Positions 1 through 64,000 of a stretch of DNA of 64,000 nt are shown piece after piece. How positions within the stretch are numbered: position 1 is the stretch's first letter; every line of letters begins with the position of its first letter. The notes under the pieces are model-generated. The model was not told where the DNA came from and ran no database searches. It saw nothing but the letters and a program-made list of their open reading frames with translations. The translations under genes were made by a program, and so were the position numbers. The DNA is taken from the IMG/VR virus record IMGVR_UViG_3300014202_000879, positions 117,889 to 181,888 of that record; one strand, 5' to 3'. Origin of the DNA: a virus.

Positions 1-331
1 CCTCAAAGACAACCATGAGGCTCTGGGTGTTGTCTTGGCTGATAACGAAAAAGAAATCAGGAAGTACAAAGAGGACGTACAGGCCAGCAACGCGCTGGTC
101 GCCGAGTACCAGCAAAAGATCGCTCAGCTCAACCAAGATCTGGCGCTGATCAAGAAGAAAAAACTCAAAGAAGAGAAAGATGTGGATGTGTACATCGACC
201 GCTACAGGCAGGACAACCCTGGTGTACCCACCGAAGATGTCGATCGCCTCTCTGTTGAAATGAAAAGCACGGTACGTATCGAAGCTCTTTGGAGCAACTA
301 CTGTGCAGCCAATGTTTGCGAAGGACAATGA
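1..331 (+). CDS. i-spanin (Rz-like), 5'-truncated
   Basis: Frame is open from base 2 (LKDNHEALGVVLADNEKE...), so the track start at 35 is not the true start. Coiled-coil-like sequence directly upstream of a lipobox gene. Confidence 0.65.
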   Translation, partial: LKDNHEALGVVLADNEKEIRKYKEDVQASNALVAEYQQKIAQLNQDLALIKKKKLKEEKDVDVYIDRYRQDNPGVPTEDVDRLSVEMKSTVRIEALWSNYCAANVCEGQ

Positions 332-332
332 C

Positions 333-659
333 ATGAAACAACTGATTATGGCAGTGGCTGTCTCGGTGATGCTGGCTGGTTGTATTACCCTACCTGAGCG
401 CGAACGTATCGTGGTGAAGACCGACACTGTGGTGGCCGATATTCCAGAAACTTTATTGCTACCGTGTTCGGAATCCCCACCTCCTGACAAGGTGGCGTAC
501 ATGGCTGCTGATCTACCAACCAAGGAGAGCTACTTGGTGGATTACTCCTTGGACCTCACCAAAGATCTGCGAGAATGCGATGAAAAAGTAACGGGCATAC
601 GACTTCGGTTGAAAGACCAAAAAGCCCGGTACGAAGGCACGAAAGATCAAGATCCATGA
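333..659 (+). CDS. o-spanin (Rz1-like) outer-membrane lipoprotein
   Basis: MKQLIMAVAVSVMLAGC is a signal peptide with a LAGC lipobox, followed by a Pro/Cys-containing body (LLLPCSESPPP...ECDEK). ATG 333 follows AAGGA (track start 303). Confidence 0.8.
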   Translation: MKQLIMAVAVSVMLAGCITLPERERIVVKTDTVVADIPETLLLPCSESPPPDKVAYMAADLPTKESYLVDYSLDLTKDLRECDEKVTGIRLRLKDQKARYEGTKDQDP

Positions 660-1063
660 GCGAAATCAAGAAAACTGTGAGTGACTTGGTCTTGCGCATA
701 CGTGCTATTGCTGACGATCAGTTCGACGGAGATATCGAAAACAATTTCATTGACATCTTCAACACACTGACCGATGATGAAAGATACATCGTTATCCATC
801 ACTTCGTCAGGTCTCAGTTCTTGTTCACCAAAGGAAACCTCGTCAAAAACGTGTGCCCGCCCCCAGTAAACAAGATCGAGAAAGAACTTCAGGACATTGA
901 GGAATTCAACAAGATAGAGTTGATACGGCTCAAATCATGGTTGGCTCGCGCTACCTTGGTGTTGGCTTTGTCGTTTTCTTTCTTGGCCATGATGATAAGT
1001 GGCACCACCCTCAAGGAATACATGAAGGATGTGTTCCATGTATGGGAAATCATCACCAAGTAA
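656..1063 (+). CDS. hypothetical membrane protein
   Basis: Overlaps the spanin stop (ATGA); one C-terminal hydrophobic segment (TLVLALSFSFLAMMISG). Confidence 0.7.
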   Translation: MSEIKKTVSDLVLRIRAIADDQFDGDIENNFIDIFNTLTDDERYIVIHHFVRSQFLFTKGNLVKNVCPPPVNKIEKELQDIEEFNKIELIRLKSWLARATLVLALSFSFLAMMISGTTLKEYMKDVFHVWEIITK

Positions 1064-1068
1064 CCACA

Positions 1069-1099
1069 CCACCTACCCGCCTTGTGAGCGGGTAGGTGG
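1069..1099. terminator. bidirectional hairpin between convergent genes (no U-tract)
   Basis: CCACCTACCCGC / GCGGGTAGGTGG, 12-bp perfect stem with a 7-nt loop. Confidence 0.6.
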
Positions 1100-1108
1100 G
1101 TAGTGGCG

Positions 1109-1540
1109 TTATGGCAAAGATGGCTTGACTGGCCAGAGCACGTTGGCTGGGTCTTGGCTGGTGATGTCACGAAGGGCTTGGCAGTAAGCATCGAGCTGTG
1201 TGCGTTGCACCTCGGTCATCTTGGCTTGCATATCACTTCGGTAGAGGTAATCGGTAGCCGCCAGGAGCTGGTTGCGTTTCTGCCGAACCAGCGACAAAAG
1301 GACACCCTCCGGAACAACCCATTGTTCCGACGGGATATCGAACACATGATGGTTCGACGGTTTTTGACCTCTGTGTTTGACTTCTCCATCTTTGTAGTAG
1401 TTGTCTAGGTCATAAAACCCTTGCACTACAAAGAATTCACTGTCTTCGACCATTTCTTCAACCGTTTCTGTAGGAGAATTGGCCGAAACTCTACTGAAAA
1501 ATTCTCCAGTAGTTCTTAAAAAATTGCTTATGGTTTTCAT
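1109..1540 (-). CDS. tail fibre assembly chaperone
   Basis: C-terminal motif RQKRNQLLAATDY...LDAYCQALRDIT...WPVKP, typical of phage tail-assembly chaperones; directly downstream of the fibre gene. Confidence 0.8.
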   Translation of the reverse strand: MKTISNFLRTTGEFFSRVSANSPTETVEEMVEDSEFFVVQGFYDLDNYYKDGEVKHRGQKPSNHHVFDIPSEQWVVPEGVLLSLVRQKRNQLLAATDYLYRSDMQAKMTEVQRTQLDAYCQALRDITSQDPANVLWPVKPSLP

Positions 1541-1545
1541 AGGTA

Positions 1546-3699
1546 TTATTCCCGTACAGAAATTATGTTAATGTTGACCCTGCCATAGGAGGGGTGAACG
1601 AGATTGATACTATTGGAATACCCACCGTATCTTAATCTTAATCCAGTTATTTCGTCCGTGATTTTAAACGCAAACGACATAGTGCCCGAATGCACCAACA
1701 GGTCTGAATTATCAAGATAATGGTTTGTTTCTCTTATGTCAACAAGTATGGGCTCGTTAACAGTCGTTGGGGTATCGACATCAACCTGTGCAAAAAACAT
1801 CATGGTGGAAAACGCATTGACCGAGATGTATTTCCAGAATTCGATATGCAAGTAGTAGTCGATGTTTACAATCACAGAGAAATTACTATCCCCGCGACCA
1901 GCTCCATCCGTAAGAATTCCCAAGAGCTCTTCTGATGTGACACCTGACGCAGTTCCATTAGCTCCGTCGGCAGAGGATAGATTCCAGAATGCGTTTGCTC
2001 CTGGTGTACTGAAGTCACCAATCGGAAGTCGTAAAGTTGTGAAGTTGTTGTAAGTAAGTGATTTTTTGCCAGTACCAGCGATAGCCTCACTCAGCCCAGT
2101 CACTTTGGACATAGGGATGGCTTGTAACTTACCAGACGCAACACTGTCCTCCGCTAGTTTTGCCCCGGATACGCTGTTGTCGATCAGCTTGGATCCGTTG
2201 ACGCCGTTGTCCATGAGCACGCGCCCATGCAAAGATTCATCAAGTATCTGGTGACGGGCTTGTTTTGCCGTTATCAAAGGCATCCCTGGACCAGGCGAGA
2301 ACTTGGAGAAAATCGTCTGCGTAGCCGTCGCTATGCCGAAGTAGCCGTCTTTCAAGAAACCACAAGGCGAGATAGCTGCCGGGTTAGGGTCATCTGGCCA
2401 GTTGTGTGGCCTCCAGGATTCAGTAGGTGTTGAGAGCGTCGTCGTCTCCAGAAACACCTCAGCAAAATGGGCACCTGCGGGAGCGGTAACAAAAATACCT
2501 CTCCACGTCATGTCAGAAAGACTGTGTATGGCCGCTGTCACACCAGCGTTCTCGACCCAGTCCGAGTAAGAGGTCTGGTTGGACGGTAGTGGCTGGTTGC
2601 CGCTATCTCGCCAAAGTACCCCAAGCCTGGTTTTCGCTTGAGTGGCTGCAAGGCGGCCTTGTAGTTCATACCTGAATCCAGGAACCACAGGAATGAAACC
2701 TGGGTAGAAAGTAGGATCGAGGCAAGGAGAAATAGAGAAAGTCGTTTGTGCATTGACGTTACGGAAGGATCTGGCTACCATGACGCCAGTCTCTCTTGCA
2801 GAAAACGGACCACGCAAAGCCAGCTCCACCGCATAGCCAAAAGCAAATCCAATGCTCTGACGCGCCAGCGACCCGAAGTCGTTTGAGAATGTTAATCCAC
2901 CCAACCGGTTGGCTGTGATATCGTCTGTGTAGACGGGTAAGTTGCCCGGCATGCCGCTTTGCTCATCATACCAGAAAACTGCCCACAGGCCCGAGCAAAC
3001 ATCGGGCAACATGTTGCCGCTACTGTATGCCTTTTGCCCTATGGACTCACGAATGTCGGCGTGCGAACCATTGCTGAGATTGTGTTGCTCGATAGCGGGA
3101 ACAGCACCAGCGGCATTCACCAAGTCACGCTGTTCTTTCACGTAGAGCATGGCACGCTCGAACGCAGGCACGTTCGACAGTGTCACGGCTTGCTGCAGCC
3201 GTTCAAGGCCCACGATCAGGCTTTGGAACCTGTAGAGATCCGCAAGCAAATGGGGATGCATCGACGGCGGGTACGTCAGCAGTGGATTTAAGACGTTCTC
3301 CCATTCGACCGGGCGTTCATCAGACACCACCGCCGCATACAGATCGTTGAGGGTCTGGGTCGATACACGGGTGAATCGCCCACCTGGCGTTTGGTACGTC
3401 AGGAGTGCATTGGTTGACATGCCTTGTTTATACACCAAGATAACGGCAGCAACTTCTTTGCCCGTCATGACGTTGAGTTCTTCGGAAATCTCAACGCACT
3501 TGTAGTCGACACCTTTGACCAAAGCAACACCTGGATCGGCAGCATCTTTCAGAACCACCGACTCTGTGAAGAATGGTCCATAGTCTGGCACCACCACACG
3601 GACGGTTGTGGCACCTAAGGCATGGGGTTCGTTTTGGATGAGGTTGGTGGGTGCTACACCACTCAAGTCCTCTGGATAGATGGAGATAGGATCTGGCAT
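1546..3699 (-). CDS. tail fibre / receptor-binding virion protein
   Basis: N-terminal domain (PDYGPFF...GVDY...PPSMHPH) resembles phiKZ-family fibre anchors and is paralogous to 3703..4407. Internal jelly-roll-like segment (APAGAHFAEVFL) and SxxxxKL repeats; chaperone gene follows. Confidence 0.7.
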   Translation of the reverse strand: MPDPISIYPEDLSGVAPTNLIQNEPHALGATTVRVVVPDYGPFFTESVVLKDAADPGVALVKGVDYKCVEISEELNVMTGKEVAAVILVYKQGMSTNALLTYQTPGGRFTRVSTQTLNDLYAAVVSDERPVEWENVLNPLLTYPPSMHPHLLADLYRFQSLIVGLERLQQAVTLSNVPAFERAMLYVKEQRDLVNAAGAVPAIEQHNLSNGSHADIRESIGQKAYSSGNMLPDVCSGLWAVFWYDEQSGMPGNLPVYTDDITANRLGGLTFSNDFGSLARQSIGFAFGYAVELALRGPFSARETGVMVARSFRNVNAQTTFSISPCLDPTFYPGFIPVVPGFRYELQGRLAATQAKTRLGVLWRDSGNQPLPSNQTSYSDWVENAGVTAAIHSLSDMTWRGIFVTAPAGAHFAEVFLETTTLSTPTESWRPHNWPDDPNPAAISPCGFLKDGYFGIATATQTIFSKFSPGPGMPLITAKQARHQILDESLHGRVLMDNGVNGSKLIDNSVSGAKLAEDSVASGKLQAIPMSKVTGLSEAIAGTGKKSLTYNNFTTLRLPIGDFSTPGANAFWNLSSADGANGTASGVTSEELLGILTDGAGRGDSNFSVIVNIDYYLHIEFWKYISVNAFSTMMFFAQVDVDTPTTVNEPILVDIRETNHYLDNSDLLVHSGTMSFAFKITDEITGLRLRYGGYSNSINLVHPSYGRVNINIISVRE

Positions 3700-3702
3700 T
3701 GG

Positions 3703-4407
3703 TTACCCCAAGGTTTGAAGAATGTGAAACAGCTGCTTCAGAGAAACAGTTTTGGTGTTGGTTACAGCTTGGTTGGCCTGGTAAGCCGAGATGGCCGCCG
3801 TGACTTCTGGGTCACTGGCTGTAGACATGATGTGGGGGGTCTCTGACGTCACATGACTCAGCATATTGGTTTGATCAGCAATGGCTGCTGTCATGTCTTC
3901 CAAAACAGCCAAGAGTTCCGCCATCCCTGTGAAATCATCCACAGGTTGCGAGTGCAGATCCGGTGGAAAAATCTGTTGAATGTTGGAGATCTGGTCCCAC
4001 GACACCATGCGTGGATTGTAGGCCAGCGTGGCCAGGGTGTTGAGCACCAGAGTTTGATCGCCTGTCCAGATACCACCGATGGTTTGGTACTGAGACAGGC
4101 GAATGATGCCGGTTTCTTCGTAGGATGTGTTGGTCAACACAATACATCCGTAAGCTGTGATGGCCAACGAACGGGTTATTGCGATAGCCAATGACACCAA
4201 GTCGTAGTCCACGTTCTCCACCATGGGTACAGCAGACCCCCCGTCTGGGATGTACTCCAGAACCAAGTTGTTGGTAAAGAACGGTGCGTAGGCGGGCACA
4301 ATCACCCGGTAAGGGCGGTTGTTGATCGTGGCCACAGAGTACGATTCGTTGACCACTCGGTTGGCTAAGAGTGCCCCGGTGGTATCGAGAGCATAAGGAG
4401 CTGGCAT
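3703..4407 (-). CDS. virion structural protein, short paralog of the fibre N-terminal domain
   Basis: Shares RVIVPAYAPFF / VDY / W..I.N..QIFPPDLH motifs with the N-terminus of 1546..3699. Confidence 0.7.
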   Translation of the reverse strand: MPAPYALDTTGALLANRVVNESYSVATINNRPYRVIVPAYAPFFTNNLVLEYIPDGGSAVPMVENVDYDLVSLAIAITRSLAITAYGCIVLTNTSYEETGIIRLSQYQTIGGIWTGDQTLVLNTLATLAYNPRMVSWDQISNIQQIFPPDLHSQPVDDFTGMAELLAVLEDMTAAIADQTNMLSHVTSETPHIMSTASDPEVTAAISAYQANQAVTNTKTVSLKQLFHILQTLG

Positions 4408-4457
4408 AAAATCCTCTTGAGGTTCGGTTTGTTCGGTTTGTTTAAAAAGGAAGCAAC

Positions 4458-5729
4458 ATGTACACTTACACAGGCAGCAAATGCCTTACCAACGTCACGG
4501 GTGCCCAGTGGGCGACACCCGACATCGAAAATGCGCTGCTTCGAGATGTTTTTTTCAACTACTCGAAAGTGTTTATTTCTGTAGAAAATTCGTTTACCAA
4601 CCAAGTCATCTATGTCGCCATGGACACCTACCGGTCGTCGCACATGAGTTACAGTGGCAGCGTGGGCGAGTGGTTGGAGATGATGGAGAACATTACACTG
4701 AACACCGTAGAAGCACTGCCCTCCGACGGTTATCAGTATGCCAAGTACGTCAACTTGAACCAACAGAGATTCAAGTTGACACCCACGTTGGTGGGCACAG
4801 GCTTACCAAACAATTATTCTGGTGTCAAACCCAATCTACAAATCAGCAGGTTGTTCATCAATACCGACATGGGGTTTTTGCACACCCATTGCCTGGTTAC
4901 CGTGAACGGTTATATACACGACACCTTCCAAGACGCCATCAATCCAGATCACTGCTTCGTAAAAGACGCATGTACCTCGGTCTCCATCGCCAGGGTCAAC
5001 AACGTTGGTGCTGTCAGCTTCAAGAACATCGGCGAGGTGTTCAAGATCAAAATCGATCCTGAAGCCATTCTTCCCATGAACGTAGGCCAACCCCTTATCG
5101 ACGGTCTACAGTTCACCGTAGAGGCTCCTGATAGCATTCCTGTGGTTGCTGGCAAGGCGCTGTTCTTGGTGCTGGGCGGATACATGATTTTCTTGGAAAA
5201 CGACAAGCTGTCGATGATTGGCGACAACACGTTTCGTCTGAATCTGCGCAACATCAACTACGTAGAGAAGATCCTGGAGAGCAAGCGGTACATCAACTTG
5301 TCGCCTCTTGGGTTGACAGAAAACCCGGAGTACATTGGTGCCATCAACCAAGACGAACTCTTTTCTGACGAAGTGATCAAAAGCTACCTCACACTCAGTC
5401 AGAGCTTTGTGGTGGTGATGGATGCCAGTGAGTTCGGTATCGATAAAATCGCCATGAAAAACATGAACACACCTGGTCTTTTCACCAGTTACACGGAGCC
5501 TCTGTATCCGATGTTCGTGGGGTATGGGCGTCTGACCGAATACTGGAAGAGACAAGAGGGTGGTCGCTGGACAGTGACTGTCACCGATCCTTTTACCAGA
5601 GACTATGTGTTCAGTCAGGCACCCGCTGTCAACAACGGATCTTGGATAAACGACTCCACATGGGTCAACAGCTACACCATCAGCAACCGGGCTGTCATGC
5701 TTGAGCTTGGCGCCAGACAACCACTGTAA
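4458..5729 (+). CDS. conserved virion structural protein (baseplate region)
   Basis: 423-aa ORF with good start context; LVTVNGY(I)H motif and position next to the spike gene as in phiKZ-like phages. Confidence 0.6.
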   Translation: MYTYTGSKCLTNVTGAQWATPDIENALLRDVFFNYSKVFISVENSFTNQVIYVAMDTYRSSHMSYSGSVGEWLEMMENITLNTVEALPSDGYQYAKYVNLNQQRFKLTPTLVGTGLPNNYSGVKPNLQISRLFINTDMGFLHTHCLVTVNGYIHDTFQDAINPDHCFVKDACTSVSIARVNNVGAVSFKNIGEVFKIKIDPEAILPMNVGQPLIDGLQFTVEAPDSIPVVAGKALFLVLGGYMIFLENDKLSMIGDNTFRLNLRNINYVEKILESKRYINLSPLGLTENPEYIGAINQDELFSDEVIKSYLTLSQSFVVVMDASEFGIDKIAMKNMNTPGLFTSYTEPLYPMFVGYGRLTEYWKRQEGGRWTVTVTDPFTRDYVFSQAPAVNNGSWINDSTWVNSYTISNRAVMLELGARQPL

Positions 5730-5732
5730 CAC

Positions 5733-5767
5733 CACCATGCCTGGCAGTAGATCTGCCAGGCATGGTG
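5733..5767. terminator. bidirectional hairpin between convergent genes
   Basis: CACCATGCCTGGCAG-TAGAT-CTGCCAGGCATGGTG, 15-bp perfect stem. Confidence 0.6.
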
Positions 5768-5775
5768 ACTGTCAT

Positions 5776-6576
5776 TTACGGTATCCAAGCAGCTGCATTA
5801 CCTACGCCACCGATGTCGATGTTCCCTGTGCCATTGTAGTCGCCATTGACCTGTACGTCGCCATTGACGACCAGATTGCCATTCTGTGTCAGCTCAGGTG
5901 TGGTTATGTTGGCACCCGTTGTCGCAACAACATCGGCTTGCTCGCACTGAACCTGGACGTTTTTTGTCTGCACTGAGATCTTGTCTTTGGCCATCACAAC
6001 GATCTCGCTTTGAATACGGGCAGTGAACTTGTTGGCCTCACCGTCCATGTTGAGTATGTTGTCGTTGGTATCCTTGTAGGTAAAGATGCCTTTGTTCCAA
6101 TCACCGAACAAATCCATACCCACCTTCTCACCGTCGTTGGTGGGCGTATGGAAATGAAAGGTTTTCGAATCGCTGGAGATCATGAAGAACACCTGGTTTG
6201 AGATATCGGGTGCTTCTGTGGGCGATGCCTGCGATGGGTTGTTGGACACCACGTAGATGATGGTTTCTTTTTTCCTTAGGCCAGGTTCATACCCTGCTGG
6301 CATCCAGAAGAACCTGTCGGAGTCGGCATACCTGTAGATGTGTACAGATTCTTTTGCACAGACATCCGGTGGTGTGATGCGCTGGGTGTTGTCTGCACGT
6401 ATCCATTTGGCTTGGATGAGCACATCTTTGGTGCTGGCGATGTCTCCATCGACAAAAGGATGCTGTTCAGCTGGCCATACGTCGATGAAGTTGGAGTCCT
6501 TGGGTTTGTCCCTGGCCACGATGCCAATGGAGTAAAACCTCATCTGGGACATCATTTCAGAAAATCCATCACTCAT
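5776..6576 (-). CDS. baseplate central spike / puncturing protein (phiKZ gp164-like)
   Basis: OB-fold-like N-terminus (YSIGIVARDKP...AKW...ITPPDV) and C-terminal beta-helix repeats (NGNLVVNGDVQVNGDYNGTGNIDIGG); adjacent to sbcC as in phiKZ. Confidence 0.7.
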   Translation of the reverse strand: MSDGFSEMMSQMRFYSIGIVARDKPKDSNFIDVWPAEQHPFVDGDIASTKDVLIQAKWIRADNTQRITPPDVCAKESVHIYRYADSDRFFWMPAGYEPGLRKKETIIYVVSNNPSQASPTEAPDISNQVFFMISSDSKTFHFHTPTNDGEKVGMDLFGDWNKGIFTYKDTNDNILNMDGEANKFTARIQSEIVVMAKDKISVQTKNVQVQCEQADVVATTGANITTPELTQNGNLVVNGDVQVNGDYNGTGNIDIGGVGNAAAWIP

Positions 6577-6645
6577 GTCTGTATCCTTGTGTAGAGGTGA
6601 AATTTGATCGAATCATTTAATCTATTGAGCATAACAAGGATTACC

Positions 6646-9153
6646 ATGTACATTACTTCGCTTGAGTTGATCGAGTACAGACGGTTCAAACTTCTTCCAT
6701 TCAAAAGGTTTAAAGCCAACTTCACCAAAAGCATGGTGGTTTTGGTTGGGACAAACGGCTGTGGTAAATCTTCGATCTTGGCCGAGTGTTCTCCTTGGCC
6801 AGCCGACAGGAGTTTCTACCGAAAAGGTGGCAGCAAAACCATCGAGATAGAAAACAAGGGCAACCGCTACAAGCTGATTTCTGACTTCAGCAGCGACAAA
6901 CCCAAGTATCTCTTTTACAAGAACGACGAAGGCAATTTGAATCAAGGTGGCACCATGACCACTTACAAGGAGCTGGTAAAGTCAGAGTTCGGCATCACGG
7001 ACGACATTCACGAGGTCTTGTCTGGCTCCAAGTCCTTCTACAGCATGACCGTGGCTGAGAAAAGAAAGTGGTTCACCAGGATGCCTGGTGTGGACTACGA
7101 GTATGCCATCCGGTACTTTAAGAAATTGAAAGAGACCACCAAGTCCACAGCCGATGTGCTCAAGAACATGTCTGCTCGCCTGATCAAGGAAAAGAGTTTG
7201 CTGCTGAGCAAAGAAGCTGTACAAGAAATCGAGTCAGAGTTGGAGCATCTTCGCTCTACGCTGCACAACTTCCTGCATGAGAAAAGCAGCCGTGTGGTCG
7301 ATAAGCCTTACGTGAATTTTGCTGAGATGACCAGAAACAGCAATGCGCTGCTGGACAAGCTCAAAGAGATCTACACCTCCATTCAGAAAAGGATCAATAT
7401 CGATGAAGCTATGACCAGCATCAACGAAGTAAGCAACGAAATCACTGTTGAGAGAAAACTCAAAGACGACTTAGTTGACAGGCTCATGGATGCCACTGGC
7501 AAGTACGAGAAACTCAACCAAGAGTACACCAGCATCAAGATGGTGGATCCCGAGTCAGAGCTGGGTAAGCTTGCACAGGAGCTGGAGCGCCAGAAAGCCC
7601 AGCTGAGTTACCCTGACTTCCTTGAGAAAAATGGCTTGGATCTAAACGACCCTTCGGCCATCAGGTCGTTTGTCTATGCACTCAAGAACTCAGAGTCACT
7701 CATCGTGGAGTTGCAGAACTTTGAGTTGACTGAGGAGCAGGTCTCTGGCAGCTACATCTTCCAGCTAAGTTCGTCTCTGAACGATCTTCGGGTGATGAGC
7801 AAGTATGTCCAGACCTCGATAGGCGGATTGGAGACCAAACTGGCACACCTAGAGAAACACCGGTTAAATCCAGATACCATCTGCCCTGCATGCAACCACA
7901 CATGGAAACCAGGTTACACGGATGACGACTACGAAGACGCAACCAAGCAGATAGAGAAAAAGAGACAAGAACAGAAAAATCTGGCCATCATGATCAGCAC
8001 CACCGAGACCAATCTGGAACAAGCACAAATCCAGATGTCTTTGTACACATCTTTGATGGCTTTGCCCAGTCACAATCCCAACACCACCAACTATGTAGGC
8101 ATCGTTAAAAGCCATCTGTTCAACAACCTGGGCGATCTACCTAGGACCTACAACAACTTCTTATCCGACGCGGCCCTGTGTGTCAATATGGCGGCCACTC
8201 GCAACCGTATACAGGAGATCGAGTCTGTCATCAGGGCCAAGAAAGACAACATCGATGCCGTGCGAAGCGAGTTGTCTGGGTTGATCGAATCTCTTGGCAT
8301 CAGGATCGAAGAAAGATCGACAGCCATACGAGATCTTTATGCTCAAAAACAAAAGCTGGAGTTTGGTGTGCGTCAGGAGAAAAAACTCCAGGAGATGATC
8401 GCCACCACCAACGCCTACTGTAACAGCATCGATGATCTCGTGCGCAAAGAAGGTAGGCACCAACTCAATGTGTACCTGAACAACTGCATCTACGATCTGA
8501 AGTCGAACATCGCTATCCGAGAGCAGAAGATAGGTGTAGCCCGTATGCAACAAGCTGTGGTGCAAAAACTCAGTGCTGAGATCGACAGCCTGAGTACCCA
8601 GTTGGTTGGTATGCAAGCTGCTTGTGAAACCTTATCGCCCACCAATGGTCTCATTGCAAAAGGTTTGCATAACTTCTTGCAGTTCTTTACCAGTGAGATG
8701 AACGAGATCGTTGCTGAGGTGGCTACCTATCCACTGGAGGTCGTCTGCAACGGTGCTACCGATGAGGACATGAACCTGGACTTCAAGATGGAAGTCATCA
8801 CCAACAACCAAGTCGATGACAGTTCTCCCGATACCTCCAAGACTTCGTCTGGTCAAAAGGACATCATCGGTTTGGCTTTCAATTTGGCCAGCATAAAAGC
8901 ATACGGGTTGGGTGACCATCCTTTGTTCATGGATGAGTTTGGTGTGTATATGGACCATACCCATAGAAACAAAGCTGTTCGGTACGCAGAGAAATTGATG
9001 ATCGGTGGAAACTTTCAACAGTGTTTCATGGTTTCTCACCACAGTTCAGCTTACAGCAACCTGGCCAACGCACAAGTTATTGTTATCCACAAAGACAACG
9101 TGGTTATGCCAAGTGATTTAAAGACCGATCTCGATGTGATCATGGAGCTTTGA
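6646..9153 (+). CDS. sbcC: SbcC/Rad50-like SMC ATPase (phiKZ gp165-like)
   Basis: Walker A GTNGCGKS, long coiled coil with CPAC zinc hook, signature SSGQ, Walker B LFMDE, H-loop VSHH. ATG 6646 follows AAGGA (track start 6604). Confidence 0.9.
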   Translation: MYITSLELIEYRRFKLLPFKRFKANFTKSMVVLVGTNGCGKSSILAECSPWPADRSFYRKGGSKTIEIENKGNRYKLISDFSSDKPKYLFYKNDEGNLNQGGTMTTYKELVKSEFGITDDIHEVLSGSKSFYSMTVAEKRKWFTRMPGVDYEYAIRYFKKLKETTKSTADVLKNMSARLIKEKSLLLSKEAVQEIESELEHLRSTLHNFLHEKSSRVVDKPYVNFAEMTRNSNALLDKLKEIYTSIQKRINIDEAMTSINEVSNEITVERKLKDDLVDRLMDATGKYEKLNQEYTSIKMVDPESELGKLAQELERQKAQLSYPDFLEKNGLDLNDPSAIRSFVYALKNSESLIVELQNFELTEEQVSGSYIFQLSSSLNDLRVMSKYVQTSIGGLETKLAHLEKHRLNPDTICPACNHTWKPGYTDDDYEDATKQIEKKRQEQKNLAIMISTTETNLEQAQIQMSLYTSLMALPSHNPNTTNYVGIVKSHLFNNLGDLPRTYNNFLSDAALCVNMAATRNRIQEIESVIRAKKDNIDAVRSELSGLIESLGIRIEERSTAIRDLYAQKQKLEFGVRQEKKLQEMIATTNAYCNSIDDLVRKEGRHQLNVYLNNCIYDLKSNIAIREQKIGVARMQQAVVQKLSAEIDSLSTQLVGMQAACETLSPTNGLIAKGLHNFLQFFTSEMNEIVAEVATYPLEVVCNGATDEDMNLDFKMEVITNNQVDDSSPDTSKTSSGQKDIIGLAFNLASIKAYGLGDHPLFMDEFGVYMDHTHRNKAVRYAEKLMIGGNFQQCFMVSHHSSAYSNLANAQVIVIHKDNVVMPSDLKTDLDVIMEL

Positions 9154-9155
9154 TG

Positions 9156-9200
9156 CCTGATCCACTCACTGCCACACTCGGTGGCAGTGAGTGGATCAGG
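9156..9200. terminator. bidirectional hairpin, 20-bp perfect inverted repeat
   Basis: CCTGATCCACTCACTGCCAC-ACTCG-GTGGCAGTGAGTGGATCAGG between convergent stops. Confidence 0.65.
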
Positions 9201-9816
9201 TTGCTAAGCTGGTGAGGTGTGCGGTCAGAGCCTGGACCTGCTGTACAAGCGTGGCGTTTTGCTGACGCAAGAACTCCATGGTGGCGATGGAATCTACACT
9301 GTTCAGACGTGTGGTTTCACGCTGTGCTGTATTTACAACATGTTCGTCGACAGGCACCAGCACAGGTTTGGAGCTAATGACCTCGTTGACCAAAGGCACA
9401 ATACCCACATGGTTGGTGACGACAGCAGCAATGTCGGCTTTGAGGGACGTCAAGTCTCTGCTAACAGGCAAAGCTGGCAGCGACACCACCAGAGAAACAC
9501 CATAGTAGGCCACACCACTGACATCAGGAAAGCCAGAGATGTACCTGGATGGAACATACACCCAGTGTCCACCATCGGTCTCCAGTCCCACGATGGGGTT
9601 ACCCTCTTGGAAGTCTTGATCGAACTCCAGATCAGGTAAACCTTTGGGCAGGTAGACCGTTTCTTTAGGAGACTCGCCGTTGGAGAAGTATTCGTCGATG
9701 GTTCGCACACTGCGGCACGTGTACGGTTGTCCTTCTTGAATGTCTGAATTGAAGGGTGCTGAGAGTTTGAAATAGCCCTTTGCACCTACGGTAGGCAAGA
9801 CGATGTTTTCATTCAT
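9196..9816 (-). CDS. conserved hypothetical (probable virion) protein
   Basis: 206-aa ORF; P.VG.KG.F.L..PF...YTCRSVR...YVPSRYI pattern recalled from phiKZ-like phages. Confidence 0.65.
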   Translation of the reverse strand: MNENIVLPTVGAKGYFKLSAPFNSDIQEGQPYTCRSVRTIDEYFSNGESPKETVYLPKGLPDLEFDQDFQEGNPIVGLETDGGHWVYVPSRYISGFPDVSGVAYYGVSLVVSLPALPVSRDLTSLKADIAAVVTNHVGIVPLVNEVISSKPVLVPVDEHVVNTAQRETTRLNSVDSIATMEFLRQQNATLVQQVQALTAHLTSLAT

Positions 9817-9861
9817 GATGATTTGGGTAAAAAGGGTCGTTAGACCGGAAAAAAGAAAGAG

Positions 9862-10113
9862 ATGATTGCTATGTTTTTTCTACAAATATTCAAGTTGTTT
9901 GTGCTGCTACTGAAAGATCTGATATTCGACCACCCTGATGAACACAACTTCAGGAGTTCCAAGTTCAATGCAAGGAAGTTTGCTGTGTTTGCTTTGGTGG
10001 TGTCGTTGATTGTGTTTGACGTGGCTGTTCTCTCCAAAGCTGTGGAGATGGCCAAAGAGACCACAGAATTGAAAGCCCAGTTGCTACAAAACTGTAAGGT
10101 GGTACCAAAGTAA
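9862..10113 (+). CDS. small membrane protein
   Basis: 83 aa with hydrophobic N-terminus, TM segment FAVFALVVSLIVFDVAVL and a coiled-coil tail. Confidence 0.6.
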   Translation: MIAMFFLQIFKLFVLLLKDLIFDHPDEHNFRSSKFNARKFAVFALVVSLIVFDVAVLSKAVEMAKETTELKAQLLQNCKVVPK

Positions 10114-10204
10114 TCTTTGGTGTCTTACTACGATAGAGTGTCAGCCTCATATTTACCCTACCTGCGTTATCCGAAGCTCTCATCAATCTACCCTTAACCT
10201 CACC

Positions 10205-11719
10205 ATGTCGCAAATCAAAAATATCGGTATTGTTCTGTATACCGATGGTTCTGCTCAACCCAATCCTGGCTGTATTGGGTCAGGTGCCCATGGATACACC
10301 TACTCGTTGTTGAACACAGGTGCTGTACAAAAAGGCATCAAAGGTGGCTACCTTCCTACTTCCAAAGGGTACTGTAAGGCAGACCAGCCACAGCTAGGAC
10401 AGCCTGTGGTCATCACGAACTACATCGACTTCTTGTCATCGAGCACAGTTCGAGGCACCAACAACAGAGCAGAGCTGATCGCTTTCATCCGTTGTGTGGA
10501 GAACATACTCACACTGGCATTCTGTGACGAGGTACACAGCGTGCATTTTCTGGTAGATAGCGAGTATGTCCAGATTGGTGTGATGCAGAGAAACGAGGGG
10601 TGGAGCAAAACCCAATGGATGGGTATGGACAACACGCCTGTGGCCAACAGCGATCTGTGGAGACTCGCCTTTGATGTGGTCAATCGACTCAAGGACAAGA
10701 ACATCGAGTTGTCTATAGGCAAGGTCAAGGCCCACTCTGATGCCTTAGGCAACGATCAAGCCGACTGGCTGAGTGCCATCGCCAGAAGCTACAGCGAGTC
10801 CGGTGAGTCGTTCGAACAGTTCGCCATCACCAAGGCCAGCAAGAAATATTGGGACTGCGACACAAGCGCACATCCCTTTATGGGTTTCAAGAGAATCTAC
10901 TTCAATTCTCAAAAGAAGCTCAATATCTCAGGTCAGTACTTCATGACTGATCCTGGGGCAGGTGATGCCTATATTGGCAACAGAAATCCAGAAACAGGGT
11001 TCGCTGTGGTGGTGTTGAGCGAGCCCGATAAAGTGGTCGAAGCTGTAAAGCAAAGACAATACGCTATCTCAGGGGACTATAACTATGTCGTTATGATGAA
11101 TTTAGACCGGCTGTATGACAAAGCTGTTTTTCCCTACATCGATAAGTACGGTCAACATGCTTTGTTCAAGAACAAGCGCAGCCTCAGTGTGGATTTTGCT
11201 GACCAAAGACCCATCACCACGGAAGTAAATCCTTCCAGACTCTCGCCCAGGGCTCTACAGGCTTTTAACTTCCTGGAAGATGTCTTGGTGAGTGTACAAG
11301 GGTCGGGTCGCAGCGAGCTCAATGGAATCGACTTCCAGTCACACGACATTACGGACATTCTCTACGAGACCAATGAGAAAGGTCAGGTGCAGTTTAAAAA
11401 GGAGTACGTGGTTGGATTCAAAAGCCTCAGCGTTGAGGTTGAGAAACACCATGAGCCTACTGACAAATTAGTCACCATCAAGGTTCCTTTGATCATGGGG
11501 CTGGATATGCCCGAGAGGAACAAACTCAAACATCTGGAAGACTATGCTCCAAGTGTGAAGCTCATCACCTGGGCGACCTCAGCAGAGTGTTTCAGGTACT
11601 GTATCTACATCCACTGCAGCAATGCTTCTGGTGTATGGTCCAACTACTTCAGTGACAGAGTCTTTCTGTCCATCGATAAGAAACCTCGTAAACCTCCCAC
11701 CCAACCCCCTTCTCTTTGA
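10205..11719 (+). CDS. rnhA: ribonuclease HI with long C-terminal extension (phiKZ gp155-like)
   Basis: Catalytic motifs YTDGS, TNNRAEL, DSEYV, KVKAHS..GNDQAD. Confidence 0.9.
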   Translation: MSQIKNIGIVLYTDGSAQPNPGCIGSGAHGYTYSLLNTGAVQKGIKGGYLPTSKGYCKADQPQLGQPVVITNYIDFLSSSTVRGTNNRAELIAFIRCVENILTLAFCDEVHSVHFLVDSEYVQIGVMQRNEGWSKTQWMGMDNTPVANSDLWRLAFDVVNRLKDKNIELSIGKVKAHSDALGNDQADWLSAIARSYSESGESFEQFAITKASKKYWDCDTSAHPFMGFKRIYFNSQKKLNISGQYFMTDPGAGDAYIGNRNPETGFAVVVLSEPDKVVEAVKQRQYAISGDYNYVVMMNLDRLYDKAVFPYIDKYGQHALFKNKRSLSVDFADQRPITTEVNPSRLSPRALQAFNFLEDVLVSVQGSGRSELNGIDFQSHDITDILYETNEKGQVQFKKEYVVGFKSLSVEVEKHHEPTDKLVTIKVPLIMGLDMPERNKLKHLEDYAPSVKLITWATSAECFRYCIYIHCSNASGVWSNYFSDRVFLSIDKKPRKPPTQPPSL

Positions 11720-11727
11720 GAGCCATC

Positions 11728-12312
11728 ATGAAATTCAGCAGTCTGATCTCTATGGTGATCGCTTTGGCGATCGCATTCCTCACCACCACCATGACAGCGG
11801 TGACCAAATCGGCGCACGCCTTCGCGGGTTTTGTCTCGCGGATCATGTTCTGGATGGTGTTTCCGTTGTTCACCTATCTGGTGCAACAGAAGGTACCTCG
11901 AAAAACGAAAAGGCAGTTGTTCTTGTCGTCGGTCTTTGCTTTGTTTTGCCGGATCAACGACCCCAGTCCCAGTACGGTCAAAGGTATGATGTCGATTCTG
12001 CTGTGTCGACAGCCGGTGGCCAGCCTGGGTGTTCTGCTGAAATCCTACACGTGGCAGAAGTTCGACGAAGAAGGTATCCTTGTTCGAACGGACATTTTGC
12101 ATCCATCCCAGATATTTGGAACGCCGTCCAATCGCCATCTGGATGAACGCGACAAACTCATTTTGGCCAAAGAGATGCTCAAGCATGTACCGGGTTGGTT
12201 GAAATACGGCAGCAGCGACCTGATGGTGGCCGACATCGTTCAACTGCTTGGACAGGTTGGCGACAATTCGAAGTCGCTGGCGATCGCTGGTCACGCAACG
12301 GCAGGCGCTTAA
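11728..12312 (+). CDS. hypothetical protein, hydrophobic N-terminus
   Basis: Follows rnhA closely and ends just before a palindrome shared with the convergent gene. ATG 11728 (track TTG 11716). Confidence 0.65.
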   Translation: MKFSSLISMVIALAIAFLTTTMTAVTKSAHAFAGFVSRIMFWMVFPLFTYLVQQKVPRKTKRQLFLSSVFALFCRINDPSPSTVKGMMSILLCRQPVASLGVLLKSYTWQKFDEEGILVRTDILHPSQIFGTPSNRHLDERDKLILAKEMLKHVPGWLKYGSSDLMVADIVQLLGQVGDNSKSLAIAGHATAGA

Positions 12313-12328
12313 CGGCGCAACTCAGCAC

Positions 12329-12360
12329 GCATGGCTGCCTGGGTGCCCAGGCAGCCATGC
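12329..12360. terminator. near-perfect palindrome between convergent genes
   Basis: GCATGGCTGCCTGGG-TG-CCCAGGCAGCCATGC, 15-bp arms. Confidence 0.6.
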
Positions 12361-12365
12361 GGTGT

Positions 12366-13346
12366 TTACAGTCGCTCCTTGAGCAGGGCAAACAAATCGA
12401 ACACCGATTTCAACAGTGTCTCTTGGCGAACACGGTGAACGGCAATCAGCTCCAGCAACTTACCTACTTCGTAGGCCCCACCCGCAAGCTTGTGTGCCAC
12501 CTGAGGTGTAACCCGCTCGATGCTGTTGGTTTCACTCAGACGAGAAATAGCATCGAGCATGACCACACACCGATCAGACATCTGTTTGATCTCAGAGATG
12601 GGTGCGTTTTGATAGGCTTCGCGCAAAGCAGGCATGCGGGGTTTCAGATCGACCACGTCTTGTGCACGGTCGAACACATCGCCTACGCGGGCATGTGACT
12701 TGCCTGAGTTGGTAGGGAAGAAACGTTTGTGTTCTGCCAAGAACTCGGTGCGTTCTTTCTTGACCTTGTTGTACAGATCAGCAGACGGCGACAAACTGGT
12801 GCGTGTTTCACCAGCAGACAAGAACTGAGCCAACATGGTGCTGTATTCGCCCAGCAAAGCCATGGTCACTTCATAGATGCCTGTTTTGCCAGAAGAGCCC
12901 TGGGTCATCAAGTCCGAGTACTTGAGCAGGTTGCCGGAGAAAGATTCTGGTACAGGAATCACCAATGAAGAAATCGATGTGAAGTTGTAAGCAGGCAGTT
13001 TCATCAAAACGTCGCCAGCGTTGGACTCAAAGACGCCTTTGTTCAGAAACGACTTGTCTTCACCTTCGGAGATGAACAAATTGTTGACCGTGTCACGCAA
13101 TGTGACAGCGATCCGAGGAATGGTGTCGTGCATAAAACCAACAGCGTTGGTTATGAATTCGCTCTCAAGGGCCAGGCGCCGCATGTCGCTTTGAATGTTT
13201 TCTGGAGAAATACGTGAGGCGCTGGGAATGTCCAGAGCTTGCAGTGTCAGATGGAATGTCATACCGTTCTTTCGTATTGGGGTGTGGAGGAAATGATGTG
13301 CTCTAACCAAAGCAAACTTACGTTTAAGTTTAGAGTTCTGAACCAT
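12366..13346 (-). CDS. virion (inner head) protein, phiKZ gp153-like
   Basis: 326 aa with LALES putative protease site near the N-terminus; divergent from uvsX as in phiKZ. Confidence 0.6.
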   Translation of the reverse strand: MVQNSKLKRKFALVRAHHFLHTPIRKNGMTFHLTLQALDIPSASRISPENIQSDMRRLALESEFITNAVGFMHDTIPRIAVTLRDTVNNLFISEGEDKSFLNKGVFESNAGDVLMKLPAYNFTSISSLVIPVPESFSGNLLKYSDLMTQGSSGKTGIYEVTMALLGEYSTMLAQFLSAGETRTSLSPSADLYNKVKKERTEFLAEHKRFFPTNSGKSHARVGDVFDRAQDVVDLKPRMPALREAYQNAPISEIKQMSDRCVVMLDAISRLSETNSIERVTPQVAHKLAGGAYEVGKLLELIAVHRVRQETLLKSVFDLFALLKERL

Positions 13347-13395
13347 ATTATGAATGAAAAATGAGTGTCGGTACCAACTTTAACATTGAGAAACC

Positions 13396-14823
13396 ATGGC
13401 CACAACTGAACCTATCCGTCCTCCTTTTACGATGACACAGCGTCATCGCCTGCCCATCAACACCGGGTGTCTTATGGACATACCCACGGCTTTCTTCTCC
13501 AGGGGCCAGCGTGGCGAGACGCTTGTCTTGGGTGGGCTTGGCACCATGACAGGCATCACTGCCTCTGGCAATATCGGCAAGTCCACCTTCATGGAGTTCC
13601 TGGGTGGTACAGCTGCTCACCGTATGGATTACGGTGGTCAAGATACCTCTGTGTCCAAGTACGACACAGAAGAGAATGCGTTCGTTGATCGAAGCCTCCA
13701 GCTCCTTGCCTCAGCTGGCTTCTACCCTGGGCGCGATGTATTCAACGAAGGAAAATGGCGTCTGACTTGTAAGAAAGACGAAATGGCCGACGTGTGGTTT
13801 GAACACTACAAAGAGTTCATCAATGCCAAAAAGCAACTCAAGCCAGAGCAGTTCATCGACACCCCTTTGTGCGGGTACGATGGCAAAGAAGCCATGCGCG
13901 TGCGCCCTGTGTCCATCACCATGGTGGACTCGTTGAGCGACATGGTCACCAAACAGGCTTTGGATATCCACGACAAAGTGGAGATCGATAGCTCAGAACA
14001 GAAAATGGTCCACATGAACCAAGGTCTGATCAAGCACAACATGCTGATGGCCATGCCTGCTATGGCTGGATCGGCACAGGACTACATCATTTTCACAGGT
14101 CAGTACAAGTCCAATGGTCCTTTGATCATGACGCCTGGTGCACAACTCCCTGTACGTCAACTGCAACACATGAAGATCGGCGACAAGATCGCTGGCTGCT
14201 CCCCCAAGTTCTTCCTGCTGTTGCAGAACTGCTGGCACCTGTACGGCATCAAGGAGCTGGTGCACAAGGAAACGAAAACGCCTTATTATCCCGAGACCCA
14301 AGGGGTATTGCGCGAAGACAGCGAACTCAACTGCGTGAGTGTGCGCAACCTGCGCAGCAAGACTGGCTCCAGTGGCGTGTCGTTCGATGTGATCATGTCG
14401 CAGCGCGATGGTGTGCAGCCTGCGCTGACCGAGTTCCATTACCTGAAAGAGAACCGTGATTTCTTTGGGTTTCATGGCAACAACACCACATACAAACTGG
14501 ATATCTATCCGGATGTAGCGCTGACACGAACAACTGTTCGACAAAAGCTGCGCAACGATCCCAAACTGGTCAGGGCCGTCAACATCACGTCCGAGTTGGC
14601 TCAGATGCAATTCTGGCACCCTTACATGACTGAGAGACTGTGCAGTCCCAAAGAGCTGTTCGAAGGCATCAAACAGCAAGGCTACGACTGGGACGAGATC
14701 CTGGGTGAGACACGTGGCTGGTACACGTTCCCAGACAACTACAACACGCCTTTGAAATTCTTGTCCATCGTGGACCTGATGGATATGCGTATCGGAAAAT
14801 ACAAGCCTTACTGGAAACAATAA
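13396..14823 (+). CDS. uvsX: UvsX/RecA-like recombinase (phiKZ gp152-like)
   Basis: Walker A ASGNIGKST, YDTE, Walker B VDSLS, KNLRSK-like VRNLRSKTGSSG. Confidence 0.85.
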   Translation: MATTEPIRPPFTMTQRHRLPINTGCLMDIPTAFFSRGQRGETLVLGGLGTMTGITASGNIGKSTFMEFLGGTAAHRMDYGGQDTSVSKYDTEENAFVDRSLQLLASAGFYPGRDVFNEGKWRLTCKKDEMADVWFEHYKEFINAKKQLKPEQFIDTPLCGYDGKEAMRVRPVSITMVDSLSDMVTKQALDIHDKVEIDSSEQKMVHMNQGLIKHNMLMAMPAMAGSAQDYIIFTGQYKSNGPLIMTPGAQLPVRQLQHMKIGDKIAGCSPKFFLLLQNCWHLYGIKELVHKETKTPYYPETQGVLREDSELNCVSVRNLRSKTGSSGVSFDVIMSQRDGVQPALTEFHYLKENRDFFGFHGNNTTYKLDIYPDVALTRTTVRQKLRNDPKLVRAVNITSELAQMQFWHPYMTERLCSPKELFEGIKQQGYDWDEILGETRGWYTFPDNYNTPLKFLSIVDLMDMRIGKYKPYWKQ

Positions 14824-14846
14824 CTTTTCTCAAGGAGATTTCTCTT

Positions 14847-15209
14847 ATGATCGATCAACCACAACCCACGGCAGAACAAAGCGTCACGCAACGTCCTTAC
14901 AGCCGACCCCGTGACCCAGGGGACACCGACTTGGTGAAGGAACTCAAGAACTTGTTCTTGAAGATGGGCATGACCAACAAAATGCATGTGTTCGACACCA
15001 ACCGACATCTGGTGGGCGCCGTGGACAAACACTGGGAAGCCCAGCGGTGGCACCTCAACCGTTTTGTCTACGAAACGCTTTTGTGTGTGGCACCTTTCCC
15101 CATCACGCTGAACACGGCCATGCTTCGCGACGGCACACCGGGCGACTGGCTCCACAACGTACGTTTGGTCATTATTCCGTACTTCATCGAAAAAGATCTG
15201 CCTGTCTGA
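14847..15209 (+). CDS. conserved hypothetical protein
   Basis: 120-aa ORF after AAGGAG RBS, in the uvsX operon. Confidence 0.7.
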   Translation: MIDQPQPTAEQSVTQRPYSRPRDPGDTDLVKELKNLFLKMGMTNKMHVFDTNRHLVGAVDKHWEAQRWHLNRFVYETLLCVAPFPITLNTAMLRDGTPGDWLHNVRLVIIPYFIEKDLPV

Positions 15210-15264
15210 AGAATTGAGATGCGGTGGGAAACTACCGCATCTCAATCATTTCACACGAACCACC

Positions 15265-15960
15265 ATGACACCACTTAGACAGAAACAACAAGACTACATA
15301 CTGCTCAACGTACAGCGACTTGTGCCTGGCGTGGATCAAACCTTCTTTTACAAGAAGTTCTTCGAGACGATGTCCGACCAACAGTTCTCAGCATGGTTGG
15401 AGAAACTCTATAAGCAAGAAGCTTACTTGATTGTTATCTCACCGAACTTTGCCAAGGGTGGTATCGACTATGAGCGAAACCTGAAGATAGGTAAAGAGCT
15501 GGGTCTGGAGATGCTGCAGCAGATCTGGATAGAAGACCCAGAGTCTGGTCGAACCTACCTAACACCTGAGAAGTTTCTGGTGGCTGACTGTCCATTTCGC
15601 CGAGCTTCGCAGATGATTGTGAAGAAGGCATCGATACCTATCAGCATGAGTGTGGTAGACAACCAGTCGGGTCAGCCCACCGGTGACTCCAAAGGTGCTC
15701 AAGTGTCTATGGTAGAACTCGGACTGCTGGCTGCTTCTGGTCTGGAGAACACCGCGCTGGAGCTTGTGAAAGTTCGAGGTGGTGACTTGCAAGCTTTTTC
15801 TGCTTTGAATGCTTCGCTGTCCAAACACGGAAGAGCCAACTTGAAAACACTGCAGCAGTTTTCATCGGGTGTGGAATCCACCAAAACCCTGCAGATCATT
15901 TTTGCATGTGCTATGCTCAAAACAAACTTCTACACCCGAGGAGGACCACTTGGAACGTAA
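15265..15960 (+). CDS. virion RNA polymerase beta subunit, C-terminal part (phiKZ gp149-like)
   Basis: SGQPTGDSKGAQVSMVEL...ELVKVRGGD resembles the RpoB C-terminal TxQPxxG...GEME...E.lt.KSDD region. ATG 15265 (track start 15214). Confidence 0.8.
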   Translation: MTPLRQKQQDYILLNVQRLVPGVDQTFFYKKFFETMSDQQFSAWLEKLYKQEAYLIVISPNFAKGGIDYERNLKIGKELGLEMLQQIWIEDPESGRTYLTPEKFLVADCPFRRASQMIVKKASIPISMSVVDNQSGQPTGDSKGAQVSMVELGLLAASGLENTALELVKVRGGDLQAFSALNASLSKHGRANLKTLQQFSSGVESTKTLQIIFACAMLKTNFYTRGGPLGT

Positions 15961-16693
15961 GACAGCCAAAGTCTACGTCTCTTTGGATACCCTACTAGAC
16001 ACCCGGCTTGGGTGTCTAGTAGAGAACTTTAAAGACAAGACTCCAGAATACCTGGTCGGGTACAAGAGCAGAAAATATGAAAGGTTTGGAGACCTCTCGT
16101 GTACAGACTTCAGAAAACTGTATATGAAACGCTCCAAGTCCATACTGGCCAACAGTACCATCACCGGTGTACAAGACCTGTTGACCCAAATAGCGGTTAT
16201 CCAGGAAAAAGAAAATGCATCAGGTCCAGAACCTCTTCGTCTGGCTCTTGAGCTCAACACCTATCCCTTTGTGCTGACTGCAGAGGAACAAGACAAGATC
16301 AAGCGGTTGCTGAAGTACGTCACAGCCAACTGCTATTCGCAAGTACAGGTGGTTTGTTTGTCGGACAAGGAAATACCTCCTGCCTACTTCAAGAACAACT
16401 ACACTGCGATTTTCATGTATGGGTACTCGGATTGGTTCTTGCTACACACCAGTTTGAACAACTTTCAAAAGGCAATCATACCCAGTGTCGCGTTCATCGT
16501 GCCTGAGGTTATCTTCTACGATGGTAAGACCGAGGAAGAGTTTGCTCAGAAGTATCCTGGTAAGAACATCTTTGATGTGATCGAGGTGGTGATGGCGCCT
16601 TTTGTAGGGGTGTCGTTTTACTCCATCGACCACTTCTGCGCTTTGCCCATCAAGGACGTAACGTCTAAGATGTCCGAAGATCGTCCAACGTAA
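15950..16693 (+). CDS. conserved hypothetical protein
   Basis: GAGGAGG RBS before TTG 15950; YVSLDTLLDTRLG motif typical of phiKZ-like core genes (track start 15869). Confidence 0.7.
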   Translation: MERKTAKVYVSLDTLLDTRLGCLVENFKDKTPEYLVGYKSRKYERFGDLSCTDFRKLYMKRSKSILANSTITGVQDLLTQIAVIQEKENASGPEPLRLALELNTYPFVLTAEEQDKIKRLLKYVTANCYSQVQVVCLSDKEIPPAYFKNNYTAIFMYGYSDWFLLHTSLNNFQKAIIPSVAFIVPEVIFYDGKTEEEFAQKYPGKNIFDVIEVVMAPFVGVSFYSIDHFCALPIKDVTSKMSEDRPT

Positions 16694-17054
16694 GTGGGAA
16701 CTGTCCGATATCTTTTTCACCAGGCACCGCATCAGTCAAAGGTGCGGACACTGATCTGGTCCTTCTTGCTGTAGAAGGGATAGGTACCGAAGGCGCTGCC
16801 ATAGCCATGAAGGCCCGTACAGAGTTGGCCACGTTGGCAGAGCTGTCCGCTTGTTTGGAATTGGACCTTGCTTTGGACTTCCCGAAAGCCGACTTGTCGG
16901 ATGAATCCAGAACACTGAGTAGCAGCTTGGCACGGTCCGTATCCTTGATGTAGTCTTTATCGTCTGTGATCTTGGCGATCATCGAGGCACGGATACTTTC
17001 GTTCCTCTCCAGAGCAAAACTTTCCTCGTCCAAAAACACACCATTGTCGTCCAT
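16665..17054 (-). CDS. conserved hypothetical protein
   Basis: AAAGG before ATG 17054 (track start 17105); LLSVLDSSDKSAFGKSK motif. Confidence 0.65.
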   Translation of the reverse strand: MDDNGVFLDEESFALERNESIRASMIAKITDDKDYIKDTDRAKLLLSVLDSSDKSAFGKSKARSNSKQADSSANVANSVRAFMAMAAPSVPIPSTARRTRSVSAPLTDAVPGEKDIGQFPLTLDDLRTS

Positions 17055-17084
17055 GATGAAACCTTTCCTATACAAAATTAAGCG

Positions 17085-17102
17085 ATATATACTTGAACTG
17101 AC
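17085..17102 (+). promoter_or_regulatory. putative early (vRNAP) promoter motif
   Basis: ATATATACTTGAACTGAC; one of seven intergenic or gene-edge copies. Confidence 0.65.
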
Positions 17103-17121
17103 CACATGTGTAAATGTTGCC

Positions 17122-17613
17122 GTGCTGTTACATTTGCATACGTTGTCTGAGCTTCTTTTGTCCCAGATACCCCAGTATCAAGACATCGATCCATACGATC
17201 AACAACCTGTGTGTGATGAGCAACGTGATACTGTATCCAGAATCTACGAAAATGACTCTGCGACAGCTGTTATCTACAGCCGCTATTCCAGCATAAGCGA
17301 GTACACAAGAGCCCTGAGGCATGGTATATTTTGCCTAACCACCTACAGGGAATTCGCAAGCCCACCCAACAGAGCACCTGTGGGTATCCTGTATTTTTTC
17401 ACAACACCCAGTGGCAATCTGTTCATCGATCCACTCAGACCATGGGGTCTGTTTGTTCATCATGTTCAGATACTGGAAGCTCTACACAACCAACTGAAGG
17501 AGAAAGGACTCGAGAATGCCGATGAAGTAACACAAACGAATGCGGTTAGAACCAGCATCATGCTGGACGATGCCCTAGTCATCATCCGCAACATCACCAT
17601 GAAAGAGCTATAG
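17122..17613 (+). CDS. hypothetical protein (start uncertain)
   Basis: Track ORF 16966..17613 overlaps the divergent gene and the promoter motif, so a GTG/TTG start at 17122-17143 is more plausible. Confidence 0.55.
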   Translation: MLLHLHTLSELLLSQIPQYQDIDPYDQQPVCDEQRDTVSRIYENDSATAVIYSRYSSISEYTRALRHGIFCLTTYREFASPPNRAPVGILYFFTTPSGNLFIDPLRPWGLFVHHVQILEALHNQLKEKGLENADEVTQTNAVRTSIMLDDALVIIRNITMKEL

Positions 17614-17617
17614 GACA

Positions 17618-18130
17618 ATGGATGAAAACCAGATACTAGAGAGAGCAGCGATAGCTTCTGGTATAGCTGCCGCAAGAGAAGGTGGCTTCCTACCAGAGAC
17701 AACGGAAGATGCTACGCCAGAAGCCGTCTTAGCCAACGTCTTCAGGACGATCCTGAGGGACAACGGTGTAACGGCTTCGGACTTCAAGAGACTCATCGAT
17801 GACCACTTGCAGAAACAACGGATACCGAGTCAAGGTGCCTCGTCTCCAGATGCAAGAAGCAACTGGGTCAAAGACATCTGGGCAACAAGGATGTCTTGGG
17901 GTGTGTTTCTGAAGAACCTGAAGGCAATCCTCAACGCAGTAGCTTTTGACATTCAGTTCACGATCTACTACAAAAACAAACCTCCTTCCCACCACAAAAA
18001 CACTGTTTACTTTGACCAAGAGGCAGTGCAAATTGTAGAGCGTCACAATGCAAAACAACCCACAACTTCAAGCGCATCTGGAATCGATCCCTTGCCCGGA
18101 CCGCATAGCCACCCTGATAGCAACGCTTAA
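17618..18130 (+). CDS. conserved hypothetical protein
   Basis: LANVFRTIL...RSNWVKDIWATRMSWGVFLKNL pattern recalled from phiKZ-like phages; AGGA RBS. Confidence 0.7.
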   Translation: MDENQILERAAIASGIAAAREGGFLPETTEDATPEAVLANVFRTILRDNGVTASDFKRLIDDHLQKQRIPSQGASSPDARSNWVKDIWATRMSWGVFLKNLKAILNAVAFDIQFTIYYKNKPPSHHKNTVYFDQEAVQIVERHNAKQPTTSSASGIDPLPGPHSHPDSNA

Positions 18131-18632
18131 CCCCACGCCGGCTGCGATCTTCTCGGCCATTGCGGTTCAGACCTGCTACGATCTCATCGAGAGGCTGAAG
18201 GTTTCCGAAAACGGTGACCTGCTTATCGATAAGATCACCGAAATGACAGTGGCGATGAGCGTGAATCAGTTCTTCTCGCCTCGGCTGCGAAGCAAGCTGC
18301 TGAGCTTTCGCGATGCGGTGACCGACGAGTTCACTGCCATCGTCATGACACGGGTCACAACGATGACCGACATGAAGTTTGTCGAGGTGGCCATCGACAG
18401 TACCTTGACGGCGATCGTGATCGCTAACAAAACCTGTTTTCCTGACAGCCGGGAAGGCAACGCTTCGATTTACCGGTACGACCCAAAGGACGTCGGCATG
18501 TTTGTAACGGAGCAATGGTGGGCGGCGGTGTTCTATGTGGTCATCACCAGCATCGACTTTGGGCGACTGAACTCGCTGAAATCTCCACCCAAACCGGCTC
18601 CATACGGTGGTCGTGGGTTTATTGAGCGCTGA
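18048..18632 (+). CDS. hypothetical protein
   Basis: 194-aa ORF with protein-like composition in the same operon. Confidence 0.6.
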   Translation: MQNNPQLQAHLESIPCPDRIATLIATLNPTPAAIFSAIAVQTCYDLIERLKVSENGDLLIDKITEMTVAMSVNQFFSPRLRSKLLSFRDAVTDEFTAIVMTRVTTMTDMKFVEVAIDSTLTAIVIANKTCFPDSREGNASIYRYDPKDVGMFVTEQWWAAVFYVVITSIDFGRLNSLKSPPKPAPYGGRGFIER

Positions 18633-18776
18633 CTGAATTAGCGACCAACTGTGGCTAGCAGGGTATTTCTTCATCACCTGCTAAAATTAAGTGTCCGGGT
18701 ACAGCTGGGCACTCACCTTCTTCTCCTTTTCCTCTACCCTCTCCACCACCTTGTGGTGGTTTACAGAAAGACCGTC

Positions 18777-19850
18777 ATGGCAAAACAGAAAAGCTCCTAC
18801 GCTCAGAAGAAAGCATTGCGCAACGCGAACATGGGCTCGATGACAGCTGCGCGCGCCCAAGACGACATCCATTCGTGGATGGAAGATGGCGTCGACCACA
18901 TCCTTATCTCGCCTTTCGGTGCCACAGCACTGGGCCGAGCGCTGGCCACCACCAGTGGTTCTTGGATTCCACAGCCGGAATCCAAAAGCAAGGTCGTCCA
19001 CCTGCCGTTTTCCGTGCAGTTCATCGGTGAGTTCAACACCATTGACGGCATGCTCCTGTGGCTGCAGTTGCAAGCTTTCCCTCGTGTGGAGGACTTCCGC
19101 AAGGTGACTGGCAAGAATATCTACCACCTGAAATGCACAGCAGGCAGCGAAGGTTTCGCGCCTCGGCCGGTGATCAACAGCCGAGCCATCATTGCCATGG
19201 CAATGATGGAACGCATCATCCAAAACGATGTACTGCTCATGGCCATGAAGTCGAACAACCTCCCGTTCGACGCCTACGACGTGAACTCCACCACCTGCCG
19301 CCGCGAGATCAAGCCGTGGAACAACCGCTGGTGCTTGCCTATCTACGACGCCATCAAACAATGTTTGGACACAGAAGGTGTTCCGGCCAAGGTGCTGGGC
19401 GAAGATGGGCTGACCACCGAGTACACCGGGTTCAATCACATGTTCTGGCGTGACGAAAACATCGGCTTGTTCGAAGGTGCTGTGCACAAGTACCAGCTGG
19501 ACGCCATTCGCAAGAAACAAGAAATTGCGAAGCAGGTCGAGGAAGCGCGCCAAGCTGCTGAAAAGGCCAAAGCTCAAAAGGCGATGGAGGAGTCGGTTAG
19601 CCCAATCAGCAACCTGGGTTTCTTGACCCCAGCGGAAAACACGTTGCAGATCATGCTCGCGCCGACCGATCCTTTCGCCAAGCAAGAAGCCGTGGACATG
19701 TTCGCGCCAGTGAACAACATGTTTGGCGTGAGCGCCGAAGTGGAAGCCGAGCCACTCGCTGAACCCAGTGCCGATCTGAGTGACTCGATTGCTCAGATGA
19801 CCACCGAACTTCCGAAAGAAGAGCCACCGATCGTTCACCCCAACGTCTGA
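18777..19850 (+). CDS. conserved hypothetical protein (DGVDHI...T.LGR.L family)
   Basis: EDGVDHILISPFGATALGRALA motif; strong C-ending codon bias. ATG 18777 (track start 18651). Confidence 0.75.
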   Translation: MAKQKSSYAQKKALRNANMGSMTAARAQDDIHSWMEDGVDHILISPFGATALGRALATTSGSWIPQPESKSKVVHLPFSVQFIGEFNTIDGMLLWLQLQAFPRVEDFRKVTGKNIYHLKCTAGSEGFAPRPVINSRAIIAMAMMERIIQNDVLLMAMKSNNLPFDAYDVNSTTCRREIKPWNNRWCLPIYDAIKQCLDTEGVPAKVLGEDGLTTEYTGFNHMFWRDENIGLFEGAVHKYQLDAIRKKQEIAKQVEEARQAAEKAKAQKAMEESVSPISNLGFLTPAENTLQIMLAPTDPFAKQEAVDMFAPVNNMFGVSAEVEAEPLAEPSADLSDSIAQMTTELPKEEPPIVHPNV

Positions 19851-19857
19851 TCGACCG

Positions 19858-19908
19858 CCGCACCAACCAGGGCTAATCCCCTCGGTTGGTGCGGTAGTTC
19901 TTTTTTTT
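19858..19908 (+). terminator. intrinsic terminator
   Basis: CCGCACCAACC...GGTTGGTGCGG stem followed by T8. Confidence 0.75.
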
Positions 19909-19947
19909 GAAGATGAAATGGACAAGAATCTTTAAAAGGAACACACA

Positions 19948-21267
19948 ATGGCCTCCAGTATCATCGGTAAAGTCACAACCACCACGACGAGAATCGCAGA
20001 CAACCTTACCTCCAACCTCAACAGCTTTGGTGCGAGTGTATCGGTAGCTGTGGACAGCGCTGCTTCTTTGGCACAGTTCGATCCATCGAAACTGTTTTCA
20101 CAAGCCAACACAGCGATCTCAGATATCGCTGTAGTACCAGCAATGGCCATCCCTGGCGCTATTCCTCAAACGGGTGTCATGGCTACAGAGAGTACCTCAG
20201 CGACGACTGCAGCAGAAGCAGCTGCATCGGCTCCGGTCACCAGCAGCTTGATCAAACTGAGCAAATTGGCTCAACCCACTGCGGTCAGTGTAGTGGGTAC
20301 GTCTGTCTCGGGTGTCAGTCAGCTGTCCAACAACATGATGGCAGCTACGGCAGGCATGAATGTGGACGGCATTGAGTTCTTCTCCAGTGGCTTATCCCAT
20401 CTGAACGACACAGGAAACAAAGCAGCAGGAGCTGCCGACAGCATCAAATGGATCGGCAGCGCTGCCAAGGATGGTAGCTTTAGCTTTTCTGATTTGACCA
20501 AGATACCCAAGTCCCTTTCTGAGAATTTGAAAGATGGGTTGGTGGGTGGTGTGGCAAGCTTGAAAAACAGCTTTAACACCCTACCTACTTTCATGCAAAA
20601 AAGTCTGATGGGTGATTCTGGGTTGATGGGCAGCGTGGCCAAGAACATGATGCCTGGGTACTCCGTAACCTCCAAGTACGCTGGGTTTTTCAACAAGATC
20701 ACCAGCGGCGACTATTTACTCAATCCAAAATCTTTCAAGCGCGATGTTGGTAATCTGACGGCGTTCACAAAAAGTGCCATGAAGAATGGTCTCTACGATG
20801 GTATCGTGACCATGGGTCTGAGGCTTGGTTCTGGGCAAAACGCTTTTACGCAAATCGCCACACGAACCGCCATGGGTTTGTTGGTTACGAAGAACAGGAA
20901 GTCTCTTCTGAAGATGGGGGTTCGGCTGAGCTCAAATTCCTCTTTGCTGAGTTTGTCTGGTGGAAAAACTGCACTGGTCAAAACTTTGTTCTCTGGTATG
21001 TCGTTGCCCAAGATAAAGAGCTCTGATTACAGGAGTTTTTTCGTAGAAGCGAAAGGCGCCTCCAGGGCCTTAGATCGCACAAGCATAGGCGAAGGTACCA
21101 TACCTGTCGCCGAAGCGTTCTCAGGTGCCTCTAAAGACGTCAGAAAGGTATTCAGAAACATTGCTTCCGATAGGAACGTCCAGAGGAACGGAAGTGCACT
21201 CAATACGGTTGCTCCTCCCGACTCAGACACCCTCATCAGCATAGCTGTTTCTGGCACACAGGCGTAA
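19948..21267 (+). CDS. Ser/Ala/Thr-rich virion structural protein
   Basis: 439-aa ORF with AAGGAA RBS, low-complexity N-terminus, convergent with the baseplate gene. Confidence 0.6.
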   Translation: MASSIIGKVTTTTTRIADNLTSNLNSFGASVSVAVDSAASLAQFDPSKLFSQANTAISDIAVVPAMAIPGAIPQTGVMATESTSATTAAEAAASAPVTSSLIKLSKLAQPTAVSVVGTSVSGVSQLSNNMMAATAGMNVDGIEFFSSGLSHLNDTGNKAAGAADSIKWIGSAAKDGSFSFSDLTKIPKSLSENLKDGLVGGVASLKNSFNTLPTFMQKSLMGDSGLMGSVAKNMMPGYSVTSKYAGFFNKITSGDYLLNPKSFKRDVGNLTAFTKSAMKNGLYDGIVTMGLRLGSGQNAFTQIATRTAMGLLVTKNRKSLLKMGVRLSSNSSLLSLSGGKTALVKTLFSGMSLPKIKSSDYRSFFVEAKGASRALDRTSIGEGTIPVAEAFSGASKDVRKVFRNIASDRNVQRNGSALNTVAPPDSDTLISIAVSGTQA

Positions 21268-21274
21268 CACCACA

Positions 21275-21306
21275 CCACCTACACGGACGCAAATCCGTGT
21301 AGGTGG
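21275..21306. terminator. bidirectional hairpin
   Basis: CCACCTACACGGA-CGCAAA-TCCGTGTAGGTGG, 13-bp stem. Confidence 0.6.
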
Positions 21307-21316
21307 GCGTGTATTG

Positions 21317-23776
21317 TCAGTTTGCTTGTGTCCCTGGAATGTTTGATCCAGCACCCACCAAAGCGTTGTTGGATGTCAAACCCATCTCGTAGAGACGAAC
21401 AAAAGGCTTGGTGATGTTGAATAAACCACCGCCATTGATCAGCTTGTCGTGGGCAAACGACGCCATCATAGCAGGAGACGTAGCGTTGCCTAACCTGGAG
21501 GCTACCTTGGCCAAACGCTTCATCGCTCTTGGCACCGAGTAGACCTGTGAGTAAAGATCTTGACCAGCCAACACAGCCAGGTAGTCCGTGATCCGCGTAT
21601 CGTCATCGATACCTGCACCACTGAACATCGATGTAACTGCCCCACCCCCCACAGGCATCATGGTGATGCCGGTCAGATCGATGTAGGAGAACGACAGCTC
21701 CAACGCCAGTGCTTTGCCATCCACTGTGAAAGGCAGATTGGATGTTCCACGTGTCACCGTCAGAGACCGCATAGCCCCGTACTGCGTTTGGTTATGGCCA
21801 CGGTGATACAGCGCCGTTATGAAGGGGTAGGTGTATGAAGACCGGCCTGTGGCACGGGGCACGATCTCAGCGATCTTCATGAAAAGAGGAATGTAGATGT
21901 TCTGCATCTGCGACATCGCGTTGCCCGATGGGGCTATCAACGTCATCGTGTAGTTCATCGTGGGTATATCGGCATCAGAGTTCAGCCAGTGTTTGGGGAT
22001 GTCCAAATAACCAGATCCAGCCAGCCCCAACAGCAAATTGCTTGCACCTAGTGTCACAGATTCAGCAACACCCCCAAGAACCTCACCCACACCACTCACG
22101 AACCCAGAGATGGTTTTCGTGATAGGGTTATCACCCCCAAAGATATTGCCATCAGCCATGCTGAATCGAAACTGTTTGGCAGTGCTGCTGAGGTCGTTGA
22201 GCTTGGACGACAAAATGGATTCTCCGTAATTGGCAGAGAAAGATTCTGTCACAGGGCCCGTAGATTCCACGCAGTAAACGGCGTATCCAGAACCACTTCT
22301 GAATTCAGCATCCAGCGCAGAAGTCATATTCTGCCACCACCCAGAATTCTTGCTTTCTTTGGTGTAGTACTTGGGCTCCATCAGAAGCGAATTATCTTTG
22401 CCGTAAGTACTGGACGCTTCTGCTATCTTTGCAGTCAAAGCAGCGCGTTGTTGATTGCTTGCCTCAGTCATTTCTGCCTCAGTCAAAACAAACTTGCTGA
22501 CAGTGTCCCTGAGTGAGGCAGCTGCATTGGGATCGGCCACTATGGTGCCTGCCGATTGTTCTGCTGTCCCTGGTGCCATCTGAGCATTGGGGTTGTTGAT
22601 ATCGAATGCAGGTGCTGTGTCGGTGTTGTTGTTCACCCGCCTGCTGATTTCAGCACGGTTGGACATCTCCACCACGTTTTCGTCGCTGAGCCACCCAGTC
22701 TCTTTGCTGTAATCGCTGAGCATCATGTTGTTGATGTATGCCCGCAGTGTGTGTTCGCCTTTGTTGGTGTAGGGTGTCTGCAGGTACTTTCTTTGCTGTT
22801 CGTCTCTGCTTCGGATGTAACCCAAAAAATTGTTACCATCCACGGGAGCTTTGCCATTCGCTGTATCAGAGACTCGTTTGAACTCTTCCACGAAAGCAAT
22901 GTTGGCCACACGCTGAGCACGGTTGGCAAAAGCAAACGCATCAATGTAGTAATACATCGCATCGCCTTCTCCTTTGTCTCTCACAAAGAAGCCTGGGAAC
23001 ATCATGGCGTAAGCATCCACAATGTCTGTATCGATCTGGTATGGGCGACCGATCACTGTGGGTAGGTCTGTCTTCAGTGCCTTGGGCATGATGCCACGGT
23101 TGACTGCCCATGTGTTAGCCATGGTGTTGACCATGCCCCAGTACTGGTGCATAACCGGCTTGAGGGTACAGTACCTGTTGTTGGGTCTGGACAACAAGAA
23201 GTCCAAACCTTGAAAGACAATGATGGCCATCGTGGCGATAGGAAACGCTCTGGCAAAAATGTATGCACCTGCACCTTTGGCCACATCGTACAGCCAGCTA
23301 GGAGCCGTACCACGTCTGGCCATGGTGATTTCCTCGTACGTAAAGGCTTTCCTCAGGAAGTTGGCCAACGAGTTGTGCTCGGGTACACCACACCGAACAT
23401 AGATGCGTTGACTGGTATCGTGGATGTATTCGTTCCATATCCTGCCTGCGCCGTAACCTGTTTCAGACTGCATGGCCACAATGGTGAACCGAGGTCTTTT
23501 AAAGGGACGACCGGCTCTTCTGATATCGGCAGTGGGTGTGTATTGCGGTTTGACATTGCACCCAATGCCTCCACCAGGACTGCTGTCAACAAACGTGGTG
23601 TCTGCCGATGACGCGAATCTGTTTTGACGGTACTCGTCGTCGTCGTAGCTGCTGTTGGGTAAGAGAAAAGCCTGATTGACCCAGTCGGTTTCTCTGGATG
23701 GGTCGGAGTAATGAAATCTGGATGATTTCTTTGCAGCAGCAGGCTGTTCGGGTTGTTCTGTTGGGGAGATGGCCAT
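21317..23776 (-). CDS. baseplate/tail-associated virion protein (phiKZ gp182-like)
   Basis: Directly downstream of the giant tail protein; IYVRCGVPEHNSLANF and ITSLSITRG-like SLTVTRGTSNLPF motifs. ATG 23776 (track start 23803). Confidence 0.7.
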   Translation of the reverse strand: MAISPTEQPEQPAAAKKSSRFHYSDPSRETDWVNQAFLLPNSSYDDDEYRQNRFASSADTTFVDSSPGGGIGCNVKPQYTPTADIRRAGRPFKRPRFTIVAMQSETGYGAGRIWNEYIHDTSQRIYVRCGVPEHNSLANFLRKAFTYEEITMARRGTAPSWLYDVAKGAGAYIFARAFPIATMAIIVFQGLDFLLSRPNNRYCTLKPVMHQYWGMVNTMANTWAVNRGIMPKALKTDLPTVIGRPYQIDTDIVDAYAMMFPGFFVRDKGEGDAMYYYIDAFAFANRAQRVANIAFVEEFKRVSDTANGKAPVDGNNFLGYIRSRDEQQRKYLQTPYTNKGEHTLRAYINNMMLSDYSKETGWLSDENVVEMSNRAEISRRVNNNTDTAPAFDINNPNAQMAPGTAEQSAGTIVADPNAAASLRDTVSKFVLTEAEMTEASNQQRAALTAKIAEASSTYGKDNSLLMEPKYYTKESKNSGWWQNMTSALDAEFRSGSGYAVYCVESTGPVTESFSANYGESILSSKLNDLSSTAKQFRFSMADGNIFGGDNPITKTISGFVSGVGEVLGGVAESVTLGASNLLLGLAGSGYLDIPKHWLNSDADIPTMNYTMTLIAPSGNAMSQMQNIYIPLFMKIAEIVPRATGRSSYTYPFITALYHRGHNQTQYGAMRSLTVTRGTSNLPFTVDGKALALELSFSYIDLTGITMMPVGGGAVTSMFSGAGIDDDTRITDYLAVLAGQDLYSQVYSVPRAMKRLAKVASRLGNATSPAMMASFAHDKLINGGGLFNITKPFVRLYEMGLTSNNALVGAGSNIPGTQAN

Positions 23777-23816
23777 GGGTTTCCTTTTGATCTGATTAAC
23801 CAAATGTCATACGATC

Positions 23817-23851
23817 TCGACCACCGAACGGATTGGCCGTTCGGTGGTCGA
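23817..23851. terminator. intergenic hairpin
   Basis: TCGACCACCGAACGG-ATTGG-CCGTTCGGTGGTCGA, 15-bp stem. Confidence 0.55.
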
Positions 23852-23868
23852 TCTCTATCGTGCAGTTG

Positions 23869-26800
23869 TTACACCATGGTCCTTTTACTGGATCTGTTCA
23901 AATCGATGACAGGGCCAGACGTAGGGGGTGCGACTCTACTGCGAGGTGTAGCCAGTTTGGATGGTTTTTGTCCCGCGATGCTTTTGGCTTTTTCAGGATC
24001 AAAATGTTCAATGAACGCCACCATCGCACTGAGTAGTTTCTCATCTTGGGCCAGACTGGCACGTTGAACTTCCAGACTGGATTTAAGAGTGTCGTGAATA
24101 TCTGAGACAATCTTAGGTGGCTCAATAGCCGTGAGGCTTTGTTTGGATACAGGCATAAAGCCATCGCCTACCACAGATTTGCTCAGATCGTCTTGTAGCT
24201 TCTTCTCTTGTTCTTTAAGGATATCGCTGAGTGTAGGCACCTTCAGTCCAGGCTTCTGGATCACAGGAGGTGGCGCGATAGCCTTATTCAACACGGGTGA
24301 GTTTGCGATACTGGGTACGACAGGCAGCGGTTTGGTCGCCTGAGGCAACTTTGTATCGTAAGCCAAAGACCCATGGACTGTTACCTTCTGGTCCACATCG
24401 CGCATCAACTCACCAAGGGTCTTCCACCTATTCTGCTCTTTGTTGTAGAACAGGGGTTTGTTGTGTTTGGTGTCTATCACGCTGTCAGGTAGGATCTTAT
24501 CAATCGCAGTCGTGTATTTACCTTGCTTGATAGCTTGCAGATATACCCTGCTGCCACCAGCACCAAGCATATGCAACATGGCCTTAAGACCAGGGGTAAT
24601 GACCATACCCCTGAGTTCTTCATGTCTTTCATCCATGATCTGTCTTTGGTAGACCATGGCAAAAGCCAAGGAAGTCCTTGGGTCAAGCAAGTTGTAGTTT
24701 GCAGTCACACCGTAACCCGCCAACATGTCCCTGTATTTGGGGACACTCATCAGCCATTTGGCGGTCTCGGGTGTCATCTGGGTAAGACCTGTGGGTTTGG
24801 CTCCACCAGCGCCGATTGTATTTGGGTTGAGTGTGCTTTCCTTGTTGGACAGCCCAATCAGGAACGCCTCGTCGTCCTCAGACAACTGGTTGTCATTGGC
24901 AAACTTCTTGATCGTATCTACCACAGCTTTCTTATCCAGACTCAGTTTGGTCTGGGGCATGGCCACGGGTTGTCTTGCATAGGGGTTACCGTCTACACTG
25001 CCTTCGCTGCGTATCCCCATCTCGATCTCTTTGGCATGTTTCCTAGCCTCTGTATGGCCTGTCATGGTACCCAGTCCACCATCTTTGGCAGGTATGTGGT
25101 TGATACCTGGCACATAGTTGTTGCCAGCCATCATGTACTTCTGTGCGAGTATAGGGTTTCTCTCGCCTTTGTTGCCGACGTAGCTGTAGTTGGAGCCGAT
25201 GCCACCACCACCCTTACCGATACCAGAGCGGATCAGAGAAGTCAACAGATCCATGTTGTTACCAGAACCGATCAACTCACGAATACCGCGTGGTGTGTAC
25301 TTATAGATACCAGCGGGTTCGATATGCCAAGGCTCTTTTGCCACAGGCCGGGTCAGACCATACTTGCGCATGAGGCCTGACTCTTCTAACTTGGCTACAA
25401 TGCCTCGGTCGATATCCACAGCCAAACCCATCTCGTGCATGGAGTAACCTGGACGTGCGGCCCCGCCTTTGTTTCCTTCGGCCTTGGCTTTATCGTATTG
25501 AATTTTCTGCTGTGCTTCTGTCCTATGACCTTGGTTGATCTTCAGCTTGACACCATACAGCTGATAGTATTCCTTGGCCATGCCAAGAACCAAGTTTCTG
25601 AACTCAGGAAACAGTTTGTTGATCGCGTCTGGATGTGAGACCGTGACGTACTGCAGACCTTGCTCTGGGCTCATCAGCGATCCAGAAGCTTTGGGGATGG
25701 AACTTCTGGGTGCTGCGTTCAGACGCGCACTTTTGTCAGCAGAGAACGAGTCGGTGGGCTCGGACTCTACATCCGTCTGCTCTTCACCTTCGTACCCGTA
25801 TTTGACTCTGTATGCCTCTAGTCGGCTGGTGATGGCAGCAATCGTTTCAGCAGATTGTCGCATATCGGTTCTGACTTGTTGATCCGAGAACCGGTAGGGT
25901 GCCACACCTGGAGCACTCAACTGTGCTTTGGCATTGAACTCTCTGGCGTTTTTCATTTCTTTTTGCATGTCGTCCATCCGGCTGTTGCGGCTGTACGCGA
26001 TGGTCAGAGATCTTGAGATCAGGTATTCCAGCAAGTCCATGGCATGCTGGCGGTTATCGGGAAGACTTGGCTTGGCTGGGAATGGCGAAGCCTTGTGAGA
26101 GTAAGGTCCGTTGGGGAACATCACAGCGTCTTTGAACCGCAGGATACGTTCAGGCATCATAAGGTCGATGCGGTCTTCGTTCTCCAGATCAAAGCTCTTC
26201 ATCGCTGTGTAGAAGTTCAAGAAGAAGGGCTTGAACCTTCTGTGGAACCAAGCATGGAAGTCGTTGATCTCACGGGTAGAGGATTGATCCACACCCATCA
26301 GCGCCATCACTTCGGAAGCATTGATGTTGCTCGCCACCTGAAGACCCTTGGCGTCTTGCGCCAAATGTTTCTCCAGAATCAACTTCTCCAGAGATTTCAG
26401 ACGGTCGTGGTACTGCAAGTCGTTACCGAACCCAGAGAAACCGTACTGTGCAAACCTGAAGAGATGCCATTTTCTCTTGGATTCCTTGTAGTATTTGTTT
26501 CCGTAGTAAACCGCAGCACCTGCCCCAGCTACGAGAGCCATAGGAATAGTGGCTGGGCTGGTCAGGACAGCACCTGCCATTGACAAAGCACCCGCCCCTG
26601 CGCCCACCAACCAGCCCATGGGTCCACCTGTAAGCATGGAAGCCATAGCAATACCGCGAAGACCTGCGATGGTTGTTCTTTTTGTAGCGAACTTAGCCAA
26701 CGCAACAGCGCCTTGACCTAAGCTCTTTGCACCCTTGAGACCAAGCAGGCCCAGGATACCACCTAGAGCGCCGCCTATGGGTCCGCCAGCCAGTGTACCT

Positions 26801-29800
26801 AGGGTAGCACCTATACCAGTCGTTATGGCTTTGTGACCCAGTACAGACATCATTGCCCCGACACTGTCAGAGACTTTGTTTTTGAATGCTGTAGCCACGT
26901 CACCGACGGAACGTTTGCCAGAGATGAGATCATCGATCATCTCTTTGTTGGCGCGAACTTCATCGGCGTTGCCATCACGTTTACCGTCTTTGTTTTTGTC
27001 GTTCTTGCTGGGTCGGAAGAAACGGGTGAGTTTATCCCAGTAGAACGTCAAGTTTTTCTGTTTCTCAGCTTCCGTGACACCAGGCACAGGGATCGTGGGA
27101 GAGACCGATGCTTGTGCAGCTTTGTCCTTGGAGTTTGCAGCACCTGTCAAACTGGTCCAGGCTTGGGCCAATGGGTTTACACCAGGAGCATCTTCAGGTA
27201 TATGGAAAGACATCTTTCCCAGGATGGAGTGCGGAACACTCATCCCTGCTTTGAGTGCAGCTTCCTTGGCGATCGTGCCTGCATGGGTAGGCATGTAGGT
27301 GCCCAAGTTGTTGGTGGGTTTCTTGGACCTGTAGTTCAGCATATCGCCAACCACGCCACCGTAAGGTGTTTTGGTGCTTGGGTTGATCGCCTGGCCTGTG
27401 TAATCCACATACCCTGCCACAGATCTCAAAGCGATATCGAGATCCGAAGCGTTTCTCAGAGAGAACCCACCTGCAGCGATGTCGCGACCAGAGATCCTGT
27501 CGAGTAGCATGTTGGAGCGGCGCTTCACAGATGACAGGAAACCTGCTTTTCTGGACTTGAGCTTACCCATCATACCACCGGTGGCTGTATCAAGTTTGTT
27601 GCCTACGGCACCAAGAGCTTCGGAGAACCGGCCCTCAGTAGCAGCATCGACCTTGGCGATGACGGTATCGACTTTGTCTTGGACAGAAGTCTGTGATTTA
27701 GCAGCTTGTTCTTCTTGTTTCTTTTCTTCCTCGGCTTCTTCTCTGACGAAGTAAGACTGGAGAGATTTCAGTGTACCTGCGTATTTGCTCTTGCGTTCAG
27801 AATCTTTGGACTCGTCGATATCGGAGCGAAGTTCGACGACCTTTCTTCCTCTACGCAAGATGTCACGGATATCGAGCAGCACGTTGTAGATACGGCCTGT
27901 GGAACCACCGATACCCAACGTGCCACCAACGAAGTTACCGATACCACCCAAAACACGGCTGATCAAGCCATCGGGCGATACCGCTTTGGCCAACAGGTCC
28001 CATCCGCCCTTGAGCAGATCTCTTCCTGTTTCAAATCCAACGGCCAAGCCCTCGCGCAACCGCGACCACTTGTTCATAACCCACTCTTTGATCAGCTTGC
28101 CTTTGCTGTCAAAGAAACCGTCCTTGTAATCAGACACGTAAAGAATTACGTTGCCTGCTTTGTCCACCACAGTACCGGCGATGTCCCGAATACTGGTGAT
28201 CACCTCACCTGTCTCCTGGATGAAGTACCCGCCCATGCGCAGGATTTCTTTCTTCAAAGCAGGAACATCAGGCTTGTGCTTGACGTAAAGATCTTGGCTG
28301 AAGTTGTACCAGTTGACAACCCTTTTCTTTCCAGCCTCTACCTTACCTAAAACCCAGTTGGCTGCTTTGGGGAGTTTGTTTGTAACCAAATCGTCGGCTA
28401 TCTCAAAAGCTTTGCTTGCGCCTGTGCTGAGTTTATCACCAGCCCATGTGGCAGCTTTGGATACCTGGGGTTTAAGCCAGTTGTAGAACTTGTTGAGTTT
28501 GTCTGCGCCAGGCACCAGAATTTCGTTCTTCACGAAACGGGTGGTACCTACTGCACCGCGTACAGCATCGCGACCAGCCATGAATGCCAAATCGGACGCA
28601 CTACCCAAAACGTTCTTGACTGCTTTGTAGTAACGAGAGCCTTCGATCTCTATGCCTTTCTCACCCAACTCCACAGCAGAAGCCGTAGAAACCACCCGGT
28701 TTTGGTGAGCGAGGATAGACAACAGTTTGTTGGTTCTCTTTTGCTGATGGACCATGAGGACACCCCATGCGTCTTCAGCTGTTTGTTTAGCGATCACGTT
28801 GGCATCGAGCTCTTTGATGGCTTGCATAGCGATGCCGTTCATGTTGAGCAAGTCGAGTGTGGTTCCACCAGGTGCTGCGTCGTCACCCATGGTTTTGTTC
28901 ACATCCTGAGCCATAGGCCCAGTGACGTTCTGACTAGCATCTATGCCTGTTTTTGCTGTTTTGAAATGGTACGACTTGACAGGCGTCCTTCTCATAGCGT
29001 CCAGAGCACTGAAGTCGATGTCAGTGATCTTGTTTTTCTTATGGATGTCGGATGGTGCGAGTTCCAGCTGTTCCTTGAACGCTGCGTCAAACGTCGCCCA
29101 TGTCAGACTTGTGGGTATAGAGGGCAAAGTTTTCTCTGCCCAGCTTGTCATGAATACAATTTTGTCGTGGGCCAGATGCGACATCTGTTCGGTAAGGCTG
29201 TTTGCTTTACCTCTGGCACCAGTGGTCATCAGAAGAGCCTTCTTAACCTGAGGCAACTTGGTCTCTTTTTCAGCCACTTTTTGCAACAGCTTGAAGACAC
29301 TGGTTGAGAACAGTTTCAGCAACCCCAGTTTCTTGTTGTCGGTGGTACTTATGTTGCTCATGACTGGGCCAGTGCCAGCATCAACCTGCTCGTACCTCAT
29401 CTTTGTAATCTCCCCTATGTTCAGGGAAGCGGTTCCGAGGCTTTCATCGTAATCGACAGCACTACCCAGTGCCCTTGCAACAGAAGGGGTGCCGTAAGCA
29501 TCCATGGCGCCCTGGATGTGCTGCAGTGGGAACAAGAAGTTCCTCTTGGCCTCTTTGAGGGCGGTCAGAATAGGCGTGGCTTTGCTGGCATTGCCTTCCT
29601 TGATAGCTTCTTCGAAAAGAGGCTTCAGTGCACCTGAAGCAAAGGCACTGAGGCCCTCCTGATCGAGCGCATTCGTTTCCAGGATGTTTTGTAAGCTGGT
29701 GTTGCCTGAGTTGGCCACCATGGTGTTCAAGAGCGTGTTCCTGATCTCGCTCTTTTGCTCCTTGTTCATGGCATCCCATGTACCATCACCCACTATAACC

Positions 29801-31521
29801 TTGGCAAGATGATCGATCGAGTGGGACGGACTCGTCATCGCAATGTGTTTCTTGAAGAACGCCTGGATGTTGTTGGTTCGAGTAGCACCACCAATGAGTC
29901 TTTCTGACGTAAAGTCATAGACCATGGTTTTGTCTTCTCTGGCCGAGTCGCTGCTCATGGCCTCAAGGAAACCCTTGGCCAGCGACAGCCTCTCATTAGC
30001 ACCTGAGGCAGCTCCCATCGTCACAGTGACTTGGTTGTTAAACTGTGCTTCATACAGCATGGCTGCAAGGTAAGCAGGGATAACGTCGTTGATGGTGCGC
30101 CATGTTCTGTTGTCGAAAACAGCTGGCTGTTTGATGTCAGCCAAAGACGTAGAACCTGCCGTCTGGAATTCGGTATCCACAGCGTCTGGTCTGAAGTTAC
30201 CCAAGAGGGACTTGAAGAACTTGGCCATCGCCCCACCTGTGCCGCCACGATCCACCCAGGTGTTGAGCGTCTCGTTCTTCTCCAGCTCTCGGATGGCGTT
30301 GTTGGGGGAAATCGCAACGTTGATGGCTTTGAATATTTTGTTCAGCATCTTGGGAGACTTGTCGATCTCCTCTTTGGCCTGCTCTGCTGACAGATTGAGC
30401 AGCTGGCCCATCAGCCATTCGCCACCAAAGCTCGACAGCATACCCAAGACACCCTTGGGTCCGCCCGTCTCACCTATTTCCTCCATCTGCCTGTCGTTCT
30501 CCAGTTGGTCGGCCATCAGGTCGCCCAACATGTTACCTTGCTCCAGCGCTTCCTTCAGGCTGCTGGTGAAGCGACCTACCTTCAAGCCGATGTTTTTGAA
30601 ACCTGTGTTGATGACGTTGTTGACGCCATTGAACAAAGCTCCATTGAGGAAAGCATCAAAAGTCTTTGTCTTCAACCTGTCACTGAACCGTTCAGACATG
30701 TTGAGTTTCTCAAACTCTGGCAGGCCTGTGTTGCGAACGATCGCATCGCCTTGTATCTTCATGGCCTTGTCGTATTCCTGCATATGCTTGAACATATCGT
30801 TTTGCAAGAAGTACGAGCGGTAAGCCAGCTCCAGGTTCTTCTTCTGAAAAGCCTGGTTGATTGTCTCGGTGTAGGTGGCCAGTCGCGTAACAGCATTGGC
30901 CATACCCACGCTGACGGTCATGTTGTCTTCAAAACGCTTTTTATCGATGCCGTCTTTGATGTGCTGCTCGGCTTTGTCGTAATTGCGCTCTGCACCCTGT
31001 TGGATGCTCTGGGCTTGGAAGATACCACCGAGAGCTTGCTCGATGGCACTGTTCTCGGCTTCTTCTTTGCTGTAGGTGGTATCGTAGCGTTTTTCGCTGA
31101 AGAAGTTCACAGCGGCTGTAGATACCTTCTTGGCTATGCGTGCTTCGGCAGGCACCAGCTTGTCGATGGTCTTGGCCAGCTGGCCTACAACGGGCTTTAG
31201 CTCACGGGTGGTGTCCACATACAGTTTGCGGACGTTACCGGCTGTGGAGTCCAGTGCGTCTGTGATGTATCGGGCTTCACCAGGCAAAGCCTGCAGAACC
31301 TTTTGACGGATAATGTTGGGATTGGTGACGGTGGTTTTCATGCCACTGCCTGCACCCTTGAGCACATTCAGAATAGGACCACGGGCGCCCTTCTTCTCAA
31401 ATTGCTGTTTCGAGTAACCATCGCCGTCACCCATGTCGTCATCGACGATCATGGAGTCCAGATCAAATCCACTGGACCTTGTATCAATTCTTTCCGTCTT
31501 GCGTTTACCAAAAAGTCGCAT
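23869..31521 (-). CDS. tail tape-measure / lytic tail-tip protein (phiKZ gp181-like) with internal S74-like, M15 peptidase and lytic transglycosylase domains
   Basis: 2550 aa, divergent from the vRNAP beta' gene. SDIHKK...GPMAQDV...AIKEL (S74-like); HRT...SMHEMGLAVD...EPWH (M15/VanY-like); KES...GLTQ...HMLGAGG (SLT-like). Confidence 0.85.
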   Translation of the reverse strand: MRLFGKRKTERIDTRSSGFDLDSMIVDDDMGDGDGYSKQQFEKKGARGPILNVLKGAGSGMKTTVTNPNIIRQKVLQALPGEARYITDALDSTAGNVRKLYVDTTRELKPVVGQLAKTIDKLVPAEARIAKKVSTAAVNFFSEKRYDTTYSKEEAENSAIEQALGGIFQAQSIQQGAERNYDKAEQHIKDGIDKKRFEDNMTVSVGMANAVTRLATYTETINQAFQKKNLELAYRSYFLQNDMFKHMQEYDKAMKIQGDAIVRNTGLPEFEKLNMSERFSDRLKTKTFDAFLNGALFNGVNNVINTGFKNIGLKVGRFTSSLKEALEQGNMLGDLMADQLENDRQMEEIGETGGPKGVLGMLSSFGGEWLMGQLLNLSAEQAKEEIDKSPKMLNKIFKAINVAISPNNAIRELEKNETLNTWVDRGGTGGAMAKFFKSLLGNFRPDAVDTEFQTAGSTSLADIKQPAVFDNRTWRTINDVIPAYLAAMLYEAQFNNQVTVTMGAASGANERLSLAKGFLEAMSSDSAREDKTMVYDFTSERLIGGATRTNNIQAFFKKHIAMTSPSHSIDHLAKVIVGDGTWDAMNKEQKSEIRNTLLNTMVANSGNTSLQNILETNALDQEGLSAFASGALKPLFEEAIKEGNASKATPILTALKEAKRNFLFPLQHIQGAMDAYGTPSVARALGSAVDYDESLGTASLNIGEITKMRYEQVDAGTGPVMSNISTTDNKKLGLLKLFSTSVFKLLQKVAEKETKLPQVKKALLMTTGARGKANSLTEQMSHLAHDKIVFMTSWAEKTLPSIPTSLTWATFDAAFKEQLELAPSDIHKKNKITDIDFSALDAMRRTPVKSYHFKTAKTGIDASQNVTGPMAQDVNKTMGDDAAPGGTTLDLLNMNGIAMQAIKELDANVIAKQTAEDAWGVLMVHQQKRTNKLLSILAHQNRVVSTASAVELGEKGIEIEGSRYYKAVKNVLGSASDLAFMAGRDAVRGAVGTTRFVKNEILVPGADKLNKFYNWLKPQVSKAATWAGDKLSTGASKAFEIADDLVTNKLPKAANWVLGKVEAGKKRVVNWYNFSQDLYVKHKPDVPALKKEILRMGGYFIQETGEVITSIRDIAGTVVDKAGNVILYVSDYKDGFFDSKGKLIKEWVMNKWSRLREGLAVGFETGRDLLKGGWDLLAKAVSPDGLISRVLGGIGNFVGGTLGIGGSTGRIYNVLLDIRDILRRGRKVVELRSDIDESKDSERKSKYAGTLKSLQSYFVREEAEEEKKQEEQAAKSQTSVQDKVDTVIAKVDAATEGRFSEALGAVGNKLDTATGGMMGKLKSRKAGFLSSVKRRSNMLLDRISGRDIAAGGFSLRNASDLDIALRSVAGYVDYTGQAINPSTKTPYGGVVGDMLNYRSKKPTNNLGTYMPTHAGTIAKEAALKAGMSVPHSILGKMSFHIPEDAPGVNPLAQAWTSLTGAANSKDKAAQASVSPTIPVPGVTEAEKQKNLTFYWDKLTRFFRPSKNDKNKDGKRDGNADEVRANKEMIDDLISGKRSVGDVATAFKNKVSDSVGAMMSVLGHKAITTGIGATLGTLAGGPIGGALGGILGLLGLKGAKSLGQGAVALAKFATKRTTIAGLRGIAMASMLTGGPMGWLVGAGAGALSMAGAVLTSPATIPMALVAGAGAAVYYGNKYYKESKRKWHLFRFAQYGFSGFGNDLQYHDRLKSLEKLILEKHLAQDAKGLQVASNINASEVMALMGVDQSSTREINDFHAWFHRRFKPFFLNFYTAMKSFDLENEDRIDLMMPERILRFKDAVMFPNGPYSHKASPFPAKPSLPDNRQHAMDLLEYLISRSLTIAYSRNSRMDDMQKEMKNAREFNAKAQLSAPGVAPYRFSDQQVRTDMRQSAETIAAITSRLEAYRVKYGYEGEEQTDVESEPTDSFSADKSARLNAAPRSSIPKASGSLMSPEQGLQYVTVSHPDAINKLFPEFRNLVLGMAKEYYQLYGVKLKINQGHRTEAQQKIQYDKAKAEGNKGGAARPGYSMHEMGLAVDIDRGIVAKLEESGLMRKYGLTRPVAKEPWHIEPAGIYKYTPRGIRELIGSGNNMDLLTSLIRSGIGKGGGGIGSNYSYVGNKGERNPILAQKYMMAGNNYVPGINHIPAKDGGLGTMTGHTEARKHAKEIEMGIRSEGSVDGNPYARQPVAMPQTKLSLDKKAVVDTIKKFANDNQLSEDDEAFLIGLSNKESTLNPNTIGAGGAKPTGLTQMTPETAKWLMSVPKYRDMLAGYGVTANYNLLDPRTSLAFAMVYQRQIMDERHEELRGMVITPGLKAMLHMLGAGGSRVYLQAIKQGKYTTAIDKILPDSVIDTKHNKPLFYNKEQNRWKTLGELMRDVDQKVTVHGSLAYDTKLPQATKPLPVVPSIANSPVLNKAIAPPPVIQKPGLKVPTLSDILKEQEKKLQDDLSKSVVGDGFMPVSKQSLTAIEPPKIVSDIHDTLKSSLEVQRASLAQDEKLLSAMVAFIEHFDPEKAKSIAGQKPSKLATPRSRVAPPTSGPVIDLNRSSKRTMV

Positions 31522-31607
31522 GATGGTGCTCTTTCTTCAAAAAACTTTCACAATTGTTCGTTCTCTCCTCCGAAGCTGTATTCGGATAACCAAAGGATTC
31601 AAACAGC

Positions 31608-33242
31608 ATGTCAAAATTAGCCAATATCCCACCGTTCGAAATAGAACTTTTGTTCCTGAACAAGAACGATGTGGCCGGTGTTCCTCGTGTAGAGGTCATG
31701 GATATCTTTGATGGGGTCAGTAAAAACTTCCACTCCAAAGGTCTGTTCAGTGCAGAGAGTTTTGGCAAAGTGGGCGAAGTCAAACGGCTTCGGTTGTTTG
31801 GCCACATGGAGTTCAATACCGAGATCTTTCATCCTGTGATCTTCAAGATACTCTGCGATCTGAAATCGCTGTACTCGGACATCATGAACTCCAAGAGCTA
31901 CGCGATCTTTGATGACAAACTGGGTGACTTTGTGCTCAGTGACCCAGTGGCAGGCCAGACAGGTTATGCTTTCTTCATCAAGCATTTTGAACGGATCAAG
32001 TTCGATGGCCGCGACTCTGCCAAGCGCGAAGAGTTGATCAAGAACATGGAGCAAGCCAAGGGCCGTGTCTTTATCGATAAAATGTTGATCATGCCTGCCG
32101 GTATGCGCGACTATACCGTCGATGAAAACGGAAAACCCAGCGAGGACGACATCAACGGTCTGTACCGTCGGGTGCTTGGTCCAGCCAACGTGCTCGCTGG
32201 CATCAACAGAACCGCCAACGTGGAGCATCTGGATTCTATTCGAATGTCCATACAGTCGGCAGTGTACAACATCTACCTGTACCTGATGGAGATGGTTGAT
32301 GGCAAGAACAAATTCATGCTGGGCAAGTTTGCTGGCAGAAAGATCTATTTCTCCACTCGGAACGTGATCACGGCTTATGTGCCGCGCCACACGCTTCTGA
32401 AGAGTCAGCGAAGGATGTCCACCAACTCCACCGCAGTGGGGCTCTTTCAGTTCTTGGCAGCTATCCAACCTTTGGCTTCCAAGCTGGTCAAAGACGGTTA
32501 CATGTCCGATGTATTCACGGGACCAAACTCCCCTGCTTACGCCGTAGACCCTGTAACCCTCAAACGGGTACCTGTCCACGACATCGAGGACGACTATGAT
32601 CGGTGGATGACCACGCAAGGCTTTGAGTCTGTGCTCAAGAAGTACAGCAAAGAAGAACTTCGCCACAACCCCATCCTCATCAAAAACAAGTACTATGCTG
32701 GTCTGATCTACAAAGGACCTGAAGGTGGTGTGAAGGTATTTGGCGACATCGACGAGCTGCCAAAAGAGCTCGATCGCAGTTATGTCAAACCACTGACCTA
32801 CACAGAACTTCTGTACATGAGTGTGCAGAAGGAATCCACCAGTCTGCCTTGTACCTGTACACGCTACCCGGTAGCAAGTTATGGGTCGCTGTACGTCAGC
32901 AACATTTACCTGATCACCACCAACTTGTCCAAGAGCAAGAAGGTATTCGATGCCAACTGGGTGCTCACTGATGCGGTGCTGCCTGAGTTTCCTATCGTCG
33001 AATCTTCTTTCTTCAACTCGGTCTGTCCATCACCCACCCACATCCAGCGCCAAGGTGCCGACTACGACGGCGACACCGTCAACTTCATCGTTCTGTACAC
33101 CGATGAGGCCAGAGAAGAAATCAAGTCTCTTTTGAATTCATCCAACTACTACGTGGCTCCTGATGGCCGTATGGCATTTTCTGCTTTTGACGACATCAGT
33201 AAACTCGTTGTTCAAAACATGTTTCGCAAACCCATCCGCTGA
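31608..33242 (+). CDS. virion RNA polymerase beta' subunit, N-terminal part (phiKZ gp180-like)
   Basis: FHSKGLFS, RYPV and the catalytic GADYDGD motif. Confidence 0.9.
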   Translation: MSKLANIPPFEIELLFLNKNDVAGVPRVEVMDIFDGVSKNFHSKGLFSAESFGKVGEVKRLRLFGHMEFNTEIFHPVIFKILCDLKSLYSDIMNSKSYAIFDDKLGDFVLSDPVAGQTGYAFFIKHFERIKFDGRDSAKREELIKNMEQAKGRVFIDKMLIMPAGMRDYTVDENGKPSEDDINGLYRRVLGPANVLAGINRTANVEHLDSIRMSIQSAVYNIYLYLMEMVDGKNKFMLGKFAGRKIYFSTRNVITAYVPRHTLLKSQRRMSTNSTAVGLFQFLAAIQPLASKLVKDGYMSDVFTGPNSPAYAVDPVTLKRVPVHDIEDDYDRWMTTQGFESVLKKYSKEELRHNPILIKNKYYAGLIYKGPEGGVKVFGDIDELPKELDRSYVKPLTYTELLYMSVQKESTSLPCTCTRYPVASYGSLYVSNIYLITTNLSKSKKVFDANWVLTDAVLPEFPIVESSFFNSVCPSPTHIQRQGADYDGDTVNFIVLYTDEAREEIKSLLNSSNYYVAPDGRMAFSAFDDISKLVVQNMFRKPIR

Positions 33243-33253
33243 TTGACTCCGCC

Positions 33254-36200
33254 ATGAACCTCTTAAACTTTGCACAGTTTTACAAAAATACGGGTGTTTT
33301 CCGTATCCATGACTTGGCGTCGCCTGAGATGCTGGATATGGCGTCTTTGCCCAAAGACGCTGTGTTGCTCCATATGCCCAAGGTCATGATGGATAACGAC
33401 AACATCGAAGTCGATGTCGATCCATCTGCCATCTACCTTCAGCACTACGACAAAAAGATTCCTATTTCTTTTTGTGAAGAATACATCGGTCCTGTGGGTG
33501 GCTACATCGAGAAAACAGTCAACATCGAACTGCAGGCCAAGCAGTGGCTGAAAGGCCACAAGGAACAGTTTCGATTCCAAGCTGCTGGAACGATCGACTT
33601 CTCGTTCAACACCCCCAACATCATCAACTACGGCTACCTTGTATACAAGTACCAATACCCAACAGGTGTGGTGATAGCCATGAGGAACAAGTTCCTCAAC
33701 CAGTACAAAACCATGGTAGCCGACATCAACCGCATCGGCACCACCAGCAGCAAGAGTTGTTTCTTTTTCTGCGAACTGGGTCGCGATATCCCTTCGTTCT
33801 CTACGATGGAGAACATGAGCAATCAGAACAGTGCTTCTAAATGGAAGCTGCTGAATGAAGACTACGAGAACGTCATCTATGAGCTGTGGTTGTGGGTCGA
33901 TCCTGCTACACGGACCAAGAGTGTTTTTGCTGGTGTTTCTCCCAAGGCGCTCAAAGGCCTGAACATCATCTTTGTCAATGAGCAAAACAAAACCTGTACC
34001 ATCAACCTGGGCTACATCGATGCTTGGATCAAGGGTCGGCCCAACGAACTCAATGGCCGCAGCGAAACTCAGTATTCGGTTGACCACATCAAGAAACTGT
34101 TCCTGAAGTTCTTGCTAACCATGGTGAGTTTCTTTGAAGAGCCTAAATCCATCTCTGAAGAGGTGGGTGAGCTGGGCGACGACCTCAAGAAAGCTGGCGA
34201 GGAGCTCACGAATACCGAGTCGGGTGATTATGACGCTATGTCGGCAGCCACGAAAGAGCAGAAAATCTCTGCCAAGATTGCCGATACCGTTGACCGAATC
34301 AACACGGTGGCCAAAGCCAAGGACGAATCAGGAGTCACTTCCGTGTCCATCGACACCATCGTGGCTGAAATCGACAAAGACATCGATGTGCTCGACAAAA
34401 CCTCCAAGCTGACTGCCAAACGAAAAGGTGTGATTCTGGACCAGAAGGGCAACATCGTCGAAGTCAGCGAACCTGCTATTCAAGAGATCGACTACAACGA
34501 GGTGGTGCGCAATCACTTTACATCGGTTCCCGATGAAGCTGTGTTGGTTAAGAAAATCGATGAGCTCGCAGAAAGCAAGTTTTACTCTGCGGCCGACTAC
34601 AGGAAAGCCATGGCTGGTGCAAACGCCATCACCACCATGGTTTCGCCTTATGACAGAAAAGCGAAATACCTGGATTCCAAGGTTATCAAACCTGAAGACC
34701 TGTTGGTCGATAAAGAACGCTCTCAGATGAATGTGAGCCATCTGGTGGTCGACAAAGACATGGCCCAGAGCAGTCTGAACAGTTTCACACCCGACTACGT
34801 TCGCAAGAACATGAAGAAAGACATGATGAACGTCGTGGCTTCTTTTCAGAGAGCTGGTTTTACTCTGGTTAGCCACGAAGTAGAGAAAACCGTTACAGCG
34901 TTCAGCGCTTACGAGGTTCACGACATCACGTTCAAACCTCTGAACGGTGTGAGTTCGTCGGTGAGAGCACAGATACCTATCGTAAACGAACAGGGTGAGT
35001 TCATGAGCACAGGCAACAAATACAGCCTGCGCCCACAGGGTGTGGACAAACCCATTCGCAAGATTGGTCCATCTTCTGTGGCACTGACCAGCTACTACGG
35101 AAAAACCTTTGTGAAGCTGTCCGAGCGCAAAGCTGACTCGTCTGTGGACTGGCTGGTACGCAGGTTCTACGAACTCAAAGAGCTCACCGAAGCCCCTCGT
35201 ATCGTGGAACACTTGGCCCCTGCCAAAGTCTTTGACAACTACAACAAAGCACCTTTCATCTACAACGCACTGGCTGACCGTATTCGGCTGGTGGAAATCA
35301 AAGGCCATGTGTTTACATTCAACTGTGCAATGCGTGAAGAAGAGTATGGTCCCAAAGCCATGCTGGATGCGCTGTACGAAAAACATGGTCTCTATGTCTG
35401 TGGTATGTCGGTCAAGGGCGAGATGCTCGCTCTGGATAACGAAGGTATTATTCATGAACTTATTGACGCGAAGAAAAACGCATGGCAGAAGATCGGTACG
35501 TTCTACACCTTGACTGATTGCTCTGAGAACGACGGTCCGCTGAACTTCTCCACGCTGGCTGTGTTTGGTAAGGCTGTGCCCACTGGTGTGGTGCTGTCGT
35601 ACTACATGGGTATCAGTGCACTGCTGGTGTACCTGAAGGAAAAATACAAGCTGAAGTGGCGCGTTGTGGAAGGCAGACGCAACCGCGATGTACAGGACAA
35701 TGAGTTTGCCGTGATCTTTGCTGATCAAAGCCTGATCTTTGAGAAAACCAACAGGATTTGCACCATGCTGTTGGCTGGGTTTAACCACTACTCCAAAGAG
35801 GTCAAGGGTCACGAACTGGCTGCATTCAACCACCAAGACGTGTACTTCAACTTGCTGAGAAGCAAAAAACTCGGTGTCATCTACATGCGGGAATTGGACA
35901 ACATGCTGGACATGTTTGTTGACCCTATCACACGCAGTACGTTGCAGGACATGGGTGAGCCCGATGTGTTTGAGCCTTTGCTCATTCGGGCCACCGAGTT
36001 GCTCACAACGTACGACCATCCCGATTCTCAAGATACCAACTACCAGATGTTTCGTGGTTATGAGCGGTTTGCTGGTGCTCTGTACAAGCAACTTTCTCTG
36101 AGTGCCAAAGCCTACCGAAACAAGAACACAGCCAGTGGCCGTGCTCGTCTGGATATGAAACCTTTTGCGGTGTGGCAGACCGTGATGCAGGACTCCGCTA

Positions 36201-37621
36201 TCAAGATGTGTGAAGACATCAACCCTGTACAGACCCTCAAGGAGAGGGAGATCTTTACCTATGTGGGTGAAGGTGGTCGCTCCAAAGAAGCCATACCCAA
36301 GGCAGAACGTGCTTACCACATCAACAGTGTGGGTACGGTTGGTGAAGGTGGTATCGACAGTGGTGACGTGGGCACCAGTGCTTACTTGAGTGCCAATCCC
36401 AACCTGGTCTCTCAGCGTGGTCTGATCAGCACCAATCCTTCGCTCAACCCGACGACCATGTTGTCGACATCGTCACTGTTGGGCGCTGGTCTGATGCGAG
36501 ATGACAGCAAACGCGTGGTGTTTGCAGGGGTCCAGAACTCACACACTGTGGCGGCTAAAGGCTATCATCCTCCTATCGTTGGTACCGGGTACGAATACGT
36601 CATGGCCCACCGCATGACAGATATGTTTGCAGCCACTGCTATCGACGAGGGCGTGGTCAAATCCATCACAGCCAAAGGCATCGTCGTGGAATACAAAAAC
36701 GGTGATCTGCGTGGTGTTACGCTGGGTAGGCAGTTCGGTAGAGCCGAAGGTTCTGTTTATCCGCACGATATCGTGGTCATGCAGGGTCTTAAGGAAGGAA
36801 CACGGTTCAAGAAAGGCCAGGTGCTGGCTTACAACAATGGCTTCTTTGAAGTCAGTATGTACGACCCTACCACCGTGGTGCTGAAATCATCCATGAACGT
36901 GTTGACCATGTTCAACGAATCGGCTGATGTGCACGAAGACTCCTTTGCTATCTCCAAATCGGTGGCAGACAAGTTCGAAGCCAGGACAACGCATGTGCGC
37001 TCGGTGACACTGGACTTTGTGCAAGAAGTTTTCGATGTGGTCAAGGTAGGTCAGACTGTAGGACCAGAAGACCCACTGCTGGTTATTCAAGACGAAGTTA
37101 CATCCATGGGTACATTCAGTGAAGCTTCTTTGAACACACTGAGAAAGCGGTCATCGCAAGCACCCAAAGCACAGTACAGAGGAACCATCGATAAAATCGA
37201 AGTGTTCTACAACGGTGACGTCGAGGACATGAGTGGCTCTATCCGTGAACTGGCCGATAAGTCTGACAAAGACCTGGCCTCAACATGCAAAGCCAGTGCA
37301 AAGCCAGTGGTTACTGGCGAAGACAACGATGGCTACCGCGTAGCCGGTGTTCCTTTGTCGCTGGATCGTGTGGAGCTGAGATTCTATATCACAGTGGCCA
37401 ACATTGCTGGTGTGGGTGACAAAGGCGTCATCGGACACCAGATGAAAGGCACCTGTGGTCGTGTGATGACCGGCAGAATGTATACCAAAGATGGTCGTGA
37501 TATCGATGTATCTTTTAGTTTTAGGTCCATCATGAAACGTGTTGTGATGTCTACCTTCGACTTGGGCACCACAGCTTCTTTGCTGATTCACATCGGCAAA
37601 CAGGCTTACTTGATGAAATAA
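33254..37621 (+). CDS. virion RNA polymerase beta subunit (phiKZ gp178-like)
   Basis: GEGGRS, DDSKRVVFAGVQNSH, HEDSFAIS, GDKGVIGHQMKGT RpoB-like motifs. Confidence 0.9.
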   Translation: MNLLNFAQFYKNTGVFRIHDLASPEMLDMASLPKDAVLLHMPKVMMDNDNIEVDVDPSAIYLQHYDKKIPISFCEEYIGPVGGYIEKTVNIELQAKQWLKGHKEQFRFQAAGTIDFSFNTPNIINYGYLVYKYQYPTGVVIAMRNKFLNQYKTMVADINRIGTTSSKSCFFFCELGRDIPSFSTMENMSNQNSASKWKLLNEDYENVIYELWLWVDPATRTKSVFAGVSPKALKGLNIIFVNEQNKTCTINLGYIDAWIKGRPNELNGRSETQYSVDHIKKLFLKFLLTMVSFFEEPKSISEEVGELGDDLKKAGEELTNTESGDYDAMSAATKEQKISAKIADTVDRINTVAKAKDESGVTSVSIDTIVAEIDKDIDVLDKTSKLTAKRKGVILDQKGNIVEVSEPAIQEIDYNEVVRNHFTSVPDEAVLVKKIDELAESKFYSAADYRKAMAGANAITTMVSPYDRKAKYLDSKVIKPEDLLVDKERSQMNVSHLVVDKDMAQSSLNSFTPDYVRKNMKKDMMNVVASFQRAGFTLVSHEVEKTVTAFSAYEVHDITFKPLNGVSSSVRAQIPIVNEQGEFMSTGNKYSLRPQGVDKPIRKIGPSSVALTSYYGKTFVKLSERKADSSVDWLVRRFYELKELTEAPRIVEHLAPAKVFDNYNKAPFIYNALADRIRLVEIKGHVFTFNCAMREEEYGPKAMLDALYEKHGLYVCGMSVKGEMLALDNEGIIHELIDAKKNAWQKIGTFYTLTDCSENDGPLNFSTLAVFGKAVPTGVVLSYYMGISALLVYLKEKYKLKWRVVEGRRNRDVQDNEFAVIFADQSLIFEKTNRICTMLLAGFNHYSKEVKGHELAAFNHQDVYFNLLRSKKLGVIYMRELDNMLDMFVDPITRSTLQDMGEPDVFEPLLIRATELLTTYDHPDSQDTNYQMFRGYERFAGALYKQLSLSAKAYRNKNTASGRARLDMKPFAVWQTVMQDSAIKMCEDINPVQTLKEREIFTYVGEGGRSKEAIPKAERAYHINSVGTVGEGGIDSGDVGTSAYLSANPNLVSQRGLISTNPSLNPTTMLSTSSLLGAGLMRDDSKRVVFAGVQNSHTVAAKGYHPPIVGTGYEYVMAHRMTDMFAATAIDEGVVKSITAKGIVVEYKNGDLRGVTLGRQFGRAEGSVYPHDIVVMQGLKEGTRFKKGQVLAYNNGFFEVSMYDPTTVVLKSSMNVLTMFNESADVHEDSFAISKSVADKFEARTTHVRSVTLDFVQEVFDVVKVGQTVGPEDPLLVIQDEVTSMGTFSEASLNTLRKRSSQAPKAQYRGTIDKIEVFYNGDVEDMSGSIRELADKSDKDLASTCKASAKPVVTGEDNDGYRVAGVPLSLDRVELRFYITVANIAGVGDKGVIGHQMKGTCGRVMTGRMYTKDGRDIDVSFSFRSIMKRVVMSTFDLGTTASLLIHIGKQAYLMK

Positions 37622-37628
37622 TCTACAC

Positions 37629-37654
37629 GAGGTATGGTATAAAACCCATACCTC
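37629..37654. terminator. intergenic hairpin
   Basis: GAGGTATGG-TATAAAAC-CCATACCTC. Confidence 0.4.
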
Positions 37655-37691
37655 TTCCTCCTTATCCACCACCCTCACCATAGGAAAATCA

Positions 37692-37892
37692 ATGAAAACA
37701 CCACACGAAGCTCAGCTGCTGAGCACGTTGACTGTCGCCAACGCGGCCTTGCTCGTGAGCACCACCATTCAGCTGATGAGCTCCCCACATTTGTCCAAAT
37801 CTCTGAACGGGGCACCCATGACCGGCGAGATCATCCAGGGCATCGCGTGCGATCACATCGTGAAATCCCTGGAACAACCAGCCAAAAACTAA
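37692..37892 (+). CDS. small hypothetical protein
   Basis: 66 aa with AGGAA RBS; fills the gap before 37903. Confidence 0.55.
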   Translation: MKTPHEAQLLSTLTVANAALLVSTTIQLMSSPHLSKSLNGAPMTGEIIQGIACDHIVKSLEQPAKN

Positions 37893-37902
37893 GAGGTACA
37901 AA

Positions 37903-39342
37903 ATGCTGCCCAACTCTACCATCACCATTGCCAAGAACGCTCTTCTGGGGTTTCTCTCCGATGGCAAATGCATCTCCCCTGCGGGCGATGCGCTCCTGAA
38001 CCTGAACAACAAATCACTGCCCCCGTCGCAGATCATCATCCAGAACGACGATCAGCTGGCCAACAGTTTGAACATGCTGGAGCAAATCAGCAACAACGAC
38101 CAGCACCATGCTTGTCTTTATGACACAGCAGAGGAGCTCAAGAAGATCCTGGAAGCCAACTTGGCTTTTGTGCACGGTGTGGTCAAGCCCAAGGTTAGCG
38201 ATTTTGTCTTGGCTTACTCCAACTTCTTGGTGGGTGTGCGTGAACCAGAACCTGCTGCATCCATCTCCATCATCCAGCGCATCATGCCGGATCTGGCTCA
38301 CAACACGTTTGTGACCAACTCCTTTGATACCACGCCCAACTACGAAAACGCACCGCCCGGCATGGGTAAGAACTTCATACTCAACGGCATCGCTGATCAA
38401 GACCAGCTGATCGATTTCCTGAAATTCGAACAGCCTGCTTTGGACCGCGACATCGCCGCATGGGTGCTCTCCTCGACGGCTGTTATGCCGATGTTCCAGT
38501 GTTTCTTTGGTTCGGGTGGCACTTACAAGAACGTGGAAAATCTGCGCGAAGCAGGTGTGTACACAGGTATCGATGCCGTCGATGCCGGTTTGCTGATTGG
38601 TCTTGTGGCCAGCAAAATGAAAGCTTCGGTTCGTGATGACCAGAGCCATCTCAGTTTGCTGAAATACGAACAAGCCTGTGACGAACACATGGACTTCGCC
38701 AGCATGCTGCTCAAGCGCGGTCTGGACCAACAGCCCATCTTGCAGAAAACTGGCAAGGTGATCGATTACGTCGACACGGTGGCCAAAGTCATCCATGTGA
38801 ACGCTGAGATCTACAGCGACTGGCTGACCAACCAGAACGGCAAACCAGAGATCTTGCTGGGTGCGTTCATCAGCGGCGAGCGTTCGCTGAGTACTTCACA
38901 GCTGAATGAGAGAAGCATCCAGCTTCTGAAGACCTGGGATTCTTACTGCGTCATGTCGCGTATGCAGTTCGAAGCTCGTTTGTCGACTGCAGTACGACGC
39001 TGGATCGCCAGCTACATGTTTGACCAAATCGAACAGTTCTCCAAGTCCAACGAAACCGATGCGTTTTACCGACAGGACGCTTACCGGGTAGACGCCAAGA
39101 GCGTTGTGGAAGCCAAGGTCAACGAACTCGATGACAAGATCCTCACCGATGTGTGGGATGTTGCTTTGATCGTGGTGGCTGGCGGCATGTTCTACAACTC
39201 GTGTGCATACGAGTTTCTGATGGACCTCCACCGCATCGGTGAGAAGAACCCCAGTATCGATGCCCATGACGCGGTCAGCATCGCATCGATCCGTTACTTG
39301 AGTGACTATGTCAGCACGATGATGAAACTCATCAAGCTGTGA
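37903..39342 (+). CDS. virion structural protein (phiKZ gp177-like by synteny)
   Basis: 479-aa ORF with GAGG RBS, between vRNAP beta and the protease cluster. Confidence 0.65.
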   Translation: MLPNSTITIAKNALLGFLSDGKCISPAGDALLNLNNKSLPPSQIIIQNDDQLANSLNMLEQISNNDQHHACLYDTAEELKKILEANLAFVHGVVKPKVSDFVLAYSNFLVGVREPEPAASISIIQRIMPDLAHNTFVTNSFDTTPNYENAPPGMGKNFILNGIADQDQLIDFLKFEQPALDRDIAAWVLSSTAVMPMFQCFFGSGGTYKNVENLREAGVYTGIDAVDAGLLIGLVASKMKASVRDDQSHLSLLKYEQACDEHMDFASMLLKRGLDQQPILQKTGKVIDYVDTVAKVIHVNAEIYSDWLTNQNGKPEILLGAFISGERSLSTSQLNERSIQLLKTWDSYCVMSRMQFEARLSTAVRRWIASYMFDQIEQFSKSNETDAFYRQDAYRVDAKSVVEAKVNELDDKILTDVWDVALIVVAGGMFYNSCAYEFLMDLHRIGEKNPSIDAHDAVSIASIRYLSDYVSTMMKLIKL

Positions 39343-39348
39343 TCATAG

Positions 39349-39376
39349 ACCAGTCACAGACGCGTCTGTGACTGGT
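39349..39376. repeat. perfect 28-bp palindrome
   Basis: ACCAGTCACAGACG|CGTCTGTGACTGGT with no spacer. Confidence 0.85.
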
Positions 39377-39393
39377 AATCACAAGGAAACGCC

Positions 39394-40113
39394 ATGAACA
39401 CAAGGACTCGTGTACCTACCCTGTCCAAGCAACTGCTTCGAGCCACCAGCTCAGAGCAGTTGATTTGTACAGAAGACTGTTTTATTGAGGCACCTACTCG
39501 CTTTATGACATCTGGGCTGGGTAACCTCTCAGCAAAAAGCAACGTCTATGGGTCTTTGGCCATCCTGGACAGAAAAGGCAACTATACCGTTACGAACATC
39601 CCTAACTTGCTGGAGATAGAACCTCACGACATCACCACTTTTGAGTTGGATGGTGATGAGACGGAGTATTACAGGTTTGAGTTCAAGAGAGGACAGCCTG
39701 TTATCCTAGACATGAACGTGGTGATGTCCGACGACTTGATGTACAACATCTTGAACGAATACATCTTCAAAGGAAAGGTACCTTGGTATATCGAGCCCGA
39801 TGACTTGTACCGGATCTTTGACTTTGCCAAGAGCCATGCCAACAGCAACATCCAGATCTCGTATCAGATCATGGAGCTGATCATCTCTACGGTGGTGCGC
39901 AGCATAAAGAATCGCCAGTTGCCTTTTCGTCTTGATCACAAGTCTGCTAAAACCAGCAAAGACTTCAGCTATGTTCCCATGGCCAACGTGTACTATGGCG
40001 TCCAAGCACCTTTCAACAAGTTGTCTGGTGCCTACATGCAGGATGGCATTATCAGTGCCTTGGTAACAAAACCAGTAGCGCCTGGTATCAACGAGGTGAT
40101 TCTGAGATCATGA
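39394..40113 (+). CDS. conserved virion-associated protein (phiKZ gp176-like by synteny)
   Basis: 239 aa; GKVPWY, ELIISTVVR and FNKLSGAY motifs; precedes the protease. Confidence 0.65.
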   Translation: MNTRTRVPTLSKQLLRATSSEQLICTEDCFIEAPTRFMTSGLGNLSAKSNVYGSLAILDRKGNYTVTNIPNLLEIEPHDITTFELDGDETEYYRFEFKRGQPVILDMNVVMSDDLMYNILNEYIFKGKVPWYIEPDDLYRIFDFAKSHANSNIQISYQIMELIISTVVRSIKNRQLPFRLDHKSAKTSKDFSYVPMANVYYGVQAPFNKLSGAYMQDGIISALVTKPVAPGINEVILRS

Positions 40114-40153
40114 CAGAGACCTTTCCTATCCGTAACCACTTTAAAATCACAAA

Positions 40154-40957
40154 ATGAAATACGTTGCAACAAAACTCCAGGCTCTCAATACCGACGGCGT
40201 GATCAAGCCGGATTCTGATGGTTACTTTCGCTTGTTGATTGGTGCCCTGAACGTAGAGAACACCAATGGCCACGTCTATGTGGCCAGCCAGCAAGCTATC
40301 GGTGTGTTCGACAAATCCAGTCTGTTTCAGCGCCGTGTCAAAAACGGCAACCTGCGTGGTGAATGGGGTCACCCCAAACGCCTGCCTGGCATGAGCGACG
40401 AAGAATACATCGACCGCATGTTTATTGTGGATGAAGCCAACACCGCTGTCCACTACCGCGCCATCGAACTGGATATGTCCTTTGGCAAAAACAATCCGGT
40501 GCACAACAACCCAGCCATGGTGGGCATTATGGCCGAACTCAAGCCAGCGGGTTACAAGGAACAAGAAGCCCGCAACATGCTTATGAACAAGTTTGAGAAC
40601 GTCTGTTTCTCCTTGCGTGGCTTTACCGACGATACGCAGAACGGCTACAGGTTGATGCGTTCTTTGCGCCAAGTCATGACGTTTGACCTGGTGTGTGAAC
40701 CTGGTGTGAAAACCTCGACCAAGTGGGATACCGCTGGTGCGAAATTCGATACGCGCCTGGCTATGGAAAGCCTGGACGACTACGAGGTCTCTCGTGCTAT
40801 GATGCACAAAGCCATTGAACGCGCCAAGTTCAGTGCCTTGGCTACCGAGGATTCTCGGGAGCTGATGATGAGTGTCTACAACGACATGACTGCACGCAAT
40901 GCTCCGCGCAATGCTTTTCAAACGGTGAACAACAGCTCGCTGATTGCGCGCATCTAA
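40154..40957 (+). CDS. prohead core protease (phiKZ gp175 / T4 gp21 family)
   Basis: IGALNVENTNGHVY, LRGEWGHP, CFSLRGFT, TFDLVCEPG. Confidence 0.9.
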   Translation: MKYVATKLQALNTDGVIKPDSDGYFRLLIGALNVENTNGHVYVASQQAIGVFDKSSLFQRRVKNGNLRGEWGHPKRLPGMSDEEYIDRMFIVDEANTAVHYRAIELDMSFGKNNPVHNNPAMVGIMAELKPAGYKEQEARNMLMNKFENVCFSLRGFTDDTQNGYRLMRSLRQVMTFDLVCEPGVKTSTKWDTAGAKFDTRLAMESLDDYEVSRAMMHKAIERAKFSALATEDSRELMMSVYNDMTARNAPRNAFQTVNNSSLIARI

Positions 40958-40963
40958 CCCCTG

Positions 40964-40999
40964 TACCCCACTAGGCGCTGGTGTGCGCCTAGTGGGGTA
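40964..40999. terminator. intergenic hairpin
   Basis: TACCCCACTAGGCGC-TGGTGT-GCGCCTAGTGGGGTA, 15-bp stem. Confidence 0.6.
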
Positions 41000-41061
41000 T
41001 AAAATATGTTTTGCTGCTTTATCCAATGGCATATTGACCTGTTTCGACAACTGTTACAGTG

Positions 41062-41079
41062 ATATATACTCAAACTGAG
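41062..41079 (+). promoter_or_regulatory. putative early (vRNAP) promoter motif
   Basis: ATATATACTCAAACTGAG upstream of 41127. Confidence 0.65.
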
Positions 41080-41126
41080 GATGCAGACGTGTTCCTCTTA
41101 ACCTTTCATGAAAGACCTCTCTCAAA

Positions 41127-41648
41127 ATGTCAAAACTCTCCCAAGAAGCGAAAGCGCACCTTGATTCACTGGCTGCCCTGCAGGCGGCCATCTCCGAACT
41201 GGTCGTGGTCAACCCAACCACCGGCGAAGTGCCGGATGGCAACAATGACGGCACGGTCTACAACCAAGCAATGCCAGACGGCATCACCCCGACACTGGTG
41301 TCCGCTGTGCGGACATACGACACCAACTTCGGTGCCGCACTGCGCCAAGTGGTGTCCATGAAGGGCGTCGATGCCATGGCAGCCAGTCCCGGTTTGCAAG
41401 AAGTGACTGGTTCCTTTGACATGTTGGGCGGCATGAGTCGCAACGTGTCGACGACACGTGAGACCAAGTACTACCCCAACGGCAAGACCAATGGCGATGA
41501 GCCCGTGATTCACTTCGGGGTGACGACGGTCAAGACCACCTTCAGCGACAACGCACCCAGTGGCGTATCGAACACCCTGAGGGAACAGATGCGTTCGTAC
41601 GGGGTAACCATGTTGTCCGGACAGAAGTCCGAAACGACCTCGTCGTAA
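41127..41648 (+). CDS. conserved hypothetical protein
   Basis: 173 aa, monocistronic between the promoter motif and a terminator; strong codon bias. Confidence 0.75.
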   Translation: MSKLSQEAKAHLDSLAALQAAISELVVVNPTTGEVPDGNNDGTVYNQAMPDGITPTLVSAVRTYDTNFGAALRQVVSMKGVDAMAASPGLQEVTGSFDMLGGMSRNVSTTRETKYYPNGKTNGDEPVIHFGVTTVKTTFSDNAPSGVSNTLREQMRSYGVTMLSGQKSETTSS

Positions 41649-41663
41649 CCGCCTGACCAAGAC

Positions 41664-41712
41664 ACCGACCCCATGCTGCAACTTGGCAGCATGGGGTCGG
41701 TTCTTTTTTTTT
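41664..41712 (+). terminator. intrinsic terminator
   Basis: ACCGACCCCATGCTGC / GCAGCATGGGGTCGGT stem then TC-T9. Confidence 0.8.
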
Positions 41713-41714
41713 GC

Positions 41715-42593
41715 TTAGATGACGTTACCGGCGAGATCCTCCACGCCGAACTTGTAGCCAGTAGGTGAGGTCATCACGTTTTGGTCTTCTTCGCCAGCGA
41801 TCCAGGCTGGGCGACGGCTTGGATCAGCATCCACAAACTGCATCTCGTCCAAGTAAGCTTGGGCGTACGCAATCGTAGCACGGTTGTAGGTAGAGAAGCC
41901 AGTCATCGGGATCGACAGATCCAGTTTACTGGACGCAACGGTTGGGTCACGCACGCCGTCGACATCGCCTTGGTCCATGGGCATGACGTTGGCGGTGATC
42001 CAGCACTTGTCCACCTTCAGGCCAGATGCATCGGTTTCGTAGGCCATGATGGTGGAGGTATACCATTCGGCACCCCAACCACCGGCTTCCTCGATAGCCT
42101 CACGGTAGCCTGGCAGCGTCATCGCCAGCGGCATCTTGGTTTCTGGATCGGCCATGCCGATATGCATCCACCAGCCAACAAGACTCTGAATAGGCCGGCC
42201 TTTGCGTTCATGGTAACCAAACACGGGTTCGGTACGCACCCGTTTCATGTCCGTCAGGGCCTGCAGTTTCTCGCCAGCGAAACCGATATCGACTTCATCG
42301 AACTCGGGCTTCAGGGCAGCATGGAAACCTTCAACCTTGGTAGGCAGCGTCTCGAAGAAGTTCTTGAACGCTTTGTAGAACTCTTCCTGGTTGTCGGTCA
42401 GGGAGATGATTTTGGGAGCAGCCAGCATCACCACGGTGAGTGGTTTCGGGATGTACAACTGGCTCGACAGCAACACACGCTCATCGGGTGCGTAGCCGAA
42501 CTGGCCGATGTCGGAGAGACTGACAGCACTGGCTTGTGGTGGTGCAAAACCAACGCCAGGCCTTTGAAAATTGGTAAGGAGTACGGAAGCCAT
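41715..42593 (-). CDS. tail tube protein (phiKZ gp30-like)
   Basis: GQFGYAPD...YIPKPL, ER.GRPIQ..V.WW...MADPETK motifs; downstream of the sheath. Confidence 0.8.
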   Translation of the reverse strand: MASVLLTNFQRPGVGFAPPQASAVSLSDIGQFGYAPDERVLLSSQLYIPKPLTVVMLAAPKIISLTDNQEEFYKAFKNFFETLPTKVEGFHAALKPEFDEVDIGFAGEKLQALTDMKRVRTEPVFGYHERKGRPIQSLVGWWMHIGMADPETKMPLAMTLPGYREAIEEAGGWGAEWYTSTIMAYETDASGLKVDKCWITANVMPMDQGDVDGVRDPTVASSKLDLSIPMTGFSTYNRATIAYAQAYLDEMQFVDADPSRRPAWIAGEEDQNVMTSPTGYKFGVEDLAGNVI

Positions 42594-42635
42594 TTTTTGA
42601 TGTCCTATTTGAGTTGATGGTGGTATGGATGAAAA

Positions 42636-42660
42636 CCGGGGTGGTTACACACCACCCCGG
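42636..42660 (-). terminator. hairpin between sheath and tube
   Basis: CCGGGGTGGT / ACCACCCCGG followed by T4 on the minus strand. Confidence 0.5.
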
Positions 42661-42668
42661 AATCTCAA

Positions 42669-44882
42669 TCAGGCATCTTGAAAGCGAACGGCCTGAACGT
42701 AGTGGAACATCACCGTGTTGGGCGTACTGCCTTCGATACGCACAGGCACAGTGATGCTGTTTCCACGAAACTCGTCCATGGTGGAGAACTGCGCCATGGG
42801 TGTGATCACGTACTTGCCGCCGAACCGGTCTTTCAGGTAAGCGCTGATGCGTTGGTTGTACATGGCCGCGAGCACCGAAGGACGGATGCCTTCTTTACCC
42901 TTGAGCTCACGGTCAACCCGGCAAACCACGCTGTTGACCGTGGCGCAGCACGATGTGAACATGTCGGAGATCAGGTTGGAAGCATCGGTGTCGTAGATGG
43001 TGCGGAACACCGGGAAGTGGAACGACTTGGTGTCGAACTGGACTGGGAAGACCAGACCACGGTCCCAAGCGTTGAACACGTTGGTGGGCGACACATGCTC
43101 GGGAAGAATGTTGTAGCCCAACTTCAGAACACTGCCAGGAGAGCCATCGTAGGCTTCGGACATGCGCCATCTGCCGTCACCGCCACCCATCATACCTGCG
43201 CGCATCGCCGCACGTTCAATGATGCAGGACACGCGGTCTTTGTAGCGGCTGTTGCGAAGCAGTTCGGTACTGGGCGTGATGGTGGCACGACACACCGAAG
43301 TGTTGAAGTAGTCCGATTCGGGATACAGACTGGCGGCCGTGCGAAGCATCTCGCCTTCATCGATATGCCAACCGGGGGTATCGGCATCACCGTTGGCGAT
43401 ATCGAAAAGCAACGCAGCCAGTGCGTCTTGTTCGGGCACGCTCTTGGGGTTGATGTAGGTCGCCCAGTGAACATGGGTGTTCTTGCGGATGGCGATCATC
43501 TTCAGCAAAGCCAACTTCGTCGCATGCGAGAAACCGGTGTCATAGACTTCGGTCTCGACGTTTTTGGCGATGTTCTGAACACGGTGCTCGGAATCGGCGT
43601 AGTTGTTCATGTAGTTGCGAACGCTCAGATCGAACATGGGGTAGTTCCCGTCCGCATCGCGCAGCGTACCATCGGAGCCGCCACCCAAGAAGATGGAAGT
43701 ACCCGAGGTCAGACGAACCGCATCGGTGTTGTCTTCCCAGCGGATGGACCGGTAGGGAGCTCCGTTGCTGGCTTTGCCGCCCAGCAGGTTGTACATGTAT
43801 TTGTCACCAGAGTCGCTGGAGAAATCGGTACCGACCACACGGCCCAAAGTAGCACCAGGCGTCGTCTCCAAAGTCCAGGTAGCGACTTCTGCTGCATGCA
43901 GCAAGCCCAGGATGTGGTCGATGTTTTTCTGGTACACCTTGATCTCGGAGATGGGGCCGTAGACCTTGGTGTATTGCGGATCGTCGATCTTGCGGTAGGA
44001 AGAGACCACACCTTCACCCAGATACAGAGCGTTCTTGGTTGATGGGTGGTAGGTTTCTGGCTTCAGGCCTGTGCTGACCGACGTGGCGCCCTTCAGGGTA
44101 ACTTTGGGTTTCAGCGGCAGGTACTCGTCATCGCGTCCAGCAACCATGAAGTTGACAGGGTACATTTTGAGTTGGTTGATCAGGGCGGTGGGCACGATAG
44201 TACCGTTTTCGCTGACAGGCGACCACATACGGATGGCCGTGTTGTCGCCGACGACACCCTTGAAGGAGTGCACGACCGTGCAGATGGGAAAACGAATCGA
44301 TGTGGCACCCGGTGCACCGACAGCATCCACCAAAACACCAGGGTGGGTAGCCACGTTGGCCACGACATCGGTTGGATGGAACGGACTTCCGCTTCGCAGG
44401 ACAGAATCGGTGCCGAAACTGACGGCATAGCCTGCGACTTCATCCACAACGGGATGCAACACCGGATCGCCCTCTGAGTCGTACACGATCGCGCCGGTCA
44501 GAGGGTCGTGCTGGTAGTTGGGGACGTTGTTCACCGGGAGAAGATCGGCGTAAATGGTCACGAAGGACTTTTTGGCATCGTCCGGCGTAACACGGTACAT
44601 CATCATGGCGTTGGTCTTCTTCACGAAGGCCTCGGTGATGAGTGGAGACTGGTGGGTGGCAAAACGACTCTGCAGGTCGAACGTCAGAGCGCCGAACAAG
44701 TTGACCAAATTGCTGACCGGGGTGAACACAGGTTCGTTGTCAGGACCGGTTTGTCCGTAGGTAAACACAATCGGCAAATGCTGTGGCAATGTTTCAGGCA
44801 ACAGCGGCACTGTTGGCGCACTGTCGTCCAAAATACCGAACAGATACTGCGCGGGGGCGCCAGATGGGATATTCATGTCCAT
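42669..44882 (-). CDS. contractile tail sheath protein (phiKZ gp29-like)
   Basis: PQHLPIVF, FATHQ, FLGGGSDGT, YDTGFS, LYPESDYFNT motifs. ATG 44882 (track start 44945). Confidence 0.85.
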   Translation of the reverse strand: MDMNIPSGAPAQYLFGILDDSAPTVPLLPETLPQHLPIVFTYGQTGPDNEPVFTPVSNLVNLFGALTFDLQSRFATHQSPLITEAFVKKTNAMMMYRVTPDDAKKSFVTIYADLLPVNNVPNYQHDPLTGAIVYDSEGDPVLHPVVDEVAGYAVSFGTDSVLRSGSPFHPTDVVANVATHPGVLVDAVGAPGATSIRFPICTVVHSFKGVVGDNTAIRMWSPVSENGTIVPTALINQLKMYPVNFMVAGRDDEYLPLKPKVTLKGATSVSTGLKPETYHPSTKNALYLGEGVVSSYRKIDDPQYTKVYGPISEIKVYQKNIDHILGLLHAAEVATWTLETTPGATLGRVVGTDFSSDSGDKYMYNLLGGKASNGAPYRSIRWEDNTDAVRLTSGTSIFLGGGSDGTLRDADGNYPMFDLSVRNYMNNYADSEHRVQNIAKNVETEVYDTGFSHATKLALLKMIAIRKNTHVHWATYINPKSVPEQDALAALLFDIANGDADTPGWHIDEGEMLRTAASLYPESDYFNTSVCRATITPSTELLRNSRYKDRVSCIIERAAMRAGMMGGGDGRWRMSEAYDGSPGSVLKLGYNILPEHVSPTNVFNAWDRGLVFPVQFDTKSFHFPVFRTIYDTDASNLISDMFTSCCATVNSVVCRVDRELKGKEGIRPSVLAAMYNQRISAYLKDRFGGKYVITPMAQFSTMDEFRGNSITVPVRIEGSTPNTVMFHYVQAVRFQDA

Positions 44883-44966
44883 GGGAGTTCCTTGTTGAGG
44901 TGGTTTGTGAGTGAAGGTAACTTCTAGTGCCGTCTCTGGCAACAATTTATGAAAGAGAGAAAAGTA

Positions 44967-45989
44967 ATGATTATTTCAGATGCGTACAAGACAAAATGGG
45001 GTTCTTTCGTGGTCACTGACCAGATCAAGAACCAAATTCAGATGGCCATTGCACGGGACTCGATCCAACAAGTGGATCTTGGTGTAAGACCTACTACCAG
45101 TATCAAGTCAATTTTTTTGACTGGAGTCTTTGAAAGCGAACAAGGCGTACACATCTTCTCGCACCCAATGCTCGTCGAATCACGAAGCGGCCAAATGTAC
45201 CTTTGTAGTGACATGAGGATTCATTTGACGACGGATATCCGAAAAGCCACGGCTGTGGATGTCCAGAACTCCATTGACCAATTTGTCCGAAACAGGGTGG
45301 ATTTTGGCTTTGCCAAATCCCGTCATATTCTCAACCTGGCATGGCTGTCTGGTCAAGTTGGCCATATTAAGAACGGCCTTAAGTTTGCATCTGAGGTGTA
45401 TGCCAGCCTCATATCCCAAACAATCTCAAGAGGTTTTGGGTTGGATTTCGAAGACCAGCTCAGAATCCAGATAGCGGCACACCACTATTACAACTGTCAG
45501 TTCACCAATGACATAGCAATTGATGACGATATGCTCTTGCAGTGGGCCAGTCACATCATTGAAGCGACCAAGAGCAACTCCTCCACCGTGATGGAGATTT
45601 TGAAAGAAATGAAGGTATGTGGCTCGTTGTCTGAGTTTTGTACAGAGATTGCCCGGTTGTGCGACAACAGTCGTCTGAAGGACTTCAACGAGGTTACGTT
45701 GGTCACATTGTTGAAATCCTCTTGGTTTGGTACAGACGCAAAAAACATCATCGGTGTTATGCTGGAACACCCCCCTACCTGGGTGGCTGTTTTGTATGCG
45801 GTGCTCAACAGCCGCACGTTCAAACACAGCGCTATCTTCGACCATGCCAATCGCTTAGGCGGTCGTGGTAAGTCCAAAGATTTTGTGCTGAGCTATGTCG
45901 AGCTGGTGAGTCAGTATTCGGTGGACAAGCTGGCCACAGAATCCGCCGACCGTGTCAACTACATCGAAGATTACCTGAAGCCTTTTTAA
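44967..45989 (+). CDS. virion structural protein (phiKZ gp28-like)
   Basis: Divergent from the sheath; LEHPPTWVAVLY motif; alternative ATG at 44949. Confidence 0.7.
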   Translation: MIISDAYKTKWGSFVVTDQIKNQIQMAIARDSIQQVDLGVRPTTSIKSIFLTGVFESEQGVHIFSHPMLVESRSGQMYLCSDMRIHLTTDIRKATAVDVQNSIDQFVRNRVDFGFAKSRHILNLAWLSGQVGHIKNGLKFASEVYASLISQTISRGFGLDFEDQLRIQIAAHHYYNCQFTNDIAIDDDMLLQWASHIIEATKSNSSTVMEILKEMKVCGSLSEFCTEIARLCDNSRLKDFNEVTLVTLLKSSWFGTDAKNIIGVMLEHPPTWVAVLYAVLNSRTFKHSAIFDHANRLGGRGKSKDFVLSYVELVSQYSVDKLATESADRVNYIEDYLKPF

Positions 45990-45998
45990 GGAACGACC

Positions 45999-48656
45999 AT
46001 GAGTCTCGGACACCTGCTCCAATACGTGACCGAACATACTTGGTGCGACCCAAGACAAGACAACCAGTATGTTTTCAAAGCAGCAAAGATATCACCCTTC
46101 CTGGGTATTTACAACCACATCGACATCGTCGGGCGGCGTCTGGCATTGCCTGAGAAAGGCAAGAAGTTCCATGTGTTTCAGATTGGAACTGTAACGCCAG
46201 CCATGTTGGGGTTGCTCGGGACAGGACCCAGTTGGGCTGAGAACAACTGGAGGAATTTCTCTGACAGTATGATGGCTCAGAAAATGGTGGCCGATATCTT
46301 CACGCCCAACGGCGAAGTGTTGCCTCGGTTCAACAGCTATTACTGCGTGACCAAAGAACGCGTGTTGGTTTTGTGTGTAGAAGATGATCAGAAGTTGGGA
46401 TTCAACTACACCACCACACTGCTTTACTTGCGCGTGTACGCCAACAACTTCTACAAAGCAGGTGTGATGGATGAGGACAGTGTTGTTTTCGCCACGGGCC
46501 ACAAGAACATCACGTCCATACAAAGAGCAGAGATCCAGACCACCTACGCGGAGTACCTGGCCAAAGATGGGAAATGCCTGTGCTACATCAATGGTTACCG
46601 TGTACCAGATTTGTACATCGTGAACATCAACGTGGGCGACACAGTGGAACTGGTCTACGATGGCTCTGTGATGGATTTCAGAAGCTATCCAATCGCTCAG
46701 CTGCGCAGTTTCTTATCCACCAAAGACGGTGTACAGAAATACCTGATTCACGACCCCGGGAAAACCGTGGACGGAATTGAGTACGTGGACGATATCGATT
46801 TCTACGTCAAGTGTGTTTACAACTACATGAAAAGCGGTGTAGTGCACATCGGGACCAAATCTTATCTGCTGAGCATGGGCAGCTCTAAAAACAAAAGACA
46901 GGTCACTCACCGTGACTACAGTGTGAGCGTAGATGGCGTAACGACTATCGGCAACAACCTGAAAGCCGACATTGAGTCGGAACATGGGACAGCTGTCGCG
47001 ACACCTATTCTGGTGGCCAACATGAGCATTGACATGGTAGTCAGGAAAACAGCACCCGAGCGTGTACTGGCCAAAGATGCCAGCCGTATCTTTGAGCTCT
47101 ACAAGCTACCACAAGAAGCTGTGATCGAAGCAATGGCTGGAAACATGTCTACACTACCTATGTGGACAGCGGCTGCTTTGGAGAACAGCGACTACATCAA
47201 ACATATGTCTACGCCCTACGAACACCTGACTGCAGAACTGCTCGGTGGTGCGTTTGGTTACAACGGCATCTCTGTGGCAGTGGGTTACACACCCACAGAA
47301 GCAGTGGATGACGGCAGCACCAAAACAGTACTGCTACCTCACCAGTTGCGTGAGAACAGCACGGTGTACGAATATGACTCCGACGGTCTGTACATTGGAA
47401 ACTATCCGCACACCTTCGGCAATACACACACGGTGAGTACAGAGAACCGGCCGATCACCCAGTTGGCTGAAGTTATCTCTGGCAGAGGCACCAATCGCCC
47501 CAATCTGAAATTTGGCACCGACAACATCCCTGTCACACCAGGTTGCAGCTACAGAGTCTACCGGTGCAGCATCGAAGGTGGTGAGCCTAATGATGTCTGG
47601 CTGGACATCACAGATACCGACAAATACGAGGTGGTGGGTAACACCTTGTTGTGGCTGGATACAGCTGATGTTATCCGGTACCTGGCGGTTTCTTGCGATG
47701 ACACTTTCCTGCAAATGGATATCCAGTTACAGATGACGGGTGGGGCTCTTGAGTTTGACTTGGTTCAAGAGGAAGACCGTGGCAGTGGCTACGCTCCAAG
47801 GGTTATGACCATCCCTCATGGGCAACTCGACATCATCATGAACAATCACTCCATGATCAGAGGCATTGACTACTTTGTCAATTTCCCCAAGATCAGGGTG
47901 GTCAACAAAAACTATCTCAAGCAGCCTTGCTCTGCTGAGTTGCAGGATATACACGTACGCATGGTGGGATTTTGTTCCCCTACCATGCAACTGGACAACG
48001 ACGAGGATGTTGGGTTCATTCAGTTTGGCACCTTGTCCAACAACCAGAAGTTCGACATCCGGGACGACAAGGTACTCAGGATCACGGTGGATGGCAAGCT
48101 AATCACCAGAGACCAGCTGATGTTCTCAGAAGAAACGCCTGATGTCTTTATCGCCAGTGCATTGAATGGATTGCCCTACCAGGTCAAGGACATTGTCGTT
48201 CCTATCAATGCGTACACCGGTAACATCGATACATACACAATGCGTGCACAGTCTATGGTTGTGGACCAGCAAGTCAGCAACTACATGACCATGTACACCG
48301 ACCAACCTGTACACGACATCAACATGATTGTCACAGGGGTCTATACCCTGGTTAGTCCCTACTTCAGCGTCATCTTGGACGACATGGTCAATGACGTCAT
48401 GACCGAAGGTCAGTGTGCTTTGCTGACGCAGGATACAGACATCATGAACTTTTTCCTGACCTACGACTTTCTTTTACAAATGGACCCACTCAACAGTTCG
48501 CTGGCTGGGATGAACAAATTTGTGAAGATCGTTGTGCATCCTCATGAATACACACTGGGTGTAAACATAAACCAGTACCGTGTTCTGGAGAGACTGGCGC
48601 TCATCAAGTCAGGTACCAGGATCGACATCAGTACCCATGTTACACTGTTAACCTAA
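45999..48656 (+). CDS. virion structural / baseplate protein (phiKZ gp27-like)
   Basis: WCDPRQDNQY, FHVFQIG, LNGHSLI-like MNNHSMIRGIDYFV, IRDDKV motifs. Confidence 0.75.
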   Translation: MSLGHLLQYVTEHTWCDPRQDNQYVFKAAKISPFLGIYNHIDIVGRRLALPEKGKKFHVFQIGTVTPAMLGLLGTGPSWAENNWRNFSDSMMAQKMVADIFTPNGEVLPRFNSYYCVTKERVLVLCVEDDQKLGFNYTTTLLYLRVYANNFYKAGVMDEDSVVFATGHKNITSIQRAEIQTTYAEYLAKDGKCLCYINGYRVPDLYIVNINVGDTVELVYDGSVMDFRSYPIAQLRSFLSTKDGVQKYLIHDPGKTVDGIEYVDDIDFYVKCVYNYMKSGVVHIGTKSYLLSMGSSKNKRQVTHRDYSVSVDGVTTIGNNLKADIESEHGTAVATPILVANMSIDMVVRKTAPERVLAKDASRIFELYKLPQEAVIEAMAGNMSTLPMWTAAALENSDYIKHMSTPYEHLTAELLGGAFGYNGISVAVGYTPTEAVDDGSTKTVLLPHQLRENSTVYEYDSDGLYIGNYPHTFGNTHTVSTENRPITQLAEVISGRGTNRPNLKFGTDNIPVTPGCSYRVYRCSIEGGEPNDVWLDITDTDKYEVVGNTLLWLDTADVIRYLAVSCDDTFLQMDIQLQMTGGALEFDLVQEEDRGSGYAPRVMTIPHGQLDIIMNNHSMIRGIDYFVNFPKIRVVNKNYLKQPCSAELQDIHVRMVGFCSPTMQLDNDEDVGFIQFGTLSNNQKFDIRDDKVLRITVDGKLITRDQLMFSEETPDVFIASALNGLPYQVKDIVVPINAYTGNIDTYTMRAQSMVVDQQVSNYMTMYTDQPVHDINMIVTGVYTLVSPYFSVILDDMVNDVMTEGQCALLTQDTDIMNFFLTYDFLLQMDPLNSSLAGMNKFVKIVVHPHEYTLGVNINQYRVLERLALIKSGTRIDISTHVTLLT

Positions 48657-48668
48657 CACAAATCAACC

Positions 48669-50369
48669 ATGCCCAATCAAAACAACACCATTCAAGGTAC
48701 GGACGGCCACTACCCCGTCTACGATCTCACAGAAGGATGGAAAAACCGTTCCATCGACGATGTGTACACCGGTGGCGTAGGCGCAAACAAGTTTGTGGCC
48801 AAAGTACGCGACTACATCACCGACCCAGAGACGTTCACAACTTACAAAGTAATCAGCGTCAACCCTGACTACACACCCAACACGATCGAGATTCGGCCAT
48901 CCTACATGACAGGAATCATCCCATCCTCCGATGTGGTGTTTGGTTCGCTGTCTGGTTTGGACAGTGTGGGGTATCTGGTGTACCTGGACAAAACCACGAT
49001 GCCTTACACGCTGAACGTGGATACACACCTGCTGGTCACGCACCCAGATGCAGCCTATGCCAAAGTGTTCCATGGGTCGGACACAACACTGTCTGGCGAA
49101 GTGATCAGCCGCATCTACGACGGCTCGAACAACTTCGTTACCGACAATGTACCTCTGGCGTCCATCGCCATCAACAACCATTCGAACATCGCAGTCAAAA
49201 CTCTCACGACTTGCAAAACCACCAAAAACATGAATGACCGTGACATGGTCACCGTGGTGGTCTATACCGCCGGTGGTACTGTGGTGGACAAGAAGATCTG
49301 TTTCGTGGAGAACACGGGATTCATTCGTGACTTGAATTCTGCTGAACGGATGATCAGCCATATCGAGCTGGTTTCTGGTTTGATGTCCCCGACCACGTCT
49401 TTCCAAGTCGACGCCCCTATCGGCTTGGAGCTGTCTGCTGTCAACTTTGAATGCAAAGTCTGGTACACCGATGGTTTCAACACAACACTGCCTATCGACG
49501 GCAACAAGGTGGCTTTGTATGGACTGTCTGACTACTCAGCCACCATCGAGGGTCATGCGACGACGCTGTCGTTGCGCTACAAACTGGGTGCCAGTGAGCA
49601 GACCACCATGGTCACCGGTGGTGTAGGTGCGAACCGTTCCATCACCCAAAACTACCGAATCAAAGTGACTGCCACGCGGCCTTCGTCCACAGTCAAACTG
49701 TTTGCGTTCCCGGAATGGGACAGCATCAACCTCAGGTACAACCTGCGGTGGTTCATGACGACATTGGACCGTGTCCTGTGGCGCGATGTGACCAACCAGG
49801 TGGTTATCGTCACACCCATTGGTGGCTTTGATGGCACGCTGATGAATGCCGCTCAAAACCTATCGGTGCAGTTGAATCTGTTTGACGTCTCAGCAGTTTT
49901 CGACAATCTGGTCATCTCTCAACTCACATCGGTTACGCTGCGCGACATCAACAACCCAGTACCCTGGGTGGTCAAGCATAAGAACTTTGCAGGACAACCA
50001 GAGCAATCTGGCAACATCCGTGTGATACGTGTGACGGATTCCTCTATCAATCTTGGCAGCAGCGCGGCCGACCTACCTGAGTGGCTGACCAGGTTCTATC
50101 TGAACAGCGCGCCTTTGATCAATACGGCAGCTGAACTCACACCCCCTACCCCTACCCATTTCCGGGTCTACAAGCGCAACGGAAGCATGATCGCTCCGAT
50201 CACGTCGCATCTGACGACAACCAACTGGAACAGCAACGTTTCTGTGTCGTTAGGTGTGGGCGAAACCCTGGATATCGACAAATCCCTTACGGTGGTTTTC
50301 TACAGGGAAGCCAGCATGGGCAACTACATCGAACTGGGCTTGGCTCATGTTCTGATCAAAGCAACATAA
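48669..50369 (+). CDS. virion structural / baseplate protein (phiKZ gp26-like)
   Basis: YTGGVGANKFVAKVRDY and VKLFAFPEWD motifs; synteny. Confidence 0.7.
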   Translation: MPNQNNTIQGTDGHYPVYDLTEGWKNRSIDDVYTGGVGANKFVAKVRDYITDPETFTTYKVISVNPDYTPNTIEIRPSYMTGIIPSSDVVFGSLSGLDSVGYLVYLDKTTMPYTLNVDTHLLVTHPDAAYAKVFHGSDTTLSGEVISRIYDGSNNFVTDNVPLASIAINNHSNIAVKTLTTCKTTKNMNDRDMVTVVVYTAGGTVVDKKICFVENTGFIRDLNSAERMISHIELVSGLMSPTTSFQVDAPIGLELSAVNFECKVWYTDGFNTTLPIDGNKVALYGLSDYSATIEGHATTLSLRYKLGASEQTTMVTGGVGANRSITQNYRIKVTATRPSSTVKLFAFPEWDSINLRYNLRWFMTTLDRVLWRDVTNQVVIVTPIGGFDGTLMNAAQNLSVQLNLFDVSAVFDNLVISQLTSVTLRDINNPVPWVVKHKNFAGQPEQSGNIRVIRVTDSSINLGSSAADLPEWLTRFYLNSAPLINTAAELTPPTPTHFRVYKRNGSMIAPITSHLTTTNWNSNVSVSLGVGETLDIDKSLTVVFYREASMGNYIELGLAHVLIKAT

Positions 50370-50374
50370 TGCTA

Positions 50375-50406
50375 CACCTACATGGGCCTCGCAGCCCATG
50401 TAGGTG
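50375..50406 (+). terminator. hairpin after the structural operon
   Basis: CACCTACATGGGC-CTCGCA-GCCCATGTAGGTG, 13-bp stem. Confidence 0.6.
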
Positions 50407-50432
50407 ATGGCTGCATGTATTTTATTTCATTG

Positions 50433-50450
50433 ATATATACTTGAATTGAC
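50433..50450 (+). promoter_or_regulatory. putative early (vRNAP) promoter motif
   Basis: ATATATACTTGAATTGAC. Confidence 0.7.
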
Positions 50451-50536
50451 ACACCTGCTAACAGTAGCTGGTTGTGACCGCTGCAGATCGCAGCAAGGGG
50501 TGAGCTTTACCCTGTATAAAGAGCAAGGAGATAATC
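50448..50536 (+). ncRNA. structured 5' leader RNA motif, copy A
   Basis: Three hairpins; invariant CTAACAGTAG; covaries with copies B and C. Confidence 0.7.
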
Positions 50537-50899
50537 ATGAGTTTCGCATATGTTATCGAGGGCGGGTTCCTGGCATGTTCCATCGACCAAACCACCGGGG
50601 TGTTCAAAGCCCCGGCAGGTGTGGATGTGGATGCATACGTCCGGTCGTTTGACCGGATCAAGCACATCCGCATCCCCCTGAAGGGCGAGGGGAAGTGGAC
50701 CCGGGTGGGCTCAGGGACAGCGGCCCTGAGCTACTGGGAGGCTGCCGCCAACCGTTCCCCTGACCAAGTGTCTCCTGAAAAGGATGACATCGAGTGGTCG
50801 GAGGACTGGGAGGGGTCGCTGGTCCAGGTGCGTTCCCAGCGCCAGCTCTATACCTGTCCATGGACAAGTGAGAGTTGGTGGTGGGAGACCGTCAGTTGA
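50537..50899 (+). CDS. hypothetical Trp-rich protein
   Basis: 120 aa with AAGGAG RBS; followed by a terminator. Confidence 0.75.
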   Translation: MSFAYVIEGGFLACSIDQTTGVFKAPAGVDVDAYVRSFDRIKHIRIPLKGEGKWTRVGSGTAALSYWEAAANRSPDQVSPEKDDIEWSEDWEGSLVQVRSQRQLYTCPWTSESWWWETVS

Positions 50900-50900
50900 C

Positions 50901-50934
50901 GGGGAGTGCGGGAACCTACCCGCCTTCTTTTTTT
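50901..50934 (+). terminator. intrinsic terminator
   Basis: GCGGG-AACCTA-CCCGC then CTTC-T7. Confidence 0.6.
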
Positions 50935-50951
50935 CTATCAAGATCACGATC

Positions 50952-50969
50952 ACATATACTTTAGCTGAC
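50952..50969 (+). promoter_or_regulatory. putative early (vRNAP) promoter motif
   Basis: ACATATACTTTAGCTGAC upstream of 51002. Confidence 0.6.
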
Positions 50970-51001
50970 ACCCCTACCCTTAACTTTTAGAAAAGATCCA
51001 A

Positions 51002-51331
51002 ATGTTCGAACAACCCAAAGCAACAGTTCCAAACAACCCTGTAGAGATCATGCTCAAGGTCGATTGTCTGCACAAGAACATCGAAGCCATTCGTGACGAA
51101 GTTTTTAAGGCGATGTCGCCCTACATGACTTTTATGTCTTTTGATTTGTCTGGGAAAAGGCAAATTGAGTTCAATGTAACTCTTCTGAACACAGCGTCTT
51201 TGGGCACCCGCGCCATGGAGCTTGTCGAGTTGTTTCGCCCGATGATCAGCCAAAGGCTCTCGTGCATAAGTTTCAACCTGGTCACCGAGACTGGCTTGCA
51301 CACGGACGTAACCAGCGTAAGTATCTTTTAA
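51002..51331 (+). CDS. hypothetical protein
   Basis: 109-aa ORF downstream of the promoter motif. Confidence 0.65.
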   Translation: MFEQPKATVPNNPVEIMLKVDCLHKNIEAIRDEVFKAMSPYMTFMSFDLSGKRQIEFNVTLLNTASLGTRAMELVELFRPMISQRLSCISFNLVTETGLHTDVTSVSIF

Positions 51332-51348
51332 CCAAATCTAGACCGACC

Positions 51349-51774
51349 ATGGATGTAAACAAACTCATGATCCAGCTGAACTACAGAATGCTTCCAGCGA
51401 ACACCCCGGTGGAAGTTTGCCTGACGCTCGATTGTCGTGGTGCAGATGGATCCATGATACATGACCGTTTGGTTCGTGAAACAGGAAAATACCTGTCGTT
51501 AAATGATAGAGGCAAACCCATCTGCAAAATCACAGCTTCCCTCAAGAACGTGGACAAGTCGATAGATGTGGTTGCACAAGTAAATGCTTTCCACAAGACA
51601 ATAGCCACAGAGCCATGGATAAAACAACATGGTGCGGGTCAAGCCAGAGGCATCGATTTTGTTATCCAGATACCAGAGGGCCGCAGCAAGTCGGCTACAG
51701 AACTGGTGGTTTCTGATGAAAAGTCACACAAGACAGGTACCGGCTTGTATCGATTCACAATCCTATATACCTAA
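51349..51774 (+). CDS. hypothetical protein
   Basis: ATG 51349 (MDVNKL...) follows the previous stop; track start 51262. Confidence 0.65.
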   Translation: MDVNKLMIQLNYRMLPANTPVEVCLTLDCRGADGSMIHDRLVRETGKYLSLNDRGKPICKITASLKNVDKSIDVVAQVNAFHKTIATEPWIKQHGAGQARGIDFVIQIPEGRSKSATELVVSDEKSHKTGTGLYRFTILYT

Positions 51775-51780
51775 ACTGAC
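51763..51780 (+). promoter_or_regulatory. putative early (vRNAP) promoter motif
   Basis: CTATATACCTAAACTGAC overlapping the upstream stop codon. Confidence 0.65.
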
Positions 51781-51865
51781 ACTCTAACTAACAGTAGTTG
51801 GGTTTGTCCGCTGCAGATCGCAGCAAAGGCCCGTGTTGCCTTTATAAAACACCAGGAGAGAAACA
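51778..51865 (+). ncRNA. structured 5' leader RNA motif, copy B
   Basis: Same three-hairpin architecture; third hairpin has a different sequence (AAAGGC/GCCTTT). Confidence 0.7.
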
Positions 51866-52519
51866 ATGGAAGTCGTTCAAACAGTTAGTGACCTCAAAGA
51901 ACTGTTGAAAAGCCTGAAGAAAGGCAAAAAATACGTTGAGTTTTTTCAGCTCAAAGACCATGTGGATTTCCACAAAGTCAAGAAAAACATCTTGGTCGTC
52001 CCGAACGGCCGGGTTGTCTTCACACCTGGCATAGATCGGGCATCGGTCTCAGCTGCCTACTCGGGCTGCTGGGTGTCGCGGATCAAAACGCCGGAAGGCA
52101 AGTCGGTACGGGTCACCATACTGGATTCCAGTTATTCTGGAAACTACTGGCTGTCGTTGAAACAAGCTCTTATCGTCAAGAGGGACAACCTCAAGATGAT
52201 CAACGGATGTCTTGATAGCGACGGAATTGATTCTGTCTTTTGTACCAACCACTGGTATACCAAAGACAGTAGGAGGCTGGCTACCGACGTAATGACGTTA
52301 CTGCCGAACGGCACCAACAAGTCCGAAAAAGTCTATCGGGTATCGACCTATAACAAAAGGTCTGTGATCGACGACTGGTTGGTGGACCAGGTTTTCAAAT
52401 ACAACCAGGACGTAATCGACATGATCGACATGTCGATCAGTATCCTTGACTTGGGCCCTATGAACTTCACCAGCCTGGAAGAGTGGGAAGCTGGTGCCCC
52501 TATCATCAACCTGAAGTAA
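51866..52519 (+). CDS. hypothetical protein
   Basis: 217 aa with AGGAG RBS. Confidence 0.75.
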   Translation: MEVVQTVSDLKELLKSLKKGKKYVEFFQLKDHVDFHKVKKNILVVPNGRVVFTPGIDRASVSAAYSGCWVSRIKTPEGKSVRVTILDSSYSGNYWLSLKQALIVKRDNLKMINGCLDSDGIDSVFCTNHWYTKDSRRLATDVMTLLPNGTNKSEKVYRVSTYNKRSVIDDWLVDQVFKYNQDVIDMIDMSISILDLGPMNFTSLEEWEAGAPIINLK

Positions 52520-52527
52520 GGAATCAC

Positions 52528-52752
52528 ATGTATGCTATCGTGATAAGGAACGGCAACCGTCCTTCCACACGCATTCGAAAAAGGATGCGACGTCTATCGA
52601 GGCGGCTCAAAACGGCTGTTTGTCTTATGAATCGGCACCAGCTGCGGATGTTCAATTCTTCGATACATATCGAAGACGATAAGGAAAGAATCGCTGCCTT
52701 AAGGCTGTCGGGGTGGCGAGAAGGTTGCTGTCGTGTGATGTACATCAGATAG
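52528..52752 (+). CDS. small Arg-rich basic protein
   Basis: AAGGAA RBS before ATG 52528; RIRKRMRRLSRRLK (track start 52483). Confidence 0.65.
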   Translation: MYAIVIRNGNRPSTRIRKRMRRLSRRLKTAVCLMNRHQLRMFNSSIHIEDDKERIAALRLSGWREGCCRVMYIR

Positions 52753-52771
52753 TGGCCACATAGTCGACATA

Positions 52772-52803
52772 AGGTACAGGGGATCCTAGGATCCCCTGTA
52801 CCT
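52772..52803. repeat. perfect 32-bp palindrome; probable terminator stem (T7 at 52821-52827)
   Basis: AGGTACAGGGGATCCT|AGGATCCCCTGTACCT. Confidence 0.85.
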
Positions 52804-52831
52804 ATAGTCATGTATGTATCTTTTTTTGTTC

Positions 52832-52849
52832 ACATATACTTCAATTGAC
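52832..52849 (+). promoter_or_regulatory. putative early (vRNAP) promoter motif
   Basis: ACATATACTTCAATTGAC. Confidence 0.7.
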
Positions 52850-52935
52850 ATACCCGCTAACAGTAGCTGGTTGTGTCGGTTGCAGGTCGCAACAAAGGGT
52901 GAGCTTTACCCTGTACAAAAAGCGAGGAGTTTCAC
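52847..52935 (+). ncRNA. structured 5' leader RNA motif, copy C
   Basis: Same architecture; GTTGC/GCAAC compensatory change in hairpin 2. Confidence 0.7.
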
Positions 52936-53271
52936 ATGACGATTTTCACCACCCCTACCCTCATTGGCGGTATCAGCAATGTGGCGCCATTCAGCACCAA
53001 CCCGGACGTGGACCGCTTGGTCCGTGAATTCGGCATGTTCTGGAAAAAGACCCCGCACCAGGGGGTCTGGCACATTGCGAAGAATGGCGCCCAGATCACC
53101 ATCGACCACCAAGACATGATTCGGGTGCACCAGTGCCCGACCGTCGCAGACTTCCGCAAGGGCTTCGAGAAGGACGTTTTGCGCACCGTCTTGGCAGTAC
53201 CTGTGGACTCGTTCTACAAGTACCCGGGACTCCAGGTCATCGAGCTTCTGAAGAAGCTGGGGCTGTGGTAA
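52936..53271 (+). CDS. hypothetical protein
   Basis: 111 aa with GAGGAG RBS and strong codon bias. Confidence 0.75.
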   Translation: MTIFTTPTLIGGISNVAPFSTNPDVDRLVREFGMFWKKTPHQGVWHIAKNGAQITIDHQDMIRVHQCPTVADFRKGFEKDVLRTVLAVPVDSFYKYPGLQVIELLKKLGLW

Positions 53272-53427
53272 GCACCATGGGCGCTGTGGATCTTAATCGA
53301 TTCATAGCACACACCTACCAAACAAGCCAAGTACATGGACCAACAATTGCACCAAGGCCATTTGTGCTGGCCCACGCTGTAAGAGTAGAGACTCCAATCT
53401 GGAGACCCTTCTGGGGTCTGTAGGTTG

Positions 53428-53468
53428 GAGTAGCAACAGGCGCCACCCTGTTGCTACTCTTTTTTTTT
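53428..53468 (+). terminator. intrinsic terminator
   Basis: GAGTAGCAACAGG-CGCCAC-CCTGTTGCTACTC then T9. Confidence 0.8.
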
Positions 53469-55597
53469 CACCGAGACATACGCATGGAGTCGTACAGCTG
53501 ATCGAGCATCTCGTCGTAGGATCTTGCTTTCTTGCTGCTGGCTGGGAGAGCCGCAAAAGCTTGCTTAATCTGTAACTCCAACCTACTGCGCACATACTTG
53601 TCGCGTTCGGTGCGCAGCATCGTAGCCAGTAACTCAAACTTCATCACAGCAGCGTCCTCTATCCTTTTCTTCATCAGTGTCATAGGGTCGTTGTCTATGA
53701 TGCTGGCAGCGCTGGATTTAAGAATACTGCTGTGGTGCAGGCCATAGAACTGTGTGTTCCTGGCTGCCGTAAGGAACCAGTATGTCAACAACCAAGCGAT
53801 CACCAAGTCGTCATGGGCGCCGCTTCTGTGGTTGACCTTGCCGTTTTTATCCCTGATCAGAGCCATGATCTGGCTACACAGCTTCTTGCTGCGCATGGTT
53901 CTGGCACCGTGACGCAGCGCTTCTCGCATGGTGGTGCTAAATAGCTCGCTTCGGCTGGTCACACCCATGGCCGATGTAGCAAAGCCAAAAGTCTTTTTGC
54001 TACCATAAGCAACCTCATCACTCACCGTGTCTCTATTTATCAGTTTGTACAGACTTTCTTTTTCTTTGTGGTCATTCGCCACAAAGTTGAATATCCGTTT
54101 AAATGGGTTTAGGTTCTTCATCAAGAACATGGTGATCAGTGATTCCAGGATGGTGGGACCTGTGCTTCTTCTCTCACCGATCAGGATGGTGTTAGGGTAC
54201 CGCATCATGAAATCAAAAAGAAACTGTATGTACGAAGCTATGGTTGTCTCGTTGATGTCCATGTCAAGCAACACCTCGCCTGAGTTGGAGTGTGTGCCAA
54301 CAAGACCAATGGAGTCACCACCAGACGCATCCGATGTATCCAAACCCAACACAATAATGTCGTTGCTGAACGTGGTGTTCATCATACTGGGTTCCACATA
54401 CCACCGCATCATGTAACCATAAGGCTCCATGATCTCTACTTTCAGAGGATCTTGCTGACTGTTCTCAACAACTTGTCTGTCTGATTTCTCAAGAGCGGTG
54501 TTGGCTTCGCCAAACTTCCATTTGTTCAAGAAGTCTTTTTCAGCATCAGCGCCTTCAGCAGCAGCGTCAGCCATCCATTCCTGGATCTGCTCATCACTGA
54601 TACCCAGTTGTCTGTGGTTGAATTCGGTATAGACACGGTAAGGTACGTTTTTCTCGTTGGTACGGCTGTTGGTTTTGACGACCTTGCGCAGGTCTTGCTC
54701 GTTCCTACAGTCATACATGGTTTCGCTAAAAGGGGCTGAGTTCTGAGCCATCCTGTAAACGTACAAACCTTCGTCCTCAGCCAAGTCACCCACTGTGGTG
54801 GACATGATGGTACCATAAGGTGTTCCATTTTCTTTGGCTATGGTTCTCACCATGTTACCGGCTGCCAACATAGCAGGTACGCTGATACCTACGTTAGGGA
54901 TGTAGCATGGCTCATCGATGAAGTTGTTTTCGGACGTATGACCACGACCTACCATCTGAGCTGCTTTGGCGGACTTCTGGGGCACGAAACCAGTGTAGGT
55001 GTTGTCCAGTAAGCTGATCTTGATTTGCTCGGTGTTAGCGATATCTCGATCGCCCCTTGTCTTGAGATAGAAAGGGAGCTCCGAGTCGATCTTTTTCAAA
55101 CGCTCCAAGTTCTTGGCTCGAAGCTGATCATCCTTGGTCAACAAGTTGATGAAAGACTTTCTTAGCCTGAGCTCAAGCAACCATACAGCCAGTGTGTCGA
55201 TACCGTAAGACTTACCGGTTTGGCGTGGCTGCACCAGCAGGTTGAACACATGGTTGAAATACAACCAGTACGTGGCCATGTTGGCCCGGTTCATGTTGAA
55301 GATAGCTGGCTTGGTAGGTGTACTGTTGGGTGTGCGGGAACACTCGCGTATGAAGTACCAGAAATTGATGCTGGCTTCATTGGACACAAGCAGAGCCATA
55401 TCTCGGCTTATATTGGGGTCAAATGGGTCCACACCAATCAGACGCTCATCGTGCAAAGCCAGTGGCCATCGGTTGTTCTGGATACCCATTTCTTTGAGCA
55501 AAGAACAAAATCTCAGAGCATTTTCATTTTTTGTGTCGAAGTCTGGGAAGGCGGTTGGGTATCTGTCCCAGTCTTCCTCGTATAAAATAAGTGCCAT
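53468..55597 (-). CDS. terL: terminase large subunit (phiKZ gp25-like)
   Basis: Walker A QPRQTGKS, Walker B FIDEP, nuclease acidic motifs GLDTSDASGGDS and HDDLVIAWLL. ATG 55597 (MALILYEEDW); track start 55708. Confidence 0.92.
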   Translation of the reverse strand: MALILYEEDWDRYPTAFPDFDTKNENALRFCSLLKEMGIQNNRWPLALHDERLIGVDPFDPNISRDMALLVSNEASINFWYFIRECSRTPNSTPTKPAIFNMNRANMATYWLYFNHVFNLLVQPRQTGKSYGIDTLAVWLLELRLRKSFINLLTKDDQLRAKNLERLKKIDSELPFYLKTRGDRDIANTEQIKISLLDNTYTGFVPQKSAKAAQMVGRGHTSENNFIDEPCYIPNVGISVPAMLAAGNMVRTIAKENGTPYGTIMSTTVGDLAEDEGLYVYRMAQNSAPFSETMYDCRNEQDLRKVVKTNSRTNEKNVPYRVYTEFNHRQLGISDEQIQEWMADAAAEGADAEKDFLNKWKFGEANTALEKSDRQVVENSQQDPLKVEIMEPYGYMMRWYVEPSMMNTTFSNDIIVLGLDTSDASGGDSIGLVGTHSNSGEVLLDMDINETTIASYIQFLFDFMMRYPNTILIGERRSTGPTILESLITMFLMKNLNPFKRIFNFVANDHKEKESLYKLINRDTVSDEVAYGSKKTFGFATSAMGVTSRSELFSTTMREALRHGARTMRSKKLCSQIMALIRDKNGKVNHRSGAHDDLVIAWLLTYWFLTAARNTQFYGLHHSSILKSSAASIIDNDPMTLMKKRIEDAAVMKFELLATMLRTERDKYVRSRLELQIKQAFAALPASSKKARSYDEMLDQLYDSMRMSR

Positions 55598-55634
55598 TTC
55601 GGGTGCTGCCTTAAGTGTTATTGTGCCATAGGAT

Positions 55635-55677
55635 AAAAAGTATCCGCACCAGGGGCCTGAGCGCCCTGGTGCGGATA
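55635..55677 (-). terminator. intrinsic terminator upstream of terL
   Basis: TATCCGCACCAGGG / CCCTGGTGCGGATA, 14-bp stem followed by CTTTTT on the minus strand. Confidence 0.65.
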
Positions 55678-55738
55678 AACTCATCCGGCTGGATGTAGAG
55701 GAAAACAAATCACAAACACACCACTCAAGTCACACACA

Positions 55739-55939
55739 AAGTCTTGTTAAGAGGACGGCCTGCTCTCACCTATGGCACCGAAATCCATAAGTCGTAAAAG
55801 CGATATTGCGCACGGCATCGCAGACTTTTAGGATATTGATATCATAGTCTGTGGCGTGTGGGCAGGCTCGCCCACCTAACAAGACTTGGAAAGGCCTAGA
55901 GGGTGATCACGTTGCCGTGAAGTCTCTAAGTCTTTCCAA
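55739..55939 (-). ncRNA. putative structured non-coding RNA of unknown family
   Basis: Hairpin with GCAA tetraloop plus a long stem closing a multiloop with a UUCG loop; G-U pairs and tetraloops read correctly only on the minus strand. Confidence 0.6.
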
Positions 55940-55959
55940 ACTATTCAAACAAGCAGTAG

Positions 55960-56436
55960 CTAAAATACCGTAGAGTTGCCGCTGTTCCTGATTTCGTGTT
56001 CAATGAACTTCACGTAGAACTCCATCAGCAAATGAGCTATTGCCTCTTCTTCTATGTAATCAAACAACCAGGAGTGAAAAATACTCCTGTGCAGAGTAAA
56101 CTTCAGGTTGTTGTATTTCTCCAGGTGTTCTGGCAAGATATCGTCGAACTCGCACCCAACGACATAGCCTACGTAAGTCTGTCTGGAGACCGACCCCCGT
56201 TTGTAGACAACATCGTGGTAGAATTGCTTGTAAAACGTAAAGGTAAGTTTGGCGCCATTGTCCAGCAGGAGTGTGCTTACACCCAACTTGATTATGTTGG
56301 GCGCCATGGCTTGTTTGAAGAACCTGAGCCCGTACAGATGGATGATGGTTTTAAGCACCACACCAAACAAGTAACTCATCATCCCAGTAAAGACTGATTT
56401 TTTGTTGTTCATGGCATTTTTACGTGTTGGTTGCAT
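55960..56436 (-). CDS. hypothetical protein
   Basis: 158 aa with hydrophobic N-terminus; alternative ATG at 56412. Confidence 0.65.
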   Translation of the reverse strand: MQPTRKNAMNNKKSVFTGMMSYLFGVVLKTIIHLYGLRFFKQAMAPNIIKLGVSTLLLDNGAKLTFTFYKQFYHDVVYKRGSVSRQTYVGYVVGCEFDDILPEHLEKYNNLKFTLHRSIFHSWLFDYIEEEAIAHLLMEFYVKFIEHEIRNSGNSTVF

Positions 56437-56482
56437 GGATTCACAAGAGGATGCAGCAATCTAACACGGGCCTACCCTCGGT

Positions 56483-57718
56483 CTACCTCATCACGAGACT
56501 TCTAAGCGTGATATACAGTATAAGGCTTGTACGTGTGGACAACACAAGCGATTTGTTAGCAGAACGGTTATTCATGCTTTGTTTAACGACACTTTCACCC
56601 ATGGTGCGAATACGCTCGATGTCTTCGTCGATCAGACGTGTGGACAAGTAGAGGTTCTTCAGCTTGATGAGTACAGCAGAGTAGTCTCTCTTTTGGGTGT
56701 GCTCGATCCGGTTGGCTATCAGATCGTAGCTGTAGACCAACACACCCGAGACAAAATCACGCACCAACACAGCAGTGGCCTGGTTCATGTAGCCATCGCT
56801 GAGCCACTTTAGACCTGTCTCTATAGCGTACACCGAAGTGTTTTTATTGATGTCGCGAATGACATCAATCAAGTCCCCATGTATAAAGCTGTTTTGGTCA
56901 GCCAGTACCGTCATGAATGTTGCAATGTGGCTATCCAGACTCTTGACCTTTTCTTTCATGATCTCTTTGCCTTCTGCATCGGTCATGGTGGCCGATGTGG
57001 AGGATATCCTCAGACCAGAGTCGTGGACTTTCTTGAATTCACGGTAGTAGGGCTTCATTGCAGATCGTAAAGCACCCTGTGAATTATTCATCGCATAGAC
57101 GACCTTAGAATCGTCCCTGAAGCTCTTTAGATCCCTCAGGTGCACTGACTCAGGTGCAATCAAAGATTTCGCTCTGAAGTCCATTAAAGCCGCCCACGAT
57201 CCAAGCTTCTTGATCAGGAACTTTTTGTTCAGCTGAGCGAAAGCAGCTTCTGCTATCTCAGGTGATGTCGTGCCCCTGTTGAAGTAATGACTCATCAACG
57301 CAGCGATGCACCGGTAAAAGAAGATCAAGCCGCTGTTGTAGCAGGCAGTGTACCTGGCCTTGGCATCCATACTGGGCTCATTCAAGAACCGATGGATGAG
57401 GTACATACATGTTTGGTTGAGCGTGTCGCCAGAGACTTTGAATGAGCTGTCGATACCGGTGGCTTCTTTCACGACACGGCTTCTGAGCTGATCGTAGTCG
57501 ACATCGAGCACATCATCAAAGAACTTGTAGACGGTGGCGTCTGTGAAGTGTACTTTGTGTGCACCCAACAAATGACCACTGAAGAAATTCAGGTGGTCCT
57601 CGTTCATGTTGATGAACATCAAGCTGAAATTGTAGATTCTCTTCGATAGTGCCGGGTCGAACTTGACACGATGGAATTCCTCATCGAAGATTTGTTTGAG
57701 TGTAAGGCCTTCCACCAT
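56483..57718 (-). CDS. conserved phiKZ-like core hypothetical protein
   Basis: 411 aa; LNKKFLIKKLGSW and LKNLYLSTR motifs. Confidence 0.75.
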   Translation of the reverse strand: MVEGLTLKQIFDEEFHRVKFDPALSKRIYNFSLMFINMNEDHLNFFSGHLLGAHKVHFTDATVYKFFDDVLDVDYDQLRSRVVKEATGIDSSFKVSGDTLNQTCMYLIHRFLNEPSMDAKARYTACYNSGLIFFYRCIAALMSHYFNRGTTSPEIAEAAFAQLNKKFLIKKLGSWAALMDFRAKSLIAPESVHLRDLKSFRDDSKVVYAMNNSQGALRSAMKPYYREFKKVHDSGLRISSTSATMTDAEGKEIMKEKVKSLDSHIATFMTVLADQNSFIHGDLIDVIRDINKNTSVYAIETGLKWLSDGYMNQATAVLVRDFVSGVLVYSYDLIANRIEHTQKRDYSAVLIKLKNLYLSTRLIDEDIERIRTMGESVVKQSMNNRSANKSLVLSTRTSLILYITLRSLVMR

Positions 57719-57721
57719 GGT

Positions 57722-58270
57722 TTACTTTTTGAGCAGGTTCTTCATGGTGTTGGCACCATGGTCGACACCGTACACCACCTTGATACCCTTGGCGCCCATG
57801 TAGTCGATCATCGCGCCCGCGCCCGCGCCGCCCCTTTGCATACACTCCAATGCCAGGACTTGTGCTGCCGCACCAGAATCGTTGAGAGACTTTACGATGC
57901 TTTGTGCTTTACCAATGTAGTCACCGTTGCAGTTGTCCAGATCAGCCATAGAACACGCGTAAACGGCCATAGAAGGCTTTTCTGCAACTGGTTGATCTGT
58001 AGGTATCAGTTCATCGTCTTCGATCGCTAGAACGATGTTAAGAGCTTTCGTGTACAGATAGCTCAAGGGACCATCCAGCACAATGGTAGAGTCTTTGTCA
58101 GTGGGCTTTGTGCCGTTGAGTGTTTTCAGGTTGGCATCAGCTGTGGTTTCCGTGCCATCACCATGGATAGCAGAGGAATCATCAGAAGCTCCTCCTGGTG
58201 TAGCAGTTTGCTTAGTTGTGTTGTTCACTGGGTTTTGCTCTACCCGTGACTTCAGTTGAAAGACTGGCAT
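57722..58270 (-). CDS. conserved (probable virion) protein
   Basis: IVLDGPLSYLYTKALNIVLAIE motif. ATG 58270 after AAGGAA (track start 58333). Confidence 0.7.
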   Translation of the reverse strand: MPVFQLKSRVEQNPVNNTTKQTATPGGASDDSSAIHGDGTETTADANLKTLNGTKPTDKDSTIVLDGPLSYLYTKALNIVLAIEDDELIPTDQPVAEKPSMAVYACSMADLDNCNGDYIGKAQSIVKSLNDSGAAAQVLALECMQRGGAGAGAMIDYMGAKGIKVVYGVDHGANTMKNLLKK

Positions 58271-58388
58271 GGCGATTCCTTGTTTAAATTCTAGACACGA
58301 GGACGGTAGCGTTAAGCGATAGTCCGTAGCCACCCAAGCATTTATGAAAAAGCAGCTGAGTTAGCGACCACTTCATTGAAGCTTAACC

Positions 58389-58422
58389 CTCTACTTACCA
58401 TCGCTAATGATGGTAAGTAGAG
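58389..58422. repeat. 14-bp perfect inverted repeat in a divergent intergenic region
   Basis: CTCTACTTACCATC-GCTAAT-GATGGTAAGTAGAG. Confidence 0.8.
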
Positions 58423-58473
58423 TTGTGGTGAGTGAGCTGTTTTTCCCTGGAATTTAAGAAAAGAAAAGTAACC

Positions 58474-58538
58474 AAAAGAAAAGAAGGGTGCTGCGCACCC
58501 CCCCCCCCCCCCCGCGTAGCGCTTGTTTCTTTTCTTTT
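58474..58538. repeat. imperfect inverted repeat enclosing a C16 homopolymer
   Basis: AAAAGAAAAGAAGGGTGCTGCGC-A-C16-GCGTAGCGCTTGTTTCTTTTCTTTT; C run at 58498-58513. Confidence 0.8.
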
Positions 58539-58747
58539 CCACTCTGGGTGTCTGGACGTAGCGTAGCGTAGTACAGAGCATGTCTTGCGCAGCACATTCT
58601 AACCTTCGTTTACAACTACGGTAGGGGATGCGTGTCTGGCGAGTCGCTTGTTCTAGTCGGCGTGTTCCGGGGAAGAGCTTTTTACGCTCCAAACAATATA
58701 CATGGGAGATAATAAAAACCGGAACTGTTTCTAAGCTGCGCAAACTC

Positions 58748-58765
58748 ACATATACCTTAACTGAC
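58748..58765 (+). promoter_or_regulatory. putative early (vRNAP) promoter motif
   Basis: ACATATACCTTAACTGAC upstream of phuZ. Confidence 0.65.
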
Positions 58766-58819
58766 ATAGCAAGCACTGTGATGTCATCAACCCTTTTACC
58801 TTTAGAGAAAGCGTTCCTC

Positions 58820-59845
58820 ATGAACACACTTCGTCAACCACAACAGATCCGTATCTATGCCGCTGGTGGTGCAGGTCTGAACATCGTTCAAGCATTCATG
58901 GCCGGTCCTCGAACTGCCGACAGCATGGCGGTTACTGCTGTCTTGAAACCGTGCTACTTGGACACGTCCTATTCGGACATCCATGCTGGCACCGACCGCA
59001 GCCAGATCTTTCACCTGAATGACTCGGGTGATGCCTCCATCACACACGACGGTGGCGGCAAGATCCAGTCTTTCAACAACGCGGCCATCCGCGACAGCAT
59101 CCAACCCATGCTGGGTCGCTTTGAACCCACGTTGTTCAACATCATCGTCTCCAGCGCCAGCGGCAGCTCCGGCAGCGTGTTCGGCCTGCACACGGCTGCC
59201 CAGCTTTTGGAGATGGGCAAGATTCCACTGGTGATTCTGATCGGCACCACGGCCTCTTCTTTGGAGATGCGCAACACAGCGCGTACCATCGAGAAGTTCC
59301 GCGAGGTGGCTGCGGCGTATAAGAAGCCGATCAGTATTTACTACGTGGAGAATGGCCACGGGCGAAGCATTGTTGATGTGGACCGTGATGTGCAGGGCAT
59401 GATCAGCCATCTGGCCGTCATGCTGAGTGGCATGAATGCCAAACTGGATACCCAGGACTTCGTCACGTTCTTCGACTACACGCGTGTAGCCGAAATTCCC
59501 CCCACGGCCGTGCTCATCGATTCCGGTGCACTGGAAAAAAGCGACGGTGGCCGGACAATCATCAGCAAGGTGCAGTTGTTGCGCCCTGGCATCGATGCCA
59601 GTAGCTATGCTTTGACAGATGTGGAAAAAGGCCTGGCCTACCACACCTGGGGTTACTACCCAGACAGCTTGGTGGGGACCATACAGAAGCCCGCAGAAGC
59701 TTTCCAGCTCTGTATGTACGTCGGCTTCTTCACCATGCTGGAGAAGACGCTGAAGGAAAAAGCCAGCGGCCAGGAAGCGCGCCAGAAGGCGTTTGCACGT
59801 GACGCAGTACCTGCCACTGCAGACAAGCGTTCCATCAACTTCTGA
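58820..59845 (+). CDS. phuZ: phage tubulin PhuZ
   Basis: IYAAGGAGLNI, YLDTS, GGGK, SASGSSGSV (T4 loop), N..LDTQD (T7 loop). ATG 58820 lies downstream of the promoter (track start 58628). Confidence 0.9.
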   Translation: MNTLRQPQQIRIYAAGGAGLNIVQAFMAGPRTADSMAVTAVLKPCYLDTSYSDIHAGTDRSQIFHLNDSGDASITHDGGGKIQSFNNAAIRDSIQPMLGRFEPTLFNIIVSSASGSSGSVFGLHTAAQLLEMGKIPLVILIGTTASSLEMRNTARTIEKFREVAAAYKKPISIYYVENGHGRSIVDVDRDVQGMISHLAVMLSGMNAKLDTQDFVTFFDYTRVAEIPPTAVLIDSGALEKSDGGRTIISKVQLLRPGIDASSYALTDVEKGLAYHTWGYYPDSLVGTIQKPAEAFQLCMYVGFFTMLEKTLKEKASGQEARQKAFARDAVPATADKRSINF

Positions 59846-59872
59846 GCCGATTTAACGGCTTCCTAAGACCAG

Positions 59873-59908
59873 AAAAATCACACGCCTGAAAAACGTGTGA
59901 TTTTTTTT
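59873..59908 (+). terminator. intrinsic terminator
   Basis: AAAAATCACACG / CGTGTGATTTTT plus T run. Confidence 0.75.
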
Positions 59909-59955
59909 AACTATGGAGGATGTTATAGCTACAACAGATAACGGAGGTACCTGTA

Positions 59956-60414
59956 GTGAAGCCTTCTGTATTTCGTGATAAGATCACACTGATTGACGTG
60001 GGTTGGATACGCGATCGGTTCCACCATGGATTCATGGCCGAGATGATGTCGCTCTATGAAGACAACGACAACTGTTACGACTACCACTCTGTGGAAAGCA
60101 TGTACGAACACTTCTGCTCGTTTGTCGTTGCTGACTCTGTCTTAGACCACTGCGTGATGAATTTGGGTATCAGACCACCCATCATTCAGTCCTTACCTGT
60201 TACGTCCTGTATCGAGAACTCGATACTCGCTCATGTGGAGCCTTATGTCGAGGAGAACAAGATCAGTCTCATTGACGATATCAGTCACATACCTTTTTCA
60301 ACAGACTGTCGGGTGAAGTTCGTAGTGGCAACCAACATGCTGATGCTGGTGGTGTCTCGATTGTCTAAACCCAGCAACCCCATAAATCAAAAGGTCATCG
60401 ATGTCGAAAAGTAA
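59956..60414 (+). CDS. hypothetical protein
   Basis: GGAGG RBS before GTG; 152 aa. Confidence 0.7.
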   Translation: MKPSVFRDKITLIDVGWIRDRFHHGFMAEMMSLYEDNDNCYDYHSVESMYEHFCSFVVADSVLDHCVMNLGIRPPIIQSLPVTSCIENSILAHVEPYVEENKISLIDDISHIPFSTDCRVKFVVATNMLMLVVSRLSKPSNPINQKVIDVEK

Positions 60415-61330
60415 ACTCTCCAAAGACAGCCATCTGGATGCGATGGACGATTTGGATCAGGAGATTCAGTCCCTAACCGTCATTGATCTGAATCCGGTCA
60501 TCGATCAGATCGCCAAAGATCCTTACTATGTTGCTTGTTTTGAAGACAAGTACGATCAGGACCTGTACTTCAAAGGTGTGCCTGTCTTCAGGAAAACAGA
60601 GCGACCCATCTTCCACGTCAACAAGGAAGGCAGGCTGGAGCGTTATTTGTTTGGGCTCGATGTCTGGATACTAAGCGGTGAGTATCTGTTTTACTACGAT
60701 GAGGTTTTTGGCAAAGCCATCCCTATTCGTGAAATCGAGGCGGTTGTAAACATGATGGCCACCCGAAGTCCGATGCTCAAGCACCTGACAGTGGGCAAGA
60801 CACCCAAACAAAGAATCGCCGAATACGTTTGGTGGTGGGTGGCTGAGTTCATAAGTTCACAGAACTGGACAAACCTCATCTACGTCTCTCACGAGCAGAT
60901 CTCTGTCAGGGACAACCACCGCAAAAGAAGAAAGATCGAGAAGCTGCCTATTTGGACAAGTGTGAAGAAGTTCAGCGACTCGCTGTACGACGAGACGATG
61001 TTCAGAAAGCCGTTGGACCTGATCAAGTTCATTCAGGACAGAAAGAAGGCTTTTCCGAATGCAGAACCAGGCACACAGTCAAGCATTCCAGACTACGCCA
61101 TGTTTGACATTGTCAGTGATTTCTCGACAGTGCAAGATCTGCAGACCAGTGTGCTCATGATGTTGGAGACCCCGCGCAACCAATTCAGAAGAATCTCTGT
61201 GGGCAAGCATGGTTCTTTGAACACATGTATCGGAGTCATGATCGGTTGCGATCAACGGGCCTACCAGTGGCACCAAGACGCCTTGGAGGCCATCGAGAAA
61301 CAGGAATGGGACAAAGACAATGGGCTCTGA
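60401..61330 (+). CDS. conserved hypothetical protein
   Basis: 309 aa, translationally coupled operon. Confidence 0.7.
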   Translation: MSKSKLSKDSHLDAMDDLDQEIQSLTVIDLNPVIDQIAKDPYYVACFEDKYDQDLYFKGVPVFRKTERPIFHVNKEGRLERYLFGLDVWILSGEYLFYYDEVFGKAIPIREIEAVVNMMATRSPMLKHLTVGKTPKQRIAEYVWWWVAEFISSQNWTNLIYVSHEQISVRDNHRKRRKIEKLPIWTSVKKFSDSLYDETMFRKPLDLIKFIQDRKKAFPNAEPGTQSSIPDYAMFDIVSDFSTVQDLQTSVLMMLETPRNQFRRISVGKHGSLNTCIGVMIGCDQRAYQWHQDALEAIEKQEWDKDNGL

Positions 61331-61730
61331 TGTCAACTACGACGATTTGCCTATGCTAATCGTGGATCTGAGTGAGGCCATCCGTGCTTACAAACAGCAG
61401 CTTGGCTTGGTGCTGGGAGACGACAACATGACCACGATGGACCACAAGACGTTCATCACCTTGTGTCTAAGCGAACCCAGGAACACACCGGCTCACGATG
61501 ACGTGTTCGATGAAATGATCAGCAGTGTCGTGCACGATGCCATCGAGTCTGGTGACCACGCTGGTGACCTGCAAGCTTGTTCGGCAGTAATTTCTTACGA
61601 GCACATCAGAGATTGCGTGCTGGATACCATCGCCAGAGAAATAGCCGACATGGTCGGTGACAATGATTTCGTCGACACCTACAAGTTGGATTTCTGGGTG
61701 GATGCCAACCATGCCCTGTTTATCCCATGA
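61320..61730 (+). CDS. hypothetical acidic protein
   Basis: 136 aa overlapping the previous stop. Confidence 0.7.
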   Translation: MGSDVNYDDLPMLIVDLSEAIRAYKQQLGLVLGDDNMTTMDHKTFITLCLSEPRNTPAHDDVFDEMISSVVHDAIESGDHAGDLQACSAVISYEHIRDCVLDTIAREIADMVGDNDFVDTYKLDFWVDANHALFIP

Positions 61731-61770
61731 TGCCGAGCTGGAGTACCTTATCGTGCAAGCAGAGAAAAAC

Positions 61771-62181
61771 ATGATCGAGCCAAGCCGTCGTATCATGGTT
61801 ATCGATTTCTCCGAAGTGGTGGGTTGGGCTACTCGCAGGAACTTTGTGAACCAAAACAAAGACGACAAGGACGAAGTCAATGCGTTCATGTCTTTGCTGG
61901 TGGACCACTACCGCGATCAGAATTACCAGTTCTTTTACTTTGCCTCGATGTACCCTGATCTCTACTACCTGAAATCGTTCACACTGCAGGACATCCTGGA
62001 CTCACTCAGGGACAAGTTCGGTCAGTCCTTGGAGCACTTCCAAGAAGACCAGGGGTTTGATGTCCTAGAGATGTACGAAAGCCCCTACACGAACATCGAG
62101 TTCATCAGGATGATGGACACATGCCATGGTGCCATTGCGATAACTTCTTCACACGGAAAAACAACCAATGTCGACAGATAA
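61771..62181 (+). CDS. hypothetical protein
   Basis: Probable ATG 61771 (MIEPSRRIMVIDF); track start 61657. Confidence 0.65.
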   Translation: MIEPSRRIMVIDFSEVVGWATRRNFVNQNKDDKDEVNAFMSLLVDHYRDQNYQFFYFASMYPDLYYLKSFTLQDILDSLRDKFGQSLEHFQEDQGFDVLEMYESPYTNIEFIRMMDTCHGAIAITSSHGKTTNVDR

Positions 62182-62674
62182 ACCTACATTCTCCATGGTG
62201 GACAGTTACCACCAATCCACCAAACCACCCGTTGGACTGGCCATTGACATCAGCAAAGTCACCAGGACGTTTTTGCCTGCTTTCTTGGAAGTGTGCTCGG
62301 TGATGATTCGTACACGTTTGGCTGAAGATGCCCCTAAGCTGGACAACCGTATCGTGGCATACCATGCGTACAAAGAAGCCATCATCGATATCTTCTCCCT
62401 GTACGATCAATCCAGTCAGAACTGGTTGACCCATCTGCAAAGGTCTGCCATTTATTTGGATTTGGCAGGATTGGGCGATGAGATGAATACGGTCCTTGCG
62501 TGCGACAATGTGCAGCAACTCATGCTTGCCATAAGGGCACTGGAGTGCAGTATGTTGCCCTACATCCTCGATGCAGTGAGCGACCACATCCGTGACCGTG
62601 TTAGCGATGTCGAATGCATCGTGGCAGACAGCTTCAACTCAACCACCCTCATCATAAAGGTTTTCCCAAAATGA
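62168..62674 (+). CDS. hypothetical protein
   Basis: 168 aa overlapping both neighbours by a few bases. Confidence 0.7.
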   Translation: MSTDKPTFSMVDSYHQSTKPPVGLAIDISKVTRTFLPAFLEVCSVMIRTRLAEDAPKLDNRIVAYHAYKEAIIDIFSLYDQSSQNWLTHLQRSAIYLDLAGLGDEMNTVLACDNVQQLMLAIRALECSMLPYILDAVSDHIRDRVSDVECIVADSFNSTTLIIKVFPK

Positions 62675-63099
62675 GCCTCTCGTTACTGACCATCGGTGGT
62701 GTGTATCGGTTTGACACCTACGCACCTTCTGAACTGGGTACCACCCTCACCGACATGAAGCTGGCAGGTACTTTGGATTTTGACCTGGCCAACGCGGTAG
62801 AACCGCAGAAGCTGCGGTATGCCAAGATCCGAAGCATCATGCTGGCGAGTTTCCCGGATGTGATTGTGCCGGTCGATCCCACACAGTCGCTGTACTACCG
62901 CTTCAAGTCGGTGAGCGACCCTTCGATGTCGATCATTCTGGCACAACACTGGATCAAACCCAGCTCCATCCAGGTGTTACAGGCCACGAACATCACTGTG
63001 TCCATGGTGTTGTCGTCGGTGGCTGACATTGGTGCAGTCAACCAACTCCTGTCGGCAGCCTACCCGACGATCCAGTCGTTTCAAATTTCTTCCAACTAA
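62671..63099 (+). CDS. conserved phiKZ-like protein (probable virion)
   Basis: ATG 62671 overlaps the previous stop (ATGA); YRFDTYAPSELG...W(I)K..SI pattern (track start 62614). Confidence 0.7.
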   Translation: MSLSLLTIGGVYRFDTYAPSELGTTLTDMKLAGTLDFDLANAVEPQKLRYAKIRSIMLASFPDVIVPVDPTQSLYYRFKSVSDPSMSIILAQHWIKPSSIQVLQATNITVSMVLSSVADIGAVNQLLSAAYPTIQSFQISSN

Positions 63100-63102
63100 A
63101 AC

Positions 63103-63744
63103 ATGGCCAGCCGCTACAAGATGACTGGCTCTATCGATAGAAACGGCGAGGTAGACATCATTCATATGCCGGTGGCGATGCCTTGCGATAAGCCAGTGTT
63201 GTTTGTTTTGAACCTGGAGTCAGATATCTGTGGCTACGACTTGATGTTCATGGACGAGTATTCGTCGCTACTGAAGTCTTCCGGTGATATGCTGGCCGTG
63301 GATGTGCTGGTACATGACTTTAGGTTTGAGTGGTTCAAAGCCATGGACAAAGTGATAAAGTTGATACCTAAGCCAGACACCACCATGGTGAAAGATTGGA
63401 ATAGATTCACAGATATCGTAGGAACCCTGGCTCATATCAGTCGGCTGAATCATGGTGTGACAATAACGCTATTGGGTGATCTGTCCGCGTGCTCCGATAT
63501 AAAAGAACTCATCCATGTCTGGGTGAAGGCACACGGTGCCTCGGAAGAACTAAATTCTGCCACAGATCCCTTTGTCGGTATAGTGCCGTTCTCGTCACTG
63601 TTCCTTATGTCGATCTTTGGTCTAAGTGACCAGATAGATGAACTGAAAACCCACCACGGACTACAGGACTCTTACTACTTGCATTACGACAACAAATTCA
63701 AAACTCCAGTGATTTTGGGTTTTGTTCCACGCAAGGGAGCCTAG
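63103..63744 (+). CDS. hypothetical protein
   Basis: 213 aa in the same operon. Confidence 0.7.
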   Translation: MASRYKMTGSIDRNGEVDIIHMPVAMPCDKPVLFVLNLESDICGYDLMFMDEYSSLLKSSGDMLAVDVLVHDFRFEWFKAMDKVIKLIPKPDTTMVKDWNRFTDIVGTLAHISRLNHGVTITLLGDLSACSDIKELIHVWVKAHGASEELNSATDPFVGIVPFSSLFLMSIFGLSDQIDELKTHHGLQDSYYLHYDNKFKTPVILGFVPRKGA

Positions 63745-63746
63745 TT

Positions 63747-64000
63747 ATGCACGTCATTCGACTGGTTAAAGCCGATTTGTTCAAGTTGGTGGACAGTGCA
63801 CCTCAGCGTGAGTTTGTCATAGCCCATGGCTGCAATGCACAAGGTAAGATGGGCGCTGGTTTTGCAAAAGAGTTTGCACAGCGTTATCCATCGAGTTTCC
63901 AGAAGTACGTTAAGATGCTTCAGGACTATAAAGACCAAAGGGTTCTTGGTATGGTCAGCTGGGATACCGTGAACGCAGACATGATGTTCACGGCTTCGAT
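63747..64000 (+). CDS. macrodomain (ADP-ribose processing) protein, 3'-truncated by the window edge
   Basis: Not in the ORF track. Hand translation MHVIRLVKADLF...IAHGCNAQGKMGAGFAKEFAQRYP is open to the end; N-x-x-G-x-MGAG is the Poa1p/DarG/T4 Tk.4-type macro motif. Confidence 0.8.
   Translation, partial: MHVIRLVKADLFKLVDSAPQREFVIAHGCNAQGKMGAGFAKEFAQRYPSSFQKYVKMLQDYKDQRVLGMVSWDTVNADMMFTAS

Follow-up and report, generated by a model that had tools for sequence, protein, structure and literature searches.

A base-paired 5′ end is the classical block to the pyrophosphohydrolase RppH and to 5′-end-dependent RNase E. The putL and putR RNAs of phage HK022 make E. coli polymerase resistant to pausing and termination; they are reported to act in cis and to consist of two promoter-proximal stem-loops with one unpaired base between them (King 1996; Banik-Maiti 1997). 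Pairing at the 5′ terminus controls RNase E and RppH (Emory 1992, Bouvet and Belasco 1992 and Arnold 1998, cited in PMC3997798), and the virion polymerase of phage N4 makes use of DNA hairpins (PMC4496689). T4-type phages carry promoter-early stem-loop (PeSL) cassettes (Arbiol 2010, PMC2839356; Comeau 2014, PMC4122927), defined as composites of a terminator stem-loop, an early promoter, a ribosome site and a start codon (PMC4122927).

In phiKZ-like phages early expression has so far been understood at the promoter level only, and the published maps show short, unremarkable leaders. The early promoters of phiKZ, 201phi2-1 and AR9 comprise an upstream GTA, an A/T-rich spacer, TATAT(T)AC and, after 6-7 nt, a G (PMC5312081, PMC8244752, PMC11512511). 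AR9 early promoters have the form element-(6N)-G+1, and phiKZ and phiR1-37 share a conserved start 6 nt past the element (PMC5312081). Early leaders of phiKZ are typically 31-40 nt long and are without excess structure (mean z -0.1, 30 sites), and a repeated structured leader is undescribed for the phiKZ, 201phi2-1 and AR9 early promoters. The phage analysed here has early promoters of the same architecture; about half of them are followed by one conserved, covarying 90-nt fold that precedes unrelated accessory genes.

Phage identity and early promoters

The window, that is, the whole 64,000-nt stretch of DNA that was analysed, is part of a 207-kb viral contig. Its assignment to a jumbo phage in the preliminary description was borne out: the bearer of the leader is a phiKZ-like (Chimalliviridae-type) jumbo phage, whose neighbouring virion protein matches 288 phiKZ-type phage records. 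Split RNA-polymerase beta- and beta-prime-like genes are present, two of the beta-prime-like fragments falling below the Pfam cut-off. The chimallin Pfam model was silent in this 71%-complete contig, and silent in the controls too.

The early-promoter motif noticed at the outset was shown by motif alignment to be homologous to the early promoter of the phiKZ/AR9 virion RNA polymerase. When 14 upstream regions were aligned, the pattern was GTA upstream, a T-rich spacer, TATATAC, N6 and TGAC. The 30 phiKZ sites read TATATTAC-N6-G, and a TATAT-anchored alignment puts the phiKZ G+1 on the G of TGAC. From this homology we infer that transcription starts at the T or the G of TGAC, so that the first hairpin of the leader would begin at RNA base 1-2. 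As in phiKZ, 201phi2-1 and AR9, + strand promoters precede both small hypothetical genes and the gene of a polymerase subunit. The one at genome position 24545 drives a 716-aa RNA-polymerase beta-like ORF, and the same promoter type also drives small ORFans. Sigma-70-like sites were not enriched (3 found vs. 2.7 expected).

Three promoters of this class, all on the + strand, drive the units studied here. Promoter A (50412-50450) has GTA at 50417-50419, a T-rich spacer, ATATAC at 50435-50440, N6 and TGAC at 50447-50450, with the putative start at T50447/G50448. The corresponding elements lie at 51747-51749 (GTA), 51765-51770 (ATATAC) and 51777-51780 (TGAC) in promoter B (51742-51780), and at 52816-52819 (GTAT), 52834-52839 and 52846-52849 in promoter C (52811-52849). 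A leader-less copy, ATATAC-N6-TGAC at 50954-50969 (+ strand), is followed by an unstructured UTR of about 35 nt before ORFs 51002-51331 and 51349-51774. About half of the promoters of this class are without leader, including those of the RNA-polymerase beta-like gene and the tubulin-like phuZ. A predicted hairpin starts within 3 nt of the G at 18 of the 23 class promoters, leader-less ones included, vs. 49.5% of control 40-mers (Fisher p=0.006).

Anatomy and copies of the leader

The leader is an untranslated region of 87-92 nt placed after the promoter at no fewer than 11 sites (at least 11 places here and 6 in two relatives), and folds into three hairpins, after which come an open A-rich linker, AGGAG and the start codon of a small gene, unrelated from one copy to the next. 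Hairpin 1 is an imperfect stem of about 12 bp; the hairpins are self-contained, and no fold pairs the A-rich tract or AGGAG. Leader A (50448-50536, + strand) is composed of hairpin 1 at 50448-50478 with loop ACAG, spacer C50479, hairpin 2 at 50480-50494 and hairpin 3 at 50497-50513, then the A-rich linker and the ribosome site AGGAG at 50526-50530. In leader B (51778-51865, + strand) hairpin 1 occupies 51778-51808, the spacer is C51809, hairpin 2 lies at 51810-51824, hairpin 3, of the AAAGGC/GCCTTT type, at 51825-51843 and AGGAG at 51854-51858. For leader C (52847-52935, + strand) the same elements are found at 52847-52877, G52878, 52879-52893, 52896-52912 and 52925-52929.

The preliminary description had placed three copies at exactly these coordinates, with 85-86 nt between motif and ATG, and its anatomical details were confirmed. 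The G of TGAC is at 50448, 51778 and 52847 and the ATG at 50537, 51866 and 52936 in copies A, B and C, leaving TGAC-to-ATG gaps of 86, 85 and 86 nt. A single unpaired base separates hairpins 1 and 2 in all three, as claimed, and in 15 of 17 copies overall. The reported stem variants are likewise correct: GCTA/TAGC vs. ACTA/TAGT for hairpin 1, GCTGC/GCAGC vs. GTTGC/GCAAC for hairpin 2 and AGGGT/ACCCT vs. AAAGGC/GCCTTT for hairpin 3. The extent of the family, on the other hand, had been understated, and the leader is far more widespread than three copies. A covariance model built from 10 copies gave 11 strong matches in the 207-kb genome, which holds 10 full copies, one two-hairpin copy and several degenerate ones, all on the + strand; leaders A, B and C scored 100.1, 78.6 and 104.8 bits, the last being the best match. 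Six further copies were found with the covariance model on contigs of two related phages. The 10-mer CTAACAGTAG by itself was not rarer than chance in the window, and significance rests on the whole module and its covariation, not on this 10-mer.

Covariation and selection on RNA structure

RNA structure ahead of unrelated ORFs is indeed under selection, as proposed from three copies, in the light of covariation across 17 copies: the model recovered copies genome-wide, and their pairing exceeds that of shuffles. Across the 17 distinct copies 90.9% of cells pair, vs. 27-65% in slid-partner controls; compensatory changes occur in 14 of the 21 pairs (17 distinct sequences), and none of 500 shuffles reached any of five measures. 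The three-hairpin shape was also obtained in single-sequence folds of most of the 17 copies. Hairpin 2 is paired in 100%, with seven different stems and with loops that vary (AGATC, AGGTC, AGTT, AGAAC, AAGCAC, AAGTAC). There were 23 G-U cells vs. 9 A-C cells, indicative of sense-strand RNA (binomial p=0.01; p=0.11 without the outermost pair). The ORFs behind the leaders are indeed unrelated, as had been claimed, blastp among 14 of them giving no pair at E<0.01.

Conservation is not evenly distributed. It is highest in AAYAGU, the loop of hairpin 1, with 1.70 bits per column vs. 1.02 in the apical stem of that hairpin. When copy A is compared with its counterpart in the relative L174, the stems of hairpins 1 and 2 are fully swapped while the loops ACAG and AGATC are retained. 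The pair of the first base, G1-C, is retained in 17 of 17 copies, and the GTC of the 3′ strand of hairpin 1 is kept though it lies 30 nt away from the promoter. A candidate pseudoknot would pair the ACAG loop of hairpin 1 with a CUGU immediately 3′ of hairpin 3, and 84% of cells are complementary; covariation of the ACAG/CUGU pairing was not above shuffles.

Searches for relatives

The leader matches no described RNA family and represents a candidate new one, with 17 members and a covariance model. A permissive Rfam 15 scan of 49000-54500, a check already suggested in the preliminary description, returned chance-level matches only; the sole one touching the leader was Mu-gpT-DE, at 16 bits vs. 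a gathering score of 49. Model R1 had no significant match in phiKZ, HK022, RSL2 (Ralstonia), FLC9 (Burkholderia), LucasX (Xanthomonas), RaK2 or 121Q; the best against RaK2/121Q reached 19 bits, and the whole HK022 genome gave no match at E<=1. The promoter pattern was absent from FLC9, RSL2 and LucasX. Megablast and blastn searches of GenBank phages with the island and with one module gave no match. In IMG/VR a degenerate promoter pattern had 115 single matches, which equals chance, and two hairpin 3 patterns and a protein-based locus search had no matches. A longer pattern of promoter plus hairpin 1 gave one match in IMG/VR and 25 in metagenomes, in none of which the model found a leader. 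The leader was not found on contigs of B116-like homologues (about 60% identity) or in terL relatives at 45-46%; the contig of the 78% relative was too short.

Possible functions of the leader

The reading that we favour, and that may equally prove right or wrong, is that early mRNAs carry a modular, cis-acting leader at the 5′ end, which its terminal hairpin would protect, and that this leader spreads by recombination like the T4 PeSL. If the virion RNA polymerase starts at the T/G of TGAC, hairpin 1 would contain the first nucleotide of the RNA, and a 5′ end paired in this way would deny access to RppH and 5′-end-dependent RNase E, which may not be the RNase set of this host. The leader would thereby make the earliest phage messages last longer, at a stage when anti-degradosome functions of the phage are not yet available, and hairpins 2 and 3 with the open A-rich tract would complete a standard, portable expression unit. 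A 5′ stabiliser was among the options of the preliminary description; it holds as the best fit to the anatomy because hairpin 1 lies at the inferred first base and G1-C is kept in 17 of 17 copies, the start site itself being taken from promoter homology. As in the ompA and papA stabilisers, the 5′-most pair is invariant and an open ribosome-binding region follows downstream, and the hairpin would begin at the putative 5′ end or 1-2 bases from it. Known stabilisers, in contrast, belong to single genes and have no conserved loop, whereas the present leader is multi-copy, conserves the loop of hairpin 1 and has two more conserved hairpins. Some observations speak against protection of the 5′ end: a stabiliser needs no particular loop, yet AAYAGU is the best-conserved element, which hints at sequence-specific recognition; one hairpin would suffice, so hairpins 2 and 3 are unexplained by that role; and phiKZ itself manages with short, unstructured early leaders. 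In addition, a copy at L184:263-353 has hairpins 2 and 3 only, with neither promoter nor hairpin 1, and this persistence would suit a recognition tag, a role that we regard as doubtful but retain since the hairpin 1 loop is the best-conserved stretch. Such a tag would have hairpins 1 and 2 bound by a virion-delivered or early-made phage protein, or by a host factor, and would mark virion-polymerase transcripts for selective translation, for handling in or export from an early infection compartment, or for timed shut-off of the T4 RegA/RegB kind. Loops that are retained while stems change freely (the AAYAGU bits and the L174 pair), the constant leader length of 87-92 nt and the one-base spacer between hairpins 1 and 2 are in its favour; yet no partner is predictable, the hairpin 2 loop varies, loop conservation could equally reflect recent common descent with gene conversion between copies, and the leader is absent from about half of the early promoters, among them the ones in front of the polymerase subunit gene and the tubulin-like gene. 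A slightly more doubtful proposal is that the leader is a 'self' tag on the transcripts of the injected virion polymerase: a phage protein would recognise the AAYAGU loop together with the stacked hairpin 2 and would route, translate or later silence early messages, for example by bringing mRNAs from the early infection compartment to ribosomes. If true, a self tag would add a post-transcriptional layer new for nucleus-forming jumbo phages.

The remaining candidates place the function in elongation, in the DNA or in translation. A put-like RNA, in which nascent hairpins 1 and 2 would bind the virion polymerase in cis and confer resistance to pausing and termination, had been put forward in the preliminary description on account of the promoter-proximal stems with one unpaired base between them. 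Two such stem-loops occur in 15 of 17 copies, and the phage polymerase is multisubunit and related to cellular enzymes. Units A, B and C, however, hold one to three genes with no internal terminator, and each ends at a strong hairpin and T run with a new promoter at once after, so read-through would gain nothing; the same promoter is used leader-less at about half of its sites, the covariance model finds nothing in HK022, and in contrast to put there is a third hairpin, a different polymerase and a leader optional for its promoter class. Antitermination is thus disfavoured and, in our estimate, quite improbable. The fusion to the promoter at fixed distance and the recombination of the module would also be expected of a DNA-level element, be it a downstream promoter element, an N4-like hairpin or cruciform for the virion polymerase, or an attC-like recombination site; we consider this the most improbable reading, as the 23 sense-strand G-U cells would mispair as C-A on the template strand, the hairpins follow the inferred start while those of N4 lie upstream, hairpin-less promoter copies precede presumably important genes (RNA-polymerase beta-like, tubulin-like phuZ) and the stem sequence, unlike that of an operator, varies freely. 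Self-contained hairpins and an A-rich tract with AGGAG open in all folds could mean a translation-level device, either an insulator or enhancer keeping the ribosome site open for any ORF or a switching sensor. The translational enhancer named in the preliminary description is unsupported by predictions of how accessible the ribosome site and start codon are, 0.48 in natural vs. 0.46 in shuffled leaders (Wilcoxon p=0.32). The ribosome site has no alternative pairing partner, the fold is without a conserved junction or pocket, and no riboswitch in Rfam matched, which makes a role in translation improbable as well. Three further readings were rejected: hairpin 1 is too irregular and short for an RNase III site, no U tract follows the hairpins as it would in an attenuator, and there is no conserved ORF for a leader peptide.

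The pattern of one fold shared by about half of the early promoters points to selection on the early messages themselves, for stability, recognition or both, and such selection acts when the phage has only injected material. As a practical yield, the compact 5′ element is a candidate mRNA stabiliser.

Genes, terminators and exchange of the units

Each unit is bounded by terminators. Directly upstream of promoter A and 3′ of the gene for a 566-aa virion protein, a terminator-like hairpin with a T-rich tract spans 50375-50429 (13-bp stem at 50375-50406), and the terminator scan lists an overlapping hairpin and T tract at 50397-50417. ORF A (50537-50899, 120 aa; no Pfam or PHROG family) is followed by the intrinsic terminator of unit A at 50908-50936, GCGGG..CCCGC and a T run. 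ORF B (51866-52519, 217 aa; no family) precedes the terminator of unit B at 52773-52827, which is made up of a perfect 30-nt palindrome (52773-52802) and a T7 run (52821-52827). ORF C (52936-53271, 111 aa; no family) lies upstream of the strong terminator of unit C (53427-53470, 14-bp stem and T run), which faces the 3′ end of the large terminase gene. All of these features are on the + strand. The ortholog of ORF A in L174 sits behind an orthologous leader, homologues of ORF B in relatives (51% and 46% identity) also sit behind leaders, and the L182 ortholog of leader B retains the same hairpin 3 type.

The module has a mosaic make-up and behaves like a cassette that recombines, which the preliminary description overlooked. 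Segment identities between copies are incongruent (e.g. 52/38/83% and 76/100/59%), and hairpin segments have been exchanged between copies. The A-B-C island is absent in L177-L179, where terL (46% identity) abuts a gp26-like gene. A conserved promoter-leader of about 130 bp may supply the homology for recombination that moves or swaps early accessory genes. Like the PeSLs, these units are repeated and combine a terminator stem-loop with an early promoter, a ribosome site and a start codon ahead of small, unrelated accessory genes, and both are mosaic, clustered in variable islands and implicated in gene gain, loss and swap by recombination. In PeSLs, however, the stem-loop is a terminator upstream of the promoter, and the promoter is sigma-70-like and used by the host polymerase; here a promoter of the phiKZ virion-polymerase type, in a phiKZ-like genome, is joined to a transcribed 90-nt three-hairpin leader with covariation, which PeSLs are without. 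The cassette logic of T4 PeSLs, portable units of terminator, promoter and ribosome site that shuffle ORFans, thus extends to a phage with its own polymerase. The first 16 nt of ORF C recur unchanged at the start of an otherwise unrelated ORF, which follows the copy at genome position 32k.

Layout of the leaders and the genes behind them

Re-reading of the sequence confirmed the position and build of the three leader copies reported in the preliminary description at window 50448-50536 (leader A), 51778-51865 (leader B) and 52847-52935 (leader C). In each, a T-rich tract closing the terminator of the preceding unit is followed by an upstream GTA, the promoter core ATATAC, six variable bases and TGAC. 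The long, imperfect hairpin 1 starts at the G of TGAC, with a closing stem GACAY/GTGTC, an inner stem GCTA/TAGC and the loop ACAG. A single unpaired base separates it from hairpin 2 (5-bp stem, 5-6-nt loop), and two or three A residues lead to hairpin 3, whose sequence varies. An open A-rich linker, AGGAG and ATG complete the unit. Of 17 copies, 8 have AGATC as the hairpin 2 loop and thereby carry a GATC (Dam-type) site there (e.g., window 50486-50489 and 51816-51819).

The ORFs behind the leaders, described earlier as unrelated, indeed had no detectable similarity to one another. Among the Pfam families scanned, the only leader-borne ORF with a match encodes an STIV B116-like protein at genome position 90 kb, and no PHROG family match was obtained for the window ORFs scanned. 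Two full leaders on the contig that holds the window (G000:C1) precede very short ORFs, a hydrophobic one of 34 AA (G000:C1:41907-42011) and one of 29 AA (G000:C1:90948-91037); these could be micro-proteins or parts of transcripts whose main product is non-protein.

Distribution in the genome and in relatives

The contig comprises 207,092 bp with 50% GC, is linear according to IMG/VR and 71% complete by the CheckV estimate. It carries 23 promoters of the form ATAT[AG]C-N6-TGAC, on the + strand only. A covariance model made from ten leader copies (alignment A2) found ten full leaders in it, at genome positions 32240, 41815, 46901, 89933, 90860, 168335 (A), 169665 (B), 170734 (C), 197222 and 197983, each measuring 87-92 nt between the G and the start codon. 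Further model matches were a two-hairpin copy (101469) and two weaker variants (89366 and 95052), and another variant was recognized by eye at about 193974. Early promoter copies without the leader lie at window 50954-50969, 58750-58765 and 17087-17102. The one at 58750 has a 5′ hairpin of its own (GACAT..ATGTC) and is conserved in a relative with 45% terL identity (L176, position 7247, minus strand).

An 885-AA virion protein encoded near the leaders matched 288 records of phiKZ-type phages with identities of at most 34%; Burkholderia phage FLC9 and Ralstonia phages RP12 and RSL2 matched best. As the genome also encodes RNA-polymerase beta-like and beta-prime-like pieces, it belongs to a divergent, uncultured phiKZ-like jumbo phage. 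Its close relatives are short metagenomic contigs only; in one of them (L174) the virion protein is 92% identical to that of the window. Six further leaders were found on the relatives' contigs (L174; L180 and L182, both from one ENA sample; L183, an identical contig from another run; and L184, from a third source), three of them ahead of genes orthologous or homologous to ORF A, ORF B and the B116-like ORF. The leader family seen here is narrow, being found in this phage and two relatives.

Covariation and RNA structure

The proposal of selection on RNA structure was borne out by a covariation test on 17 distinct sequences (alignment A6). Standard pairs occupied 90.9% of cells, compared with 27-65% when partners were slid, and compensatory changes occurred in 14 of 21 pairs (43 cells), although these cells are not independent events because the model was used to fit the alignments and the copies swap segments. 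Not one of 500 shuffles reached the observed value on any of five measures, including two that seldom produce false positives. All 17 sequences form the hairpin 2 stem, in seven different versions (GCTGC, GTTGC, GCTTC, GCCAC, GTCAC, GTCGT and GCTAC). In the L174 ortholog of leader A, the inner stem of hairpin 1 (CTAACCA/TGGTTAG) and the stem of hairpin 2 (GTCGT/ACGAC) are wholly replaced, and the loops ACAG and AGATC and the entire hairpin 3 are the same as in leader A. Given the number of distinct stem variants, a chance origin of the pairing is implausible. In most copies, independent single-sequence folds recovered all three hairpins.

The ACAG loop of hairpin 1 could base-pair with CUGU in the 3′ shoulder of hairpin 3 (window 50460-50464 with 50511-50514 in copy A; A6 columns 18-22 with 85-88). 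This complementarity holds in 84% of cells vs. 11-50% for slid partners, and the copy at 41k (copies are named by genome position) alters both partners, to AAUAG and CUAUU. Covariation between loop and shoulder was not above that of shuffles, and a tertiary contact between them is possible but unproven.

Predicted start of the transcript

The early consensus of phage AR9 consists of an AT-rich element, six bases and G+1, and in phiKZ and phiR1-37 transcription begins at a conserved position 6 nt past the element (PMC5312081). The 30 phiKZ sites that we extracted read GTAT.., an A/T-rich tract, TATATTAC, N6 and G, and the early promoter described here contains the same parts. When aligned on TATAT, the phiKZ G+1 falls on the G of TGAC, and when aligned on the final AC it falls on the T. 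From this alignment we infer that the RNA starts at the T or G of TGAC; either way, hairpin 1 would include transcript nucleotide 1 or 2. The G pairs with the C of a distal GTC in 17 of 17 copies, in 13 of 17 the T before it has a G or A as a possible partner, and a TGAT variant in L184 is matched by GTCA via a U-G pair.

The same early promoter, with a 56-nt leader, precedes a 716-AA RNA-polymerase beta-like gene beyond the window (G000:C1:24545-26764), as expected for an early promoter in the phiKZ family. The leader of this gene has a different 5′ hairpin, GACCACTTG..CAAGTGTC. Across the promoter class, a hairpin starts within 3 bases of the G at 18 of 23 sites, compared with 49.5% of control 40-mers (p=0.006); several of these are unrelated hairpins closing GAC with GTC. 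The early leaders of phiKZ differ from those here in being short and without excess structure.

Possible function of the leader

On its anatomy, the leader best fits a 5′-terminal protective element. According to references cited in PMC3997798, a paired 5′ end, as in the ompA and papA leaders, blocks RppH and 5′-end-dependent entry of RNase E. Hairpin 1 would pair the inferred 5′ end and so keep both enzymes out; farther downstream lie the open A-rich tract and then a strong ribosome site. Such protection in cis would be most valuable to the first transcripts, made at a stage when no phage countermeasure has yet been expressed. A degradosome inhibitor, Dip, is encoded by phiKZ.

A stabilizer does not explain why conservation is highest in the hairpin 1 loop (1.70 bits vs. 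1.02 for its stem), nor why two more hairpins are maintained, once even without the promoter. In that case, a leader remnant at L184:263-353, hairpins 2 and 3 are intact, the promoter core is absent and hairpin 1 is degenerate; the remnant overlaps the end of the upstream ORF, precedes an ORF B homologue, and represents either a relic in decay or an indication that hairpins 2 and 3 function at a distance from the 5′ end. For these reasons a recognition tag, alone or in addition to stabilization, is a serious rival. The other readings are weakened. If the leader were an antiterminator like HK022 put, the terminator at the end of each unit, with the next promoter directly after it, would be hard to accommodate, and the covariance model found nothing in HK022. 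An element acting at the DNA level fits poorly with the excess of G-U over A-C cells on the sense strand (23 vs. 9, the asymmetry being weaker, 16 vs. 9, without the outermost pair), which favours RNA of the + strand over a template-strand or cruciform DNA structure, and the ribosome-site accessibility test gave no support to a translation device. We rate the element as a promoter-leader cassette with a 5′ stabilizer-type hairpin.

Cassette behaviour and novelty

Each unit terminates in a hairpin and T run. Identities between copies disagree from one segment to the next: the 89k and 46k copies have 52% identity in hairpin 1, 38% in hairpin 2 and 83% in the hairpin 3 tail, and the corresponding values for copies A and B are 76%, 100% and 59%. 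A near-identical stretch of ~35 nt (hairpin 3 and tail) is common to three copies that differ in the other hairpins, the 46k copy being one base off, and the homology of copy C with the 32k copy extends over the first 16 nt of their ORFs, which are otherwise unrelated. In L177:1066-4958, L178 and L179, from relatives with 46% terL identity, terL directly abuts a gp26-like virion gene. The A-B-C island therefore represents an insertion, specific to this lineage, between two conserved late genes.

The cassette logic matches that of the PeSL (promoter-early stem-loop) cassettes of T4-type phages (PMC4122927); unlike here, the stem-loop of a PeSL serves as the upstream terminator, and PeSL promoters are of the sigma-70-like type. 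The preliminary description did not recognize the leader as a known riboswitch or ribozyme, and an Rfam search likewise gave no match. The covariance model detected no copies in seven reference phages (FLC9, RSL2, LucasX, phiKZ, HK022, RaK2 and 121Q), and our literature search found no published account of phiKZ-type early genes that carry a repeated, structured leader. One distant phage contig that encodes chimallin (L181; 201 kb, 40% GC), with promoters of the ATACTT..TGR type, has its own unrelated 56-nt repeated leader, present before two neighbouring genes at 9452-9507 and 9956-10011 with 80% identity. Repeated leaders specific to single lineages may be common in this phage family.

Follow-up and report, generated by a model that had tools for sequence, protein, structure and literature searches.

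The DNA analysed here, referred to as the window, is a stretch of 64,000 nucleotides (IMGVR_UViG_3300014202_000879:117889-181888) within an IMG/VR record of 207 kb, for which a completeness of 71% is estimated. On its minus strand, the gene for the large terminase subunit, terL (53468-55597, 709 aa), was assigned to PHROG 2 (terminase large subunit, E = 2.8e-39). The full-length protein shares 34-37% identity with TerL of cultured phages, the best being Burkholderia phage FLC9, Ralstonia phages RP12/RSL2 and phiKZ-like Pseudomonas phages. As the window also carries a gene for the PhuZ tubulin (58628-59845), the combination of a phiKZ-type TerL with PhuZ identifies the source as an uncultivated, chimallivirus-like (nucleus-forming) jumbo phage. 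Between the stop codon of an ORF of 158 aa (55960-56436, minus strand) and the terL start codon (55597) lie 362 non-coding bases, which together with the adjoining ORF comprise the following features:

55960..56436, minus strand: upstream ORF of 158 aa, function not assigned (ORF list; homologues in relatives)
55924..55944, minus strand: conserved 5' segment ATAGTTTGGAAAGACTTAGAG, containing the 5' strands of both Domain 1 stems (match to contig L122)
55886..55939, minus strand: Domain 1, with an outer stem of 8 bp, an inner stem of 7 bp, an apical stem of 5 bp and a GCAA tetraloop (sequence, MFE and centroid structures)
55739..55887, minus strand: Domain 2, a stalk of ~24 bp closing a multiloop of ~100 nt (sequence, MFE structure)
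55677..55738, minus strand: single-stranded linker rich in U and GU (sequence)
55633..55676, minus strand: intrinsic terminator, a GC-rich hairpin of 35 nt (55676-55642) followed by A-C-U5-A-U (sequence, RNAfold)
55598..55630, minus strand: candidate late promoter or start site TATG (55630-55627) and terL 5' UTR (shared with phage PA7)

The 158-aa protein gave no match in Pfam and PHROG searches. Its AlphaFold model has a pLDDT of 72; Foldseek found nothing TerS-like in the PDB, and its BFVD matches were all uncharacterised phage proteins. The idea that this ORF represents a hidden small terminase is therefore unsupported by Pfam, PHROGs and Foldseek. A small terminase missing beside terL is in itself no clue, because in the chimallivirus PCH45 the small terminase is annotated as gp77 and the large one as gp159 (preprint 10.64898/2025.12.19.695335).

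All helices listed in a first-pass annotation of this gap were found in place in the minus-strand sequence. Domain 1 (55939-55886) is formed by the pairings UUGGAAAG/CUUUCCAA and CUUAGAG/CUCUAGG, the latter with one G.U pair, and by the hairpin UCACG-GCAA-CGUGA. The stalk of Domain 2 (55887-55739) consists of 11 perfect base pairs (AAGUCUUGUUA/UAACAAGACUU) followed by GGGCG/CGUCC and GCCUGC/GCAGGC, with two interruptions. Domain 1, the terminator and the stem that closes Domain 2 are all reproduced by RNAfold; the interior arms that had been drawn for Domain 2 are, in contrast to its closing stem, uncertain, as both MFE and centroid structures disagree with them. Inside this domain, an internal loop CCUAAA/UAUGG (55791-55835, minus strand) is located between the helices AUCC/GGAU and AAGUC/GACUU and, apart from one G-to-A change, matches the 11-nt GNRA tetraloop receptor in its geometry. 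It was dismissed as a sign of a tertiary fold, since it occurs in this phage only among the relatives described below, and may be a chance resemblance.

The linker comprises (UG)4 (55738-55731), UGAGUGG (55727-55721), the U-rich segment GUUUGUGAUUUGUUUU and a small hairpin, CAUCC-AGCC-GGAUG (55695-55682). It is followed by the terminator hairpin (~-30.8 kcal/mol) with ACUUUUUAU directly 3' and U5 at 55639-55635, so that a GC-rich hairpin and a U tract, as expected of an intrinsic terminator, are both present on the transcribed strand at 55676-55635. The previously described order of this terminator and a TATG 30 nt before the terL ATG was likewise confirmed.

Folding of the whole gap is far stronger than expected by chance (z = -7.03; 0/100 shuffles fold as well), and the same holds for Domains 1 and 2 alone (55739-55939; z = -7.08, with none of 200 shuffles as good). 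In degree of structure, the gap ranks second among the 30 ORF-free gaps of at least 150 nt in the 207-kb genome. The most structured of these (G000:C1:95959-96188, ~21.8 kb before the window start; z = -8.3 and -7.4) contains back-to-back strong terminator hairpins and further GC-rich hairpins, and looks like a bidirectional terminator cluster, unlike the element upstream of terL.

No known RNA or gene family accounts for the region. A cmscan search of positions 55000-56600 on both strands against Rfam, with E values up to 10, yielded one chance snoRNA match located elsewhere, and the corresponding loci of four relatives gave nothing relevant at E up to 1. A known family was thus not matched in the region or in the relatives' loci. 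ARAGORN detected no tRNA or tmRNA. No match among 50,697 phage records was obtained by blastn with the gaps of this phage, L011 and L105 (contigs of relatives, see below). In IMG/VR, neither a scan for exact 20-mers nor a single-protein locus search gave a hit, and a search for a second copy in the 207-kb genome returned self-matches only. A group I or II intron is not indicated, since the alignment with known TerL proteins starts at residue 1, none of the relatives has an incomplete upstream ORF and no Rfam intron model matched the region or the relatives' loci. Similarly, the element lacks the properties of a MITE, being single-copy, with repeats that differ between lineages and without a match in the phage collection. 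Six-frame comparison of the gaps of all relatives revealed no conserved peptide, which indicates that the region is non-coding. Folding, relatives and the absence of a conserved peptide altogether support the view of the first-pass annotation that a discrete, highly structured, non-coding RNA is encoded on the minus strand.

A protein search across 5.8 billion sequences retrieved only a handful of TerL proteins with more than 43% identity, and their contigs (labelled L) were compared with the window. Gene order is kept in all of these relatives: first a protein of ~410 aa, then the ~150-aa homologue of the 158-aa ORF product, the gap, and terL. The ~150-aa homologues are 30-37% identical across relatives (69% in contig L122), and this family invariably lies directly before the element in the subclade. 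Wastewater runs labelled "RNA-Seq" that contain relatives yielded low-depth contigs, which are probably DNA carry-over and so carry no information on transcription. In relatives with at least 43% TerL identity, gap lengths range from 220 to 690 nt overall:

L010/L040/L041/L105: 474-595 nt
L011-L013: 690 nt
L015/L016: 261 nt
L017: 220 nt
L014: 237 nt

In FLC9 and the phiKZ-like phage PA7, the gaps (150 nt and 139 nt, respectively) contain a terminator hairpin and TATG only, and more distant metagenomic chimalliviruses mostly have gaps below 130 nt or an altered gene order. The long gaps of close relatives and the terminator-TATG unit standing alone in FLC9 and PA7 indicate that the structured domain is a subclade-specific addition. 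It lies between the stop codon upstream and a terminator-promoter module that was already there.

A common layout is shared by this phage, the L010 group, L011, L015 and L017: a closing stem of 11 to more than 30 bp, a variable interior, a single strand that is first U-rich and then GU-rich, and a terminator, with TATG near the terL start in most cases. The interior differs widely in size and shape, and the element domain spans ~60 to ~450 nt across lineages, the extremes being one hairpin of ~25 bp in L017 and a domain of ~450 nt in L105. The domains share no common primary sequence across lineages and are not alignable outside the pair of this phage and L122 and the L010 group. Conservation of structure upstream of terL in related jumbo phages, a check suggested in the earlier annotation, therefore holds for the module layout and the pairing of the closing stalk, and does not extend to the interior fold.

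In the L010 lineage, the upstream ORF is followed by a separate terminator and then by an AT-rich TATATAC-like box ahead of the element. This box resembles the early-promoter core of the phage studied here (TATATAC..AA.TGAC); with the separate terminator and this candidate promoter, the element may be an independent unit in that lineage. In the window, the early-type core ATATATAC..AA.TGAC occurs in three copies on the plus strand (50380-50545, 51710-51875 and 52780-52945), each followed by a conserved leader of ~85 nt with an invariant CTAACAGTAG and an AGGAG ribosome-binding site.

Regarding the strand, the window alone is ambiguous. The plus strand of this phage folds equally well (z = -6.9; -85.1 versus -84.2 kcal/mol, G.U pairs 8 versus 10), and the earlier statement that G-U pairs are right only on the minus strand does not follow from the window by itself. 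The accompanying statement on the tetraloops holds: both GNRA (GCAA) and UUCG are correct only when read in the terL sense. Assignment to the minus strand is based on these two loops and, far more strongly, on the folding of the relatives, for which the following values were obtained:

L011: MFE -257 kcal/mol sense, -180 kcal/mol antisense; G.U pairs 47 and 4
L015: MFE -98 kcal/mol sense, -70 kcal/mol antisense; G.U pairs 16 and 2
L010: MFE -167 kcal/mol sense, -132 kcal/mol antisense; G.U pairs 21 and 5
L017: MFE -61 kcal/mol sense, -43 kcal/mol antisense; G.U pairs 17 and 5

After removal of the terminator, the sense z-scores of the relatives are -7 to -8 and still beyond the antisense values. 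L014 showed no sense-strand folding bias and may be without the element. Since the stems of the relatives are rich in wobble pairs, they cannot be DNA cruciforms.

Among the usable homologues, the nearest is L122, a Logan contig assembled from the run (SRR32678450) that also yielded a TerL of 78% identity (L009). In this run, assembly breaks fall at L009 1-17 and L122 1100-1165; low depth is the likely cause, a physical DNA end the less likely one. L122 retains the inner stem of Domain 1 and the closing stem of Domain 2 at offsets from the stop codon that are identical to those in this phage. Over the 13 aligned pairs of the Domain 2 stem, the two sequences differ by five double compensatory changes, the deletion of one whole pair and one single change from wobble to Watson-Crick, and no pair is broken. 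In the inner stem of Domain 1, pairing is kept via one-sided changes. The 5' segment ATAGTTTGGAAAGACTTAGAG is identical at 21/22 positions (p<0.01, shuffles); as a recurring motif or promoter of the genome it found no support, its matches with three mismatches being no more numerous than those of a reversed control. Not conserved between L122 and this phage are the 3' strand of the outer Domain 1 stem, the apical hairpin, the interior of Domain 2 and the (UG)n tract, in place of which L122 has a long hairpin.

Further variants were found among the other relatives. Double changes between L010 and L105 preserve one internal hairpin and the terminator stem. In wastewater contigs with 90-98% identity to the window, a C-to-U change turns a G-C pair into G.U, a UGUG insertion is located in the linker at 55730, and a variant of the terminator stem is fully compensated. 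Taken together with the changes in L122 and the stronger folding of relatives in sense, this pattern indicates that selection acts on RNA pairing in the terL-sense strand, with the reservation that compensatory changes in long inverted repeats can also arise without selection, by hairpin-templated repair.

Constraint is unevenly distributed along the element. Between L010 and L040, nucleotide identity amounts to 84% in terL, 81% in the upstream ORF and 91-97% in the outer parts of the gap, where the hairpin, the GU linker and the terminator are best conserved (93-97% for the GU/U-rich tract and hairpin H), and drops to 67% in the interior, which also carries an indel of 120 nt. Between L011 and L012, the gap shows 11 changes in 690 nt compared with 13/718 at third positions of terL, i.e. 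approximately the synonymous rate, and much of the interior is thus under little constraint. From conserved outer parts around a drifting interior it follows that the stalk and the 3' module are what selection maintains, and not a complex fold inside the domain. This speaks against a machine of the ribozyme or pRNA type and fits a processed or terminator-ended RNA with an exposed strand and the terminator as its active end.

The 3' module was found to be shared beyond the alignable lineages. Local alignment of this phage with L011 yielded the common sequence ACUUU-(UG)n-UGAGUGG.GUG, and both the linker and the complete terminator are common to L011 and L015 (each p about 0.01 versus shuffles). 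Three independent lineages (this phage, L011 and L015) carry (UG)4 or longer directly 3' of the closing stem, an octamer that is rare in the loci. Equivalent terminator hairpins with U5-U11 are present in L010, L011, L015 and L017. A general terminator signal of this phage was ruled out for the GU motif, which occurs at 0/65 terminator-like sites of the genome.

Hfq-binding modules reportedly consist of a U-rich strand, one or two hairpins and a poly-U tail. In terms of sequence layout, the same order is seen here (GUUUGUGAUUUGUUUU, the small hairpin at 55695-55682, the terminator and U5) and recurs in L010, L011, L015 and L017, so that by analogy the 3' end resembles an Hfq-type sRNA module. 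Besides that, the stalks provide the double-stranded length associated with RNase III (at least 20 bp, about two turns), with ~24 bp in this phage, 22 bp in L122, 22 perfect pairs in L011, ~19 + 10 bp in L015 and ~25 bp in L017.

Candidate partners of the linker were also considered. At the 197 translation starts of the phage, complements of the linker were not enriched compared with shuffles, which gives no support to a function as a seed against these starts. The best local complements of the GU motif lie near the start of the ~150-aa upstream ORF in L010/L040 (L010 282-300, L040 1435-1470), L015 (3266-3285) and L017 (about 263), with none at this place in this phage or L011; this is a weak lead, confounded by the His/Thr/Lys-rich N-terminus with its CA-rich codons. 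A pseudoknot between linker and interior (GUGGUGUGU with ACACGCCAC, in this phage) was neither significant nor conserved and was rejected.

As to the transcription of terL itself, TATG reportedly marks late start sites in phiKZ, and it occurs 30-45 nt before the terL ATG in many relatives. The putative terL 5' UTR begins with TATGGCACA.UAA in both this phage and PA7, right after the terminator of PA7. Given this shared start, transcription of terL most likely begins downstream of the terminator, and a candidate TATG promoter of its own at this position argues that the element is not the terL leader. The similarity of the 5' UTRs (window 55598-55630; L121, i.e. PA7, 3460-3500) later includes CUUAA.GG.CAG, though the TerL proteins are only 34% identical, and may reflect a late start or leader for terL that is conserved across distant chimalliviruses. 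In the MFE structure of this phage, the linker pairs with the terL 5' UTR including the AAGG ribosome-binding region (-26 kcal/mol). Masking of the ribosome-binding site by the linker was rejected as a conserved feature, being significant in L105 only (p = 0.017), with p = 0.09 in this phage and no such pairing in L011.

Structure, conservation, strand, module layout and position relative to terminator and promoter are shown directly by the compared loci; the element is real and conserved, and seems not to have been described before. We give about even chances to the reading that it is a lineage-specific structured RNA in the terL sense, with its end at the terminator at 55676-55635. Such an RNA would be the 3' untranslated end of the 158-aa ORF transcript or an independent short transcript, and terL would be transcribed separately from the late-type TATG promoter 3' of the terminator. 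The parts kept by evolution are the long stalk around a freely evolving interior, the single strand rich in U and GU, and the terminator with its U tail. In the mechanism that we consider most likely, the RNA would accumulate as a stable fragment ending at the terminator, perhaps freed by cleavage in the linker or in the stalk, which at 20 bp or more would be long enough for RNase III, and the exposed GU-rich strand would then act on a partner, either RNA or protein. Its transcription, its processing and such a partner are inferred here; a simpler role, in which it stabilises the 3' end of the upstream mRNA or retro-regulates this mRNA, comes close in likelihood. A more far-reaching version, for which we see an outside chance, is that the element is the founding member of a new family of chimallivirus non-coding RNAs whose stalk-closed body and GU strand would bind, at a late stage of infection, a phage or host factor such as a terminase- or nuclear-shell-associated protein that binds RNA, or an RNA chaperone of the host, and which would serve as a trans-acting regulator or cofactor of late expression or packaging and not as a passive 3' end.

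The main alternative to the terminator-ended RNA is a passive 3' structure, whose stalk and hairpins would either shield the upstream late mRNA or destabilise it, by blocking exonucleases or by RNase III retro-regulation as at lambda sib or the RNase III sites of T7, with no trans-acting RNA involved. In this strict form it is rather unlikely, yet to be taken seriously: the element directly follows the stop codon of a conserved ORF, good conservation is limited to stalk and terminator, with a drifting interior, the element of L017 is a single 25-bp hairpin, and stalks of at least 20 bp are found in this phage, L122, L011, L015 and L017. It leaves unexplained, however, why conservation in the L010 lineage peaks in the single-stranded GU/U-rich tract and in hairpin H (93-97%); moreover, in FLC9 and PA7 the terminator hairpin alone already protects the 3' end, and in the L010 lineage the upstream ORF is terminated before the element. 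A cis-acting leader, the attenuator of terL that the first-pass annotation had offered as one of two options, would require read-through from the upstream operon, with the structured domain modulating termination. The order of domain, linker, terminator and gene is indeed typical of many attenuators, and the pairing of the linker with the terL 5' UTR including AAGG in the MFE structure would suit this model. Nevertheless, we regard it as improbable: the late-type TATG and the 5' UTR shared with PA7 lie 3' of the terminator, FLC9 and PA7 carry the terminator and TATG without the structured domain, the pairing is neither significant in this phage (p = 0.09) nor conserved, and Rfam contains no matching leader or riboswitch. 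Furthermore, no credible antiterminator was found against the hairpin of ~-30 kcal/mol, inspection yielding only a competitor of 5 bp.

Three further explanations concern the DNA, its history or the packaging machinery. In many headful phages, pac sites lie in or beside the terminase genes, and the inverted repeats and (TG)n next to terL might accordingly be a pac site, an origin or a recombination hot spot. In line with such a DNA-level element, both strands fold equally well in this phage, the (TG)n tract is polymorphic in length, the interior turns over by indels, and the SRR32678450 assembly breaks in the gap, where L122 ends and L009 starts 17 nt before terL. However, the breaks stem from short low-depth contigs, the G.U pairs that abound in the stems of the relatives would turn into G.T or A.C mismatches at the DNA level, the antisense strands of these relatives fold far less well, and the GNRA and UUCG loops are correct in the sense strand only, which makes this explanation a remote one. 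Still more remote is a functionless relic of mobile or selfish DNA, derived from a MITE-like element, an intron or a homing element and inserted where it is tolerated, as suggested by terminal inverted repeats around a variable, near-neutral interior and by the restriction to one subclade. Against it, the element is single-copy and unmatched in the 50,697 phage records, no target-site duplication is seen at its borders, no group I/II intron matches and neither flanking gene is split; its inverted repeats differ in each lineage yet stay paired through compensatory and wobble changes, and its outer parts are more conserved than the neighbouring genes. The least probable of all, hardly to be expected, is a packaging-motor RNA like the phi29 pRNA or another RNA cofactor of the terminase, which had been put forward as a speculative analogy. 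Its only support is the adjacency to terL and the lack of a recognisable small terminase next door, and the phi29 pRNA gene is itself not located beside its ATPase gene. The covariance model of the phi29 pRNA in Rfam matched neither the region nor the relatives, and a conserved pRNA-type fold is missing: a closing stalk and one hairpin are all that is shared with L122, the size varies from a single hairpin (~60 nt) to ~450 nt with no fold common to the lineages, and the interior drifts at about the synonymous rate. In addition, cultured chimalliviruses package their DNA without such a domain at this locus, and the distance between gp77 and gp159 in PCH45 shows that TerS need not be adjacent in this family.

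Among known systems, the terminator-ended RNA proposed here is most readily compared with Hfq-type sRNAs that end at a terminator, including 3'-UTR-derived ones and GcvB with its G/U-rich seed. These likewise combine a structured body, a U/GU strand, one or two hairpins and poly-U, are located at the 3' end of a coding unit or between two terminators, and have a 3' module that is better conserved than the body. The element differs from them in its body of ~200 nt (up to ~450 nt in relatives) with a long stalk and in being phage-encoded; its link to Hfq is one of layout, the search for targets gave none, and L122, its nearest homologue, lacks the GU tract. With RNase III sites such as the intergenic R sites of T7 and sib of lambda, it has in common an intergenic position on the sense strand, a long imperfect stalk after a gene, and pairing that is kept while the sequence drifts. 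Those sites are single hairpins of ~50-60 nt, whereas the element is multi-branched and has a conserved single strand and a separate terminator.

Phage-encoded RNAs offer further parallels. The sRNA005 of 201phi2-1 and an sRNA upstream of gp182 in phiKZ are 5'-UTR-derived, shorter than 250 nt and produced by premature termination after a promoter (PMC11512511). They resemble the putatively expressed element as short, terminated non-coding RNAs with a conserved position beside a structural gene, but precede a tail gene and not the terL promoter, and are unrelated in sequence. A literature search for small RNAs at terL in chimalliviruses returned none. The phi29 pRNA (Rfam Phage_pRNA) is also phage-encoded, of similar size, and keeps its helices while its sequence drifts; in contrast to it, the element matches no model and has no conserved three-way junction, and phage type and packaging enzyme differ. 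The staphylococcal cabRNA is another structured RNA from a phage terminase gene region, which is transcribed within the terminase subunit genes and sensed by the host CBASS cyclase (PMC10686824), whereas the element is intergenic.

The RNA biology of nucleus-forming jumbo phages is almost unexplored, and the reported sRNAs that we found come from cultured Pseudomonas phages and from other loci. Against this background, the element is a well-defined candidate, with its anatomy, strand assignment, compensatory evolution and natural variants all drawn from uncultivated phages of wastewater and the environment. Should it be a stable RNA, chimalliviruses would acquire and maintain lineage-specific regulatory RNAs beside core morphogenesis genes, and the locus would provide a natural test case for constraint, which would be present in the stalk and 3' module and not in the interior. 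If it is merely a 3' stabiliser, it would be an ordinary one.

The comparison of terL loci also revealed variation in and around the gene itself. Some relatives of TerL greatly exceed it in length or have matches that extend over 2.6-3.0 kb (P0104 with 970 aa; L031, L036, L079 and L110), and one of the long proteins carries a Hint domain (PF13403), which suggests candidate inteins or introns within terL of other chimallivirus lineages. In L018, where TerL is 42% identical and the gene order differs, a gene with a weak match to Transposase_20 (6565-7503) is located just 3' of terL.
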